A stretch of 64,000 nucleotides of DNA from Lenisia limosa (lineage: Eukaryota > Protista > Breviatea). Below the pieces are notes generated by a model. The model saw only the letters and a list, made by a program, of their open reading frames with translations, ran no database searches and was not told the DNA's origin. The position numbers and the translations under genes are program-made. This document shows, one piece after another, positions 1 through 64,000 of the stretch (position 1 is its first letter; each line of letters starts with the position of its first letter). Location of the stretch: contig LPNZ01003549.1 in the NCBI GenBank assembly GCA_001655205.1, positions 6,003 to 70,002 on the forward strand, in the 5' to 3' direction.

Positions 1-1733
1 GCTAATCTGAGCAGTGAAACAATGGAGAATTTAATATTTATTTGCCTGTCGCAGCATATTGTGAGAATCTTACCTGTACAGCAATGCAGATAAAGAGGAG
101 TGATCTGCTGAGTTTTGGGTACTTCATGTTCAGATTGACATAAGCAAGGGAGGAGACGAGAAGCATATTTGGCAGGAGTGGGACAATAAAGCGAAACTCT
201 TTATGTGCCGAAGCGGAGTAGACGCTAATACAAAGGAATGAAGCCAACAACAGCTTTCTAGCCAAGTGGACGACTGGGATCAGAAAACTGGCCTTTTTCG
301 ACACATAGCTCTGATTGAAAACCTGCAAAGAGATAAGCGTATTTTTTCAAATAATAAATACGTGTTGCGGACTTTTGCAAAAAAAAAAAATAATACCTGG
401 AAATGTGGTTGTTATTCCCAAGTGCAGTACATACCTATACCATCATACCAAAAAACATCCGTAGACAAAGAAGACAACAAAGGGGCCACAAATAACAGGA
501 ATAGCATTTGAAAAGTACCTAAGCAATAAAGAGCCACGCTTCATTCGTACCAATGGATAGGGTGTGTACCGTAGTATGAGCCAAGTCCACTGAAAACATT
601 GAACCGAAGAAACTCCCAAATCACAAAAGCAGGACGGCCGTACATCCATGAATCAAGCAGAACTGATGATCCAAGAATTGGAACACTGAGCGGGTTAGTC
701 AAGAAGAAAAAAATCCTACCCTAAGACAAAAGCTCTCCACACTACAGCCCAAGCCTCTTTAAACTGCTGGTCTCGAATAGAAACAAGAATAAGACACACC
801 CATAGCACGGCACTTGTCGGGCGAATAGAGCACGAGAGGCCTGCTAGTCCAACAGCTGTCCATTCCGATGCCCTGATCGTCACACCTCTCTCCAACGCAT
901 ACCTTGTTGACACACCTGGCCAATAGGCCAGAGCAAGCATTGTTGTGGTAAGTTCAAGACTATTAACAAGGGGGCGAAGGCCACAGTAGGCCATAAACCA
1001 ATTACTCACGAGAAACAAGAGCGAAACTGGAGCAAGCTCTTCACTCATACTGCGAATGGACTGAATAGTAACGAAGGTAGAAAAGTAACTTCCATGTTTG
1101 CAACTTTCTGCCCACACCCTTGTCAAATAGAAACCCAGTTACCTTGAAAGCAATCGTCTCTGCAAAAGCAAGGTAAAAAGCCTGTAGTATTCCAGGTCCA
1201 TACAGCTGAGGGATGAGGAGTCATACAAAAACAAACAAGAACAGTAGGAGACGTCTTTTCAAAGAACTTCATTATTATGTATACTGGTGTCAGCATAATG
1301 GGATGCAGATAGCCTCGGAGGAGCGAATTCCATTCCCATGTGAGGAAGCCAAAACCAAAAACAAGGCGATGACCCACTTCTCGTCCTTGCCACCATTCAT
1401 CTAGGAACATCAATCACGAGCATTGGAAAATTAAAAATATATAACATAAATATAAAACGTAAAACTACCTCTTGAGTAGGTTTTATGATTTTTTTGAAGA
1501 AAAAAACAAAGGAACAACTTAGTAAAAAGTAACGTTATATGATTCCTTTCTTCAAAAACAGCAAGAAAGACCCACCAACCAGGGTCAAAAGACGTTCGCA
1601 CCAAAAAAACAAGAGTTGATTGAAGGACAAACAGTGCTGCAAACACAGCCAAAAGGGGCAGTTTGTTGATCTGGGGCATTAAGGGCACAGTATGTTGCTA
1701 AATGAGACCTTCTTTCCCTCTTACATCAACCAT
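1..1733 (-). CDS. PIGB: GPI mannosyltransferase 3 (PIG-B/GPI10), multi-exon, 3' end runs off the window
   Basis: Spliced exons give RTSFDP|DEWWQGREVGHRLVFGFG..TWEW..LRGYLHP, SNWFMAYCGLRPLVNSLE, RPTSAVLW and HKEFRFIVPLLP, which are PIG-B family motifs. Start is ATG 1733 (9-nt first exon) or ATG 1679. Confidence 0.92.
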
Positions 1734-1988
1734 CTTTCTTGGGCAGAAGCAGCACTTCTTTCCCTGATAATCCTTTACTCCTTACTGCTTTAGCAATGAA
1801 AATAGAGAGAGAGAGAGAGGGGGGGGGGGTCGTTGGTTAAGAGAGAACTTCCTCCAGCTTTCTGCTCAAACTCTTCTATCTGCTTCTTTCCAGATTTTTT
1901 TTTTTCTCTCTACTACTACTCTGAGAAGAGACTACTATTACCACAACACTATTACCAATACCAAACATTAACCCCAAAAAACTGAAAC

Positions 1989-4900
1989 ATGGTGAAGATC
2001 GGTGATCAATTATTCAATTGAGGTGGTTAGTTATTTGCTGCACGCAAGCTGCACGACAGGGTGAGGAGCTGAGTGATAATGTCAGAATGAGGAATGGAGA
2101 ATGATTGCAAAAACTACAGGAAACAGGAAGGAAAGGGAACTGATATGAGGGCATAATAACTGTCCCAACATGTACCAGGCTCTCAATGCCGCCTATTCCA
2201 GGGTGATTAACATCTTTGATTTCATTGAGCTCTTGGAAGCCGAAAAGAGTCCAACAATCTGTCTGAAAAAGTTATTGTGCTCCGATGATCAATGCCAGGT
2301 TGGTGGTTAAAAATTACAGAAATAACCGCCATCGATGATATAGCTGACTTTCGAGTTAAAATGATGAATAAAGATCAAATAAGACTCACTTCGATAATGT
2401 CAAATAAGAATCACTTCGATAATGTCAAATAAGACTCACTTCGATAATGTCACAGTAGTAGAGATATGATATTAGTTAATTTTTATAGCTGTGAATGTAG
2501 GAATTTAACTGAAATCTACATGAAATAGTTTGATGAAATGACTGTCACAGGCGCCATCGCAACTCAACAAAGAAACACCAATTCTTGTCGGACTTCCCAG
2601 GTTGGCAGGACAGAATATTGGATAATTCAGTTAAACAGACGAAGCACGGTTCCTCTTATTGACAAGACGTGCGTCGGTGTCTGTGACGAGTCCATTAATG
2701 AGGTTGGTGGAAGTATGTCTAATGCTTGAAGACGGTTATCAGAGCGGCTAAACAGGTCCACTCAATGTCGTCGTTCTCCTTCCACAGTTTAGCGCTATGT
2801 TACAAAATGGTATGTTGACAATGCTTCTTTGCAGTAATAGCACAGGATGGGGCTTCATGCTACGTTCGAGAAAACAAACAATCGTCAACTGACCAACTGT
2901 TCACCAAAATTCCATGGGCACAGGTGTATCCAAGGCTAGGTTTGTTTATAATAAAGTTAATCTTCTATCATGTGTGTAATAAGACAGGTACAAGGCTGGT
3001 GACAACTCTCTTGGTTTACTTTGGCATATTTGTTTCTTACAACGGCGGATATCAGCAGGTTTGAAAGCAAATGAAATCGCCACATTGTGTTTAAGAAAGA
3101 ACATCAATCCAGCTTTATACTTGCATCATTGATTTGGATGTAGATTTGTGGAGTCTCAATTGATAGAGAGTTACGTAGCCTTGGTCTTTTAACTGGTCGT
3201 ATGAGGGGAGGGTTATGAGGCTAGATTGAACTTAGGATCACTGACACCACCTAGAACTTGGCAGTCACCCAATTCTTCCAAAGCCAGGAAATCAACCTCA
3301 AGGCATTGTCACAAAGAATGACCTCGAAAGAAAACCTCGGCGGAAAAGATCTCGAGGAGGCAGGAGGTGGAAGCAGCAGCCTCCCTCTATTCTCCCCAAA
3401 TTACCTGACTTGTCCCAGCCAAAACTGGACGGTGAATCCATCCCAACCACTTCCCTTCCCTCCCACCAACAAACTGAGCCAAATCTACCCGTTTGGCCAT
3501 CCATCTTACCATCATTCCGATTACCTCCGCGACCGTTAAAAAGAACCGCGTCAGACTCATGCATTTCCCCTCCTCCCCCCTCTCGTCCCAGGCCAGACAG
3601 TGTTGGAAAAGAGGGGCCATCTTTTCCGTCGTCACCATTGCTACAAACACGCTCGTATTTTTCTCCTCCCAATTCGCCACTTCATGTACCACCTCCTCCA
3701 TCAATCCATTTCCCCTCTGAACCACCATCACAAGGTACGGCCAAGCTCTGCTTACAATGTAGCTCCAAATGACGTTGCAGAACCGATCGCCTTCCTTCCA
3801 GCCCCATCTGTGGTCCTTCACGCGACTTCGATAATGTATTGTAAACGAAGCTCCAGAAGAGTCCTCGATGACAATCGTAGGTGATTGCCATTCTGACCCT
3901 CAGACCCCATTCGCAGCTTGGTGGCATGTCGGAGATCCGCCCGGGCATTGGTAGCGTTTATTGTGTCCTCGCCTCCGGGATCGGAAAAGGAGACCAGTAT
4001 TTCAGATCACATGATCAAATCAAAGGACCAAAAAAGGGTTTGTGTTCCTCTTTCTCATGTATTAGTCTGCGCTGTTCTTTCGTGAAGGCAGTCAGTTCTC
4101 AGGATCCGGGTACCTTTGGGGCTCCATCATCATGGATAAAAGAGTCAAATTCACAAAGCCTTTCAAGAATGCCAAAAACTGTTCATCCCCCTCCCTTCTT
4201 GGAGTTTCCTTCAGAAGAGCATGGGCCAATCGAGGGGCGCGGACACGGGTTATGAGGTTGGTACTTGTTCGGTAATGAGGGGGTTCTCACCTCTTTAGGG
4301 TTGGGAGTCTTCGGTCGCATCTTTCGTCTCATTGTATGGTAAGATAGGGACGGTGGTGATAATGACCCAATCTTACAAGCTTCCAAGAACATATCATATT
4401 CATTATTCCTGCATACATAGTATCCTCTATGCAGGAGCTCATGAATTCAGTTCCGCCGTCGGGCTTCAAGTGGAGCATTGTCCCGATTGATATCGCCTCC
4501 CGCCTCTCCAATGGTTTGTGGCAGTAGTCACAGAATTTACTGTTAAGAGGAGCAGACTGCAGCGGACAACATCCCTTCAGAATTTGAGACGGACAAATAA
4601 GCCCAGCAATTCCTCGGTCAAGATCTGTCCCGAAGCTCGAGGCTTGGTTAATGTCATTCTCCACGCTCTCCAGAAAGGCCGTCGTCTCCCTCTTTCAAAG
4701 CTTTTTAAGACGGAAATCAATTCCAACCCCCCCAGTCCGGCCATGTTTGATGGTGTTGACAGTTTTGGCTCGGTGGAGTGCCCTTCGGCTTCATCGTCCA
4801 TTTCTTCAAGACCACAGTCGCCTAAACCTTCCCTGTCATACCACCCTCCATTGTCGCCTCGCCCCATCTCACAACCTCGGTCGTTGTCCTTGTCGTTAAC

Positions 4901-7900
4901 ACCTACAATGTCTGAACCCTTCTCATTCACACCTACAATGTCCGACCTCTTGTCTCAGGGCCCTGATAACGCTTTGGAACCTAACTTGTTGAATCAGCAC
5001 ACCCCAGCTTCTGTTGTCTTCAAATGCATCATTTCAGCGTGTCGCCTCCTTTTCCCTCCAAAGTAAGGCACGGATTGGAACCCTGTCATGATTTAGAACC
5101 ACTTGGGGGTCGACTCACAACTACAAATGGTTCCAGAACTCGGTTTCTTCCTTTTTGGTGAAAAAGGGTGATGATCTGACTCTTCGTAGTTTGACAAAAG
5201 GACTCAAAATCAGTGCGTTTCTCCCTGTACCTAACATTCAGGTCAAATTCCATGGTTGAACGGAAGAGGATCTCGCTTTGACAGACGAAGTCAATCTCAG
5301 GAAGTCACAGAGCGATTTGTTTACTTCGTTTTCATAGGAGTAGTGGTTGGTGAACTTGTGAAAGTAACTGCAAAGGTACCAATGATCAGAGGCTACTTCT
5401 ATGTAACTGAAAGCACGTCATATGGCAAGAAACTGTTCTATTATCCTCACTCAACATGGAGTCGCATTTTGGCAGCACACTCCCCTGTAAGCACCGAAGT
5501 CTTCCGCTCTGACCATTATAGTCTATGATGAGGCCCCTTGGTGCATCTAGCTTCAATTCCTCTCTCAAAGTCTGTCAAGCAAGGCTTCTTCCAAAGGTTC
5601 TGAGTTGTTCCCCAATTTTTTTTGGTTTCACTATTTGATTTAATAACATATATGTAGGTTGGACCAGGGACTCGTTTAGTGTTTCCAATGAGGGCCGACC
5701 ATCAAACTAGCAGCATTATCAAAAAAGCACTCCTGTAAGCTCTGCAAAAGCTCATCTCTAGGGTGTATCAGCAGAAAAACCCGGTCCGACTTGGTGCTAC
5801 TGTTCTTGGAATCCATCGACTCGCTTCTGTGATCCGAGCCCTGTCCATGGCTGTTGGAAGCAAGCCAGCTTGGAAGGACCGAAAGTCAGGTGATATTTCA
5901 AAAATCAATGAAAATCCGGGTGAGACTGAGGCAATTTGGCCTTTCCATGGAGCACCCCTGCCTAATGGCGATTGGAGTCCTTGCCTGCACGTCACCCTTG
6001 ACGGTGTGGCCACTTCCTGCCAAGAGTGCGCTCAGATATGCGGGGTTGTTCCCTCCGAACCAATTCAAAAGTGTCAATTCAGCCCATCTCTCTATACAAT
6101 TGCCTCAACAGATTGTAAGAACAGGTTTCATCCTGACAAACAGCATCACAAGCATACGATCGCCTTCCGCATAAGACGTCTCATGACATTATCACAACTG
6201 CATTACAATCTGAGTAAGGCTGAAGTGCTTGTGACTTTGAGATTTGGTTCAGAGATTGAAACCTTCCGGTCAACACAAATCTCAGCCTCAGCGGTTCGCT
6301 CAGTGGTTCGTCAAAAACCACGAGTCCAAGTTGCCTCAAAAGGTGTGCAAACTGCTTGTTTCTCACTGTTTAGATGGCAAAGCTTCTACTCTCAACAACT
6401 TTGAAAGTAGGATAATTTTTGTCTAATTTTCAGATATTGTCATTCCGTACACTGGAATGTCAGTTCCAAGAGCGGACGTTTTGAGCGTCGGCCTGCAAAC
6501 TGTGAGCCAGCATGTGGTCAAGGTGCGTCAGCTGGTCTTGTGACACCATTTAGCTCAATAACAAGAAGTACATCCCAGTTGTTGGAATCCCACAGGGCTT
6601 CATGGCTTCCTCAGTTATCTTGTCACTTGCATATTCAAGACTCGACGTTCGGCTGCTAAACGCTGTCAAGAAGAGACTGTCGGACCAAAATGTAGGGAGC
6701 TTCTTAGGCTCACATCCAGGCACCACACCTCGAACTGGAACACCTCCCTGCAGCACTCAGCACTTTGGGCCAAATGTCAAAGTCTCAGAGGCGACATCTA
6801 ATTAAAACGCCGCGAGTGTTGCCGTCTGGCGGGGTACTTTGGAATTCCGAAAGTGGTATCATGGCGGTGGCTAGAGTTGTTGACGACTTCCTTGTCATCT
6901 CCAATCGGGTCAAGCCTGTTGTTACCTACCTCCAAGAGTTTAGTAAAGGTAAGGTAATTACTGCTTAAGGTTTAGATGATATGGAGTCCGGGTGTACAGC
7001 AAACCACAGTAAAACAAGGACCTCTCTGGACAGCCCAGTAAGGTGGTATCACACTGACATTGGAGGATGACACGATTGCCTGGGTTCCTTGGTGCTCACT
7101 CCTTCTTGGAACATCTCTTGAAGTCCGCAATGACTTGTCGCGATTCACTGGGGATGCGCTGCTAAACTCTGTTACCGACATGAATGTCTCCCTTGCTATG
7201 AACTTGTTAGGCGTGTTTTTGGCGTTATCCCACAGGCAACGGATTGTGTCTTACTCGTCTGTTCGGCTTTCGGAGTGTTTGCTGGACCCCAACATAAACT
7301 CTCCCCTCACCATTGCAGTGAATGTGTTTCAGGTGGGATCTAGGTGATCTTTTGACCTCAACAGTCGGTGTCTGTGGGGTGGCTCAAAGGAAGCTTCTTG
7401 AAACAAGTTCTTAGCTACTCTCAAGACTCCCTACAAAGTACTGAGTAGCCTTGGTTGATGTTTTAGTTCTCCTTTCACAGTCCCTCACTTTGATAACAAG
7501 GCACATTTTTGAGACCTCTTCACCACCCTTTTCCAAGGACCAGATCAAATGGTGGGATAATGTTGTTTTTCTTATACTTAGGTTGGCCTTAAGGGGCATG
7601 AGCTTTGCATTATCCAAAAGCACGGCCCTTAGACACATTATCCCGTACCTTTTCCTTCTCAATAGTTGTGGACTATCTCTGACGACAGAAGTAGGAGCTC
7701 GGATCCCTTATCATATAGCCACCTTAGGACCTTATCATATAGCCATCTTAGGACCTTGTCATAACCAGACCTTATCATATAGCCATCTTGGGAGGATCTG
7801 TTTCTCAAAGACGGGACTGCAGCACTTTGTGAAATGCCTGCCACCCAACGCCTCCTTCTGTTCTCCGTCTCCTCTAGGTTCTGTCACGAACTCGTTCAAA

Positions 7901-7924
7901 TCTCCACATTGTAAATTGTGTTAG
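1989..7924 (+). CDS. TERT: Telomerase reverse transcriptase, multi-exon; 5' exons uncertain
   Basis: QFP region LFPPK|TTWGSTHNYKWFQNSV and SQIPWL; T motif GYFYVTESTSYGKKLFYY (about 5391-5440); motif 1 ARLLPK; LGATVLG; motif A IASTD|SSQAYDRLPH (29-nt intron 6115-6143); motif B' GIPQG (6584); motif C ARVVDDFLVIS (DD at 6882-6887); motif D GCTANHSKT; motif E WVPWCSLLL. Exons at about 2180-3150 (ALNAAYSRVINIFDFI; WAQVYPRLG) resemble the TEN domain. Confidence 0.93.
2376..2452. repeat. 25-bp tandem repeat x3 in a TERT intron
   Basis: CAAATAAGACTCACTTCGATAATGT occurs three times with one substitution. Confidence 0.95.
7706..7793. repeat. 24-bp tandem repeat (about 3.5 copies) near the TERT 3' end
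   Basis: CCTTATCATATAGCCA(C/T)CTT(A/G)GGA units, one of them shortened. Confidence 0.9.
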
Positions 7925-7981
7925 ATACATTGGACGTAAGATTTTTAATTAAATAATATTGGAAAAAAAGAAGAAACCATT

Positions 7982-10900
7982 TTAGCGCTTGATATTAGGT
8001 AGAGACCTTGGCGTGAGGGACTGCGGGTAGTAGTACTGAGTTCGCGAGTTCGTTGGTATTGAACCTTGTAGTGCCAGGCCATGGACGTGTCTATTCATGA
8101 GTACTTCAGTGTTGCTTACCGGTTGGTACTTCTGGGCGCGGTGAAAGGGTCCTTTTGTGCAAGGCTTGACTGTTTTCTTTTGGGAGTAGGTTCGGACACT
8201 CGTGTTACCGGAATAGCAGCCTGACAATTACTCAAAGAATCAGAAAATACAACCCACAATCGGCTTCTTATGCAGAGATCTGATGGCGAAGAGTGGGGCT
8301 GGCNNNNNNNNNNNNNNNNNNNNNNNNNNNNNNNNNNNNNNNNNNNNNNNNNNNNNNNNNNNNNNNNNNNNTCCGTTCGTTTGGGGCTGGATTGACGCCC
8401 GCCTGGAGCAGTATGGCTGCCAAACTTCTCCCGTCACGGACCGCTGTGAAGGCCGCGACAGAGAGTCGCGGATGGAGGAACACAGTGGCAATGACTAGAC
8501 ACATGAGATCATGAGGCGGCCTACCCGAAGGCGCATATCGAGGCGTGCGCGCAATAGCTCTACACACTACACCTGGCCTAGAAGATGACGTCATGTGCAC
8601 CGCCTTACTTAATATTGTTTGCACGGCACTGGTGAACAAGAGCAACCCCAGAAATATGGATCAACAAATCAGACCTATAGAATGAAAGCCGGACAAAAGA
8701 CTCACGCTTGTATGGCGGCGTGGGCCAACTGTCTTCTGAACCACTGCATAGTTTCGTCCGTAATGGCTTGGCTCTTCTTGACTGGAGGCAGGCCTGATTC
8801 GACAGCAAGACTCAGACGAACGACTGACAGGCCAGAGGGCCCCGAAATCTACTATAGTTAGGGCTTTGGTTGGGCCTACTCTTGGGAATCCCCTGTCGGT
8901 TGCTGGAACTTTGCCTTGACGAATGGCCTGACGCTTTTCTTCCATTGCGTCAGCCCTTTTCATGCATGACGGCTTCATTTCCTCCACCTCTAGGTCCTTT
9001 TCGTCCGAAGATGGGATGACGAGCGGAGTGAAAATGTCTGAAAACGATTCAACCTTGACAGGTGCATCCACTGATAAACCAGCGAGCTCGCCTAGCACGT
9101 CAGCAACTTGGTTTTTCCTACTGAGGTCTGGGGAATGTGAGGGAGATACTGGAGGTGCGGAAGTATTCGGCGGAAGCTGTGGAGTGGATTTTATGAAAGT
9201 ATCTGGAATATAGGGGACTACATTCGGAGAATCTAAATGGTGACATTAGACCCCACAGACAAATTACCCACCAAAAACAGGCCTTTTTGTTTTGGATGGT
9301 GATGAAGGCTCGACCATGAGAGAAGCGCCCTCTTGGCTCGGAGGCTGGGGGTTGGGCTGGCGGGGTGTTGTGATTTCAGGAAGGTTGGTGTGGATAGTTT
9401 GAGGGAGGGTAACTGGAGTGACATCATCTTGCGTGGAAGAATTGGTAGGATAGAGTGAGGCAGTGTGTTTGGCTATCAACTCCGCTTCGGTAACCTAGAA
9501 TGTCAAAAGCAAATGGGTCTCACCGCGCGCGGCGTCCAGATCGTGAAGGACAGCACCAGAAGACGTGTTCGAGTTGCGGCGAGTAGCCCAACAGTCACGC
9601 CACCGGGCATGCTTGAACTGCTCTCTCGCTCCTTATCGCCAGGTAAGGGGAACAAGTGAAGTGATTGCACGGGTTCAGGAACATTGACTTGGTCTGGAAC
9701 ATGAGGCTGCCCAAATGTGTGAGAACTTACAGACAAGGTCGCTACTTATGACGTCCCATACCCTGATAGTGGAATCCTCCCCGGCTGTGGCTAAAACAGC
9801 CTAAAGGTCAGACATTGAAATGGCGTAACTTAACATCGTCTACCCTACAAACATCAGCGTTGTTATTAGCCGTAAGAAACGCTACGGCGTTGACTGGTCC
9901 GTCATGTTGCAAAGTGGCAATGAGGTGCGGTGTCTTTTTTAAAGCGTCCACGGGGCTCTCAGTATTTTGTACAATTTGAGATCGTATTGTGTCAGGAAGA
10001 GACATCAATGTTGCTGCGTCCCTTAGAAGCGTAAAACTGTCAATCCATAAGTACCAAACCATATTTTAGCAGATCCATCTTCACTAGCTGTAGCCACATA
10101 ATGCGAAGTCAGAATACTGATCCCAGTGACGGCACCATTATGAGAGAACTCTTTTGTTGCCCTAAACAGTAACATACAATTAGCCTTACAGAAAGCTGTC
10201 AGATAGCGAACTGAACACTTCAAATCTGATCAGTCAGAGAGAGGAAATGAACCAATCATATTCAGTAGAAAACCCAACAATGTAATATATTGCAGTCACA
10301 ATGTTGGTGATCAGACCACCAACCTGAAAGGGTTGACGAAAGAGACTTTTCCATTTGATAAACCGCCAACCAAGAGCCAGTGTGAAACCAAAGGAAGAGG
10401 AGGCTACAGAATAACTAGCCAAAGCAACTCACCATTTGGGGCTTTTTCTTTGGACCATTAATGGCTAAATCTGTCAGATCATAAGCCCCAATGTTTGAAC
10501 CAACCTTTACGAGGACTATAGGTTTGTTTGGCAGAAAAAATATCAGATTTGGTGGATACTAAATGTTTATTGTGACGCAAATGAGTACAGTAACCATGGC
10601 AGATATGGTAAATATAAAACAATTAGGGCTTCACTCCGGTACGAAAAAGATCAGGAAGCTATCGAAATATATCGAGAATTTATCGAAAAATTCAGTCATT
10701 TTCTGGATCGGAGTGAAGCCCTCTAACAACAATGTAAGTATTCAAGAAAAATAATCACAAAATAGTAGCCCACTTGAAGCAAATGTGGGAGATCCAACTA
10801 CTGAAGCCGAGAAATCTGGAGGGTTAAGTATGTACGATTTTGTGGAGGGATGAAGTGGCACAGCATACTGGAGTAGTTGGTGGATGCAAGTGATCGAACC

Positions 10901-11510
10901 GCTGAAGACAATGTCACAACATGGGGTGAGGCTAAGCAAGCCATTTTGACATTCCAAAGCATGGTCAGTCCATCAGCGGAACCAGTACTTAGATACTTAC
11001 AGTCGGGACTGAAGGTCATTGAAAAGATCGGCGACTGGTGCTTTCTCAATATTCTAAGCATGTCATATTTCTTTCTTGGCTTTTTGCATCACAAAACGCC
11101 AACAGACCCATGACAAGTTCTCTCAGTCAGGTTCCACAAGAGGACTCGACCACTTGCATCGCCACTTGCTAAAAACTGCGCATTGCTGCTGATGGCAAGA
11201 CAAGTAATCCCAGCCTTATGCAGACGTGATGTAGACCTTCCCAACTACGTGTCACTAAAACAACCAATCGCCTTACCTGTCCAACGTATTCCAACCCATC
11301 GGCAGCGGAACGCCACAGAAACACCACCATACCATTACCCGCTGCAACCACTCTAAATAATGTCAAATGCAATGCCTCCTTTGCCAATAAACCCAACTCC
11401 GCCTACCCCAAGGCCGAGCACGTATGGAAGAGGTTGACATCCACTTCGATGCTCTTATACAGTTTTCCAACAACAAGGTGCCTTCGTGGTGCACGCGACA
11501 CGTCACCCAT
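7982..11510 (-). CDS. WD40-repeat protein with low-complexity Pro/Ser/Thr-rich C-terminal half, multi-exon, spans an N-gap
   Basis: Repeats HKAGITCLAISSNAQFLASGDASGRVLLWN, HQSPIFSMTFSPDCKYLSTGSADGLTMLWN, HNGAVTGISILTSHYVATASEDGSAKI and HDGPVNAVAF..LATAGEDSTIRVWD, joined by in-phase GT-AG introns. Confidence 0.8.
10624..10725. mobile_element. hAT-like MITE, copy 1 (intron of the WD40 gene)
   Basis: Terminal inverted repeats TAGGGCTTCACTCCG...CGGAGTGAAGCCC(TC)TA. Flanks AAAACAAT and ACAACAAT match at 7 of 8 bp. Confidence 0.8.
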
Positions 11511-11842
11511 CTAACAAGTCAGAATAAGAGCCCGCCCACCGTTCACCGTACCCAACCTATACCTCAAGAAAGACACAGAAAGGCGTGGGAAATGGCTGTA
11601 ATTTACATTATATCGTTATATCTGCGTTATTTATAATACAGCAGTGTGGACTGAACAATGTCAAATAGGGGCACACCGGGAGAAGGTGAGATGTTGTTGT
11701 TGAGATGGGGGATTGGGTTGAGATCCGGTTGAGAGAGACTGCAGAGAGATGTTGAAGGTTAAAGGTGCTGTTTTAAATGAAGAGGAGCACTGGAAGAGTG
11801 GGAAGGAGGCCCGGAGGGAGGGCGTATTGGCTCGACCGCGGC

Positions 11843-11947
11843 TGGTCCGAAGATTCTGGCCCCAAATGAAGTAATCTATCTGTGGCTGGTCTCACACCTG
11901 GTCCGAAGATTCAAATGAAGTAATCTATCTGTGGCTGGTCTCACACC
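11843..11947. repeat. Intergenic tandem duplication (about 49-56 bp, two copies)
   Basis: TGGTCCGAAGATTC..AAATGAAGTAATCTATCTGTGGCTGGTCTCACACC occurs twice with a 7-nt indel. Confidence 0.9.
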
Positions 11948-12196
11948 CTCAGTCCGTTCCATTATTATCCGTACTCCCTCCATTATTATGAAAACACTCC
12001 AAAAAACAGTGACTTGCAGCAAATTCATGTGCAATCACAGAGACAATGCAGCAACAACCGATATCAATACATAAATAAAACCTCAATACAATTCTTGTAA
12101 CAACAAAGAACCTTGTCTTAATTTACAACCTTTGGCCTCTGACAAGCCTCATGGCCCATGAAACCTACAACATAAAACCTGACCAGAGCGTTCCTC

Positions 12197-15063
12197 CTAC
12201 CTATCCCTGGGCTCGCCAAGACTGCAGCCTTGACCCTCTTTGCGTTGACTTGTCACTTGGCATCGGGAACGCGTCATTGAGATTCGAGAGAGACTCTTGA
12301 GGCCTGGACGATTACAGCTGTAGAAATGGTGCTTGTGGCTATTGTGACAGAGTTTGAAGAAGATTGAAGCCCGATGCATACTGGGAACTATTCCTGATGT
12401 GAGAGTTCGACTGGTGAGATAGGTGTTGGTTCGTACTCTGAGCATAAGGCATCCACGGCTGCGGCTGCATATGGGGCTGAAGCTTGAGTGGAAAACAAAA
12501 AAACAAACAACAAATATAGAGAAGCATTTAATGAAATGAAGGTGTGCTACCAACCTCATAGCTTGGATAGGCCATCGGTACAACCTGGTAACCCATTGGA
12601 GGATATTGAACGTTCATATGAGGGTTGTAGTACATTGGGTTACCCTGTGACACGTTCTGTGAATGTTGCTACGAAGATGAGGGGAATAAAGAGAAACTAA
12701 CCAGTCGCCTATCATAGAAGCTCTGGACCTCAGGCCTCATATTATTCTGCTTGGTGAACGGGGCAATTAAGAAACATATTTTGGTAAGAAAACAAATAAA
12801 AACGAAGCTCACCTTGACATGCTGATGAGACTGGTGATGCATCTGTTCTGGCTGCGGGGGCACGGAGTGCACAGTTTGCTGGGGGATAAAAGGCAAATCG
12901 TACCTTACTGGTCTGAAATGGGACTTATTCGGAGGGGGTGAGACAGGGGATGGAATATGGTCGGATGCTGGAATATAGGCCTCATCTGGGGGGATCAATA
13001 AACAAGGAAGGTCTTACCATGATGAGCAGAGAACAAGGCAGTCTGCTCTTTAGGGAAGAGGCTGTCGCGCTCCTTCGGGAAGAAGGGAGCAGAGCTGGCG
13101 CTGAAGAGCTCTGACGAAGCCTTGTCATAGGCCGTGGTGGTCTTCTTATCCTCAAATACCGGCTTGGAGGGGGGCTGGATGACAGCGGTGTACACCGAGG
13201 CTGTCGGGGTCGGAAGCGGTGATGGCGTGGCTTCCGGTGTCTCCTGTGAGTTTTCAATTAGGGGCTCATGTCTATATTATACAGGAGCAAAAATAATGCA
13301 ACGCCCAAAGACCTGTGTTGAGTCATCAAACGCTTCAGTTGGGTCCACAGAAAGGGACACTTCATCGTCGTCATTGAGACCCAAGTCAGCCACAAGTGCA
13401 GCTACCTCCTGATCATCGTTGATGGACGTTTCCAATAAACTGCCTCCTAAAATGTTAGAACATTAGGATAACAGACCGTGAGCTATTCTGTCGAGATGGG
13501 CCTGCTCCTCCGCTGCCTCCTTCTCGTCATTGACTCTTTGCTCCTCTTCTTTACAGCGCTCGGCCTCAGCCTCTTTGTTAGCCTTCCTCAACTGCCTCTC
13601 TTCTTCTTCCTGGATTCGCGCCTCTTCCTCCAATTTCGCCAACTCTGCTTCCCGTGCAAAACGGTCCGCAATATTCTTATCGTTTTGCTCCAGTTCCTTT
13701 CGCTTTTGCTCCCGTTCATCATTTTCTTGCCGGAGCTAGACTGTGAAAATAGCCTGATTAAAAAGTTAAGCAAAATGAGCATATCAGCGTATCAACAGAA
13801 TGCCACACATGTCATGCATATGGATGCAAATGGTGACATGAGGTCATCTAAGGCTAACTGGTAGAATAAAGACAGTAGTCTAATATCTATTTTCATCACC
13901 CCTTTTTCTTCATATCCTCAAGGAGGGTAATTGACCCCTCACCATTGCCAAACGAACAACATTTTTCTGTTGTTGAACTAATTTTTGTGTTGATAATTCA
14001 CGCTTTCTTTGACGCTCCTGTGGAGTATAGTAAGACGAAGGGGGGCGGGGTGGGGGGGGCTTACCAAATCTTCAGAAGATTGTGTGGTCTCTTCTGGGTC
14101 AGCAACCACAGTGGATGCGATAACCTGAGAAGTGACTTGACAAAAACTTAGCCCTACTGGTTTGGCTGGTGACAAGGCTGTCTTTTTTGAAGTGGATGGG
14201 TTGAGGAAAGAGAATTTTTCGCTTTGCGGTTTGATGGCAGCTGGCTTGTCGCTCTTGGCCATGCTAAGTCTGAAAAGGTCACCAACATTACCAGCTAAAC
14301 GAACCTGAGAGTTTCACCAAGGCTTAATGAGGGAGTTGTTGCAGGGAGGTTTGGCTTTGGGGCGGGATATGAAGGTACAGTGGACGATGTTGATGTGGCA
14401 GGTTTGGGCTTAGTAAGGACGGTCATTGTTGTGGGCTTTGCTTTAGTAAGAGGCTTTTTTTCAGATGAACTAGTTTTCCAATTGGAGGACCCTCGGCTAT
14501 GACTCTTATAAGCTCCAGTCGAGGTCAAGGGTTTCGCATCGTCGCCAGACTTCAACAAACTACTTAATGACCTTCCTTTGTTTCCCAAAGAAGGGAAACT
14601 TGCTTCTGAATTCAGTATAGACGGCTGGAACAATTAAAAACAAACTTTTAAGAAAACAAAGCTTCTTTCTCACCCATACCTTCATATTCTTGCTGACATT
14701 TGAGCCTAAGATGTTAGGATTGAATAACAAGGACCCAAAAGAATTGGTGAACGTTCCAGATATCACACTTCTCACCTCCCAGCTTGAAAGATTCAGTATT
14801 ACGTCTTTTATCAGATCCAAAGGGGTCTTGGGAGTCACTAGGCTTGGAAGAGAAAAGGTTGATTCGCTCTCTTCTTGAAGGATTTTGACGGAAAATATCA
14901 TCATCTTCACCATTCTCACGGTACCACTCTTCCTTAGCTTGGTCCATATTGTCATTATCTAAGAGATTTCATTTAGTGAAACAAAAAAAATTCTAAAAAC
15001 TAATCACCCTCACTTACTATGGTTTCTTTCAATTTGTCCCCATCTCCTGACATCGCCAGACAT
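12197..15063 (-). CDS. Hypothetical low-complexity protein with a central E/K/R-rich coiled coil, a PAM2-like motif and a Q/P/M/Y-rich C-terminus; 3' end uncertain
   Basis: Spliced start MSGDVRRWGQIERNHN|NDNMDQAKEEWYRENGEDDD, charged coil near 13500-13740, LFSASSAPFFP (resembles a PABP-binding PAM2 motif) and GNPMYYNPHMNVQYPPMGY. Confidence 0.6.
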
Positions 15064-15569
15064 TTTGAACCGTAAAAGGGTCTGTTACTAAGACTTTAAG
15101 TTGACTATTGCTTTTGATTTAGCTGCTAAACTGTGAATCTTTGAATTATAACTTTACACAACCAACTCAACAACTCAAACTGCTCAACAACTGCCAAATA
15201 ACTGCTCAAACATGGCTCAAACAAAAATTGTGTTAAGAGAGATCTTCACGATCACATCGAAAGTTGCCCGTGGTGGCCACGCCTCCNNNNNNNNNNNNNN
15301 NNNNNNNNNNNNNNNNNNNNNNNNNNNNNNNNNNNNNNNNNNNNNNNNNNNNNNNNNNNNNNNNNNNNNNNNNNNNNNNNNNNNNNNNNNNNNNNNAAGG
15401 TAAAATAATAAAACAACCTTGAAGCTCAACCAGCACCACACTAGCCGGTACATACATAAATTGCGGGCAAACAAACACTTGTATCCACCTTGTATCCCTC
15501 TCTTCCGATCCAAGTATGCCAACACCTTCGCCTACATTAGCCGGCAAACAGGCAAAACAACTTTTTAGT

Positions 15570-17185
15570 ATGTTTAAAAGTACCATTTTTATTTGAATGA
15601 GACTGGATGTGCAGTGGTATTCAATTTTAATATTGTTTCGTTTGCTCTAGTCACACCTCAGAGCAGGCAGCCGCCGCCATCAGCCGAGCAGAGGCACTCC
15701 TTATCACAACTGGAGCTGGAATGGGAGTTGATTCAGGACTGGTTTGTTAAACACATTTGATTAATGTTCTAGCCAGACTTTCGAGGCAAGGAAGGATTTT
15801 GGAATGCTTATCCTCCCATCAAAGAGGTGGGTGCTTGTCTCTCTTTTTAGTTATTTTGGATGTAAAGTCAATCATTTGTTAATTTCAGAGAGTTAATGAT
15901 CGCTAGGGATCCCAATATAGAGTAGCGATGGTTAATTTTTAAGAATAGAAACAAAAGTAAACATATTTCAGGCTCAATGACCCTCCCCGCCCATCATTTA
16001 GCTGGCAAATCATTTGTTTTAGAAGGGCTTATCTTTTCCTGAAGTGTCAACACCACATTGGTTCAAAGATGACCCAGAATTTGCATGGGTACGTCTAGTT
16101 ATCCTCTCATCTGGCCCAGGGTTTCTTTGGTCACCGAATGAATCTCTACAACAAAACCACTCCACACAAAGTAGGCCGGGGGTGTAAACCCAAAATGGGT
16201 GTTATTTTGGTTGACTTATTCAAGGGACACGATATCATTTTGAAATGGGCTAAGGAAAAGGAGAGTAAAAGAGGTTGGTTTGATAGCATTGGATGTCTCT
16301 GATGAATCTAATAGGATGCTTTTTCTTTACTTCTAATGTGGACGGGCAGCTTATCAAAGCGGGTGTTAATGAACAGAAAATTGTGGAGTGTCATGGTAAG
16401 TAAAATATTTAAACCATTATATGATAGGATCTTTGAGAAATCTTCAATGTTGTAATGATTGCAAATCAAAGCTGTGGTCTTCAGAAGATATCAAAGTATG
16501 TCATTCTTGTCTTTGTTACATTGGAGGTTGAGGTGGATGAGAACTTCAAGGCAGTAGGAAAGTTACCTGAATGCCCCTCTTGTCACGATCTGGCAAGGCC
16601 AAACGTACTCATGTTTGGTGACTATAAATGGAATGGAGAAGTGGGATGGGCACACTGGAGGAAAATGCATTTGCCCGCCTTTTACGTCAGAACTTATTTT
16701 TACCACTATTATACTTTTTTACCATAGTACTGTATTGTATTTAAAAACAATTAGAATCATTAGTTCGTAATATGATGACGATAATATGTATGTAAAATGC
16801 TTGAACAATGATGTAATGCCGCATTTGGCCAGAGTTTACCCATTAGGAAACTATGCAACAAGAAACCCGATACAAACGTTGGTTTTCAGCCCTTGGACAT
16901 GAGATCAAACTCGCAGTCATTGAGATTGGAGCTGGTAACGGTAGGAAATCAACTCTTCTTGTGTGACCTTTGAGCTGTACCAACTGTGCGAGCGCAATCA
17001 GAAATTGTGTGTTCCGCGGTGGAGCGAATGGGTGGAGATGCAACCCTGATCCGAATTAATATCCATGACTCCGAAAGTAAGTCGGTTAGTCTTTTGATGC
17101 TTCAGTTCCTGAAAGTGCGAGTTACTCTAAAATCAGCCTTGGTATGAGTGGTCTTGAAGCGCTAGAAGCCATCGCCAAATACTAA
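15570..17185 (+). CDS. SIR2-family NAD-dependent deacylase (sirtuin); start uncertain, next to an N-gap
   Basis: TGAGMGVDSGL|PDFRGKEGFWNAYPP, GFFGHRMNLY, FTSNVDGQ, ECHGS..QC..C, CPSC..ARPNVLMFGD, IEIGAG, LIRIN; stop TAA 17183-17185. Confidence 0.92.
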
Positions 17186-17235
17186 ATACTGGTTATTTCA
17201 TAAATACATTAAGAAAACAAAAAATTAGACCATAT

Positions 17236-20200
17236 CTAGACTCTCAGTTTTTTCCTTGAGGTTGAGGGAGCATTTGAAGACTTGGACCAGTTTTGGACCA
17301 GGAAGTCAGGAGGGTGTATGACTGCTGATTTGGGCAGCATTGATTTCAAGCTGGTCATTTCCTAGAGTATGTAAGTCAAATAAAACAAACCGGCTGGTTA
17401 GGGTCATCGGTGATACAGATAGACACATCGCTTATTGGGAAGTTCACGACGGTACATCCCATTGCAGAAAGCATTCTTGTGGCTTTCTGGGGGGTGAGTC
17501 TTCCATATGGCAGACCTGTTTAGCATCTAAGTCTTGCATGACAACAATCGCAACTTCACCCTGGAGTTGAGGGCTTTCCTGGTACTCAACTAAAGTGTCA
17601 TAACAAAGTAACTTACCATGATTAAAGCTATTCAACTGCGGTACCTTCACAGGTTCTACTGGATGAGTTCATTAAAACCTATCAAATCCAAAAGGAGTTT
17701 GCCCTCTAACTTGGTAATGGAGCTGGGGTTGCTTTTGTTTCCAAATCACTGTCACTCTCCGTTTCAGCTTCTTCTGCTGGGTTAACCGAAGAAAAACAAG
17801 AGAAAGAAACCTGGAGCGGGTCGTTTGAGTCTTTGAGTTGGTGCGACTGGTTCTTTGTCAGACACTTCCGTCAGATCTTTCTCCGTTTCCTGCACCATTA
17901 GCACTACAAAAGATCAACTACCTCAGGTTCCGAAATCGCGTTGATAGACAAGTCCTGTGCAGTAAGGCTAGACACAAAATAACAAACCTCCTCCGATTCT
18001 GATTCGTTTTCCAAAATGGCGAAAGTGGCAAGGTTAGATGATACCGCCGCCGCCCTCGTTGGCCTGTTCCTTCTTGGTGGAAGCGGAGTGTTGTTTTCTG
18101 ATGCCTGCTCTATGAGTATGCTGTCAGCCAACAAACCTCATCCGATTCAGTCTCATTTTGTTCATCCAAGTCTTCACTGTCCGACTCAAAGAAGCTTTTC
18201 TTGGGGGCAGAAGGAGGGGCTGGGGTGTCTGAAGATATTATCGCCTTTACAAAGAGTTTACAAACTTGTTTGAGGTTCATCATCACTTTCGGACTCGAAA
18301 AACGTTTTTGGTGCTCGCTTTGGTGATATAGAGAAGCCAACTACACCTTGATAATAAAAACTAGCCTACCATCTTCATCTTCGCTTTCTGATTCAAAGAA
18401 GTTCTTTTTTACCGGTACCAAGGCTGAACAATCAAATGAACACGTTCTTACCTGGGGTAGGAGCGGCGTCATCAGAGTCACTAGCTGTGCTCTCATCATC
18501 TTCGTTATCCAAAACGACAGTCGAAGGAGCTGAAGAGTTAGTGTCAAAACAAGCTGTCTTTGCAATGGCCCTTCTTTACCTTGTCGCGGGTGAGTAACAA
18601 CACTTGGTTCTAAACAGTCAGCTCATGATGTGACAAAGCTCCCTCACTTTTGTTGTGTCTGAAGTAGTACACGGTGACATTGACATTTTTCTGGACGAGA
18701 CGCGACCGAATTAACCGTTCAGTGGAATACCAATTGAACCCTAGACAATAACTAAAATTCAGAGTCAAACCTGGCATTTTATCTCCAATTCTTGGCATAT
18801 GGACTGAGAGATTTTTGGTTTTAGCTGCCTTTGACAGTCTAGCAAGAGCCTCACCAAGCAAACTCGGGTCAATAACCTGAATTGTGAGTTCCATCCCAGT
18901 CCAATAGCAAACAGAACCAGCGCCCTTCCTACGGTGCGTTTCCGGTGGGCTGCAAGAAGAGCCACGTGGATTTGTGAGTTCTGCGAACAATAACCAATTG
19001 CAGAAACCGACTTTGGTTGGGAGAAGCAAACAGAATCCAGGTTTCAAATCCTTCATTTTGTGGGCCTTTTCATATCCTTCAACAACTTCAGGCCTATACC
19101 ATCAGCGCAGCAGATTTGAATTACCATTTGTTCTTGATTACAGAGAAGATGCCACCGCGTCCCCAATCTCCGGAAGCATCCACAGTATGACAGACAACTG
19201 CAGGAAGGCGCACTGGTTGCGAAACATCACCGATAGTAAAGTTGAGGCAGGTTGGGTTTTGTGCTACATATGTAACTCATATAAGTTTAATCACAAGCAT
19301 ACGTATGACATCAGCGCCTTCTTCATCACTTGACCCAGCTGTTTCTTCATCAGATTCTCCAGCGGTCTTATCGGACTCTGATACATCACTCTCCAAGCTA
19401 AACGTCAGTCTACATCACCCAGGCCTACTCAAGGGCAACACTTTTATATCCTTCCTTCTGCCATTTGAGTTTAAGTCTCTGAAGAGTTAGTGTGATGAGG
19501 AAACGCCAAACCTCTTCTGCTGTAATTTTTGGCTTTGCAGGAGCCTTCTTCCGGGGTTTTGCAGCCAAAGCACCAGCCTACAAGTCAGAACCGAAGTAAA
19601 CTAACCAGTTGGTTGGTATTTGTAGATGTGGTGGTCTTCCGCTTCGGCACTATATAATGAGGCACGCAAAAAGCATTACACTATAATCCAATATCTCTTA
19701 TTAGCGTGATGGTGTGGACGGCTTCAGCCAGATACAACCTTATTTTTTATTTCTCATTGCTATACATATATCATATATCGTATATAATATATATAACATC
19801 GATGCTAATTAATAAATAACAAACACAGGTCTGGAACTTTGGCAATAGCAGCTGCCTGCATTTCGGCCATGATTTTGTCATCAGCATCCTTGCTCTGAAC
19901 AGTAAGATATCATCATTGAGGCAGTACCTTTACTTGAGACACGCCGTCAAAGTGATAAAGATTGGATCTAGCTGTCAAATATGCGTCCACCTGAACATTA
20001 AACATAATAATACATTCCAAATATCACACACCTTGTCTGTGTTTTGGTTCTTGAGTTCTTCATCAGAAATTTTATTCTTCTACAGATATGAGAGAACAAA
20101 AAGACAACTTTACAATATCAACAACAACAAACTTTGAGCATTGAAAGAATATCTCTGTCTTTGGGGAAGTCAGAATCCTGATCAGATACAAGGGAACTGA

Positions 20201-22985
20201 AATATTTAGGAGGCAAGCCATCAAAATGTCAGGGAAATGTGCACAAAGAATCCAGTGTCTAAGGTCCAAAAGAGAACACACCTGAGACCAAACTTGAGAG
20301 CGCTACGGACTTCGTCTGATGTCGAAGCTACATAGGTAACACAATAGATCTTGTCACCACTTTTCAGGGTATCGGTTGCTGCAGTTCCATCCAGGACCGC
20401 ATTGCTAAGGGCCATTTTAGCCATAGCTCTTCTCAAGATCACCTTGAAAGTGAAGAGAGATCAAGAAGCCTGGTGTGGCTGTTGCCTCACCTCGTCAATC
20501 GTATCACGTGAAATCAGGCGGATAACGGTGACGTCTTTAGTTTGGCCCAACCTGTATGCACGGTCTTCGGCCTGCAAGTCTGCGGTTGGGTTCCAATCCA
20601 GATCAGTGAAGATCACAGTGTCTGCAGCGACAAGATTGAGCCCTAAACCTCCTGCACGCGTTGACAAAAGGAACACAAATGAATCCTTGTCGTTTTGAAA
20701 TGTTGTAACAGCAGCATTTCGTTCCTAGAAGTCAATGAGTGAGGTTCCAACTTCGCTTCGAGCTGATCCATCAAGTCGCTCATAGGGATAATCTCTCAAA
20801 TGGCAATAGTCCTGTATGTAAGATGGTGACTAGAATGTTCACCTGAAGAATATCAATGAAGGACGTCATTTGTGAAAAGACAAGAGCCTTGCGCCCGTTC
20901 TTCTTGAGATCTTTCAGGATCACATCAAGAGCCTTGAGTTTGGCAGAAGCTTCAACTAAGTGCTCTCCTTGTAAATGAGAAAAATAGTACAACAACCCAA
21001 ACCTTCAACAAACGGCTCAGGCTCTACTCCGTCGAAAAGATAAGGATGACACGACGCCTGAATGTGACTTACAAGAACAAAAGGAGTGGGATACCTTTCT
21101 GAGTTGGGCAACCACATTCAGTAACCTTGACGTTGCCATTCCCTCAATTTTGCCTGCATCTAAAGAGTGAGATGACACTAAATCCCACCCTTTGTGAGAA
21201 CCGCTTTGTAGACATTTTTTTGGATAGTTGTCAGTGGCACTGGGACAACAACTCTATTTTTAGAAGGCAAATCCAGAACAACATCCTATAAATAAGAGAC
21301 ACGAATAGCTCAACCTTTAGACGACGCAGGAAGATAGGTTTCATGACTTCTTTGAGCTGGTTTAGCACTTCTCCTGTTGGCTTTCCATCCTAGTGTATTA
21401 TATGAATAGATTTTCTAATAAAAATCAGAGTTCCTCTTCCAAGAATCCAAATACTTTTGCTGGGAATGTTTGGTGGAACTGTTCAGCGGATGTAAAGATC
21501 TGAAAAGTTAACTATTGTCACAGAATACCCCAGAAATTCATATTTCTCTTGAGAAAATTAACACGGATATCAGAGCATAAACTTACGGTAACGTCATCTT
21601 AATACTACTTTTTCACCTTGAAGTTTTGGTCAACTTATATGATATGATATGGCTTTTCTCAACCACCCTAAAAACCTATTTAACTGTATTGACGAAATCT
21701 CTGATTGTAGTGGTTACAAGGTTTTAATAGCTGTAGAGCCACGGTTGGTTTATATTGGGTACATTTAAAGATTTTCTCAAGCTTAAACGTAAAAAATGGT
21801 ATTCTACAGCCGAGAGAGATCACCCTCTTGCTCTACTCTTTCTTTACTTCTTCTCCTTGGTTGTGCTTCTGTGTTTAGACGAGTTATTATAAATGAGCAG
21901 AGCGTAGACTTATCTATGATGATTTTGCTGATTTTATATGGAAAAGAAAGGCACAGACTGGCTGGGAATCCGAGCCAAGTTTCTGGTTATTTTTTTGGTA
22001 ATTTTTATTGTGGTAAAAAGGAATGGTACACTCAATGCCCAATGCCACCTTGCCCATCTAACCTTTGGGAGACATAGATGAAGCAGGCTATATAGCTCTT
22101 GTAGATTGTTTTGAATAGGCGACCCAGTCAACATGACCATGTTCAGTAGCTTGTACTCAGACTCAAGAGCCTTGTAGAGGATAGCATCAGTGGATTTGAA
22201 TCGATGTGCTTCATCAAGACAGGTGTACCTGCTTGTGTTATTGAAAAACTCAAATAGTTAACATCCAAATCCCGCATACACCCATTTGTATTTTGTGAAG
22301 AAAACTTTGTCTCTTAGGGCAAGGTCAAAGGAAGTAAGGACAATGTGGGGGTTCTGAGTGGTCTTAAACGATGCTCTGAACTTGTGGCGAATCTGCATGT
22401 CAGACAACTTCACTCCCTACTTCTCTTCGACTATCCTGGTCGCCAACATAACTGAAAACAATTGAGTTTGGAAGGGCCTTTTTAATTTCTGCCTCCCAGT
22501 TCCCAACCGTTGATAACGGAGCAATCACAACTGAAAGGTTACATAACCCTGACCTTACGATAAGGGCCTTTTGACTGTTGTGCGAGGTGGCCGATCATAG
22601 CAATTGCTTGTAGAGTCTTACCGAGTCCCTAGATGTTACAACTCAAGTAATTCTTACCATGTCATCCCCAAGAATTCCAGATAAACCATTGTCATAGAGA
22701 TTGACAAGCCTGGCCAATGATTAATATTCTATCACTTTGAAAATAGTGAAAATGAAAATCCAAATATCCGGAATCCCCCTGACCAATTTAAACCTTCAAG
22801 TTGATAATCTCTGAGTTTGAAGTGTGAAAGAAACGCAGGAGAAGTTTGGTATCTTAAATCATTAACACAGTATACTCCTTTGAGTCATCATATTTAGGAA
22901 TCCATCAATTTGAACACCTCCCCATCCTCTCTTACTTTGCTTTGCTAGAACTTGGAAGCAAATTCAGGTAATCTTTATAATTCAT
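17236..22985 (-). CDS. CHD1L: CHD1L/ALC1-like SNF2 remodeller: ATPase, helicase-C, macrodomain, acidic linker and C-terminal BRCT-like domain
   Basis: [82 protein letters not shown]; macrodomain [22 protein letters not shown] and [18 protein letters not shown]; the last exons resemble BRCT. Confidence 0.9.
19680..19758 (+). repeat. ~80-bp dispersed intronic repeat, copy A (CHD1L intron)
   Basis: CTATAATCCAATATCTCTTATTAGCGTGATGGTGTGGACGGCTTCAGCCAGATACAACCTTATTTTTTATTTCTCATT closely matches the reverse complement of 27170-27250. Confidence 0.85.
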
Positions 22986-23523
22986 CTTAGGTAGATGAGA
23001 CAACTACTAATTGTCTCTCACTTTTACCTTTTTTCTTTTTTTTTTTTTTTACTTAATGAGATCCACTCACTCACTCACTTCTTGCTGCACTTCCCACGCA
23101 CTTCCCCAGCAGAAAAGAAAAGGCAAAGGGAACAAAAGGGGGAAAGGGGGGCAAAAAGGGCAAAAATGACTCAACTCCAGATCACCAGATCAAAACAGAT
23201 TTGTGTTGTTGGTTGCGCTGGTTGCGCTAGCTTTCTACTATTATGGTGATGAGAAGAGGAGGAACTGAAACGGAAGGAAGAAAAAGCAGTACGGAGTCTA
23301 AGCAAAGCCCGTGAGGCAATGAAGCATCTTGTTGTTTTTTTGTTGTGTGGTATTTTTATGTTGTATAACCGAGGAGGGCTGTGTGAGGATTCTTATGGGA
23401 CTCCCCAGTGCAATATCGGAGACTTTCTGTTTCTAGGGTGAATATACCCCCAGATTATTGATGCATTAAAGTTCACAGTTCATAGCCAGGCGTAGCTCGC
23501 TCTCTCACAAGTGATTCTTTGGC

Positions 23524-25551
23524 ATGTCACTCTCACAACGTTCTTCAGTTATCAAGGAGGGAGATTTGGTGATTTTGTATCTTTCTTACGGGAGCATCAC
23601 CTTCGCCTACATGGACCCTGAAAAGGTGGAATTAGGGACCTCTTTTAGATGAAGTTAACAATTATTTAACTACACAGGTTGTTAATAATACTCATGGTTG
23701 TTTCAAACATGAGAGTATCATTGGACAACACTTTGGCACCAAGGTGAGCTCCACAACCGCATGAATGCATGACTAGCCATGAGTTGATGCAATAGATACG
23801 CTCCTCATCAGCACCCTTCGGATGGATGACACTTCTCCACCCTACGCCTGATCTTTGGACTAACGTTTTGAGCATGCGGACTCAGATTCTCTACCTTGCC
23901 GACATTTCAATGATTTCTGTTGTTCTTGGCCTTCGTGCTGGAGAGACCGTTTTTGAGTCCGGTAGGTCTGAGGCCCGTTTTTGAGCTGCATGTAGAATAA
24001 GACAACTTTCATGTTGAAATCTTTCCATTCTTTTCGTGTACATTGGCTTAAACTCGCAGGTACTGGTACTGGGTCATTGACGACGTCTCTTGCACGGACC
24101 GTGGGGGCCACTGGCAAGGTCTACACCTTCGAGTTCCATCCCGAGAGAGCACGCCTTGCAAAGTTGGCTCTTCGCCGCATCTTCTTATGGCTCTAGGATT
24201 GCGTTCAAAGACAATGGACTTGACATGGTTGTTGGAAGTCACTGTGATGTCCTTGGTGGGTGATGGGGCATGTAATGGGGGTAATTGTTTAGGTATGCTG
24301 GGAAGGCACGCAGAAAGCTGTGTGCACAGATTTATAAGGCGAATGATGGGGTGAATCAGTATCATACATGTGTACTATAATCCAATATAAGAATGATGTT
24401 GTGGATGGCTTCGGCAGATACCACCTCTACATAGATTAGATCAAATGTTTTGGATTTGTTCAAACACATTTTATGCGATATGGTATGTAGCTATTGAGCA
24501 AGTTCAAGTATTTTTAAATAGGACATATAAAAAAGTAAGAAAAAGGCAATAAAAAACAGTAGTTCACGTTCTTAGGAAACGGGTTCCAGATTGAGGGAAC
24601 AGAATCATCGGCAATCAACATGGCTGATGCTTTGTTCTTGGATCTCCCATCACCACAAGTAAGGCAATGTGGTCTTTAGTATATGATGGCATCTTAGGAC
24701 GCTCTTGTTGCGGCAACTGGCGCGTTGAAGGACCTTGGAAGGCTGTGTTCGTTTTCACCTTGTATTGAGCAGGTGCGTTTGTTCTCTGTATGCTTTTTTA
24801 TGTTTTAGGTTCAAAAGATGTCAGATGAGATGAGAGCAAAGGGATATATCAGTAGGCAATGGGTTCAGAAAGAATGTGGGAGATTCTGCTAACTTTTTCA
24901 AACAATCTTCCTTTTTTTTCTCATTAGTTTTCCTTGATACTGCATGTGAGATAGCTTTTTGCACGGAGTTATGTTGCAAATTATGAGCTTGATGATAAGA
25001 ATGTTTCAGTCAGATAATTCCTTTCATTAAGAATGGCTTCAGCAGATAAGTCCTTTTATTATTATTATTTCTCATTTCTACATGTACTATGTATGATGTG
25101 CCGCTCCCTCTCCCCTCCCTTACCTTTTTTATTAGAACTTAAAAGGAAACCTTTTTGCGTCTTTAGAACAAAATAAGAAGTCTCTTTTAAATATATTACC
25201 ACAATAAAAAGACCTTTGTTTAAACAATCTGACCCTCACCCCTTCCCCACAGATGTGCGAACAGTGGAAACTCTTCTGAGAGCCCACGAGACAAGAAATG
25301 AGAGTCTCCAAATTCCAGCTGAATTCAAAGCGGCTCCTCCCCAGGTTTGTGCTTTTCTTAATCCCCAGGTTCGTCCTTTTCCTATCTCTTTCTACAACGC
25401 CAATTCATATACATAGGATCCTGAAGCGGTATCAAAGAAGGTTATGTTGGCAACTAATGAGCATATCACTTCGCATCCCTCAACATTTGCCAGGGGGCAC
25501 ACGGGGTACCTCACTTTTGGAACTCGTCAGCTTAGATGTTTCGATAAATAG
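23524..25551 (+). CDS. TRM61: tRNA m1A58 methyltransferase catalytic subunit (TRM61/GCD14/TRMT61A)
   Basis: IKEGDLVI, LLHPTPDLWT..RTQILYLADIS, ESGTGTGSLTTSLARTVGATGKVYTFEFHPER, ADALFLDLPSP, CSFSPCIEQ, RGHTGYLTF. Confidence 0.93.
24373..24421 (+). repeat. Dispersed intronic repeat, copy B (TRM61 intron, partial)
   Basis: TACTATAATCCAATAT...GTGGATGGCTTCGGCAGATAC matches copies A and C with an internal deletion. Confidence 0.7.
25034..25080 (+). repeat. Dispersed intronic repeat, copy D (TRM61 intron, 3' fragment)
   Basis: TGGCTTCAGCAGATAAG..TTATTTCTCATTTCTA resembles the 3' half of copies A and C. Confidence 0.5.
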
Positions 25552-25664
25552 ATTTTCAGTGCTCGTACGTGTTTCTTGAACTGTTTGGAATGTACTTGTA
25601 CAGATGTTATATAGTATGATATATTATTAAAATAAAAATGGAACAAAAAATTTAAAATTTACGT

Positions 25665-28272
25665 TTATACGGTGCAATTCGCACGAGTTTAAAACCTCCA
25701 ATGGAGTATCCAACCTAAGTGTTAGCCACAAAACTGGGAAAAGGAATCTTACTTGCATATTTTCGGTTTCCTTCAAAATAGCCTTGACTTCGCATTTAGT
25801 CTTCACTAAAAACTACATGGTTCAGATCCAATTAATATCATATACTATCCATATGTTAACCCACTAGTGATATGATCATATGACCGACTTTCGAGTCGAA
25901 TGATGAACGAAGATAACACAAGGGTTCATCCCGAGTGTATCAGAGTATCATTGATACTTGTCGGTCAATTATCATACGAGTGGATATAAGGTATCATATC
26001 ACTGCGTAGAAAATGATAGTTCACATGTGTGAAATTGATCCAAAAAGTGACATGAAAATCCTATTTCATATCATATACTATATGATATGTATTCTATATT
26101 ACTATAGTGCCATCTCACTAACCAACCTTAAACGTAACTTTCTGCATTGTAGCGGTCAAGTTGCTGAGAACATTTGCATCAAGACTTGCTTCGATTGTTC
26201 GAACGTTGTCATCATCGTCTTTAGCTCTGAAGATTAGTTCCAAAAGCAGGCGGCTTACTCAAGTTTGAGTTTGATTGGTACCTGGCGGTAACTAGTTGCT
26301 TTAACAGAGATATAGATACTCAAGGAATATACACCAGGCACAGCATCCCATGTTGAGTCATTTTGGTTACGAACACTAAATGTTATTACAGAGACAGGCC
26401 AACTTGAACCACCAGAGGCCCGTATCCAAATGCAAAAGACTGCCAAATGTTGAATAATGTTTGCTCTCTATAATAATTAAAGCCCTTCAAAAACACTTTG
26501 CCTAAAGTTGATTAACAATAAGATACACTAGAAAACGATCCCTCAATAAAATCCAAAGAATAATATTTGATAGTATTATATCATATTATTTGTACACTTT
26601 GATATAATGAATCCAACTTCAGCTTACTTTTTAAGCGCCAGTATTCATTAATCCAAGAAGCATGAAGACTCTCAGCTGGACGTGCCCCTTCCATGTACAC
26701 TACACTTGCCTTGTCGCTGTCTGAACATGAAAATTGCGACAAACAAACAGCTGCGAAGACGAGTCATATCCACCAATTGATTGTAGGATGTTTTATCAAG
26801 ATTATTTTCAACTTGGTCTCTTCTCCTTTGCCACATAACTTCATTCTTTCCAACTGGAATGTCATCCAAGAGGAATCTTACATTCTCGATACCACGCCTT
26901 CGACACTCTCGACAGTTTGAGGAGAACAGTGGTAGGCAGGCAATTTATGACTGCTTCAAGAGAGTTGCTGTCCAAGCCAAGAACATCCCCTTCCTGAAAA
27001 GGTGGTGGTAAGGAAACTGGGCACAATAAGTTGAGCTGAAAAATAATAAATAATTTGATATGATACCTACATCTCGATATACATAGCAGTACATAGTATG
27101 ACATGTATTATATCATATAGTATGATATATCGATATATACTAACACTACATATATTATAGTATTAAATATAGAAATGAGAAATAAAATAAGGCTGTATCT
27201 GGCCGAAGCCGTCCACATCATCACGCCTATAAGAGATATTGGTTATAGTATACATTTGCCTTATAACTTCATGAATAAGGACAAAAGCCCTGTACAATAA
27301 CCCAGGTAGGTAATCGTATTTGCAAAAGGCCTCACATGCCTACCACTGCTGGAGAGAGCGATATACAAATGGGAGGTTGATTGGTCAAAACAGGTTGAGA
27401 GACAGTTGGATCTTGGAGATCAGAACAATCGCGTTGCACTTACATGAAGCTCTGTGGTTTGCCTCAGAAGGAAAGTCGATTAAATTGTTTATTTCGAATA
27501 GAAGTTTGTATGTACTGTTATCCGGGAGAAGAAACAGCGGATGGGTTTCCTACAGAATCAGCATATCTATCTGCTTGGGTCTGGGAGCTGTACTCGAGGA
27601 AGAGTATACTCCTACAAGAGAGCTTGAAATAACATTTTGCTCACAATTTTGTTGGTGGAGGTACATTGAATCCCAACTGCCTTGCTGTCAAGAAGTTCAC
27701 TAGAGCCAGTTAGCTGGTGACCAGAAAGATAACAACGCACATTACTTCCTCAAGAGTAGACTTCCTGGGGACTTGTGTTACGCTATGTGGCCCGCCGTAA
27801 ATCAAAGGGCACCGTGGCGCTACAGTGTCACTGACAATTCGGAAACACCTCATAATCTGCCACTCACCTGGCCCTACATCACTATCGTCATCCGAACCCG
27901 GCTCAACAACCCCACTCAAAATGGTCCATAAAGATCCATTCGGAAGGACAAAGTCCGAGTTGGTCACCTAAGAGTCAAAATATGAAACGTGAACCCACAA
28001 TTTCCCCAGTTCGGCTGTTCATAATACCGAGCGCATCCGGATTAAATCTGTTCCTACACATGTCATTCTTCAATAATTGATATGAAGACAGTTGGCCCAA
28101 CAAACAAGACATTCAAAAGAGTCGACCCAGTGTCAACAGCAACATTGACATGGCCTTGAGTGACAAGAGGCGCCCTTCCTGTGACATTAATACAAGGTCC
28201 CATTAAGCTTACTGCTGGGTGGAAGCAAAACATATCCTCCTGGCTGGGCGGGAGGTCCGTTAGGCTCATCAT
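25665..28272 (-). CDS. Hypothetical protein with a central F-box-like motif, multi-exon (may be two genes)
   Basis: SLEAVINCLPTTVLLKLSRVSKAWYRE (26880-26960) is F-box-like. The flanking exons have good splice sites but no motif I recognise. Confidence 0.55.
25861..25983. mobile_element. Small foldback/MITE-like element in an intron of the F-box gene
   Basis: Imperfect terminal inverted repeats CCACTAGTGATATGATCATATGACCGAC ... GTCGGTCAATTATCATACGAGTGG. No clear target-site duplication. Confidence 0.55.
27170..27250 (-). repeat. Dispersed intronic repeat, copy C
   Basis: The reverse complement matches 19680-19758 over about 80 bp. Confidence 0.85.
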
Positions 28273-28918
28273 GTTTATTGGGGGGAAGGAGCATCTGTTC
28301 TCAGGGAGGTTCAGGATGTAACGTGTAAAGGTGGTTTTGTGTCACTACTTCTTTCCCTTCTTCTTTCTGTGTTTTTTTTTCTCTGTGGTGACAGTGTGTG
28401 TGTGTGCAGTGTGTGGTGCGATTTATTGTTTTGTTGTTTGATTTGTTGTTTTCGTCCATTTTCGCGTTTCATAGCACACGGTGCGGCTCTGAGGGCCCGT
28501 CACCGCTCCGCTCAAACGACATGATGAATGACATACACACATAAACTTCTACCAACAACAACACATGTACACGTTTAAATAATAAAAATACACAAATACA
28601 GCCCACAACACCATAACAAAGCAAAGTCAAACGCCGCTCTCTCTTCTCTATTTCAAACCTTCCTTATTGGGAAAGCGTCAAACCTTGCTTTTCCATGATA
28701 ACCGCCATGATAAACCCGTAATTATAGATTACTGTCATAATTTCTTTGTTTTGGGTAATTGTAGAGGTCCTCCTAGTTTCCTCTGTTTCCAATCTGTTTC
28801 TGCTTGTATCATTTACTTTGAAATTTGAACTCTCTGCTAGTACTTAATTATTGAATTTCGCCATATTATTCTATTGAACCAATTGGAATTGCTCCCAACC
28901 AAGCGCAACAGGTCAAAG

Positions 28919-31900
28919 ATGTCACAGGTATGCGTGCTAATGCTGACATGTATAGGTTAAGCGGCATGTTGAGTACCGAGTTGAGCCTAATGGTGTTGCT
29001 GTTGCCACGTTGACCAGCCCCACCAATTGCATTGGTTTGCCAGCTACGTGATTTCTCATTTCTACAAAAATTTTATTGACTTGAGCCTCTTGAATCACTC
29101 CTCACTGTATCAAAATATCAAAATAGCGTTTTTGTAAGAAATTCAATGAGTGAAATAGTGATGAATATGTAGGTGAGCAAGTGGTCGATGAAATGTTTGA
29201 GGCTGTTGGGCATGTGATGAGTGATCCAAAGGTAAAGGGCCTTGTCGTAACAGGAGGCGGAAAGTTGTTTTCAACTGGAGCCAATTTGGCCCTCATCCAC
29301 AAGTATCAAGTTGAAGGTTCGCCATTTTGGTTTGACACTCAGACGAACCCATGGCTCCTTTCTTGAAGACTTTGGCAGACATGTTATCACGACTGGAAAG
29401 TGGACCAAAACCCACTGTAGCCTTGGTGACAGGATATTGTCTTGGAGGAGGTCTTGAGCTTGCTCTTTCTTGCAACCATTTGATCATTGGTGGGAAGGCA
29501 ACACTTGGTCTTCCGGAAGTCACCCACGGTTTCCTTCCCGCAGCTGGAGGTTTGCTTTATTTGGCCTTAACTTTCAGGATGTGTCAGACTTCCTCGTGTT
29601 ATTTGTCCCCTTATCGCATCAAAATACATTATGGTATGTCTTTTTGAAACTAATTTCCAGAATGCAACGCTGATTAATGAAAAAAAAGCGGAAATGCTCG
29701 GACTTGCTCACACAGTTGTTCCATCCTTTCAAGAGGCCATGGGTACGCTAGTCTCAAGTTGACTGTTAAGCTGTTGCATCAAATACCGTCATTGCCATGG
29801 CTGAAAATCGACTTGTCCGAAGAATGCCGTGTAGTCATCCTACAATGAATAAAGAAGACTTCCAAAAGGTGAGTCAATGTATATGCGTCTGATTGTCCAG
29901 ATCAAATCAGCAGTTACGGCTCCAAAACGCATCAAACATGCCTCCTCCGTTATGGATGTCATTGAAGTTGGATTGACAAAGGGGTGAGTCCCCCGTGATT
30001 TAATATCCAAGCCCTATTGAAGGATTGCATGCCGAGAGAACCGCGTTTGATGTTTTGTGTCACGATCCCAAGTCAAAAGCAAAGCTGCATGTCTTTATGT
30101 CACAAAAAATGGCTGGAAAGTCTTCCAACTTGCCAGGACCTGCCAAGATTCAATCCGTTGGTGTTATTGGTAAGGCATGCCAAAGTAACATTTGAGGTGG
30201 TGGTCTCATGGGTGCGGGGATTGCTTCAGCCTCTCTTATTAAGGGGTACAAGGTAAGCTTTGCTCTATTACCAATGTCACAATCGCAATTACACTCAGGT
30301 GATGATCAAAGAGATTTCAGCCAAATTTGCCAATGCTGCCGGTTAGTTGGTGCTGACTCCTCAATTTGTAGCTCTTCGTGTTAAAGCCTTCCTATCATCT
30401 GCTGTCAAGGCCAAACGTCTCCCTCAACAAGCCATGTGTTTGTCAAACATTATCTCACCATTCAGTTAAGGTACTTGGCAACCTAAAAGTGACCACGAAT
30501 CTCAATGATCTGAGGCAAATGGACATTGTCATTGAAGCAGCTACTGAGCGACTGGATATTAAACAAAAACTCTTTGTTGATTTAGAAAAAACAGTTGCGT
30601 TATCATGTATTTTGGTCACGAACACAAGCACTCTCACTCTCAATACTGTTGGTGAAAGTTGGCTAAATGACACTTTCAGATTTCAAAGAACATGATGAAA
30701 CCCGATCGTCTCAATGGTTTGCCACATAGTCATTAATCCTCAGGCATGCACTTCTTCAACCCGGTCCTTCTTATGCCTTTGGTGGAAGTTGTTCATCACA
30801 AGAACACTTCACCTTCAGACTTAACATCTATCATTGGTGCGGTTCCATGGTCACTGACAGAATAGGTTTCACAAGAAAACTCGGAAAAACTCCAATTTTG
30901 GCCAAAAGCTGCACCGGATTTGCAGTCAATCGAATGTTTGGTTAGAGGCGGGGGGTTTAGCTCCACATCATTCGAATGAATGACAGTTGTTTTTACCTGG
31001 CATTTAGGTCCGTTTTTTATGGCGGCCATGGCTGCTGTTTATGCAGGTGCCCAGCCTAAAGATGTTGACGGTGTGTAATAACATTTTCATGACAGGTTTT
31101 ATCTTACATTGTAATATTATGATGCTATGATCCAACCTTGGTTGATATACTTGGAATATAAAGTCAGAATTAGTTGTATTAGTTTGAGTCGCGGTAGTTC
31201 TGACTTTTCAGCCGCATTGGAGTCCTTTGGAATGGCAATGGGTCCCTTCAAAACTGCAGACTTGGTCGGAATAGACACCTTTGCTGCTGTACAGAGGTAA
31301 TCAAACCAACACAAGTCATAGACAAATTCATGATGCATACCCTGACCGCTCTATCACCATCCCTTTAGACAAATTCATGACGCGTACCCTGACCGCTCTA
31401 TCACCATCCCTCTGCTTGAAGACCTTGTCAAAGCAAGAAATCTCGGACAAAAAACTGGTATGCTAGGTAATATGATAACATACATGCAGGAAAGGGATTC
31501 TACCAGTATGAAAGAGGAAGTCGCCGTACACATCCGCGCACTGATTTGGATGGCATCTTGGAGGTTTCAAGATTAAAGACGGGGTATGAAATTTCAGCAC
31601 ACCTGACTGTTCAGTCTCGGAATTGAAATGTCCCAAAAGAGCGTTGTACCCAAAGATCCCAAACAGGTGAGATCAGGAAATAGTCTAACTATCCCATTAG
31701 CTTGCTGAGTCTCTGGTATCCTTCCTAGTGTGTGAGTGTTGTCGAGTTATGAGTGAACAAGTTGCAACGGCAGGTGACATCGACTTTGCGGCTGTGGCTG
31801 GAATGGGATTCCCGGCAACCAAGTATGTTCAGTTATAGGCTGACATTCAGGGGCGGACCATTATGGTGGGCTGACCAAATCGGCATTGACAGAGTCATTG

Positions 31901-33636
31901 CCAATGTTGTAGCCTTGGCTCCTCTGTGTCCCAAACTGTTCCAAGTACCCGACTGCATGTTGAAGCATAGTAAACTCAGCATCAAATTGAGGTTTGTAGA
32001 AAACGCATTTGTGACTTTTCAGTCCCCCAATTCTACAAACTGACGAATACGAAGCCTACACCACCCCTCTTTCAGGTGAGATGCCGCAACATCTGATATT
32101 CCCAGGGCCCGCCTTCCAGTCACAAAGAGAAGACGATATTGTCGTTGTGTCATTTGCTCGAACTGCGGTAACAAAAGCGAAGCGCGGAAGTTTCAACAAC
32201 ACACACCCTGCTGAAATGGTTGGAATTCCCCGACATTACCCTCCAGATGTACACCGTAATCAAAAGCACAATGGACCAATGTCCAAACCTGGCTCCCGGG
32301 GGCGTTGGTGACGTCATCTGCGGTACGGACTTGAGATACTGACATTTAGGCCGTGTTCTTGGGCTTGGTGACGTTGAGGCCACATACTGCCGCATGGCTG
32401 CACTTCAAGCCGGGGTGCCATACTCCGTTCCACTTCGCCTCACAAACCGTCTGTGCTCCTCCGGCCTGCAAGCGGTTGCCGACGTGGCCCAGGGCATTCG
32501 GACCGGAATGTACGACGTTGGCCTTGCCGTCGGCTTCGAGTCCATGACAAGACATCATTTGGCTGGAGGTGAGCCCGCTCTTCTGTCATTGGTTCAGATG
32601 GTGATATTGAGAAATGGTCCCGAGCAGAGGGAGACGCGAGTGACTGCTTTATGAATATGGGGATGACAAGTGACAATGTTGCAAGAGACTATCATGTGAC
32701 TCGAAATGAACAAGTAATGAGGGATGAGTGGCTTATGCCTTCTAGGACGAATTTGCTGCTGAGTCCCATAGCAAGGCCAACCAAGCTTCTTCCCTCAGAC
32801 ACAGTAAGTCTTAATAAATCTTATCACTTCAGCCGAAATTACACCATTGCAAACTACAGCATTCATGAAAAAGTCAAGGAAGGGCGAGGCAAAACTGGTA
32901 GAAATCCTCTTATGTGACTTTTCAGGAGACCGTAACGGTGAGCAAAGACGAAGGCGTCCGATCCTCTTCCACCGTCGACAGCTTAGCAAAGCTTCGTCCT
33001 GTGTTTTCCAAGAACGGGACCACCACACCTGGCAATGCGTCTCAGCTCAGCGGTTTGCCAATGTGTCCTGACAGTGTAGATGGAGCAGCAGCCATCCTCC
33101 TTATGACTCGCGCTAAAGCAAGGCAGTTTGGTGTCAAGCCAAGAGCCGTGTTCAGGTCCGCTCATGAAAACACTGATCTTTCAGATCGTTCAGTGTTGCC
33201 GGGGTACCGCCTGCAACAATGGGAATGGGCCCGGCCGCGGCCATCCCTTTGGCCCTCAAGGCTGCTAATGTTGGTGCCGGCCATGACGTCACTATGTAGC
33301 TTGACAAGAGTGACGTCGACATTTGGGAGGTCAATGAAGCTTTTGCAAGTCAGGCCAAATGCTGTCTCGATATGCTTGGTGTTGACCCAAAGAAGTGAGA
33401 CCTTCGAAGCGTTAACGTTTTAGAGCCAATCTAAGAGGAGGAGCGATCGCCCTAGGGCATCCCCTTGGAATGACAGGCGCGCGAATGACGATTACGGCCC
33501 TTGACCAGTTGAGAGTGGCAAAGGCAAAAACGGCGGTGGTATCAATGTGCATTGGAACGGGAATGGGTAGGTGAGGGCTTTGGTTAATGTTGTAGGTGCT
33601 GCTGCTGTGTACGAAAGAGACTCAACCTGCTTATAA
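28919..33636 (+). CDS. Enoyl-CoA hydratase/3-hydroxyacyl-CoA dehydrogenase (MFP/FadB-like) apparently fused in frame to an ACAA1-type 3-ketoacyl-CoA thiolase
   Basis: Hydratase: [20 protein letters not shown]. Dehydrogenase: VGVI|[43 protein letters not shown]. Thiolase: [48 protein letters not shown]. The domain calls are secure; the fusion itself is inferred from splice phases (see findings). Confidence 0.88.
31319..31411. repeat. 47-bp tandem duplication of a splice acceptor plus exon start in the MFP region
   Basis: TAGACAAATTCATGA(T/C)GC(A/G)TACCCTGACCGCTCTATCACCATCCCT occurs twice with a 47-nt period. Confidence 0.92.
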
Positions 33637-33761
33637 GCTCTATTCAACTTCCTTAATTCTTTATTTGTTTTTATTATCTGCAATGCAACCATCACAAGAA
33701 AAATAAAAGAGAATAAATAAAATCAGTAAACAAAGTATATGACTGTCCATAAGCGTTATGA

Positions 33762-36700
33762 TTAGGAAACACTCCTCCTCACACGCGGACCTTTCAAAGT
33801 TGTTTGTGTCTAAAATGTTATTGAGATACCCAAATAATATCGTCACCAACCGGTTTCTTTTCAGCAGGCGTTTTGGTTACTCGTTTCGGTTTCGGACTAG
33901 TGGGGCCTTCTGTCTTCTTTACTCTGCAAAATAATCAAAATAATTTAAAACCAAGGTTACTCCCTGGTTGAAGACAAGACCAAATTGTTGACCGAACCCC
34001 TTACGAAGCCCTTGTGATTCTTGGCCTTGGCATGCTGGAAGTGGTAATAGGCACCTTGTTAGAATCCAACGGTGCAACTGCGGTGCTGGACGCAGACTTT
34101 TGGCCTGGTTTAGGTCTCCGAGCCGCGACAGCCACACGATTACTAGACGGCGATGGCGCCAAAGGAGCTGGAGGCGGCCTGCCGCGCGCAAGAAGAAGCC
34201 CGCTGCTACCACGCATTGCAGCGCGTCTGCTGACCCTTGAAGAGACTGCTGGCGGTGGCGGCGGCTGCGCTTTTGTTTGACTTGCAAGGGCCCGCACTAG
34301 AGGAATCTCCTTCTCCTCCTCCTTTATCTTTGGCTTCGTGACCGAGCTTGAGCGTTTGCGTCGAGGTGTGGCGTGAGGAGTGGATTTTGGTGTAGATTTT
34401 GGCGTGGATTTTGGTGTAGATTTTGGTGTGGTCTTTGCTGGGGTCTTTGCCGAGGTGCTTGACGTTCTCTTGCGGCGCTTCCTTCTTGAAGACGAGGATG
34501 GTGACAGCGGCTCAGACGGCTCCGTAATAATATCGGGGGACACCTCGGGGGACGGAAGGGGGGGATTGAATAGGCTCATCAAGGAGGATGGCACAACGGC
34601 ACGGCTTGCGAAGGGCGGTGTGAACTCCACTTCCTCGGCATCTTGGGGCTGCAGATCGCTTAGATCGAGGGGAGTGGCTGGAATGGACCGCTCAGGCGTG
34701 GGCAGTAAGTCATTATCACTGAACAGTCCAAGTTCATCGCAATCATAACGATCGAAGAGGACAGAGGTGGCAGCCGGGGTAGCAATGGGCTGGAACAACG
34801 CCTCGGGTTGTCGCGGCGGCACGGCGTCTTTTTGTGGAGTAGGTTGCATTGGAGGTTTACGTGGAGTCTGAGGAGAAACGCTCTTTAGACTCCGAGGGGA
34901 AGACACTGGTGTGAGACAGCATAAGCGAGGCGACTGGAGGGGCTGGCGGGGGGATGGTAGGGATTGTCTTGGTGACGATTGCGGCGAGGTCAAGGATTGC
35001 GACCGTGCGAATGGAGCAACAGTGGGACCGGATTTCGGCCCAGGGAAAAGCGTTTTCACCGGCGTTTTGACAGGAGTCTGTGCGATGTAGGGAGGGAGCG
35101 AGCCAGCGGAGGAGAAATGCTCCTTCAAGTCAGGAGAGCTGAGGGGAGACAGCTCGGGCGAAGAAATCAACGTCACTTCCTCGGGTGAGAGGATTGAACT
35201 GAAGTCAACCGCCTTATTGGGTACGGTGGCATAGAGGCTACTCGGTCGAGGCAAGGCCGGCCGCGGACCTGGCGACGCCACGCCATGGTACGACAAACTC
35301 CGGCGGCGGCTGACATTATGTCGTCTTGTTGGCGTGTCGAGGGGCGACGTGGTTGCCAATGGGCTGACAAGGGTTTGGGGGGAGAATGTCGGAAGGTCAG
35401 AAGGCGGCTGGAAGGTACGCGGCGATAGTTGCGGTCGCGGCGAGCTGAGTCTGCGGACTCGTGGGGACGGCTCTTCCTCGGCCTCCTCGGGTACTGCTAA
35501 GTTAGAACCAAGCGGAGCACAATGGAAATAGAGTGGATCCGAGAAATTAAGTGATTATTAATGAAGTGAAGAGAATAACGGATAAATGGACGAAAAAAAT
35601 CCGGATCCAAATATCTTGCCCTCTTAAAATAGCCTCTACAATAGTAATGCAGCTGGTTTATGGTATGCAATGAGGCTTACTTGGAGGGGTGGATTCACGG
35701 AGATTCTCAACCTGCTGGATTCTCTTCGCAGTTGGAGCAATTTTTGGATCAGACAATAAGGCAGCAGTTTGGTAGTTTGCCTGGATGTGCTGAAGGCTCA
35801 TTGATGATGATGTTGATGTTCGTAGTGTTCCTCTGAAGTCACTGGCGGCCTTTTTGCCTGCCCAACCTGTCAAATGATAACCTATATCAGTAAGATAAAG
35901 CAAAAGCAGTAAACTCTTCAAACAATGTCACATGGGTCCAAACTTACGAGACAATGCACCTGGTAGCTCTCCAAGATCGGCAAACTCAAAGTAAAATGCT
36001 GTGCGCCCAGACTACAGAGTCAAAAGAGGACCCATCAATTGGAGTCAAAAGAAGGCCCATCAAGTGACTCGCAGTACCCAACAAAATCTGATTGAAAGCT
36101 CACGTAGTAGGTGTAGAGGTTGGTGAAGATTTCAAGACTATCAGCCTCCTCAGCCACTGCAGCGGAATCGTCGACTGCCTGACCCCACATCTGTGTCGTG
36201 ACAGTATGTTGCGGACTTACAATGTAAGCTGGTCTGTTTGGGATACCAATGACCCCAGCCGCTGCCGTTCCGGATGCTACTCCAAAGGAAACGGACACTT
36301 TCGAAATTTCGTCAACCTAAGCGAAGTGAGACCTTCGTCGTCCCACCTTTGCTGCTGTAATGGTGTCCTTCAGAGTGTCCCGGGCGTCCAAACTGAATGC
36401 ACAAACTAGAGTGTTACAGAAGGGAGAAACAGCAAACGTTGGGCAGCATGGTCATTCTCTGCACCAGGTAAGCCTCCAACAACTCGGTATGTTCCTTCGT
36501 AGGGTGCAAGCTAAAGAGTCACACGCCAACGTCTAAGCAAACCTTATGCAAAGACGGGTACTCCTTGAGGGGATTGTCAAGAGAAGAGTAGATGTGGTTC
36601 AAGAGCAGGGTGATCATTTCAGGATTTAGGACCTAGAATCAGTCAAAACCCCAAAAATGTAATAATACCATTGAAAGTTCAGGGTAGTTCCGAATTGTGC

Positions 36701-39700
36701 ATGACATAACGGCAACGGTAGTCAGTCTGTCCAATGGGGGGGATGTTGCTCTGAAAGGTCACTTATTCGGTTACCTTACTCTTCGTCAGTCATGAGGTGG
36801 TTGATCAAAGGAGGTACAGAGTGAAGTGGTAGCATCGATTCCAAAACTTCGCGTGAACGCAACGACGCTTTATTACGCGCAAGCTAAAAGTGTTATTGTT
36901 TAATTTCCAAACCATTAAAAGGAAAGACTTCCTCCATCGCCTCTCTGACGTATACCCGACAACCAGTCCAACTAGAAACGAACCTGCAGAGCGTTAGCGG
37001 AAGGGGGGAAGCAAAAACAAAAAAAGACAAATCAACTCTATTGCCCAAAGATTTGACACACACGGGGGTTGAAAAAACCCCCCAAACAAATCCCAGTCCT
37101 GCAATAACAGGTCTTTCATCATTGGGTAAACAAGGAAAAACTTCAATGATAATTATGTAATGTATGTGCGTAAAACTATATAACTTGAACCAAATAATCT
37201 AAATTTTGAAACAAAGCAAATGACAAAAACAAATAATTACGAGAATTAATTGTTATATGCAGAATAACAGTGGGGGGGGGGGGGGNNNNNNNNNNNNNNN
37301 NNNNNNNNNNNNNNNNNNNNNNNNNNNNNNNNNNNNNNNNNNNNNNNNNNNNNNNNNNNNNNACGACGACGATGAAAACAGAAGGGCTACAAACGACACA
37401 AAATGTGATGCAAGAAATCCACCAAACGTCCACTAAAAGGATGAGATAAACTTTAAACCAACATTGAACGGAGTGCGGCCCATTGAAAAAAGCAACGGCT
37501 GTGCGAGGGATACCTGGCGGCAATGAGAACAAGGAGGTGCGGTGAATGAACATATTAATTGTATAATATATCATATCATATATTATTACTATATAGGTAC
37601 TATATGATATACTATATATCATATACGATATATAGCTTTTAGAATGGTGAACTGTTACACCGACTCCTTATATCATAACATATGATGTGGGTACAAGTAT
37701 ACTATATGAAGATATATATGATATAGACATTATTTCCAACCGAGACTCCTAGTCAATCATCACTACTCCAACATACAGCGGAAGCGAGGAATTCCGTTTG
37801 GTCAGGGTAATGTGCTAAATTAAAGACAAACTCAGCAGTGAGAGTACCAATAAGGCATGTTGTCAAGATCGGACCCACAATCTAACGCATTAGGCAAAAG
37901 AGCTCATCGACCAACATTGTATTTGGAGAGTAATTTGTTGGAGTGGATCAAGCCAGCCCAAATGACAAAGATAGTAACCTGGATAGCCTAAAGGGTTTAA
38001 TCGCAAATTGCTGCGAATGCTTACTGCCATGACAAGAATGAAGAATGCCCTTCCTTGTTCCAGCAAAATCATGAATTGTGCACTAGAAAGTGAGTTGGTA
38101 GTTGAGTAAATTTAAAGTCATGACGGCGTACCAACTCGCCGCTATCATGATGGGAAGAACAATTTTCAGAACTCTTCTGTTGCCTTTAGCGTAGTGAGAG
38201 AAAAACGGGGCCTCCAGTCTGAAAAGTGAGAACAAAGGAAGTCCCCACCCAGTTTGCGAGAACGCTAGTGGAAACGTTGAAATGAGTGGAAGAGAATTTG
38301 ACGACTCGGGTGCCATGTTACCGCTTGTCAAAATAACGGCCGACGCTGTATAGTCAAAAAGAAGTCAAGGCTTACATCCGAGGGTGGATGGGGTGATAGT
38401 GCACTGTGGGTCCAAGACACGCAAGTCTTCAAGGGGAAAACAGGGATTCTCTGAACGCATTGATATATCCAAACTACTCAATTAGTAAACACGGATATGG
38501 AATACCCATCTTCGTCCGAAGACGACACGACGTCAAAATCGCTTTCGTTGGGGTCAGACAGACATGAATCAGACACCACTTGCTCATTGCCGCGTTTGGG
38601 TACCGGCGGTGCTCGTGCCACTATCTCAGCTGCATCTACNNNNNNNNNNNNNNNNNNNNNNNNNNNNNNNNNNNNNNNNNNNNNNNNNNNNNNNNNNNNN
38701 NNNNNNNNNNNNNNNNNNNNNNNNNNNNNNNNNNNNNNNNNNNNNNNNNNNAAAGCTTCGACCGTTGATATGACTGAAGGGGACACAATAACAGATCCTG
38801 GGATACTACAATGTCAAATAAAGGAAGCACAAACCAAAAGTCAATCAGAGAATTTGCTAAATGAAGAGTTGAGCCGTAAACGCCAAACTGGAGACTCACC
38901 TGCCCAGTTAATCTTCCAGTGAAAAATGTGTGACATTGTTTGCAGTGTGTATTGAACTAGGTACATAATTACATACCATATGCATATATCATATGTAGTG
39001 TAGTCTCGCTTAAATAATAAATAGCTACTAAAAAAACAGTTTGTCATAGATTAATATAATAAGAGATATTAAGTTGCTACAAATAAAACAATATAATAAG
39101 AGATATTAAGTTGCTACAAATAAAACAATAATATCTAGAACAATCGTTACTTATAAATATCTAGTACAATAGCTACTTATAAATATCTACTATATGGATG
39201 GTACAATAGCTACTTATAAATATATATGGATGGTACAATAGATACTTATAAATATGCATATATATAGATGGTACAATAGTATACTTTATAATATTTTTGT
39301 TAATAAACCTCCAACTTGGCCAATAACTCCTGCCTGAAGGGGTCCGGTGTGAACCGCTATGCGACAAGCCTCAACATGACTAGAATCCTTCACCAAAGCC
39401 TGAAGGTTCTGGGCAAGGCGAAGACCTATTGCATGAATATTGTTGGGTTCCAACCATAAACCGCATGTGTGGACATCCTGCTCGGGCAGCCTGCTGTTGC
39501 AATGTACATCTGGTCCAAAGCAAGGACTAAAGTATTACGATTGCGCTTACATGTTCGTACAAACCAGGATGGCATGAAAGATGCTCTGCAGCTTCATCAA
39601 AAGCAGCATACAATGAATTGAGTGAGTTCAGCTAAACGGTGAAAAACACTCCAGAATAGCAGCATACTCTGCTCTGGTCGTCCAATTTCCTCGAAAACTG

Positions 39701-41100
39701 TACATTGCAGATGATGACTGTTGCCTTTGGAGTCAAATGATGAAAATATAAAAGAATGCAATGACATGAACTCACCAAAGGGTAATACTCGGAAACACTC
39801 AATCCATCTTTTAGATGACCAGCCAAGTGTGGCGGTATGAGGTTCGAAATCACTGTGTCAATGTGTTTTTTACTGAGAGCGACCTGCGAGTAAGTTCACT
39901 AACACAAAGACCACAGTACTCTTTTCTCATTGTGGAAAATCTTTAAGGATTGCTGGGTTTTCCGTTTATAGTAAATTGTTCCAATGACAACACAGAGGCC
40001 TTTATATCAGTAAATTTGGAATGGCAAAGCCTACCAAGCATAACAAACGCAAAGAGCGCCTTTGAAATATCCTCTGGTTTGTGGTTAAGAAAACCAAACT
40101 AAATTGTGATTTCTGTCCCAAGAGCTGGATGTACCAATGTAGTCCCTCCCCCCAACAATGAAAAAAAAGGAGGTGTCCACAATCACGAAGACGATAGCAC
40201 TGATGAAAGTATTTCCTGAAAAACCGAAACTGAGAATGACAAGAGCCATCAGAGTTCCAATGCTAATTTCGCTCCAGTAGCCAGACTTTGATTGGCTGGG
40301 CAATGAGACCAAAAACAGCCAACCTGAACATCAAAGTGGCAACCATGCCACGCAAACACCACATGGTTCCGACAGCCACTTGCCGCGGCCGTAGCCTCGC
40401 GATATAGGCTGACAGGAAGTTGCACACCACAATCGCCAGGAAAAGAAGGCGAAGGTACACCATGGGGTCTGAACAGTGATCATTAGAAACACTCCTACTG
40501 GTTACGGGTTCATCCGACATCAGTGCGTGAATAAAAGATACACCCAGCACTGCCAAATAGAAACTAGCTTGAGCTAAAGAAGACACCTGATGGGGAGGGG
40601 GGCGTTAACAAAATACACTCATTACAAATGAGCATAACAAACATGTGTACCATTAGGAGGCGAAAATAGGAACCCAAAATGTTAATTTGCGAATACGAGA
40701 AGCACGAACCTTATTTTCGAAGATTCTTGAAGACACAATGAGCTTGGCGGCCTCCTGTGCCCATGCGCTCGCAGCAAGCCCGGCCTTCCAGTCCTTCTCA
40801 TCACTCGTGTTGTCCAATTGCAATGGACTTGCCTTCATATCATTCAAGATGGGTGAGCCTATATATCATTATAACCGGACTGAGCCAACCAGTTCTTGCC
40901 GAGGTTGGAGCTGCAGAGGCGCGAAGACTGACCCGCATTGTCCCTTGCTTCTTGAGAGGGCCTTTTTCATTGTCTTCAATACCTATAGGTTTTGAAAACT
41001 CTGTCGGGACCACAAGAGTGACAGCTTTGGCAAGCGTCCGGAAGGATATCCGCGGTTTCACTGCGGATGAAACATGCTCAACTGCTTCGTCAACTGCCAT
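33762..41100 (-). CDS. Transmembrane adenylyl-cyclase-like protein (M1-C1-M2-C2) with degenerate catalytic sites and a probable long Pro/Ser-rich tail; spans two N-gaps
   Basis: Hydrophobic exons at about 40085-40590 and 37790-38330. C1: NLIPPHLAGHL, ATVIICNVQF, RIAVHTGPLQAGVIG. C2: VLESMLPLH, VAVMSCTIRNY, LLNHIYSLLD, FGVASGTAAAGVIG, MWGQAV. A phase-compatible intron (35680-35494) links to the 452-aa ORF, which has no ATG near its 5' end. Confidence 0.78.
39053..39290. repeat. AT-rich tandem repeat arrays inflating a cyclase intron
   Basis: AATATAATAAGAGATATTAAGTTGCTACAAATAAAAC occurs twice, followed by several TACAATAGCTACTTATAAATAT-type units. Confidence 0.85.
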
Positions 41101-41692
41101 GATAGAAATTCCTCAATGCATTGTCTCAGACGTAATTATTTATCAAGAGAAACTAATAAACCAATTGGAAGCAATAAGAGGGGCCTTGTCAAGTCCATTT
41201 CTTCCAATTTTGTTTCTTTGGAAGCCTTTCCCGCTCTTACTCTTATCAAAACACCCTACTAACACCAACCTTGCAACCTTGCACCAACACCAACCAAACA
41301 ACAACATTTTTCTTTTCTCATTTGTAAGGCGGGGTGGCGGCGGCGGGGCACCTATCTTATCCTCTCATTGTGAATTNNNNNNNNNNNNNNNNNNNNNNNN
41401 NNNNNNNNNNNNNNNNNNNNNNNNNNNNNNNNNNNNNNNNNNNNNNNNNNNNNNNNNNNNNNNNNNNNNNNNNNNNNNNNNNNNNNNNNNNNNNNNNNNN
41501 NNNNNNNNNNNNNNNNNNNNNNNNNNNNNNNNNNNNNNNNNNNNNNNNNNNNAACTGGATATATAGATATATTAATATATTATATCATATCGATATGTGG
41601 AATGTGACACCAGTAATAAACAAAAACACAAATCATACATCTCGACATCTCAACAATGAAATCAGCAAATTAGAACAAACAAACTTGTGATC

Positions 41693-44600
41693 CTAATAGG
41701 TTCGCTTCCTGGCGACCTTCCTTTGAAGGTCCAACTCCACGCGTGCCTCTTCCAACTCCTCGTCAGGCCGGTCGAGCCCGACAACTACTGAAATGTTCTC
41801 TTCAGTAAACATTGAAAACACTGGAACGGATCTGCATGTTGGGATCAAGCCAAGTTGCGCGGATTGTTCACTAAAAGGGTCACCCAAAAGAAGGTTTCCC
41901 AAAAAGACTGAATTTCTTAAATTGAATACTTTTTGAACGGAAGTGAATCCCATAATGGCGAAATCAAATCCCATCCGACCTTTCAATTGCTGCTGTACGT
42001 AGCTGTTCCAGTTTCGAATCCGCTTCACTAGCAAGCTATTTCGTAAGACTTATCCACCCATACTTTTTTCCTGTAGTTCACTATTCCGCCTTCATTAGCA
42101 ATGGCATCCAATAACCGCTGTTTTTGTTCCTGTGGCCCATACCGGGCCTCTGTGCCGTAGCTTCCATCCTCCTGCTGTTTGAGAGAGAAAAAAAAAAAAG
42201 GAGAGAGCACAAAAAGTCCACTGAGGAGGAAAAATCGATTCTTCGAATAAGGCATTTTTCTGCTTGCTTTTTGTGCAAAAATGTTATATACGTGTTCTTA
42301 AGCTGTATTCGAATGGATAAGATATTTCCCACTAACCCGTACTCCCAAGGAGATGAAGTTCTTTTCTTTAGCCTCTTCGCAGTTCTCACTGTCCATAAAG
42401 AGAACATCACCGTCGTTTTCATCATCCTAATCTTGTAAGTTCTCGAACAATAAGAATGATATGGAGATAAATTGTGATGAGAGCAGAAAAGAAACCTTGT
42501 TGAGGATGAAAAAAAAAAAAAAGTCACAGGGAAGTATTCTTCATACATAATATGAGTATATCATATGATACGTGTATGTACATTATGTAGAGAGTATATC
42601 TATTAGTATAGATATATCTTATATCATATGATATAGATATTCCAAATGTACATATGATATACTAATAGCAATAATACGAGCTCTGGGGCCCATTTGCATT
42701 AACAGAAGTGACACCGCAAGACCAAGGTAATTTTTCAATTTTCCTTCTGGTATCCCTTCCCTAGATTTCAAATGCATAAATTGGAGTGCCAAAGAGACGA
42801 GAACCGAGCAGTTTTAAGAAGCTACTCTGAAGGAGGTACTTAAAATTTGAGCTAAAATTTTTATTTGCCGAGTGAGCTAAATTTACGTAAAAACTTAAAC
42901 CCCGAGGGCTACCCAACTTTGTAAGAATCGAATAAGAGGTGCTATATAAAAATAGCCCTTTGTCTTTCCAGGTAACGTTTATGGTTTACTGAGAAAAACA
43001 AAACAAGAAAAAGGCCACGGCGAGAATCGAACTCGCGTTACTGGAATCAGAACCCAGGGTGATGACCATTACACTACGCAGCCGGTCGAAAAATATGGAA
43101 TTTTTTTTCAGAGTGGATCGAATACCAAAAAATCGGATTTCATGGTGCTTCTTAGCATTTATTGTTCTTTCAAAAGCTTCTTCGCGCTTAATTCAACTAA
43201 TTCTCAAAACTGGACCAGTGTTACACATAGGGTTATTGCCAATTTCCTTCTCTTTGTCTCCTCTTTGTTCTTTGTACAGACTGTTTCCCATCCCCTTTCC
43301 AATTAGTTGACTCAATACACCCAAAAAAACTTCTTAGCCCCCCCCCTCTCCTCGGTGCTCCCGAGGAACTACTCTCCATAACTCAGGAACTGTTCTCTGA
43401 AGAGAGCCTGTCAAAGGGCAAGCAGCGAGTTGGCTACTTGCACAAGCACCCACCACATTGTACGATTTCGTCTTTGTCTGCACTAGCCATGTTCCTTTTC
43501 GGATTCACATTTAAGTGTTTTCCTTTTACCCAATGGTGCTTCTTTGCGCCCCCATCCCCAATTCTCCCCTGGTGACTCTATCTTCCACATCTAGCTCTAA
43601 TCATTGTACTTTTTGTATAGATCGTTTCCTTTTCTTCTGAAACGTCTACACTTGCATTTTTTTTTTTTTTTTTTTTTGNNNNNNNNNNNNNNNNNNNNNN
43701 NNNNNNNNNNNNNNNNNNNNNNNNNNNNNNNNNNNNNNNNNNNNNNNNNNNNNNNNNNNNNNNNNNNNNNNNTCATCGTCATCGCCGCCGAAACTGTCTA
43801 TTGCCCCTTGCCGTATTGTCTTCGTCTTCGTCCTCGCTGCCGCCAGCGCCGCAACTGTCTGTTGCTTTGTTGTATTGTGTCCGTCTACGTCCTCGCTGCT
43901 GCCTATCGTCTTCGTCTTCGTTTCGCTACCACCGCTGCTGCCTATTGCCTTTTGCCGTATCTTCACCGCCGCAACTCTCTATTGCCCCTTGCCGTATTGT
44001 CTTCGTCTACGTCGCCGCCGCCGAAACTACCGCCGCCTTCACTTGATTGATACCTGGGTCCTCAATGGAGTGCTTCACTGGGTCGGTCTGTTCTTGGTGA
44101 GCACTGTTGTTCTCTTGGCCCGCCGCGATCGGTCCTATGTTTTGGGCCGTTTTCGCTTCCGCTTTGGCCGCCAAGGTTCGACGAGTGCAAGCATATAGCA
44201 CTTCGTAGGGTTTAGGGTACCCCCGTTTTTCTAGTTAGCATTCCCGCCGCCGCCACCTAATCATGTTGTTCTCTTTTCCCTTTTTTCTTGCTCCATTTAC
44301 TGGTAGTTTATGTGTTTGTGTTTTTCATTTTCGATATTCAATTTTTGTCCTTCCAAAACTTTTGATAACCTGTCCCCACTCCAAAGGGAGGACTCCCCAG
44401 CTCACATTTATGACGCAAATATTCCATTCCACTACTTAGCAGCCGGCCTAGTGCCCGAATTTAGTGACGAACTGAATTTTGTATCCCCTATTGAGGCAAT
44501 TTGCGCCCCCAAAAAGCTGTCAACAATCATCCTTGATGGCTCATACGAAATATGGAATATAAGGAACTCCCTTGCCTCGCACTAATCCAACAACCCAATC

Positions 44601-45684
44601 CACTCTCGGAATTCTCTTCCCCTCTCTATACAACCCTGAGGCTAGCCTAATTATTTTAGGGCAAGCCTTTTATTAAAGTGTTGGAAACATATTACTACTA
44701 TTACTTGCTTCCCCCTTCCCTGAAATTACACAGAGGTGTGACAGACTGAGCCTGGTTAGCCAGTACTCACCCAGCTGCGGCTGGGGTCTCCGAGCACCTA
44801 GTGTGACTCGAGGGGGTGGGCGCCGAGGAGCGTGGGCGCGGAGGTATGGTAATTTGTTGATGGTATCTCTATGTATTTTTTTGTTTCCCAGATTTTTAAT
44901 GTACTATATTATTTATCGTTCAAAAAAAATAAATATTTTTTTACTACGCCTTGCCAAGACCTCCCCTTGGTGTCCATCATCGCCACTAGTCGCCAAATTG
45001 TTGATTTTTTTTTTTTTTTTTTTTCNNNNNNNNNNNNNNNNNNNNNNNNNNNNNNNNNNNNNNNNNNNNNNNNNNNNNNNNNNNNNAAAGATGTCATCCC
45101 TCTCTAACTTTTAAATCATATTTATCAAGAGAACCAGGATTGTATGGATTTAGGTATTTCATGACTTTTGATGTGGCAAATTCCTTATTTTGATGTTCAA
45201 TGCATCTTATTTCTCTTTTCAAATGATTGTATCTTTCAATAACAATCAATTTGGACAGCAGAGGATAAATATCAAGCAATTTTTTAGAGGATCACCTTAA
45301 AAAGAAAAAACTTGTACAAGACACGGGTGTATTATATCTCGCTTCAATAGCGATAGAAACAAATTGTTTGAGCCCCCAAGAAGGGCGAACCCCAAGAAGA
45401 CCTCCCAAGCAAGAGTCTCTTGCATCCATCCCAATATCAAAACATCCTTCAAGCTCCCAACGCCAAGCCCCTCTTACCTCTATTGCTCTTGCTAAGTCTC
45501 GTTTTCGGATAAGTTCTCGCAAGTCGGAAATTGAAGGGAAATTTTTAATTTCAGCAGCCTCCGCCTCCTCAAGTCTAAAACCGTCAACACCATCTGAGAA
45601 TCTTCTATGGCTACATGGGAAGAGGAAGGCTGTCGAATAGTTCAAGGCGCTCCTCCGAATTGTCTGAAATGGATTTGAGACCAT
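41693..45684 (-). CDS. Unidentified multi-exon coding region(s); may be one gene, two genes, or an extension of TAF5
   Basis: Open exons with canonical splice sites at about 45660-45480, 45279-45110, 44870-44769, 44228-44056, 42430-42340, 42310-42230, 42175-42060 and 42040-41693. Not all phases could be reconciled, and N-gaps intervene. Confidence 0.4.
43012..43083 (-). tRNA. tRNA-Gln (anticodon CUG)
   Basis: GGCTGCG/CGTGGCC acceptor stem, TAGTGTAATGG A-box, CTGGG-TTCTGAT-TCCAG anticodon arm, GTTCGATTC B-box and a downstream T-run terminator. Confidence 0.95.
43773..44040. repeat. Degenerate GC-rich minisatellite next to an N-gap
   Basis: AACT(G/C)TCTATTGCCCCTTGCCGTATTGTCTTCGTCT(T/A)CGTC recurs near 43791 and 43973, with shuffled sub-units in between. 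Confidence 0.75.
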
Positions 45685-48303
45685 TGGGGATCATGCGCTG
45701 AAATGTAAGACTACTGGCTTGCTTGCAAACTCGAATCTCTTTTTCAAGAAGGTCAACTTCATCAGAGTCTTGCTCGCAAAAATGTGCGTCAGCTGCGGTC
45801 AGGCGCCTAAGAGTAATGGGAGGGGGTAAATGAACTCACAGTTTACAAGCACTGGCAATATCCCAGACTCTCATTGTAAAGTCCACGGCTCCAGAGAGTA
45901 TGACTCTTGATTGCTTATCAAAGCTCAGCGTTCGGATTTCCTGCGCAATTATACTACCCTAACACATACCGCCAAGTGTCCCGCTAGACTGGCAACATGT
46001 CTTCCTTCTTTGAAGTCCAGCAGTGTGACGACACCATCAACGCCACCACTTGCAATATACCTTCCATCTGGGCTACAGGCAAGAACAAGGGGGTTCGACT
46101 GCGCATTAAAATGGGTTTGAGGTAGCTTACCATGAGGGAGCTATAAGTTCTAACACACTGTCCAGTTTGAATTGCCCAAACACGAACGGTCTGTATGGTA
46201 AGAATTGAGCAAAATTGACATCGCTTACTCTATCAACTGATCCGGTGATCACGTAGTTGGAGTTTTGATGGAAGCAAATAGACTACACTATTAGGAGGAC
46301 AACAGAAGTCGGTCTCACCGTAATATCAGCAGTATGTCCGACAAAGAGACGAAGCGGCCGGTTTTGCGTTGTTGACCAAAGACGAGCAGTGTTGTCACGA
46401 CCTCCAGAAGCAAAATAGTAACCCTAATCATTATATGTCAAAGGTGTGCCTTACATGAGGTGAGAAAGCACAGCACCAAACAGGCATAATGTGCCCAACA
46501 AAATTCACAACACACATCTTTGACTCCATATTCCACAACTTGACTAAGGGATAAGAGGAAGGAAAGCAGAGCCCACTGATGCCGTCTTCTGAGCAAGAAA
46601 GAAGTAAAGAACCAGTTTTGTCAAATTCAAGTCCATGAATCGGTTTTCTGTGCCCTACAAGGCGATGCTGTGCCTGCTGGCTTTCAATAGCTAAACATAA
46701 CAATCAAAGAGTCGCTTACTCAATTTGCAATCTGAATCCATTCTTGGCATGAAAACCCGGATAATTCCATCTTCACCCCCAAAAGCAAGCCACTTGAAGT
46801 CTTTTGAAAGAGTTGCACACGTGGCACTAAGGAGTTATCAGTGATAGACTCTCAACTGTTTGCTCTGGTTGACGTTGTAGAGTCCGACTGGTGGAAGGGG
46901 CCGGTTTGTTCCAAGAACTCGACAATTTTCGCGTTCATTTTTAATTGCTTCAATTTCCTTAGCACTGTATCTAAAAAGATTACGTAGGCATTTTACAAAC
47001 AAATTAAGGAGACCAAGATCGGATCCGCAGTGGGGTGCTGGAGGGGGGCGCTCTTGCTGGTATAACTGTTTTTCTTCCTGAAAGATAAGCTAAGAAGATC
47101 TTATTCATTGTCTTTCAATTTGCCCAAACTCACATGATAGATAACTGGATCCTGAACTCCCCACTTGACTTCAATCTTGAGGGTGAATGAAAGAGTCTCA
47201 GAGAACAACAACAAAAAGAAATACGAACCCACTTGTTGATTTCTGATACTATGCTCATTCATGTGGCCAAATTTATCATAGTTAGGCAAATCATTAGAAG
47301 CTGAATAGATAAGCATACAAAGCTCCTGTACTCCTACTTTGAAATTCGATAAACTGGTTGACAATTGAAAACAAGGGAATCTAATGGTTAATCAGAATCA
47401 AGGGGAGTTGTGACATTTACCATATTCGCAGCACTGAGGTAACTGACAAGTAAGCTGTGTCCGATCTTTGTGATGGGAACCTGAACAGTTAATCTTTGGT
47501 GACACCTAGAACGGGCCCACAACAAAGCGTTGTTGGCGCCATCGATGTACCACGGTTTGTGGCGAGTCTTCAGGAGTTTTCTGTTTGTCACAAACAAGAG
47601 GATTGCCTACTTTCGGTTTGCCTCCCTCATGTGTTTCGGCTACCGGGAATGGATAAGAATGGAAATGAGCCGGGGTGTTCACACTCCTGAGCTTGGAGAT
47701 ATCATAGTCAAATACAATGTCATGCTCAGCTCCATATTTGCTCATCAGTATTTCAGCTAAAAGGTCAATTCATTGACAACAAACGTTCTTACCTTCATCA
47801 ACTCCCTTTTCAACAAGCTGCAGGTATGTTTGCACGAAAGTTGGGTATAGAAAGAGGCGAAACTCGGGCTAAAATATGTTAAAAACCTATACTATGCCAA
47901 CTTTATACTTGTCAATAGAAGAGTGGACCCAGTCATGAAGGTCTTTGTATAGATCAAAGAGTTGGCTTCCTTGGCGACGGTCACGTTCAGTGGTAGGTCC
48001 TGGAGGTATTAGGGAACTTGGACTGTGGTAGTGTTAAAGAAACCAACTTGGCTGTGTTGTCCGTGTCTTCACCTAAATAAATTAGACAGTTCATAGATTG
48101 ATCATCCCTCTTACTTCAGCAATGGCAGAATTAATTTTATTGCATATCTCTTTTTGGCCTGAAGCATTCAAGAAATCTTGAATGCTTTTGAGTGTTTGAG
48201 GATCATAGTCGGCAGGCAGGTTCAAAGGAGCGAGAGGTTTAGGGGAAGCCGTTCGATTAATAGGTGGAGCTGACTGGGCTTGGGAAATGTATGTACTCAT
48301 CAT
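45611..48303 (-). CDS. TAF5: TFIID subunit TAF5-like (N-terminal domain plus WD40 repeats); both ends uncertain
   Basis: LVGHRKPIHGLEF, VNFVGHIMPVWCCAFSP, YFASGGRDNTARLWST, LRLFVGHTAD, NYVITGSVD, the TAF5-type WD40 series. Upstream exons resemble the TAF5 NTD2 region. Confidence 0.8.
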
Positions 48304-48685
48304 ATATTTTCTTATTTTAGTACTGTGCAAATTCTAGATAACTCACTCATGCATATGTCGTCAATGCAGGTGCAATTTGGGAATTTGGGTGCAATGCAGG
48401 AAATAGCAGAGGATTGTAGCGAAACTGGTTCCCCGGTCCAACCGTGGGTCTAAATCTTTGGACTGGGGACCCGGCTCGTGGAAGGAAAGATCAGACCACA
48501 GTCGCTGCCGGGGTTTTTCAATTTTCATTTTCTTGCGCTTGTTTCAGCTTGTTCTGGTCAGTTTCTTGTTTCTTTTCAGTTTCTTTTAGTTCTTTAGGAT
48601 TGTTGAGTTCTTTTTCAGTCTCTTTAGTGTCTAGAAGAGAGTAATCATTTTCCTCTAGTCATTTTTTTTTGCAGGAAGGACAGAC

Positions 48686-51169
48686 ATGCAGATTAAAGTG
48701 AAGACAACAACTCGTTTAGAGTTTGTTGTAGATGTAGAGCCATCCGAGACAGTATTTGGGGATTATGAGTAGTTTCTACCATTTGTGTCTTCATCAGCAA
48801 TGGTATCTTTTCCTGTAAGGCTTCTTTTTATTGATATTTAGTGAATTAAATGGGGATGTTTTGAAAGTAAAGCTTCAGGTGTCAGTCCTTCGTGAAAAGG
48901 TCATCGCAGCTCATCCTCCTTATGCCAACATGTCTTGTAGGCTTATCCTTGCAGGAACGGTTTTGAAGGTAAGTATTTAACTGTTCAATAAATGTTTTTA
49001 ATCTATTTGTCTATTTTCCCTTTTTCATTCTGTGGCATGTAATCGCGTTTTAGGATGAAACACTGGTGTCTGAGTTGAAGGTGTCTGATACCTCTTTCCT
49101 TGTTGCTATGCCCATGAAGGTTTGTTTGCCAAAGGAGATTGGTCTTTTAGTTGTGTTGAGTCGATATTCTGGCACATCTTCAAATTGATGTGGTGTAGAA
49201 GAAAGCAACGTCGTCGCCACCAGCAGCCCAAGTTGCGCCAGCACAGCCCACCCCGGTTACCCCTCCTGTGCCTGCTGTTGAAGAAAAGGCTGCGTCGGTG
49301 GAGTCAAAGATGGAGGCGGAAGATGATGCTGAAGGTAGGTTACAGAGAGTCAGACATTTCCTTTTCCTTTTTTTTTTTTTTTTTTTGNNNNNNNNNNNNN
49401 NNNNNNNNNNNNNNNNNNNNNNNNNNNNNNNNNNNNNNNNNNNNNNNNNNNNNNNNNNAAATGAAGATGCCAAAGAAAAAGAAAAGGAAGATATAAAGGA
49501 AGAAGTTGTTGCACCTAGCACGTTGGATAACAATTTATTTTTCAAATATCATTTTTCAGAGTTGACGCTGCCGCGTCTGCACTTGTGTCTGATGAGGCGG
49601 AGATTTCTTCAACGGTAAGTGGGGGGATTTCTATTTTGCTATCGCTTCTCAATTTTTTACCAAATAGGTCATGCAACTCATGGAAATTTCCGGAAAAGAC
49701 AAGGAAACCTGTGACAAGGCTCTGTACGCAGCCTATGGCAATCCAGACCGTGCGGTTGAGTATCTGTTCTCTGACCACATCCCCGAGAGAGCTGCACCAG
49801 TTATGCAACCAATGGTATTTTATTGACATTTGATTGACCAATCCAGGCTGGTCCAGGAATGGGCGCACAAGCGCATCCTGGGATGGGAGAAGATTCTGGG
49901 ATGGGGGATGACGAAGAAATGGGTTGGCATTTATGAACTATTTTTAACAAGTCAAAGGTGGCTTTGGAGAACTTGATGTGTCTAATCCTGAGGCCGCTTT
50001 CGAAGCTTTGAGAAATAATCCCCAGTTCAATGCTCTCAGGTTTGCTGTTGTCTGTTCATTGTATGACTACTTAGATTCCTTTGCCAATCCAACCCAGCCA
50101 TTACCCAACCCCTTATCGGACAAATTGCGGCATCCCATCCTGGCATGCTTCAGCTGATTCGTGACAACGGTGAACAGTTCATGGCTTTCCTTCAGGAGGT
50201 AAGCTGCTTTGTGGTCATCTGTATTATTCTGTGATGATTAGAACATGTGACTTTTGACTTTTTGGCAACATAGTATAGTGCAACAATTTGTTGTTTTCTC
50301 CCTGTTGCATATTTTGACGAGCACAAGGTGCTCTGGGCCTGACAGTGGTCTGGGGTGTTAAATGACCGCAATATCTCAGATATGTCACAAATGAATGATC
50401 CTTTTTGTTGCTGTTGCCATCAGTTGTGGCTCCTGTTACCCTCTAGCCATTGACAGAGGAACAAATGGCGCAGGCCACGCAAGAGTCACAGAGAATGATG
50501 GGACCGGCAATGGGCTCAGCAGACGCCGCATCCGCCGCTGTTGGTCTGTAGGGTTTTGTTAATGGCTCTTCACCAAGGAATTAACTCACTAGGAGCACCT
50601 GGAATGGGTGAACCTGGAATGGGAGAGCCGGGAATGGGCGAGGCCCCTCAAGGTGCACTTCCTCCTAATACTATTCAGGTTTGTATTTTCTGTTTCCTAA
50701 TGGCAGCACTCTAAATTTTTATTATATTTTATTTGATTTTTAATATTTTTATTATTATTATGATAGGTGACGGAAGCGGAAAAGGCTGCAATAGAAAGAG
50801 TAAGCTTCTTGTCAGTATGATACTCCCAAGTTGGGCTTCACTTCGGTTCCAAGAACCACTGCTAAATATCGATATTTCCCAAGTCTTTTTTAGACCGAGG
50901 TGAAGCCCAAACCAAACCACAATTACAAAACTTCAAGTTAAAGACTGGTCTGTTTTCTCAGATATTCTTTAGCTTTGTGAACTTGGATTCCCTCGTGAAG
51001 CTGCTATTCAAGCTTATTTCGCATGCGACAAGAACGAAGAAATGGCTGCTAACTTCCTTCGTATGTCTGGCTACTCTGTTTTGTGTTTTACTTTTGTGCT
51101 CTTTTTGCTTAATTCATACATAATAGTTAAACTCACAGTTTAGTTTCTACCATGGATGACTACATGTAA
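48686..51169 (+). CDS. RAD23: UV excision repair protein RAD23 (UBL-UBA-STI1/XPC-binding-UBA)
   Basis: MQIKVKT..VEPSET, RLILAGTVLK|DE, ALYAAYGNPDRAVEYLF, LRNNPQFNALR, LGFPREAAIQAYFACDKNEEMAANFL. Confidence 0.95.
50831..50910. mobile_element. hAT-like MITE, degenerate copy 2 (RAD23 intron)
   Basis: TTGGGCTTCACTTCGGTT...GACCGAGGTGAAGCCCAA has the same terminal repeat as copies 1 and 3. It is shorter and shows no recognisable target-site duplication. Confidence 0.7.
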
Positions 51170-52465
51170 ATCTTTGTTGTAATTTTCAATGCACTACTAT
51201 TCTTTAATAATTATCATGTTGAGGATTTCCTATACCGTTTGGAGTTACACTATTTCGTATTCAGAGTGTTTGTGATTTGCTGTTGCAACTACATTGCATT
51301 ATGGGTCGAAATACTAATAGAAGCACTTTTCGAGCTTCCGAGCTTGCAAGGACCTTGACAGTCGGTAAAAGTACAAAACCTCACAACCAAACCAGACCAG
51401 CCAAACCCACAAGAAAAAAATATCTTTCAAGCGCACAAGGCACACTATTTCCATAACCATCAACCACACCACACATTTCTCACATTTCATTTGCCAACTT
51501 GCCAACCAATCATACCTCCCCCCTCTCCCCCAAATCCCACATTCCTACCCATCATCAACTCATCATACATACATATCAAACTATCAAACAAACGTTGAAC
51601 AAACGTGCAAAAGTTGCTTATTGGCTTGTGTCTTAGTGTTGCATGAAAGAACCCAGAGAACACGAGAACACAACACATTAACCTGCCATCACAACTCCAG
51701 AGGAGGGTGGGAATGGTGGAACTAACTCTGATTGATGTGACCTTCGGGCCACCGGGTGTTCGAAACCCCACCATTTCATTTTTGTTAAGTAATTTCGTAA
51801 ATGGGGATCCGAGGTACTAGTTGCTAATTTTTTACCGTGAATTGATGATTTTTCACGACAACTCTCGTGCTTAAATTTACCCCCCAATTACCAGGTTTCA
51901 GCCCTCTGAGCCGTCCAGGTCTTACTCCTCTGGTTGGTTCAGAGGGGGTTTCAGCCAGGTTTCGTTTCTCTAAATATTACCGCAAAACAAAAACAATATT
52001 TCAAAATATGCCAAATCCCAAATCTAACAGATTAAGCAGTGCTTCATTGAGAAAAACCATGGGGTCTCTTCTCTATACTACCCATGAGAAAAACAACTCG
52101 CTCCACAAAACCCCTCTTCGTATATGAGCACTGGGAATCATCATAAAACATTGTAAACAATCACAAAAGCTCATGATCTTCAGAGTTGGACTCAAACTAG
52201 ATTTTTTCCCTTAACCAATCCTCGAATATTCTTATAATTAGAGTAGCTACAAAACTATGTACTTTTTTATTTGCGAATTGGAGTTTTGCATTTTTGGCCA
52301 GCAGTTGTCACCTCGGTTCCCCATCTAGTGATTTTACCTCCCATCTCCCATGTTTTCGCAGGGTTCAGTTCAGGTATTCAACACCTTCATTAAATATATT
52401 ATACTGTATATATTTATTGATTGAAATAATAAGGAGGTTTATTTGTTAAAGCAGTCCAAGTAACT

Positions 52466-55030
52466 ATGCTCCCAGATCTTGTCTCATCAGCTCTCTCCTT
52501 GATTATTTTGGAGAATTATGCTGCTGCTTCACGTCTTTTAACAGAGGTATACCGTTTAACTCTCAAAGCGTTTTTGATCTTACATTTAGGCTCTTGTTGT
52601 TTCTCATGGACTTCGAGGATTCATTCTTTCCCATCGCTCCAACAGCCGTCGTCTTTCCGGTGATATCGAGGGAAGCCTTGCTGACGCCAATGAGAGTCTT
52701 GCCATCAAACCAACTGCTTTTGCTTATTACATGAATGGGTATGTTGTCTGTCTGAGCTAATTACCTAGCCTTTCACTTTTTAGCATGGGTAGCTTCCAAG
52801 AGGCTCTGTCTGTCTTTGAAAATGTAGAAGTAGGCTTTGAAGAACAACTATCAACACTTTTAAATCACGTTACCCTGACTATGAAGGTAGCAGAGCCATC
52901 AGAGGACCATAGTTCAGGGCTTTACAAGAACTACAATATGATGTAAGTTTGTTATTTTGAGTTTATGCACCAGTGAGGATGAAGCTATCATTTTGTCAGC
53001 CAAAAGATGGATCATGAAGTGCCGTGTGGAGCTTGGTAGGGTAATAAAAAAATATAATGGTTGTAGAATTAGATGAACAAGTTACCCGATCTGCAAACGA
53101 GTCCGTAATTAATGAGGTTTGTCATCCCTTTAAGGATCTTATTGAAGACATTATCAAAGTATTAAAATAAAATAGAATCTAAAGGATAAACGGTAACACA
53201 CCGTTTATTTCAAGATTGAAATTACTCTTTCCAGAACTATTTCAAATAAAACATCCTTTGATGGTACTGGGGTTATTTCTTTAGAAAACCCAGAAGGTTG
53301 TTGAAGAAGCTGCTGAGAGAATCAAACAACAAGAACCAGAAGCCCCAAGGTAGGTAGAAATTAAAGTCCAGTCAACCTTTAGGAGTAGTGGAGGTGCTAT
53401 CAAACAGCGCGTTGACAAATACTCGTTTGAGGGTTTTGGATGGTAATTCATGGAATTGCAATTTTATTTATAGTATTATAATATCATATTGTACATGTGC
53501 ATGTGAGTGTTTAACCAAACAGGAGGGACTTCTATCAGACATCAAGCCACGTCACTATCGCCATCTATATTAAGGGAATTGAAAGTGACGGATCAACTAT
53601 CGAGTTCGATAACAATGAGGTATGTTAGCGTAGTGATCTTCATCTCTTCACTTTAGATGTCTGTTGATCTGCAACTTCCGAACGGTTCTCGTTATATGAT
53701 GGAAGTAGACTTGGCTGGACCTATCATTCCCTTTGAATCGAAGGTGAGTCTGAACGGAAAATGATTGAAGTCAAATAACAGTTTTATGTGATGGCATTAT
53801 TCCATAGTCATCAAGCTTCAGTTTTTTTCCTCGTTTATTCTTTCAGTATACAATTTCTGCGTCAAAGATTGAAATCGTTTTGAAAAAGGCCGATTCAAGG
53901 AAGTGGAAAGCACTGGAGAGAAGTGAGGCCGACCAAAGTTGGAATACTCAACATGAAACAAGTTTTAACAGTTTAGTTGCTGAGCAGAAGCCATCATACC
54001 CTTCTTCATGTAGGTTTTAGAATTTGTGATTATATGGTTCAGTCCTTTTTTTTATTTTTTTGAAAAAAAAACAAATTGCGTAAATCTGGAATGTGACTAT
54101 CTGAGGCGCTAAGAGGCCAAATATAGACAATATGGCTGTATTGGTTTTGCATCAAACACAAAAAAGGTGAAAAAAGAGCAAACCCCCAAAAACTTCAAAA
54201 ATTGGAACATGGAAATAACCTTTTCCATATAAATTACTGTATTTTTACTATAAGAAAAGCCCAACGCCGTGACTCAGGTGTTTTCCATTCAAATTCCCCC
54301 TCGTTTTTTCCCACAAGGTTGTCTTCCTTTTGTTACATGGAGTTTTCTTTTGAGCAAAACATTCGTTCGCTTCACAAAGTGTTTTCCGGCCAGAAAGCTC
54401 CATGTAAAAAGAAAAGAAAACCACTCCCAGGAAAAGGGGTTGGGGTTTTCTTCTTGTAAAACTACCCTGTGGAATTATTCCGAAGAGTCATTTAGATTGC
54501 CATATTTACTTATTTTTCATGGTTGGACTGTTTATTTATGAAAAAATACCTTGTGGAATTATCCTGAAGGGTCATTTTAATTGCCCAATTTTTCAAAATA
54601 AAAAGAAAAGGACTGAACCACCTTTAGTCTAATCATGTAGCGAAGAACAAGAAGGATTGGGCAAAAGTGAATAAAGAGTCAGAGGAGGCAACGAAAGGTG
54701 ATGATGAAGGTGATGAGCTTAATGCCCTCTTGAAGGTATATATAATACATGTACACGTAGTGTATATGTACCAGGTGCTGGTTTCTAAAGTAATGCGTTC
54801 AGGGTATCTACAGCAATGCTACCGAAGAAACCAGAAGAGCAATGAATAAATCATTTGTAAGCTGTTATTTAACTGAATGAGTTATTTTATGGTGTAGTCC
54901 GAGTCAGGCGGAACAGTGTTGTCCACAAGTTGGAAAGATGTCGGGTATAAGAACATTGACCCCACACCGCCAGAAGGTTTGTTGAATCCTTTCTTTTCAC
55001 CATATAGGAATGGAGGCAGTCAAGTACTAG
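52466..55030 (+). CDS. SGT1: SGT1/SUGT1 HSP90 co-chaperone (TPR-CS-SGS)
   Basis: TPR-like 5' exons; CS domain with KIEIVLKKA..WKALE; SGS domain YPSSSKNKKDWAK, GDELNALLK, ETRRAMNKSF, ESGGTVLSTSWKDVG, PPEGME. Confidence 0.93.
54035..54620. mobile_element. 586-bp non-coding foldback element filling an SGT1 intron
   Basis: About 30-bp terminal inverted repeats TGGTTCAGTCCTTTTTTTTATTTTTTTGAAAAA / TTTTTCAAAATAAAAAGAAAAGGACTGAACCA. Internal ~35-bp direct repeat (TGTGGAATTAT..GAAG.GTCATTT..ATTGCC) and an inverted pair TTACATGGAG/CTCCATGTAA. Confidence 0.72.
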
Positions 55031-55233
55031 GAACTAATGGGGTTTTTTTTTCCTAAATGTATCATATTAGGTAACGTTTAGTCACATATTTATTCAATAA
55101 CTCAATCGCATTTGCATATGATATTTCCGATATCAATATCAATATGTATTCATTAAGAATAATAACAACAATGATACAGACGCAAATCCTCTATCACACT
55201 CTACAATCCCTTCAAAGAGCAGATAACCAAAAA

Positions 55234-57778
55234 TCATGTGACCTCTGGTTCATCTTTCGGGGACAAGCCAAACAAATATCTAAACGTCTTGGTTCTTGCC
55301 ACAAATGCAAGAGAAAGACTGAGAACTGACGTTGCTGTGAAGTAGATTTGAAGTAACTGTGCATCAGTCTTGTATTATGAAAGTAACCTACCGAAGGGAA
55401 TTTGGCTGTGATTGGAATGGACAGAAAGGCAAGGTATGATAATGTATGAGCAAGCTGCGGGGACGTTTTTTTCTAAAGTCATAATTTAAACCTCTATGAT
55501 ACTATCGAAAGTGATGCAACCCATTATTTCGTGCTCACAAGTGCTGATCGAATGCCCAATGCCATTGACACTGCAGATATTGAGGGAAGTAGCATTAAAG
55601 GGTCTGGGTCAGACAGGTTAGCGAGATGCCCAAATGACTCTGATGACAGGAGCGCTGAATGTAAATTAAGCAGAAAGATATAACTTACCAGTAGACTCGG
55701 TAGAATTATCCAACTAAATCGTGAGAATAATGAAAAGAGTAAAATTACAATCATATCATATGATATCGATAATATTAGTACATCATATGATATGTAAACA
55801 TACAGGCAACAGTCCTTCAAGTCCTTTTGGAAGAAAAGTTGAAGATAAGCTACCTAAGATGTCAATCTTAGCCAACAATAATATTGATCTTACCAAAAAG
55901 GGGTGGATCTGAAGAGAGAATATCCGAAATATCCTCGGCCTAAAAACAGTTAGTCCAAGTGCTTTTACTTTATACTCCTCAACAAAACATGCTACTTTTC
56001 TTAATCAGAAATTTTAAAGACAAAATATATCTTATGTTCTGCAGAAAGGACGCAGTTTTGGTACATTCGCATTGTCATTATTTTACAGAGCCTCCCCCCC
56101 CCTCTATGATTGAATAAAGACAACCACCCACATTAATACCACCTTGCGGGGGTTTCGCGACTGATGATTTTAGAATAGACAACTGTGGTTGATATAGCGT
56201 AGAACTAATAAACCGAAGAGAATTGAAAACTCCAACAAAAATTGGGACTGTAATCATGAGTGATAAAGCTGATCACTTACGCTGTATGAAAGGAGCAAGC
56301 GTTTGGCCAATCATATTAATACCTTTTGAATCCAAAAAATCCTGGGGCTATGACATTCAAAAAAAACTACTAACCGATAGCTCGGTTTGAGCTTCTTGAA
56401 GACACTGTTCATTTCCAGTGGACTTGTATTTCCTGCCAAGTGATTGATATTGAATAAAGTCTCCCAACAATGTTCCTGGGGACAAAGTATTTAGGTATTT
56501 CCTTCGTTGAGGGTATATGAGCTAATATACTATATTGTCATAGCTAGGGCTTTACTTCGGTTCGAAAAAAGACCGATACAATATCGATAGTTTTCGAGGA
56601 TTTATAGAAAAATTCAGTCTTTTTTCGAACCGAAGTGAAGCCCTAATCATAGCCATTCCATTCCCACAGAATTGAAGCGTTAAGTTCGGCTATTTCAGGT
56701 GCAAATTCGGCCATACGGCTGTTAATCCTGAGCTGAACAGTTAATATTACCCCAAAAAAATATATCATCTCATATAATACATGTACAATATCATAAGACA
56801 ATAAAATTAATTTCATCATATAAATAGTAAGTTGAACGTCAACATTTCTCGTGCATACAGTATAGAGATAGATCGGCCAAGTGATGACCTTGACAGCAAG
56901 GGCAGTAGCAATTGCAGTTCCACCCCATGAGAGCCCTGTTGTTACCTGAAGATGACCACCAGAACCAATCAAACCTTAAGAGCTTCCAAGAAAGGTACAA
57001 GACTTGGGACAGCAGTAGGGGCATGGTAGTTACGAATCTGCGATGACGCACGGAAGATAGAAAAGTTGTTCGTCCTTGAGGCAGTATTAACGTATCTGGT
57101 GAAAGAACAACAACTTCTCAGTACGCTTGGGGCAGAGGGCTGGAGAGGAATAAGCTGAACAATTGCGGATGGCTTAGTTCTTCGTAAGCGTGGAAGAGAA
57201 CGTAATCTGTTGGTGATAGATAGCCGAGTATTACGGTGCTTTAGAATAGAAACTACAGATTGATGAAGGTCCTTGTAACGCTGTGTTCGCATCGTTGATT
57301 GGAATATTGATTTTGAATTGCTCGCTGAACTAAATAAAAAGACTGGTGACTGCCTCAATATCTTAATTGGAGTTCGGATCAATGACACATTCTGTGAAAC
57401 TGCCTCTTTCATTCCAGCCACCAGGTGCCGTACAAGCATTCCGTAAACAAATCGCTGCGAAAGCACGGTAAACGCAAGTTGCTTGAAGATCGAAGTTTTT
57501 ACAATGAAGCTTGGCAAGTCAAGCTTCTTCGTCAGTGTTGAAAAAACCGCTTCTTGGAAGGCTGGTGTCTGGATGAGACGATCTGAGAATCGTTGTGGAG
57601 GCTGGGCACGATTGAAGAGATAGTAAATTGAAGCTGAGGGCGTCTCTCTTTGATGGTGATATGGTTTGACAAAAGAAAAGGGGAGGCGTCTTGTTTGTGT
57701 CGAAACCAAAACCTTCTGGATTATGGAGCTTTTAGCTGACATTGATGAGAAGGAGAAGAGAAGCCTTTTTGCACTCAT
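55234..57778 (-). CDS. OXA1: Oxa1/YidC-family mitochondrial inner-membrane insertase; 3' end approximate
   Basis: TGLSWGGTAIATALAVKVITWPIY, APFIQ|LPIFVGVFNSLR, LANLSDPDPLMLLP, LSIPITAKFPS, IYFTATSVLS. Confidence 0.85.
56545..56645. mobile_element. hAT-like MITE, copy 3 (OXA1 intron)
   Basis: 29-bp terminal inverted repeat with one mismatch, TAGGGCTTTACTTCGGTTCGAAAAAAGAC / GTCTTTTTTCGAACCGAAGTGAAGCCCTA. Flanks GTCATAGC and ATCATAGC match at 7 of 8 bp. Confidence 0.87.
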
Positions 57779-58663
57779 CTGGAAAAAAATTAGAAGGGGA
57801 AAAAAGCACTGACCTTGGAAAGAAAACTTTTGAGAAGCAAGGGGTTAGCCATCAACTTTATAGAGTTAAAATAATAACTTGTGAGAGTGAATGGTGTCAG
57901 TTAAAATATCCTCCTCCCCCGCTCAATTAGAAGGAGCTGCTGGGCGTATAGAAGGAGAGGAAGAGGCAAGGCAGGGGAGGGGAGGAGGGGGGAGAGGCAG
58001 AGGGGAGTGGGATATAGGGATGGGTGGATTAACACCCACTTATCCCTGACTTATCCTCCAATATATATTGTTGTCTCAGATGTGGGGGCAATGCAGGGGC
58101 AACATTTCCACAAACGGGACACACATTACCCCATGACGCCGGCGGGTAGTTTCTCGGATTAGTCCCTTCCTTATATGAGACCCGGGGCGCCCCGGGAAAT
58201 TAACNNNNNNNNNNNNNNNNNNNNNNNNNNNNNNNNNNNNNNNNNNNNNNNNNNNNGAATAGTGGTATGTGACTCGTTAAAAAAAAAATAGGTGTTGTTA
58301 GTGGTTAAGTTATCTTGAGAGATTCGTTTATCACAGTCAGTCCCGACTATTCGCTTGCTGATTCGTTTTGGAGTACGAAGAGTTTCTATCGGTTTCTCTA
58401 TTACTCTGGTTTGTGTAATTTGAGCATTTTTGGAACCTATGACGGTTTCATTTGTTTTCTAACTTTCCTCCCCCTTTCTTCCAGGCCTGTTTCAAAGGTT
58501 TGTGGGTTTAGAATACGGATACGATGATAAAGAAGGCATTTGAACGTTTGGACCTGGTGTTTTTTTCTTTGAAGATATTCGATATTCACACTTCTTTTCT
58601 TCTCTCTATTTTTATCATTTTAGAAGCTAGTGCTGGTTTCTATCAGTTGGAGAAGTCAACAAA

Positions 58664-61600
58664 ATGAATGGTAGGTTGTCAATACATACAGGTTGTCTTT
58701 TGAAAACAGTTAATAGTGTAGAACATGATGAAATGGAGATGGACATGAGTGATGATGAGACACAGCAAACAGTCCCACCTCCCGTTACTCAGCCTCCTAT
58801 TCCCCCTCCCAATGGTGAGTGACTTACCACTTCTTTCATTGTTACAACCTGTTACAACATAGCTACCAACGCAAGTAGTGGCATGAACCGCCTTGACCAG
58901 ATGCAACAAGCCCGGCTTCAGCAAATGAGTGGTTTGCTGGAAGACAATTGCATGCGTTTTGTATTGCTTTTCTTACTATTAAGGAGGTCCTATTGGTCCA
59001 CCTCCTGGAATGGGATTCCCTCAAAATAGAATGCCAAATCCCAATATGATGAACCAATCTATGAACATGAACCCCCAAATGGGCATGAACCAAATGAACC
59101 AAATGATGCCCCCACTGCCGATGCCTATGGGAATGGGAATGGGTATGGGTATGAATCCTCAGATGCAATGCAACATGATGCCCAATATGCCTGGCATTAG
59201 CATGCCCCAAGGGAATATGTTTATGCAAATGCAGCAACAGCCTCCCCAAGGACCCCCTAAAGTACCAAATTTAGGGCCTACTGAGCCCCCTCAGAAGACA
59301 CCTCTAGCAGCAGTGCCCTCTCAGCCAATTGAAAACGCCAACAGAAGTGTGTCCCATCCAATGCAGCGAATCGACCAGTCCAACACGCGCCAAACTCTCC
59401 AGAACGTTACTCCTGAAATGGTTCGTCGAAACATGGCCCGTAAAATGGGTGGCGCAGGGGGAATGTGGGGCTCTGAGCCTGCAACTCTTGCACAACAGAC
59501 AGGTGAGACTGGACCGTTTTTGTGCTTTATGATTTTGGTCATTCTGCCTTTATTCTGTAGCACCACCCGATGAGATTAACGATGACTCTATGGTGAGTCT
59601 TGCACCAAGGGTGGACAAGTTGTTTACCCATGTAGGTCATGAGTCACACGTCAGCGACCCCTTTCGAAGCATCACAAATACAAAGACAGAACATTCTGAC
59701 AAACTACCAAGAGCTGATGGTTTGTTTGTCTTGACCCTTACTCTTTAGATCAAGCAGCAGGCTCTTCAGCAGCAGATCCAGTTAGCACGGGTGCATCCAG
59801 ATTCAGATGAGAAGGGCTCTATTGCTCAGCAGCATTTGAACGAACTTGAGGCAGAGAACCAAATGACACTCCAGTCCATGGAAGAGCTTCAGGTAACCTA
59901 CCTCCTGCTTAGTGCTTATCCACTAGACTCGAATGAGTGAGTTGTTGAACATGGAGCAGTATGCAGCCCAGAACCAGGCCTTCCTCACCCAGGAATGGGT
60001 GTCTCGTGCTGAACAGGTGCAGGAACCGAAGAAGAAAGAGGTTCGAACTGAAGTTCCTTTCCACACTTTAACATGTTCATTTCTTGACCCCCCCCCCCCA
60101 GCTTCCGAGCTGGTTGAAGGAAGCAATGGCTGAAAAGAAAATGATGAAACAAACAGAGGAGAACAAAGAAAGTTTGTTCCACACGCGTTGATCTAACACC
60201 TTGTAGAGAACAAGTCCATATCAGGATACGACCTTGTGAGTAACGTCAGAAGATCACCAACCCCCGAAGCTCCCGATGGCTACTACGAAGGAATTGGAGG
60301 ATCTGCTGCTGCCGTCGCCGTATGTTGTTGTTGTATATGATGGGTTAATTATCTAGGCCCGCGAAGAAGCCGCTCTTTTGAAGGATCCAGAGTTCCTTGA
60401 ATTGAAGAAGAAGTATACGGTATGGACCGGTAGCAAGAGATACGATGCTGGATTTGAATGACGACATAGATGCCCGCAGTAAAGCGAATGATGACTTCGA
60501 TTCTCTTGTCAGTTACAGATATGATGATCAAACACGTTGCTGAAGAAGCTGTCAGAGGTGAGTTCACGGTCATTGTGTTACCTCCTAAGGACCTGAACCC
60601 GAAGAGACTGTGATTGGCCCCGGAATGTTCTTTATCAAGAAACAGCCCGAGACGACGTCCGTCATTTCAACTGATGGCAAAGTCGACTTCAAGCCTCCTG
60701 TCGTAAGGCACACATGGCTGTTTTCTTACACCCAGGACCTTACCTCAGAGAAGAAGCAAGGCAACGTTGGTATTCTCCCTGGACCTTTAGCCCAGCCAAA
60801 AAAATCAAGCCTTAAAGCCCCCTCAAAGTAGGCTACATATATAGCTATATCCAGAAAACAAGTTAACCAGCAGACTTGACGTGGGTGGTGCGAGGCCTAA
60901 CCTTCGTTGGAGAGATGGAGGCTCCGGTGACAATGACGGTAAAGGTGATGGCCTTTCCGGGGCCCCGTGTCGCCAGAAGGTCGGGGGAGGGGGATATAGT
61001 GAGGATGTTGAAAATGCTGTTTTTACTACTTAGGACCCAACGCGTGTAGTTCGAACTGTCCTCCCCCTTCAAGACGATGACGAAGACGAAGGTCTGCTGG
61101 CCCCGAATTCACCAGAGTTAACCGCTGCGGAGCTGTATTCCAAACCCATCATTCGAGATGAGATCGAGCTGAGTGAAAGTAGCGATAGTGAAGACAGCGA
61201 TGCCCCTCGCACACGGCGATTCCGTTCACCACCGCCCTCCGTCGCGGCTACTGAACACAGTAACACTGGACCGTCGGATCTTGTCGATGTTTCCGAAGAG
61301 CCGGAAGAAGAGAACTCCATTGTTGAGAATCAGGCTGTTGACCCCATCACGATTGCCTCACCGGCGGCACCGTCGCACTTGAGCACCATCACTTCCAGTG
61401 CTCCGATGACCGACACCAAGTCGTTCAGTGGTTTCAAGAGCAAAGGAAAGGAGAATGAAGATGGCAAAAGCCCTTCGCCGAAAAGGAGAAGACGAAGCCC
61501 CTCACCCAAACGCAGGAGAAGCAGAAGTATTACGCCAACACGCGAATCTACTCGCAGAGCTCGCACACCTTCACCTCCAAGATCACCAAGATCGCCTCCC

Positions 61601-62170
61601 CCAACTTACCGCAAGTCCACTAAAGTGGACTTACCCAAACAGGACGGAGAGAAGTCAAAGGAAGCAGCAGCAGTAAGTGAAATTATCCGCAACCTCAGAG
61701 CCGACCGTAGGGAAATGGCCAGGCATAAGGACAAGGAATCCCGAGATGAAGACAAGAAAACTGAGAGACGACGGGACTACGAAGACAGAGATGAGGAGAA
61801 AAGAAGAAGCAGGAGACATAGAGATGATGAGAATGATGACAGAAGGAGAAGGGATGACAGGGGTAGGAGAGATGACAGAGGAAGGGATGATGACAGAAGG
61901 GATGATAGAAGAAGGGATGACAGAAGAGATGACAGAAGGAGAAGGGATGATGAACGAAGAGAATCAAGAAAATCAAGGTTGGTTTTTCTTGTATTTTTTT
62001 TTTATTTTTTATTTTTTTATTGTGTTTCAATGGTAGTTAACCACTTAGGCGATCAAGGTCTCGATCCCGTAGCCCAAGAAGGTTGGTGTTTCTGCCCCCC
62101 ACACACACACACACAATCACACCCTCTTTTCTCCCCTCCTCACTTGTTATTCTTATACTTCAGGCGGTAG
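58664..62170 (+). CDS. PNISR: PNISR/SFRS18-like SR-rich nuclear protein
   Basis: M/P/Q-rich N-terminus, LPSWLKEAMAEK (compare PNISR LPAWIREGLEK), VTDMMIKHVAEEAVR (compare VTDEEIYYVAKDAHR), RD-rich block and a spliced RSRSRSRSPRRR* terminus. Confidence 0.7.
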
Positions 62171-62429
62171 CTTCTCGTCGGGAACTGTCGATATTTGAGT
62201 TTATTTTAATGGAATATTTTCTTTCATTGGCACAAGTTAATATTATTTTGAAAGGTGACTATACACTTATCAGAACGCCTCGCATTTATTGATGGCGGAG
62301 CATCTAAATGGTCAAAATAGTTTTTTAGTGGAAACTACTGGCATCCACCAACCCCATGAGTGTTAATGGGTTTCCGTGGTAAGCTGATGGAGTGAAGCTA
62401 AAGATCTTGGAGCTGATGCTATTGCGATA

Positions 62430-64000
62430 CTAGGACTGTCACAAGGTCGAAACATAATCAACACTCAAAATTCAAATTGTCCTAACGTTTTCAGCTGCTT
62501 CAGTGGATTCTGCAAGCAGGGCAATATTGGCATCTGATAACACCCCTTGATAGTGGCCAATCTTGAAGATAAGAAAATAGTCCAAGGGATAACTCTCTCC
62601 CACTCACCTGCCCAATTTGCATTTCAGGGTCAAAACCATGGGAAAAAGTGGTCCAACTAGCAGCTGTATTCCAATGACCTCCAGTGTTGGACAGCTAAAG
62701 TGTTATAAAAAAAACCCTCCGACTCACATATCTTTGGGTAGTTCCAGGAAGGGAAAGTCCAGAAAGATCCGCTATCTTTACTCCATTAACATAAAACACG
62801 GCAGTACCCGCATTTGACCAAGACAGGGCAAAATGGTTCCATTCTGTTACTAAAAACAATAAGAACAGGAACGCAAATACACTCACAATCCAGGGCAGCT
62901 GGCAGAGGAACAGTTTTTGACTGAATTTGAAACTCCCAAAGATCCTTGTGATAAAAAACGGTACACACTAAGTACCAACTCTCCAAATCCTTGCGTAAGT
63001 GTGAAAACTTTCATTATCAGCCCGAATAGCAAACAAATGTGCAAGTGCTTGGCTGTTCTCAAGTGAGGTGTACCGCATCCTGATCTGAAATATGTAAGGT
63101 TGGGTTGAATAATAGTAATATTTGATGCTGCAAATGAGATTAGTAAGGAGTATCTATTATTTCACCACGCATCAAATCAGATTAAACTAGGAGTGACGCA
63201 AACCTCAATTGTCGCTGACTGGTACACTACTCCTGATACAGAGGCATGATTAACAACACTGCACCATGTATGCTGAGAATGTCCTCTACAATGTGAAGAA
63301 ATTACCCACAGGCTTACCTTACACCCAAAGTCTGACTTTTTACATAAACGGGGGTACCACACACATTCTCCGAAAGGTAGACCGTGCAAACCTAATAGAA
63401 GTCAGTATGAATTAGTCCTACTCTCGCCATAAGCCCACAGCCACGAAGATCGTCTTTGACAGGGACGGCGAGCACGGACCCAATAACACCATCCAGAGAA
63501 TAGGTGAAACCGGGAGTTTCAGGGTGAACAGCTTCAAACTACACTGTGAGAAGAACACTTTTGCTGCCTTGTACCCCTAATACGATTATCGATGTTGATG
63601 AATCTCTTGGGAGGCCAGTTATGTCAAATTTTAACTCTCCCGGCAGCACTGAATGAAGCGTCACAAGTTGTAACGTGTTAATAAAACTAAAAGCTAAAAC
63701 GTTAACAATGGCAGTAACAGGCCACCTTGTGAGATAGAAGACTCAACAAAGCCCTGACTGGCCAATTCCGAGCTGGATACCGAAGTCAAGGGAGCTGTTC
63801 CATGAAGTTCCCCTGCTTTGGAAATGTGGAGAACTGCTACCACGAACTGGAACTGGAACAGGCCTGGAAGAGTCAGAGGGCAGACATTTACCCCCCCCCC
63901 CTTTTGCAATCAAACTGATTGTTTTGTTGCTTGCATTTCTCAACATAATCCCCACTATGCCCATATGCCACAGTAATCACCAACCAACACACAAATCCAC
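62430..64000 (-). CDS. Partial gene ending in a LamG/concanavalin-A-like domain; 5' end outside the window
   Basis: TEWNHFALSWSNAGTAVFYVNGVKI and GVLSDANIALLA are typical LamG/pentraxin-like strands. Upstream exons are Cys-containing and beta-rich. Confidence 0.6.

Follow-up and report, generated by a model that had tools for sequence, protein, structure and literature searches.

A putative single-chain hydratase-dehydrogenase-thiolase in the breviate Lenisia limosa, related to known MFP-KAT fusions

Within a 64,000-nucleotide stretch of the Lenisia limosa genome (contig LPNZ01003549.1 of assembly GCA_001655205.1, positions 6,003 to 70,002 of the forward strand, hereafter the window, to which all positions refer), a region encoding an enoyl-CoA hydratase and a 3-hydroxyacyl-CoA dehydrogenase is followed closely by one encoding a thiolase. 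This raises the question of whether two genes stand back to back here or a single gene encodes all three activities in one chain, as an original prediction from the DNA letters had proposed. Splice-site statistics, the composition of the putative spacer and end-to-end collinearity with fused homologs give this proposal good support, and 28919-33636 is very probably one gene for a single chain of 1126 residues carrying hydratase, dehydrogenase and thiolase.

The gene model (Table 1) reads as a single ORF of 1126 codons, from the ATG at 28919 to a stop at 33634-33636, with introns of 26-34 nt plus five of 39-141 nt, each of which has a branch-like motif. An aligner that was permitted non-AG introns added nothing but spurious short ones where conservation was poor, and these were dropped.

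Table 1. Features of the predicted trifunctional gene and its flanks (window positions).
Feature	Position	Strand	Details
PTS2-like nonapeptide RHIILLNQL	28859-28885	+	In frame, 20 codons upstream of ATG 28919
Whole gene	28919-33636	+	36 exons, 35 GT-AG introns; homolog-guided spliced alignment and manual curation
ECH_1 (enoyl-CoA hydratase/isomerase) domain	28989-29814	+	Residues about 15-207, limits taken over from the C. merolae homolog; Glu116 (29456-29458), Glu136 (29516-29518)
3-Hydroxyacyl-CoA dehydrogenase part	30154-31991	+	NAD-binding domain, then two C-terminal 3HCDH repeats
Junction intron 1	31992-32022	+	31 nt, gtttgtag...acttttcag; 3' end gtgacttttcag
Mini-exon	32023-32075	+	53 nt, stop-free, in frame; linker residues (S)+17+(G); GC 49%, exon-like
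TGA	32041-32043	+	Stop of the hydratase-dehydrogenase frame if intron 1 is unspliced
Junction intron 2	32076-32105	+	30 nt, gtgagatg...ctgatattcccag (gtgag...cccag); in frame, stop-free
ATG	32081-32083	+	Thiolase frame, inside junction intron 2; start codon in the rival two-gene model
Thiolase part	32106-33636	+	Thiolase_N about 32138-33114, Thiolase_C about 33136-33618; ends DSTCL
3' flank	33637-33720	+	GC 22-28%; two AATAAA, at 33702 and 33712

All three enzymatic parts were recognized by Pfam on individual exon pieces, namely ECH_1 on exon 29351-29560 (E = 1.3e-13), 3HCDH_N (1.2e-14 and 2.4e-9) and 3HCDH (3e-5 and 0.0039) on four pieces of the dehydrogenase part, which also aligned to fused homologs, and Thiolase_N (5.5e-17 and 1.5e-14) and Thiolase_C (3.5e-18) downstream. 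The catalytic motifs of the three activities had been reported at the outset, and a residue-level check found every one retained: both catalytic glutamates of the hydratase, in the motifs GGGLE (E116) and LPE (E136), the dehydrogenase residues GGGLMG (306-311), His436 and Glu448, and the thiolase set Cys821 (32454-32456), Asn1046, His1078 and Cys1108.

The case for one chain turns on the junction between dehydrogenase and thiolase. The last exon of the dehydrogenase half ends in ...AAATTGAG, followed by gtttgt, at the boundary 31991/31992, and when both junction introns are spliced out the dehydrogenase reading frame is continuous with that of the thiolase. Frame 3 is open from 32015, such that the thiolase frame extends 22 codons upstream of the ATG at 32081. 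Because the second junction intron is 30 nt long, in frame and without a stop, its retention would add merely 10 residues, and the fusion therefore depends only on removal of the first. The coordinates, splice sites, linker peptide, stop, ATG 32081 and C-terminal DSTCL of the original prediction all match the sequence.

To score the junction introns, we used a model of splice sites and length that had learned from the other short introns of the same gene, with 29 homology-supported introns of the gene and 479 antisense decoys as comparison sets. The first intron scored 17.2 bits, more than 24 of the 29 homology-supported introns (true-intron mean 14.2 bits) and above every decoy (maximum 15.9, n = 479), and its terminal 12 nt recur unchanged at the end of the homology-supported intron 32898-32925. 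The second reached 11.4 bits, which puts it near the 99th percentile of the decoys and low among true introns. When 31966-32105 was shuffled 5000 times with its dinucleotides preserved, a GT-AG bridge that was in frame and free of stops reached at least 10 bits in 30 shuffles and at least 15 bits in none, so the bridging arrangement exceeds chance expectation. A spliced aligner guided by the Heterolobosea sp. BB2 homolog (TSA GEZU01026542, P0204) chose exactly both junction introns, and the first of them looks real.

Further evidence comes from homologs. Searching by region with the BB2 protein, we recovered about 80 clusters of proteins of 1030-1220 aa with identical architecture, whose sources include red algae, Cyanophora, Andalucia, Heterolobosea BB2 and Balamuthia. 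In BLASTP, more than 40 fused proteins aligned to the Lenisia model in single end-to-end HSPs (residues about 8-1120, 36-40% identity), and the fused form is transcript-derived in BB2 and in the Gracilaria and Porphyridium MMETSP data. The linker of about 30 residues in the Lenisia model compares with 13-32 in fused homologs. AlphaFold modelled the BB2 homolog with confidence in both halves (pLDDT 89.8, pTM 0.75) and with a disordered linker (residues 750-766 below 50). No near-identical protein was found in the collections searched, where no match from the BB2-based region search exceeded 41% identity to the model and where a search of representative proteins for a transcript-derived product of the gene yielded nothing but a genomic ORF call of 86 aa (P0002). 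In the ESM Atlas, the fused architecture did not form any large cluster. Judged by its sequence, the Lenisia protein is a member of an existing single-chain "MFP-KAT" family that includes red algae, a glaucophyte, a jakobid, a heterolobosean and Balamuthia.

The fused architecture itself is already known. A single-chain enzyme was described in Cyanidioschyzon merolae (CMR380C) and Porphyridium, and the fusion was regarded as a likely red-algal feature (Mori et al., 2016; PMC4928187); the C. merolae genome record (XP_005538607.1, BAM82571.1) is annotated as "fusion protein". The novelty implied by the original prediction does not hold, since the fused enzyme is annotated, published and present in about 80 clusters, and its premise that these activities normally sit on separate chains is generally true yet incomplete, given single chains in several supergroups. 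Red-algal members (C. merolae, Porphyridium, Galdieria, Chondrus, Pyropia, Gracilaria) share with the Lenisia model the order ECH - 3HCDH_N - 3HCDH - linker - Thiolase_N - Thiolase_C over about 1100-1160 residues, and align collinearly with it at 36-38% identity (residues 8-1121). They differ in that the Lenisia protein is far more divergent and its gene is interrupted by 35 tiny introns, whereas a cluster mate of the C. merolae protein at 90% identity or more (P0061, from JGI metagenome contigs) is an uninterrupted 3438-nt ORF. The closest full-length relative is that of BB2 (40% identity, 30-residue linker), and the same architecture is seen in Andalucia godoyi (ANDGO_06968, P0266), Balamuthia mandrillaris (KAL6070666.1, P0182) and Cyanophora paradoxa (tig00000692_g3274, P0206).

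In a thiolase-domain tree, the Lenisia sequence fell inside an all-fused set with moderate support (SH-aLRT 89), and the MFP half was too divergent for placement. The terminal branches of the gene measured 1.06 (thiolase) and 3.19 (MFP half), as compared to a median of 0.21, and 32 of 226 near-invariant family positions were altered, as against 3-17 in other members (e.g., TQ to CV at 148-149, VGN to AKS at 477-479). Because the sequence is so unusually divergent, its position in the trees is poorly resolved, above all that of the MFP half.

The same stretch can be read as two tightly packed genes, a hydratase-dehydrogenase ending at the TGA and a thiolase starting at the ATG, which could have arisen when an ancestrally fused gene secondarily split, or be carried on a bicistronic transcript. 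Both codons exist and the ATG is in frame; the splice is not shown by any read of one poly(A) RNA run, in which no reads were placed on 28850-33750 and words sampled from 31851-32218 had a share of 0.00. In the tree, a 752-aa "unfused" Cyanidiococcus record adjoins the C. merolae fusion, and this record may itself be a gene-model split. However, as originally pointed out, only 37 nt (32044-32080) lie between stop and ATG; this spacer is exon-like (54% GC), lacks an AATAAA and is too short for a 3' end and a promoter, whereas the true flank beyond the thiolase stop is AT-rich and carries two poly(A) signals. A near-perfect local intron placed exactly where the frame is restored, a thiolase frame already open well before its supposed start, and close homologs of the same domain order that are all single chains likewise speak against separate genes, a reading that we consider very unlikely.

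No more credible, and if anything a little less so, is a regulated retention of intron 1 by which both the trifunctional chain and a stand-alone hydratase-dehydrogenase ending at 32043 would be made. Very short introns are often removed incompletely in protists, and a clean stop lies 17 codons into the region of intron and mini-exon. On the other hand, this intron is among the best-scoring of the gene, which argues for efficient splicing, and the intron-retaining form would leave the thiolase untranslated. The divergence described above, with several of the substituted near-invariant positions lying in the hydratase and dehydrogenase parts and a very long MFP-half branch, together with very low RNA coverage (share 0.04), might instead suggest a decaying or functionally reduced fused copy under relaxed constraint that has lost at least one of its three activities. 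Such decay is hard to reconcile with 1126 codons held open across 35 introns, all with GT-AG ends and branch-like motifs, and with every known catalytic residue of the three enzymes in place, and we regard it as extremely improbable. A single gene for a single chain thus stands as the preferred reading.

As to the kind of enzyme encoded, both halves are peroxisomal-type by sequence comparison, i.e., plant MFP2/AIM1 and KAT/ACAA1. The nearest solved structures are plant MFP2/AIM1 (2WTB) and rat MFE1 (3ZW8) for the MFP half, and sunflower thiolase (2WUA), KAT2 (2C7Y, 2WU9), yeast POT1 (1AFW) and human ACAA1 (2IIK) for the thiolase half. These separate peroxisomal enzymes, which are also, for either half, the closest relatives without a fusion and share their catalytic residues with the Lenisia protein, are two proteins, unlike the one chain of the Lenisia model. 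Among solved structures no chain spans both halves, nor was a structure or enzymology of the single-chain form found. An identity as mitochondrial TFP alpha/beta or FadBA was considered, and the best solved matches were 2WTB, 2WUA, 2C7Y and 2IIK rather than HADHB/FadA; as the nearest relatives, solved and unsolved, are peroxisomal-type, HADHA/HADHB or FadBA identity was rejected. The TFE complexes (HADHA/HADHB, 5ZQZ and 6DV2; FadB/FadA, 1WDK; FadJ/FadI; Mycobacterium tuberculosis TFE, 4B3H) nonetheless carry out the same three chemical steps, have a homologous alpha-type chain, and probably share the logic of co-location. They differ in being non-covalent alpha2-beta2 or alpha4-beta4 assemblies where the Lenisia enzyme is a predicted single chain, and the Lenisia thiolase is of the ACAA1/KAT and not the HADHB type.

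Under this single-chain reading, excision of the 35 short GT-AG introns would yield an mRNA for a 1126-residue polypeptide on which beta-oxidation steps 2-4 are presumably carried out. Since thiolases are obligate dimers, a homodimer formed through the thiolase domains appears most likely; it would imitate the alpha2-beta2 arrangement seen in bacterial FadBA and the TFE complexes, with the tether maintaining 1:1 stoichiometry and proximity. A single chain for these steps would be useful for substrate-channelling studies and pathway engineering.

The ends of the predicted protein bear on where it would work. The product terminates in ...YERDSTCL, and this C-terminal TCL is not a PTS1; no PTS2 was found downstream of the ATG at 28919, in agreement with what had first been noted. 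The chain reaches its hydratase domain by about residue 8, which leaves no room for a mitochondrial presequence. The lack of a PTS1 and a PTS2 sets the Lenisia protein apart from most of the fused family, in which 56 of 69 homologs carry a PTS1 and a PTS2-like motif occurs in BB2, Andalucia, P0269 and Balamuthia. Among red-algal members a canonical C-terminal PTS1 (such as SRL, AKL or AKM) is the rule, which the Lenisia protein does not have, and in BB2, Andalucia and Balamuthia an N-terminal extension bears the PTS2-like nonapeptide, whereas the Lenisia model opens with the hydratase domain itself. It shares the lack of a PTS with the C. merolae protein, whose C-terminus is RAAL and which GFP did not place in the peroxisome (Mori et al., 2016; PMC4928187). 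The Lenisia enzyme probably does not work in the peroxisome.

Just upstream of the gene, the nonapeptide RHIILLNQL resembles, by a likeness noticed post hoc, the N-terminal RQTVLLGHV, RREVLLSHL, RREVLLGHL and RRELVLSHL of fused homologs without a PTS1. It may lie in the 5' leader or be part of an unrecognised N-terminus (unproven). Models with a longer N-terminus that would include it were tried and rejected, as no upstream ATG could be connected to it through a single intron, or through two with scores of at least 6 bits.

The value of the locus is mainly annotational and evolutionary, in that the known range of the fusion would be extended to a breviate and, with the jakobid, heterolobosean, Balamuthia and glaucophyte homologs, spread over several supergroups; it would also offer a case of a typically peroxisomal enzyme with no recognisable targeting signal in an anaerobe. 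A literature search on Pygsuia and trifunctional gave no match, and a preprint on the breviate MRO makes no mention of the enzyme. It is tempting to speculate, if with considerable doubt, that the covalent MFP-thiolase fusion is not peculiar to red algae but an old eukaryotic invention (Archaeplastida, Discoba, Amoebozoa and, through the Lenisia gene, Obazoa) that was originally peroxisomal, and that the copy of this anaerobic breviate lost its signal, of which the PTS2-like stretch in the 5' leader would be a relic, and is now extraperoxisomal. If so, the enzyme might work reductively, building chains, or function in a mitochondrion-related organelle.

A minor observation concerns the other end of the gene, where the flank 33637-33720 provides a local example of a genuine gene end, unlike the junction between dehydrogenase and thiolase.

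A single chain with hydratase, dehydrogenase and thiolase modules, encoded by one gene, is in our assessment the very probable product of this locus. Our gene model, built with a purpose-written protein-guided spliced aligner using eight fused homologs as guides and then curated, is a single uninterrupted open reading frame of 1126 codons, with Pfam matches on separate exon pieces to ECH_1, 3HCDH_N, 3HCDH (twice), Thiolase_N and Thiolase_C. All 35 introns are GT-AG with a CTRAY-like branch motif 6-10 nt upstream of the AG, and 30 of them measure 26-34 nt (39-141 nt for the other five). At the junction between dehydrogenase and thiolase, the original prediction proved exact to the base: the last dehydrogenase exon ends AAATTGAG at 31991, followed by gtttgt, and splicing out introns 1 and 2 brings the two halves into frame through a stop-free mini-exon.

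Features of the fused gene and its surroundings (window coordinates)
Feature	Position	Strand	Description
PTS2-like RHIILLNQL	28859-28885	+	5' leader, in frame, 20 codons upstream of the ATG
Whole gene	28919 (ATG) to 33636 (end of stop)	+	36 exons, 35 GT-AG introns; spliced alignment and curation
Tandem duplication	31321-31364 and 31365-31408		44 nt; spans 3' splice site of 72-nt intron 31297-31368
Intron 1	31992-32022	+	31 nt
Mini-exon	32023-32075	+	53 nt, stop-free, frames joined through it
Intron 2	32076-32105	+	30 nt
Downstream ORF	34001-35359	-	single exon, 452 aa; convergent, its end 365 nt from the thiolase stop

By itself, the open mini-exon carries little weight (chance ~0.4). Introns were scored with weight matrices for the 5' site and for the last 16 nt plus two exon bases, together with a length term, all trained on the gene's 29 other short introns. 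Intron 1 reached 17.2 bits vs. a leave-one-out mean of 14.2 bits for true introns, and is exceeded by just five of the 29; among 479 GT-AG decoys from the antisense strand the maximum was 15.9 bits. The final 12 bases of intron 1 (gtgacttttcag) recur exactly at the end of the homology-supported intron at 32898-32925. Across 5000 dinucleotide-preserving shuffles of 31966-32105, 26% contained some in-frame, stop-free GT-AG bridge, with 30 shuffles reaching 10 bits and none 15 bits. Intron 2 scored 11.4 bits, level with the 99th percentile of the decoys and on the low side for true introns.

The main rival is a pair of closely packed separate genes, and the unspliced sequence offers the signals such a pair would use, namely a stop in the upstream frame at 32041-32043 and a thiolase-frame ATG 37 nt on, at 32081, both as predicted. 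We nevertheless judge it improbable: the spacer between them has a GC content of 54% (exons, 49%) and no AATAAA, vs. 22-28% GC and two AATAAA within 80 nt of the stop in the gene's true 3' flank. Intron-retention isoforms are marginally less probable still. Overlooked in the original prediction, intron 2 has a length that is a multiple of three and is free of stops, the thiolase frame being open from 32015, so that the fusion depends only on the removal of intron 1. The public runs tied to this sequence are just two, one a DNA data set, the other a poly(A) “metatranscriptomic” run from the same 2016 study; the latter yielded no contig matching the gene (share 0.00 at 31851-32218), and no near-identical protein turned up in the protein collections searched, apart from a genomic ORF call of 86 aa. 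Finally, the protein is unusually divergent, with 32 changes at 226 near-invariant family positions vs. 3-17 in other members, as a decaying gene copy might be. Yet every catalytic residue is kept in the hydratase (E116, E136), the dehydrogenase (GGGLMG dinucleotide-binding loop, H436, E448) and the thiolase (C821, N1046, H1078, C1108), and because these and the 35-intron structure are intact, we consider the protein functional on sequence grounds, and decay very unlikely.

The single-chain reading is also backed by homologs. Among 1.84 billion representatives, phmmer with the 73-residue thiolase exon as query retrieved P0061, a 1145-aa protein with its thiolase match at 781-848 and the Pfam order ECH_1, 3HCDH_N, 3HCDH, Thiolase_N, Thiolase_C. 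On metagenome contigs it is one unbroken 3438-nt ORF, hence a fused architecture free of any splicing assumption, and its cluster includes Cyanidioschyzon merolae XP_005538607.1/BAM82571.1, which was deposited as [quoted passage not shown]. Further searches and cluster look-ups list ~80 clusters of 1030-1220-aa proteins that share this five-domain Pfam make-up, among them sequences of red algae (Galdieria, Porphyridium, Pyropia, Chondrus, Gracilaria, Hildenbrandia, Agarophyton, Timspurckia, Compsopogon), Cyanophora paradoxa (glaucophyte), Andalucia godoyi (jakobid), Balamuthia mandrillaris, Heterolobosea sp. BB2 (transcript GEZU01026542) and many environmental assemblies. Our model aligns to fused proteins as a single HSP (residues ~8 to ~1120, 36-40% identity). 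Guided by BB2, the closest homolog, the aligner picks exactly introns 1 and 2, and the two linkers are nearly equal in length (~30 residues here, 13-32 across the family). A quick maximum-likelihood tree places the thiolase domain among 18 fused sequences (SH-aLRT 89), on a long branch (1.06); in the MFP-half (hydratase plus dehydrogenase) tree the branch is very long (3.19) and allows no placement. Nearest to the C. merolae fusion in that tree is a 752-aa Cyanidiococcus yangmingshanensis protein annotated without thiolase domains, which probably reflects a split gene model and not a true fission.

Each half is about equally similar to unfused plant-type peroxisomal MFP or peroxisomal KAT thiolases and to fused proteins. 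Among solved structures, the closest are Arabidopsis MFP2 (2WTB) for the MFP half and peroxisomal thiolases (2WUA, 2C7Y, 2WU9, 1AFW, 2IIK) for the other, no solved chain covering both, whereas HADHA/HADHB and FadB/FadA are more distant. Judging from these similarities, the protein covalently unites the peroxisomal MFP and KAT pair, rather than the chains of the trifunctional complex of mitochondria or bacteria. One chain would take acyl-CoA through hydration, NAD-dependent oxidation and thiolysis. AlphaFold models the BB2 homolog with confidence in both halves (mean pLDDT 89.8, pTM 0.75); disorder is confined to its N-terminal extension (1-39) and linker (750-766), which fits two folded modules on a flexible tether. 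Since thiolases form obligate dimers, a homodimer through the thiolase module, by analogy with alpha2-beta2 trifunctional complexes, would be the most likely assembly; substrate channelling within the chain is hypothetical.

Canonical PTS1 signals (AKM, AKL, SRL, GKL, ARL, SKM and others) end 56 of 69 fused homologs. BB2, Andalucia, another fused homolog (P0269) and Balamuthia instead carry a PTS2-like nonapeptide within an N-terminal extension (RQTVLLGHV, RREVLLSHL, RREVLLGHL and RRELVLSHL). In this minority it heads the entire fusion, ahead of the hydratase, whereas in separate thiolases PTS2 normally precedes the thiolase. As first noted, our protein has neither signal: it ends DSTCL and begins with the hydratase domain itself. 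The same goes for its closest neighbours in the thiolase tree and for the C. merolae protein, which is by experiment not peroxisomal (PMC4928187). Post hoc, we observed RHIILLNQL in the 5' leader, in a frame open from 28841 and fitting R-x-x-[VI]-L-L-x-[HQ]-L, the pattern of the four motifs. No ATG lies in that frame upstream, and none farther upstream could be connected to it by one or two introns. The motif may be a remnant of a lost PTS2 peroxisomal signal, a product of a non-AUG start, or chance.

The novelty implied for the fused architecture did not hold, as Mori et al. had described the single-chain enzyme in C. merolae (CMR380C), stating that Porphyridium shares it and that it is probably a red-algal trait (PMC4928187). 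What is new here is a member rich in introns and devoid of targeting signals, from a breviate-like anaerobe, together with a spread of the fusion well beyond red algae, on which the literature searched yielded no paper (such absence being no proof).

Within the gene, the last 44 nt of intron 31297-31368 duplicate the opening 44 nt of the exon that follows. Contigs from the DNA run break exactly there, with word depth climbing from 38 to 56-66; the stretch 31321-31408 may therefore be uncertain in copy number or assembly. The downstream ORF is Ser/Pro/Thr-rich and of low complexity, with TPKS repeats.
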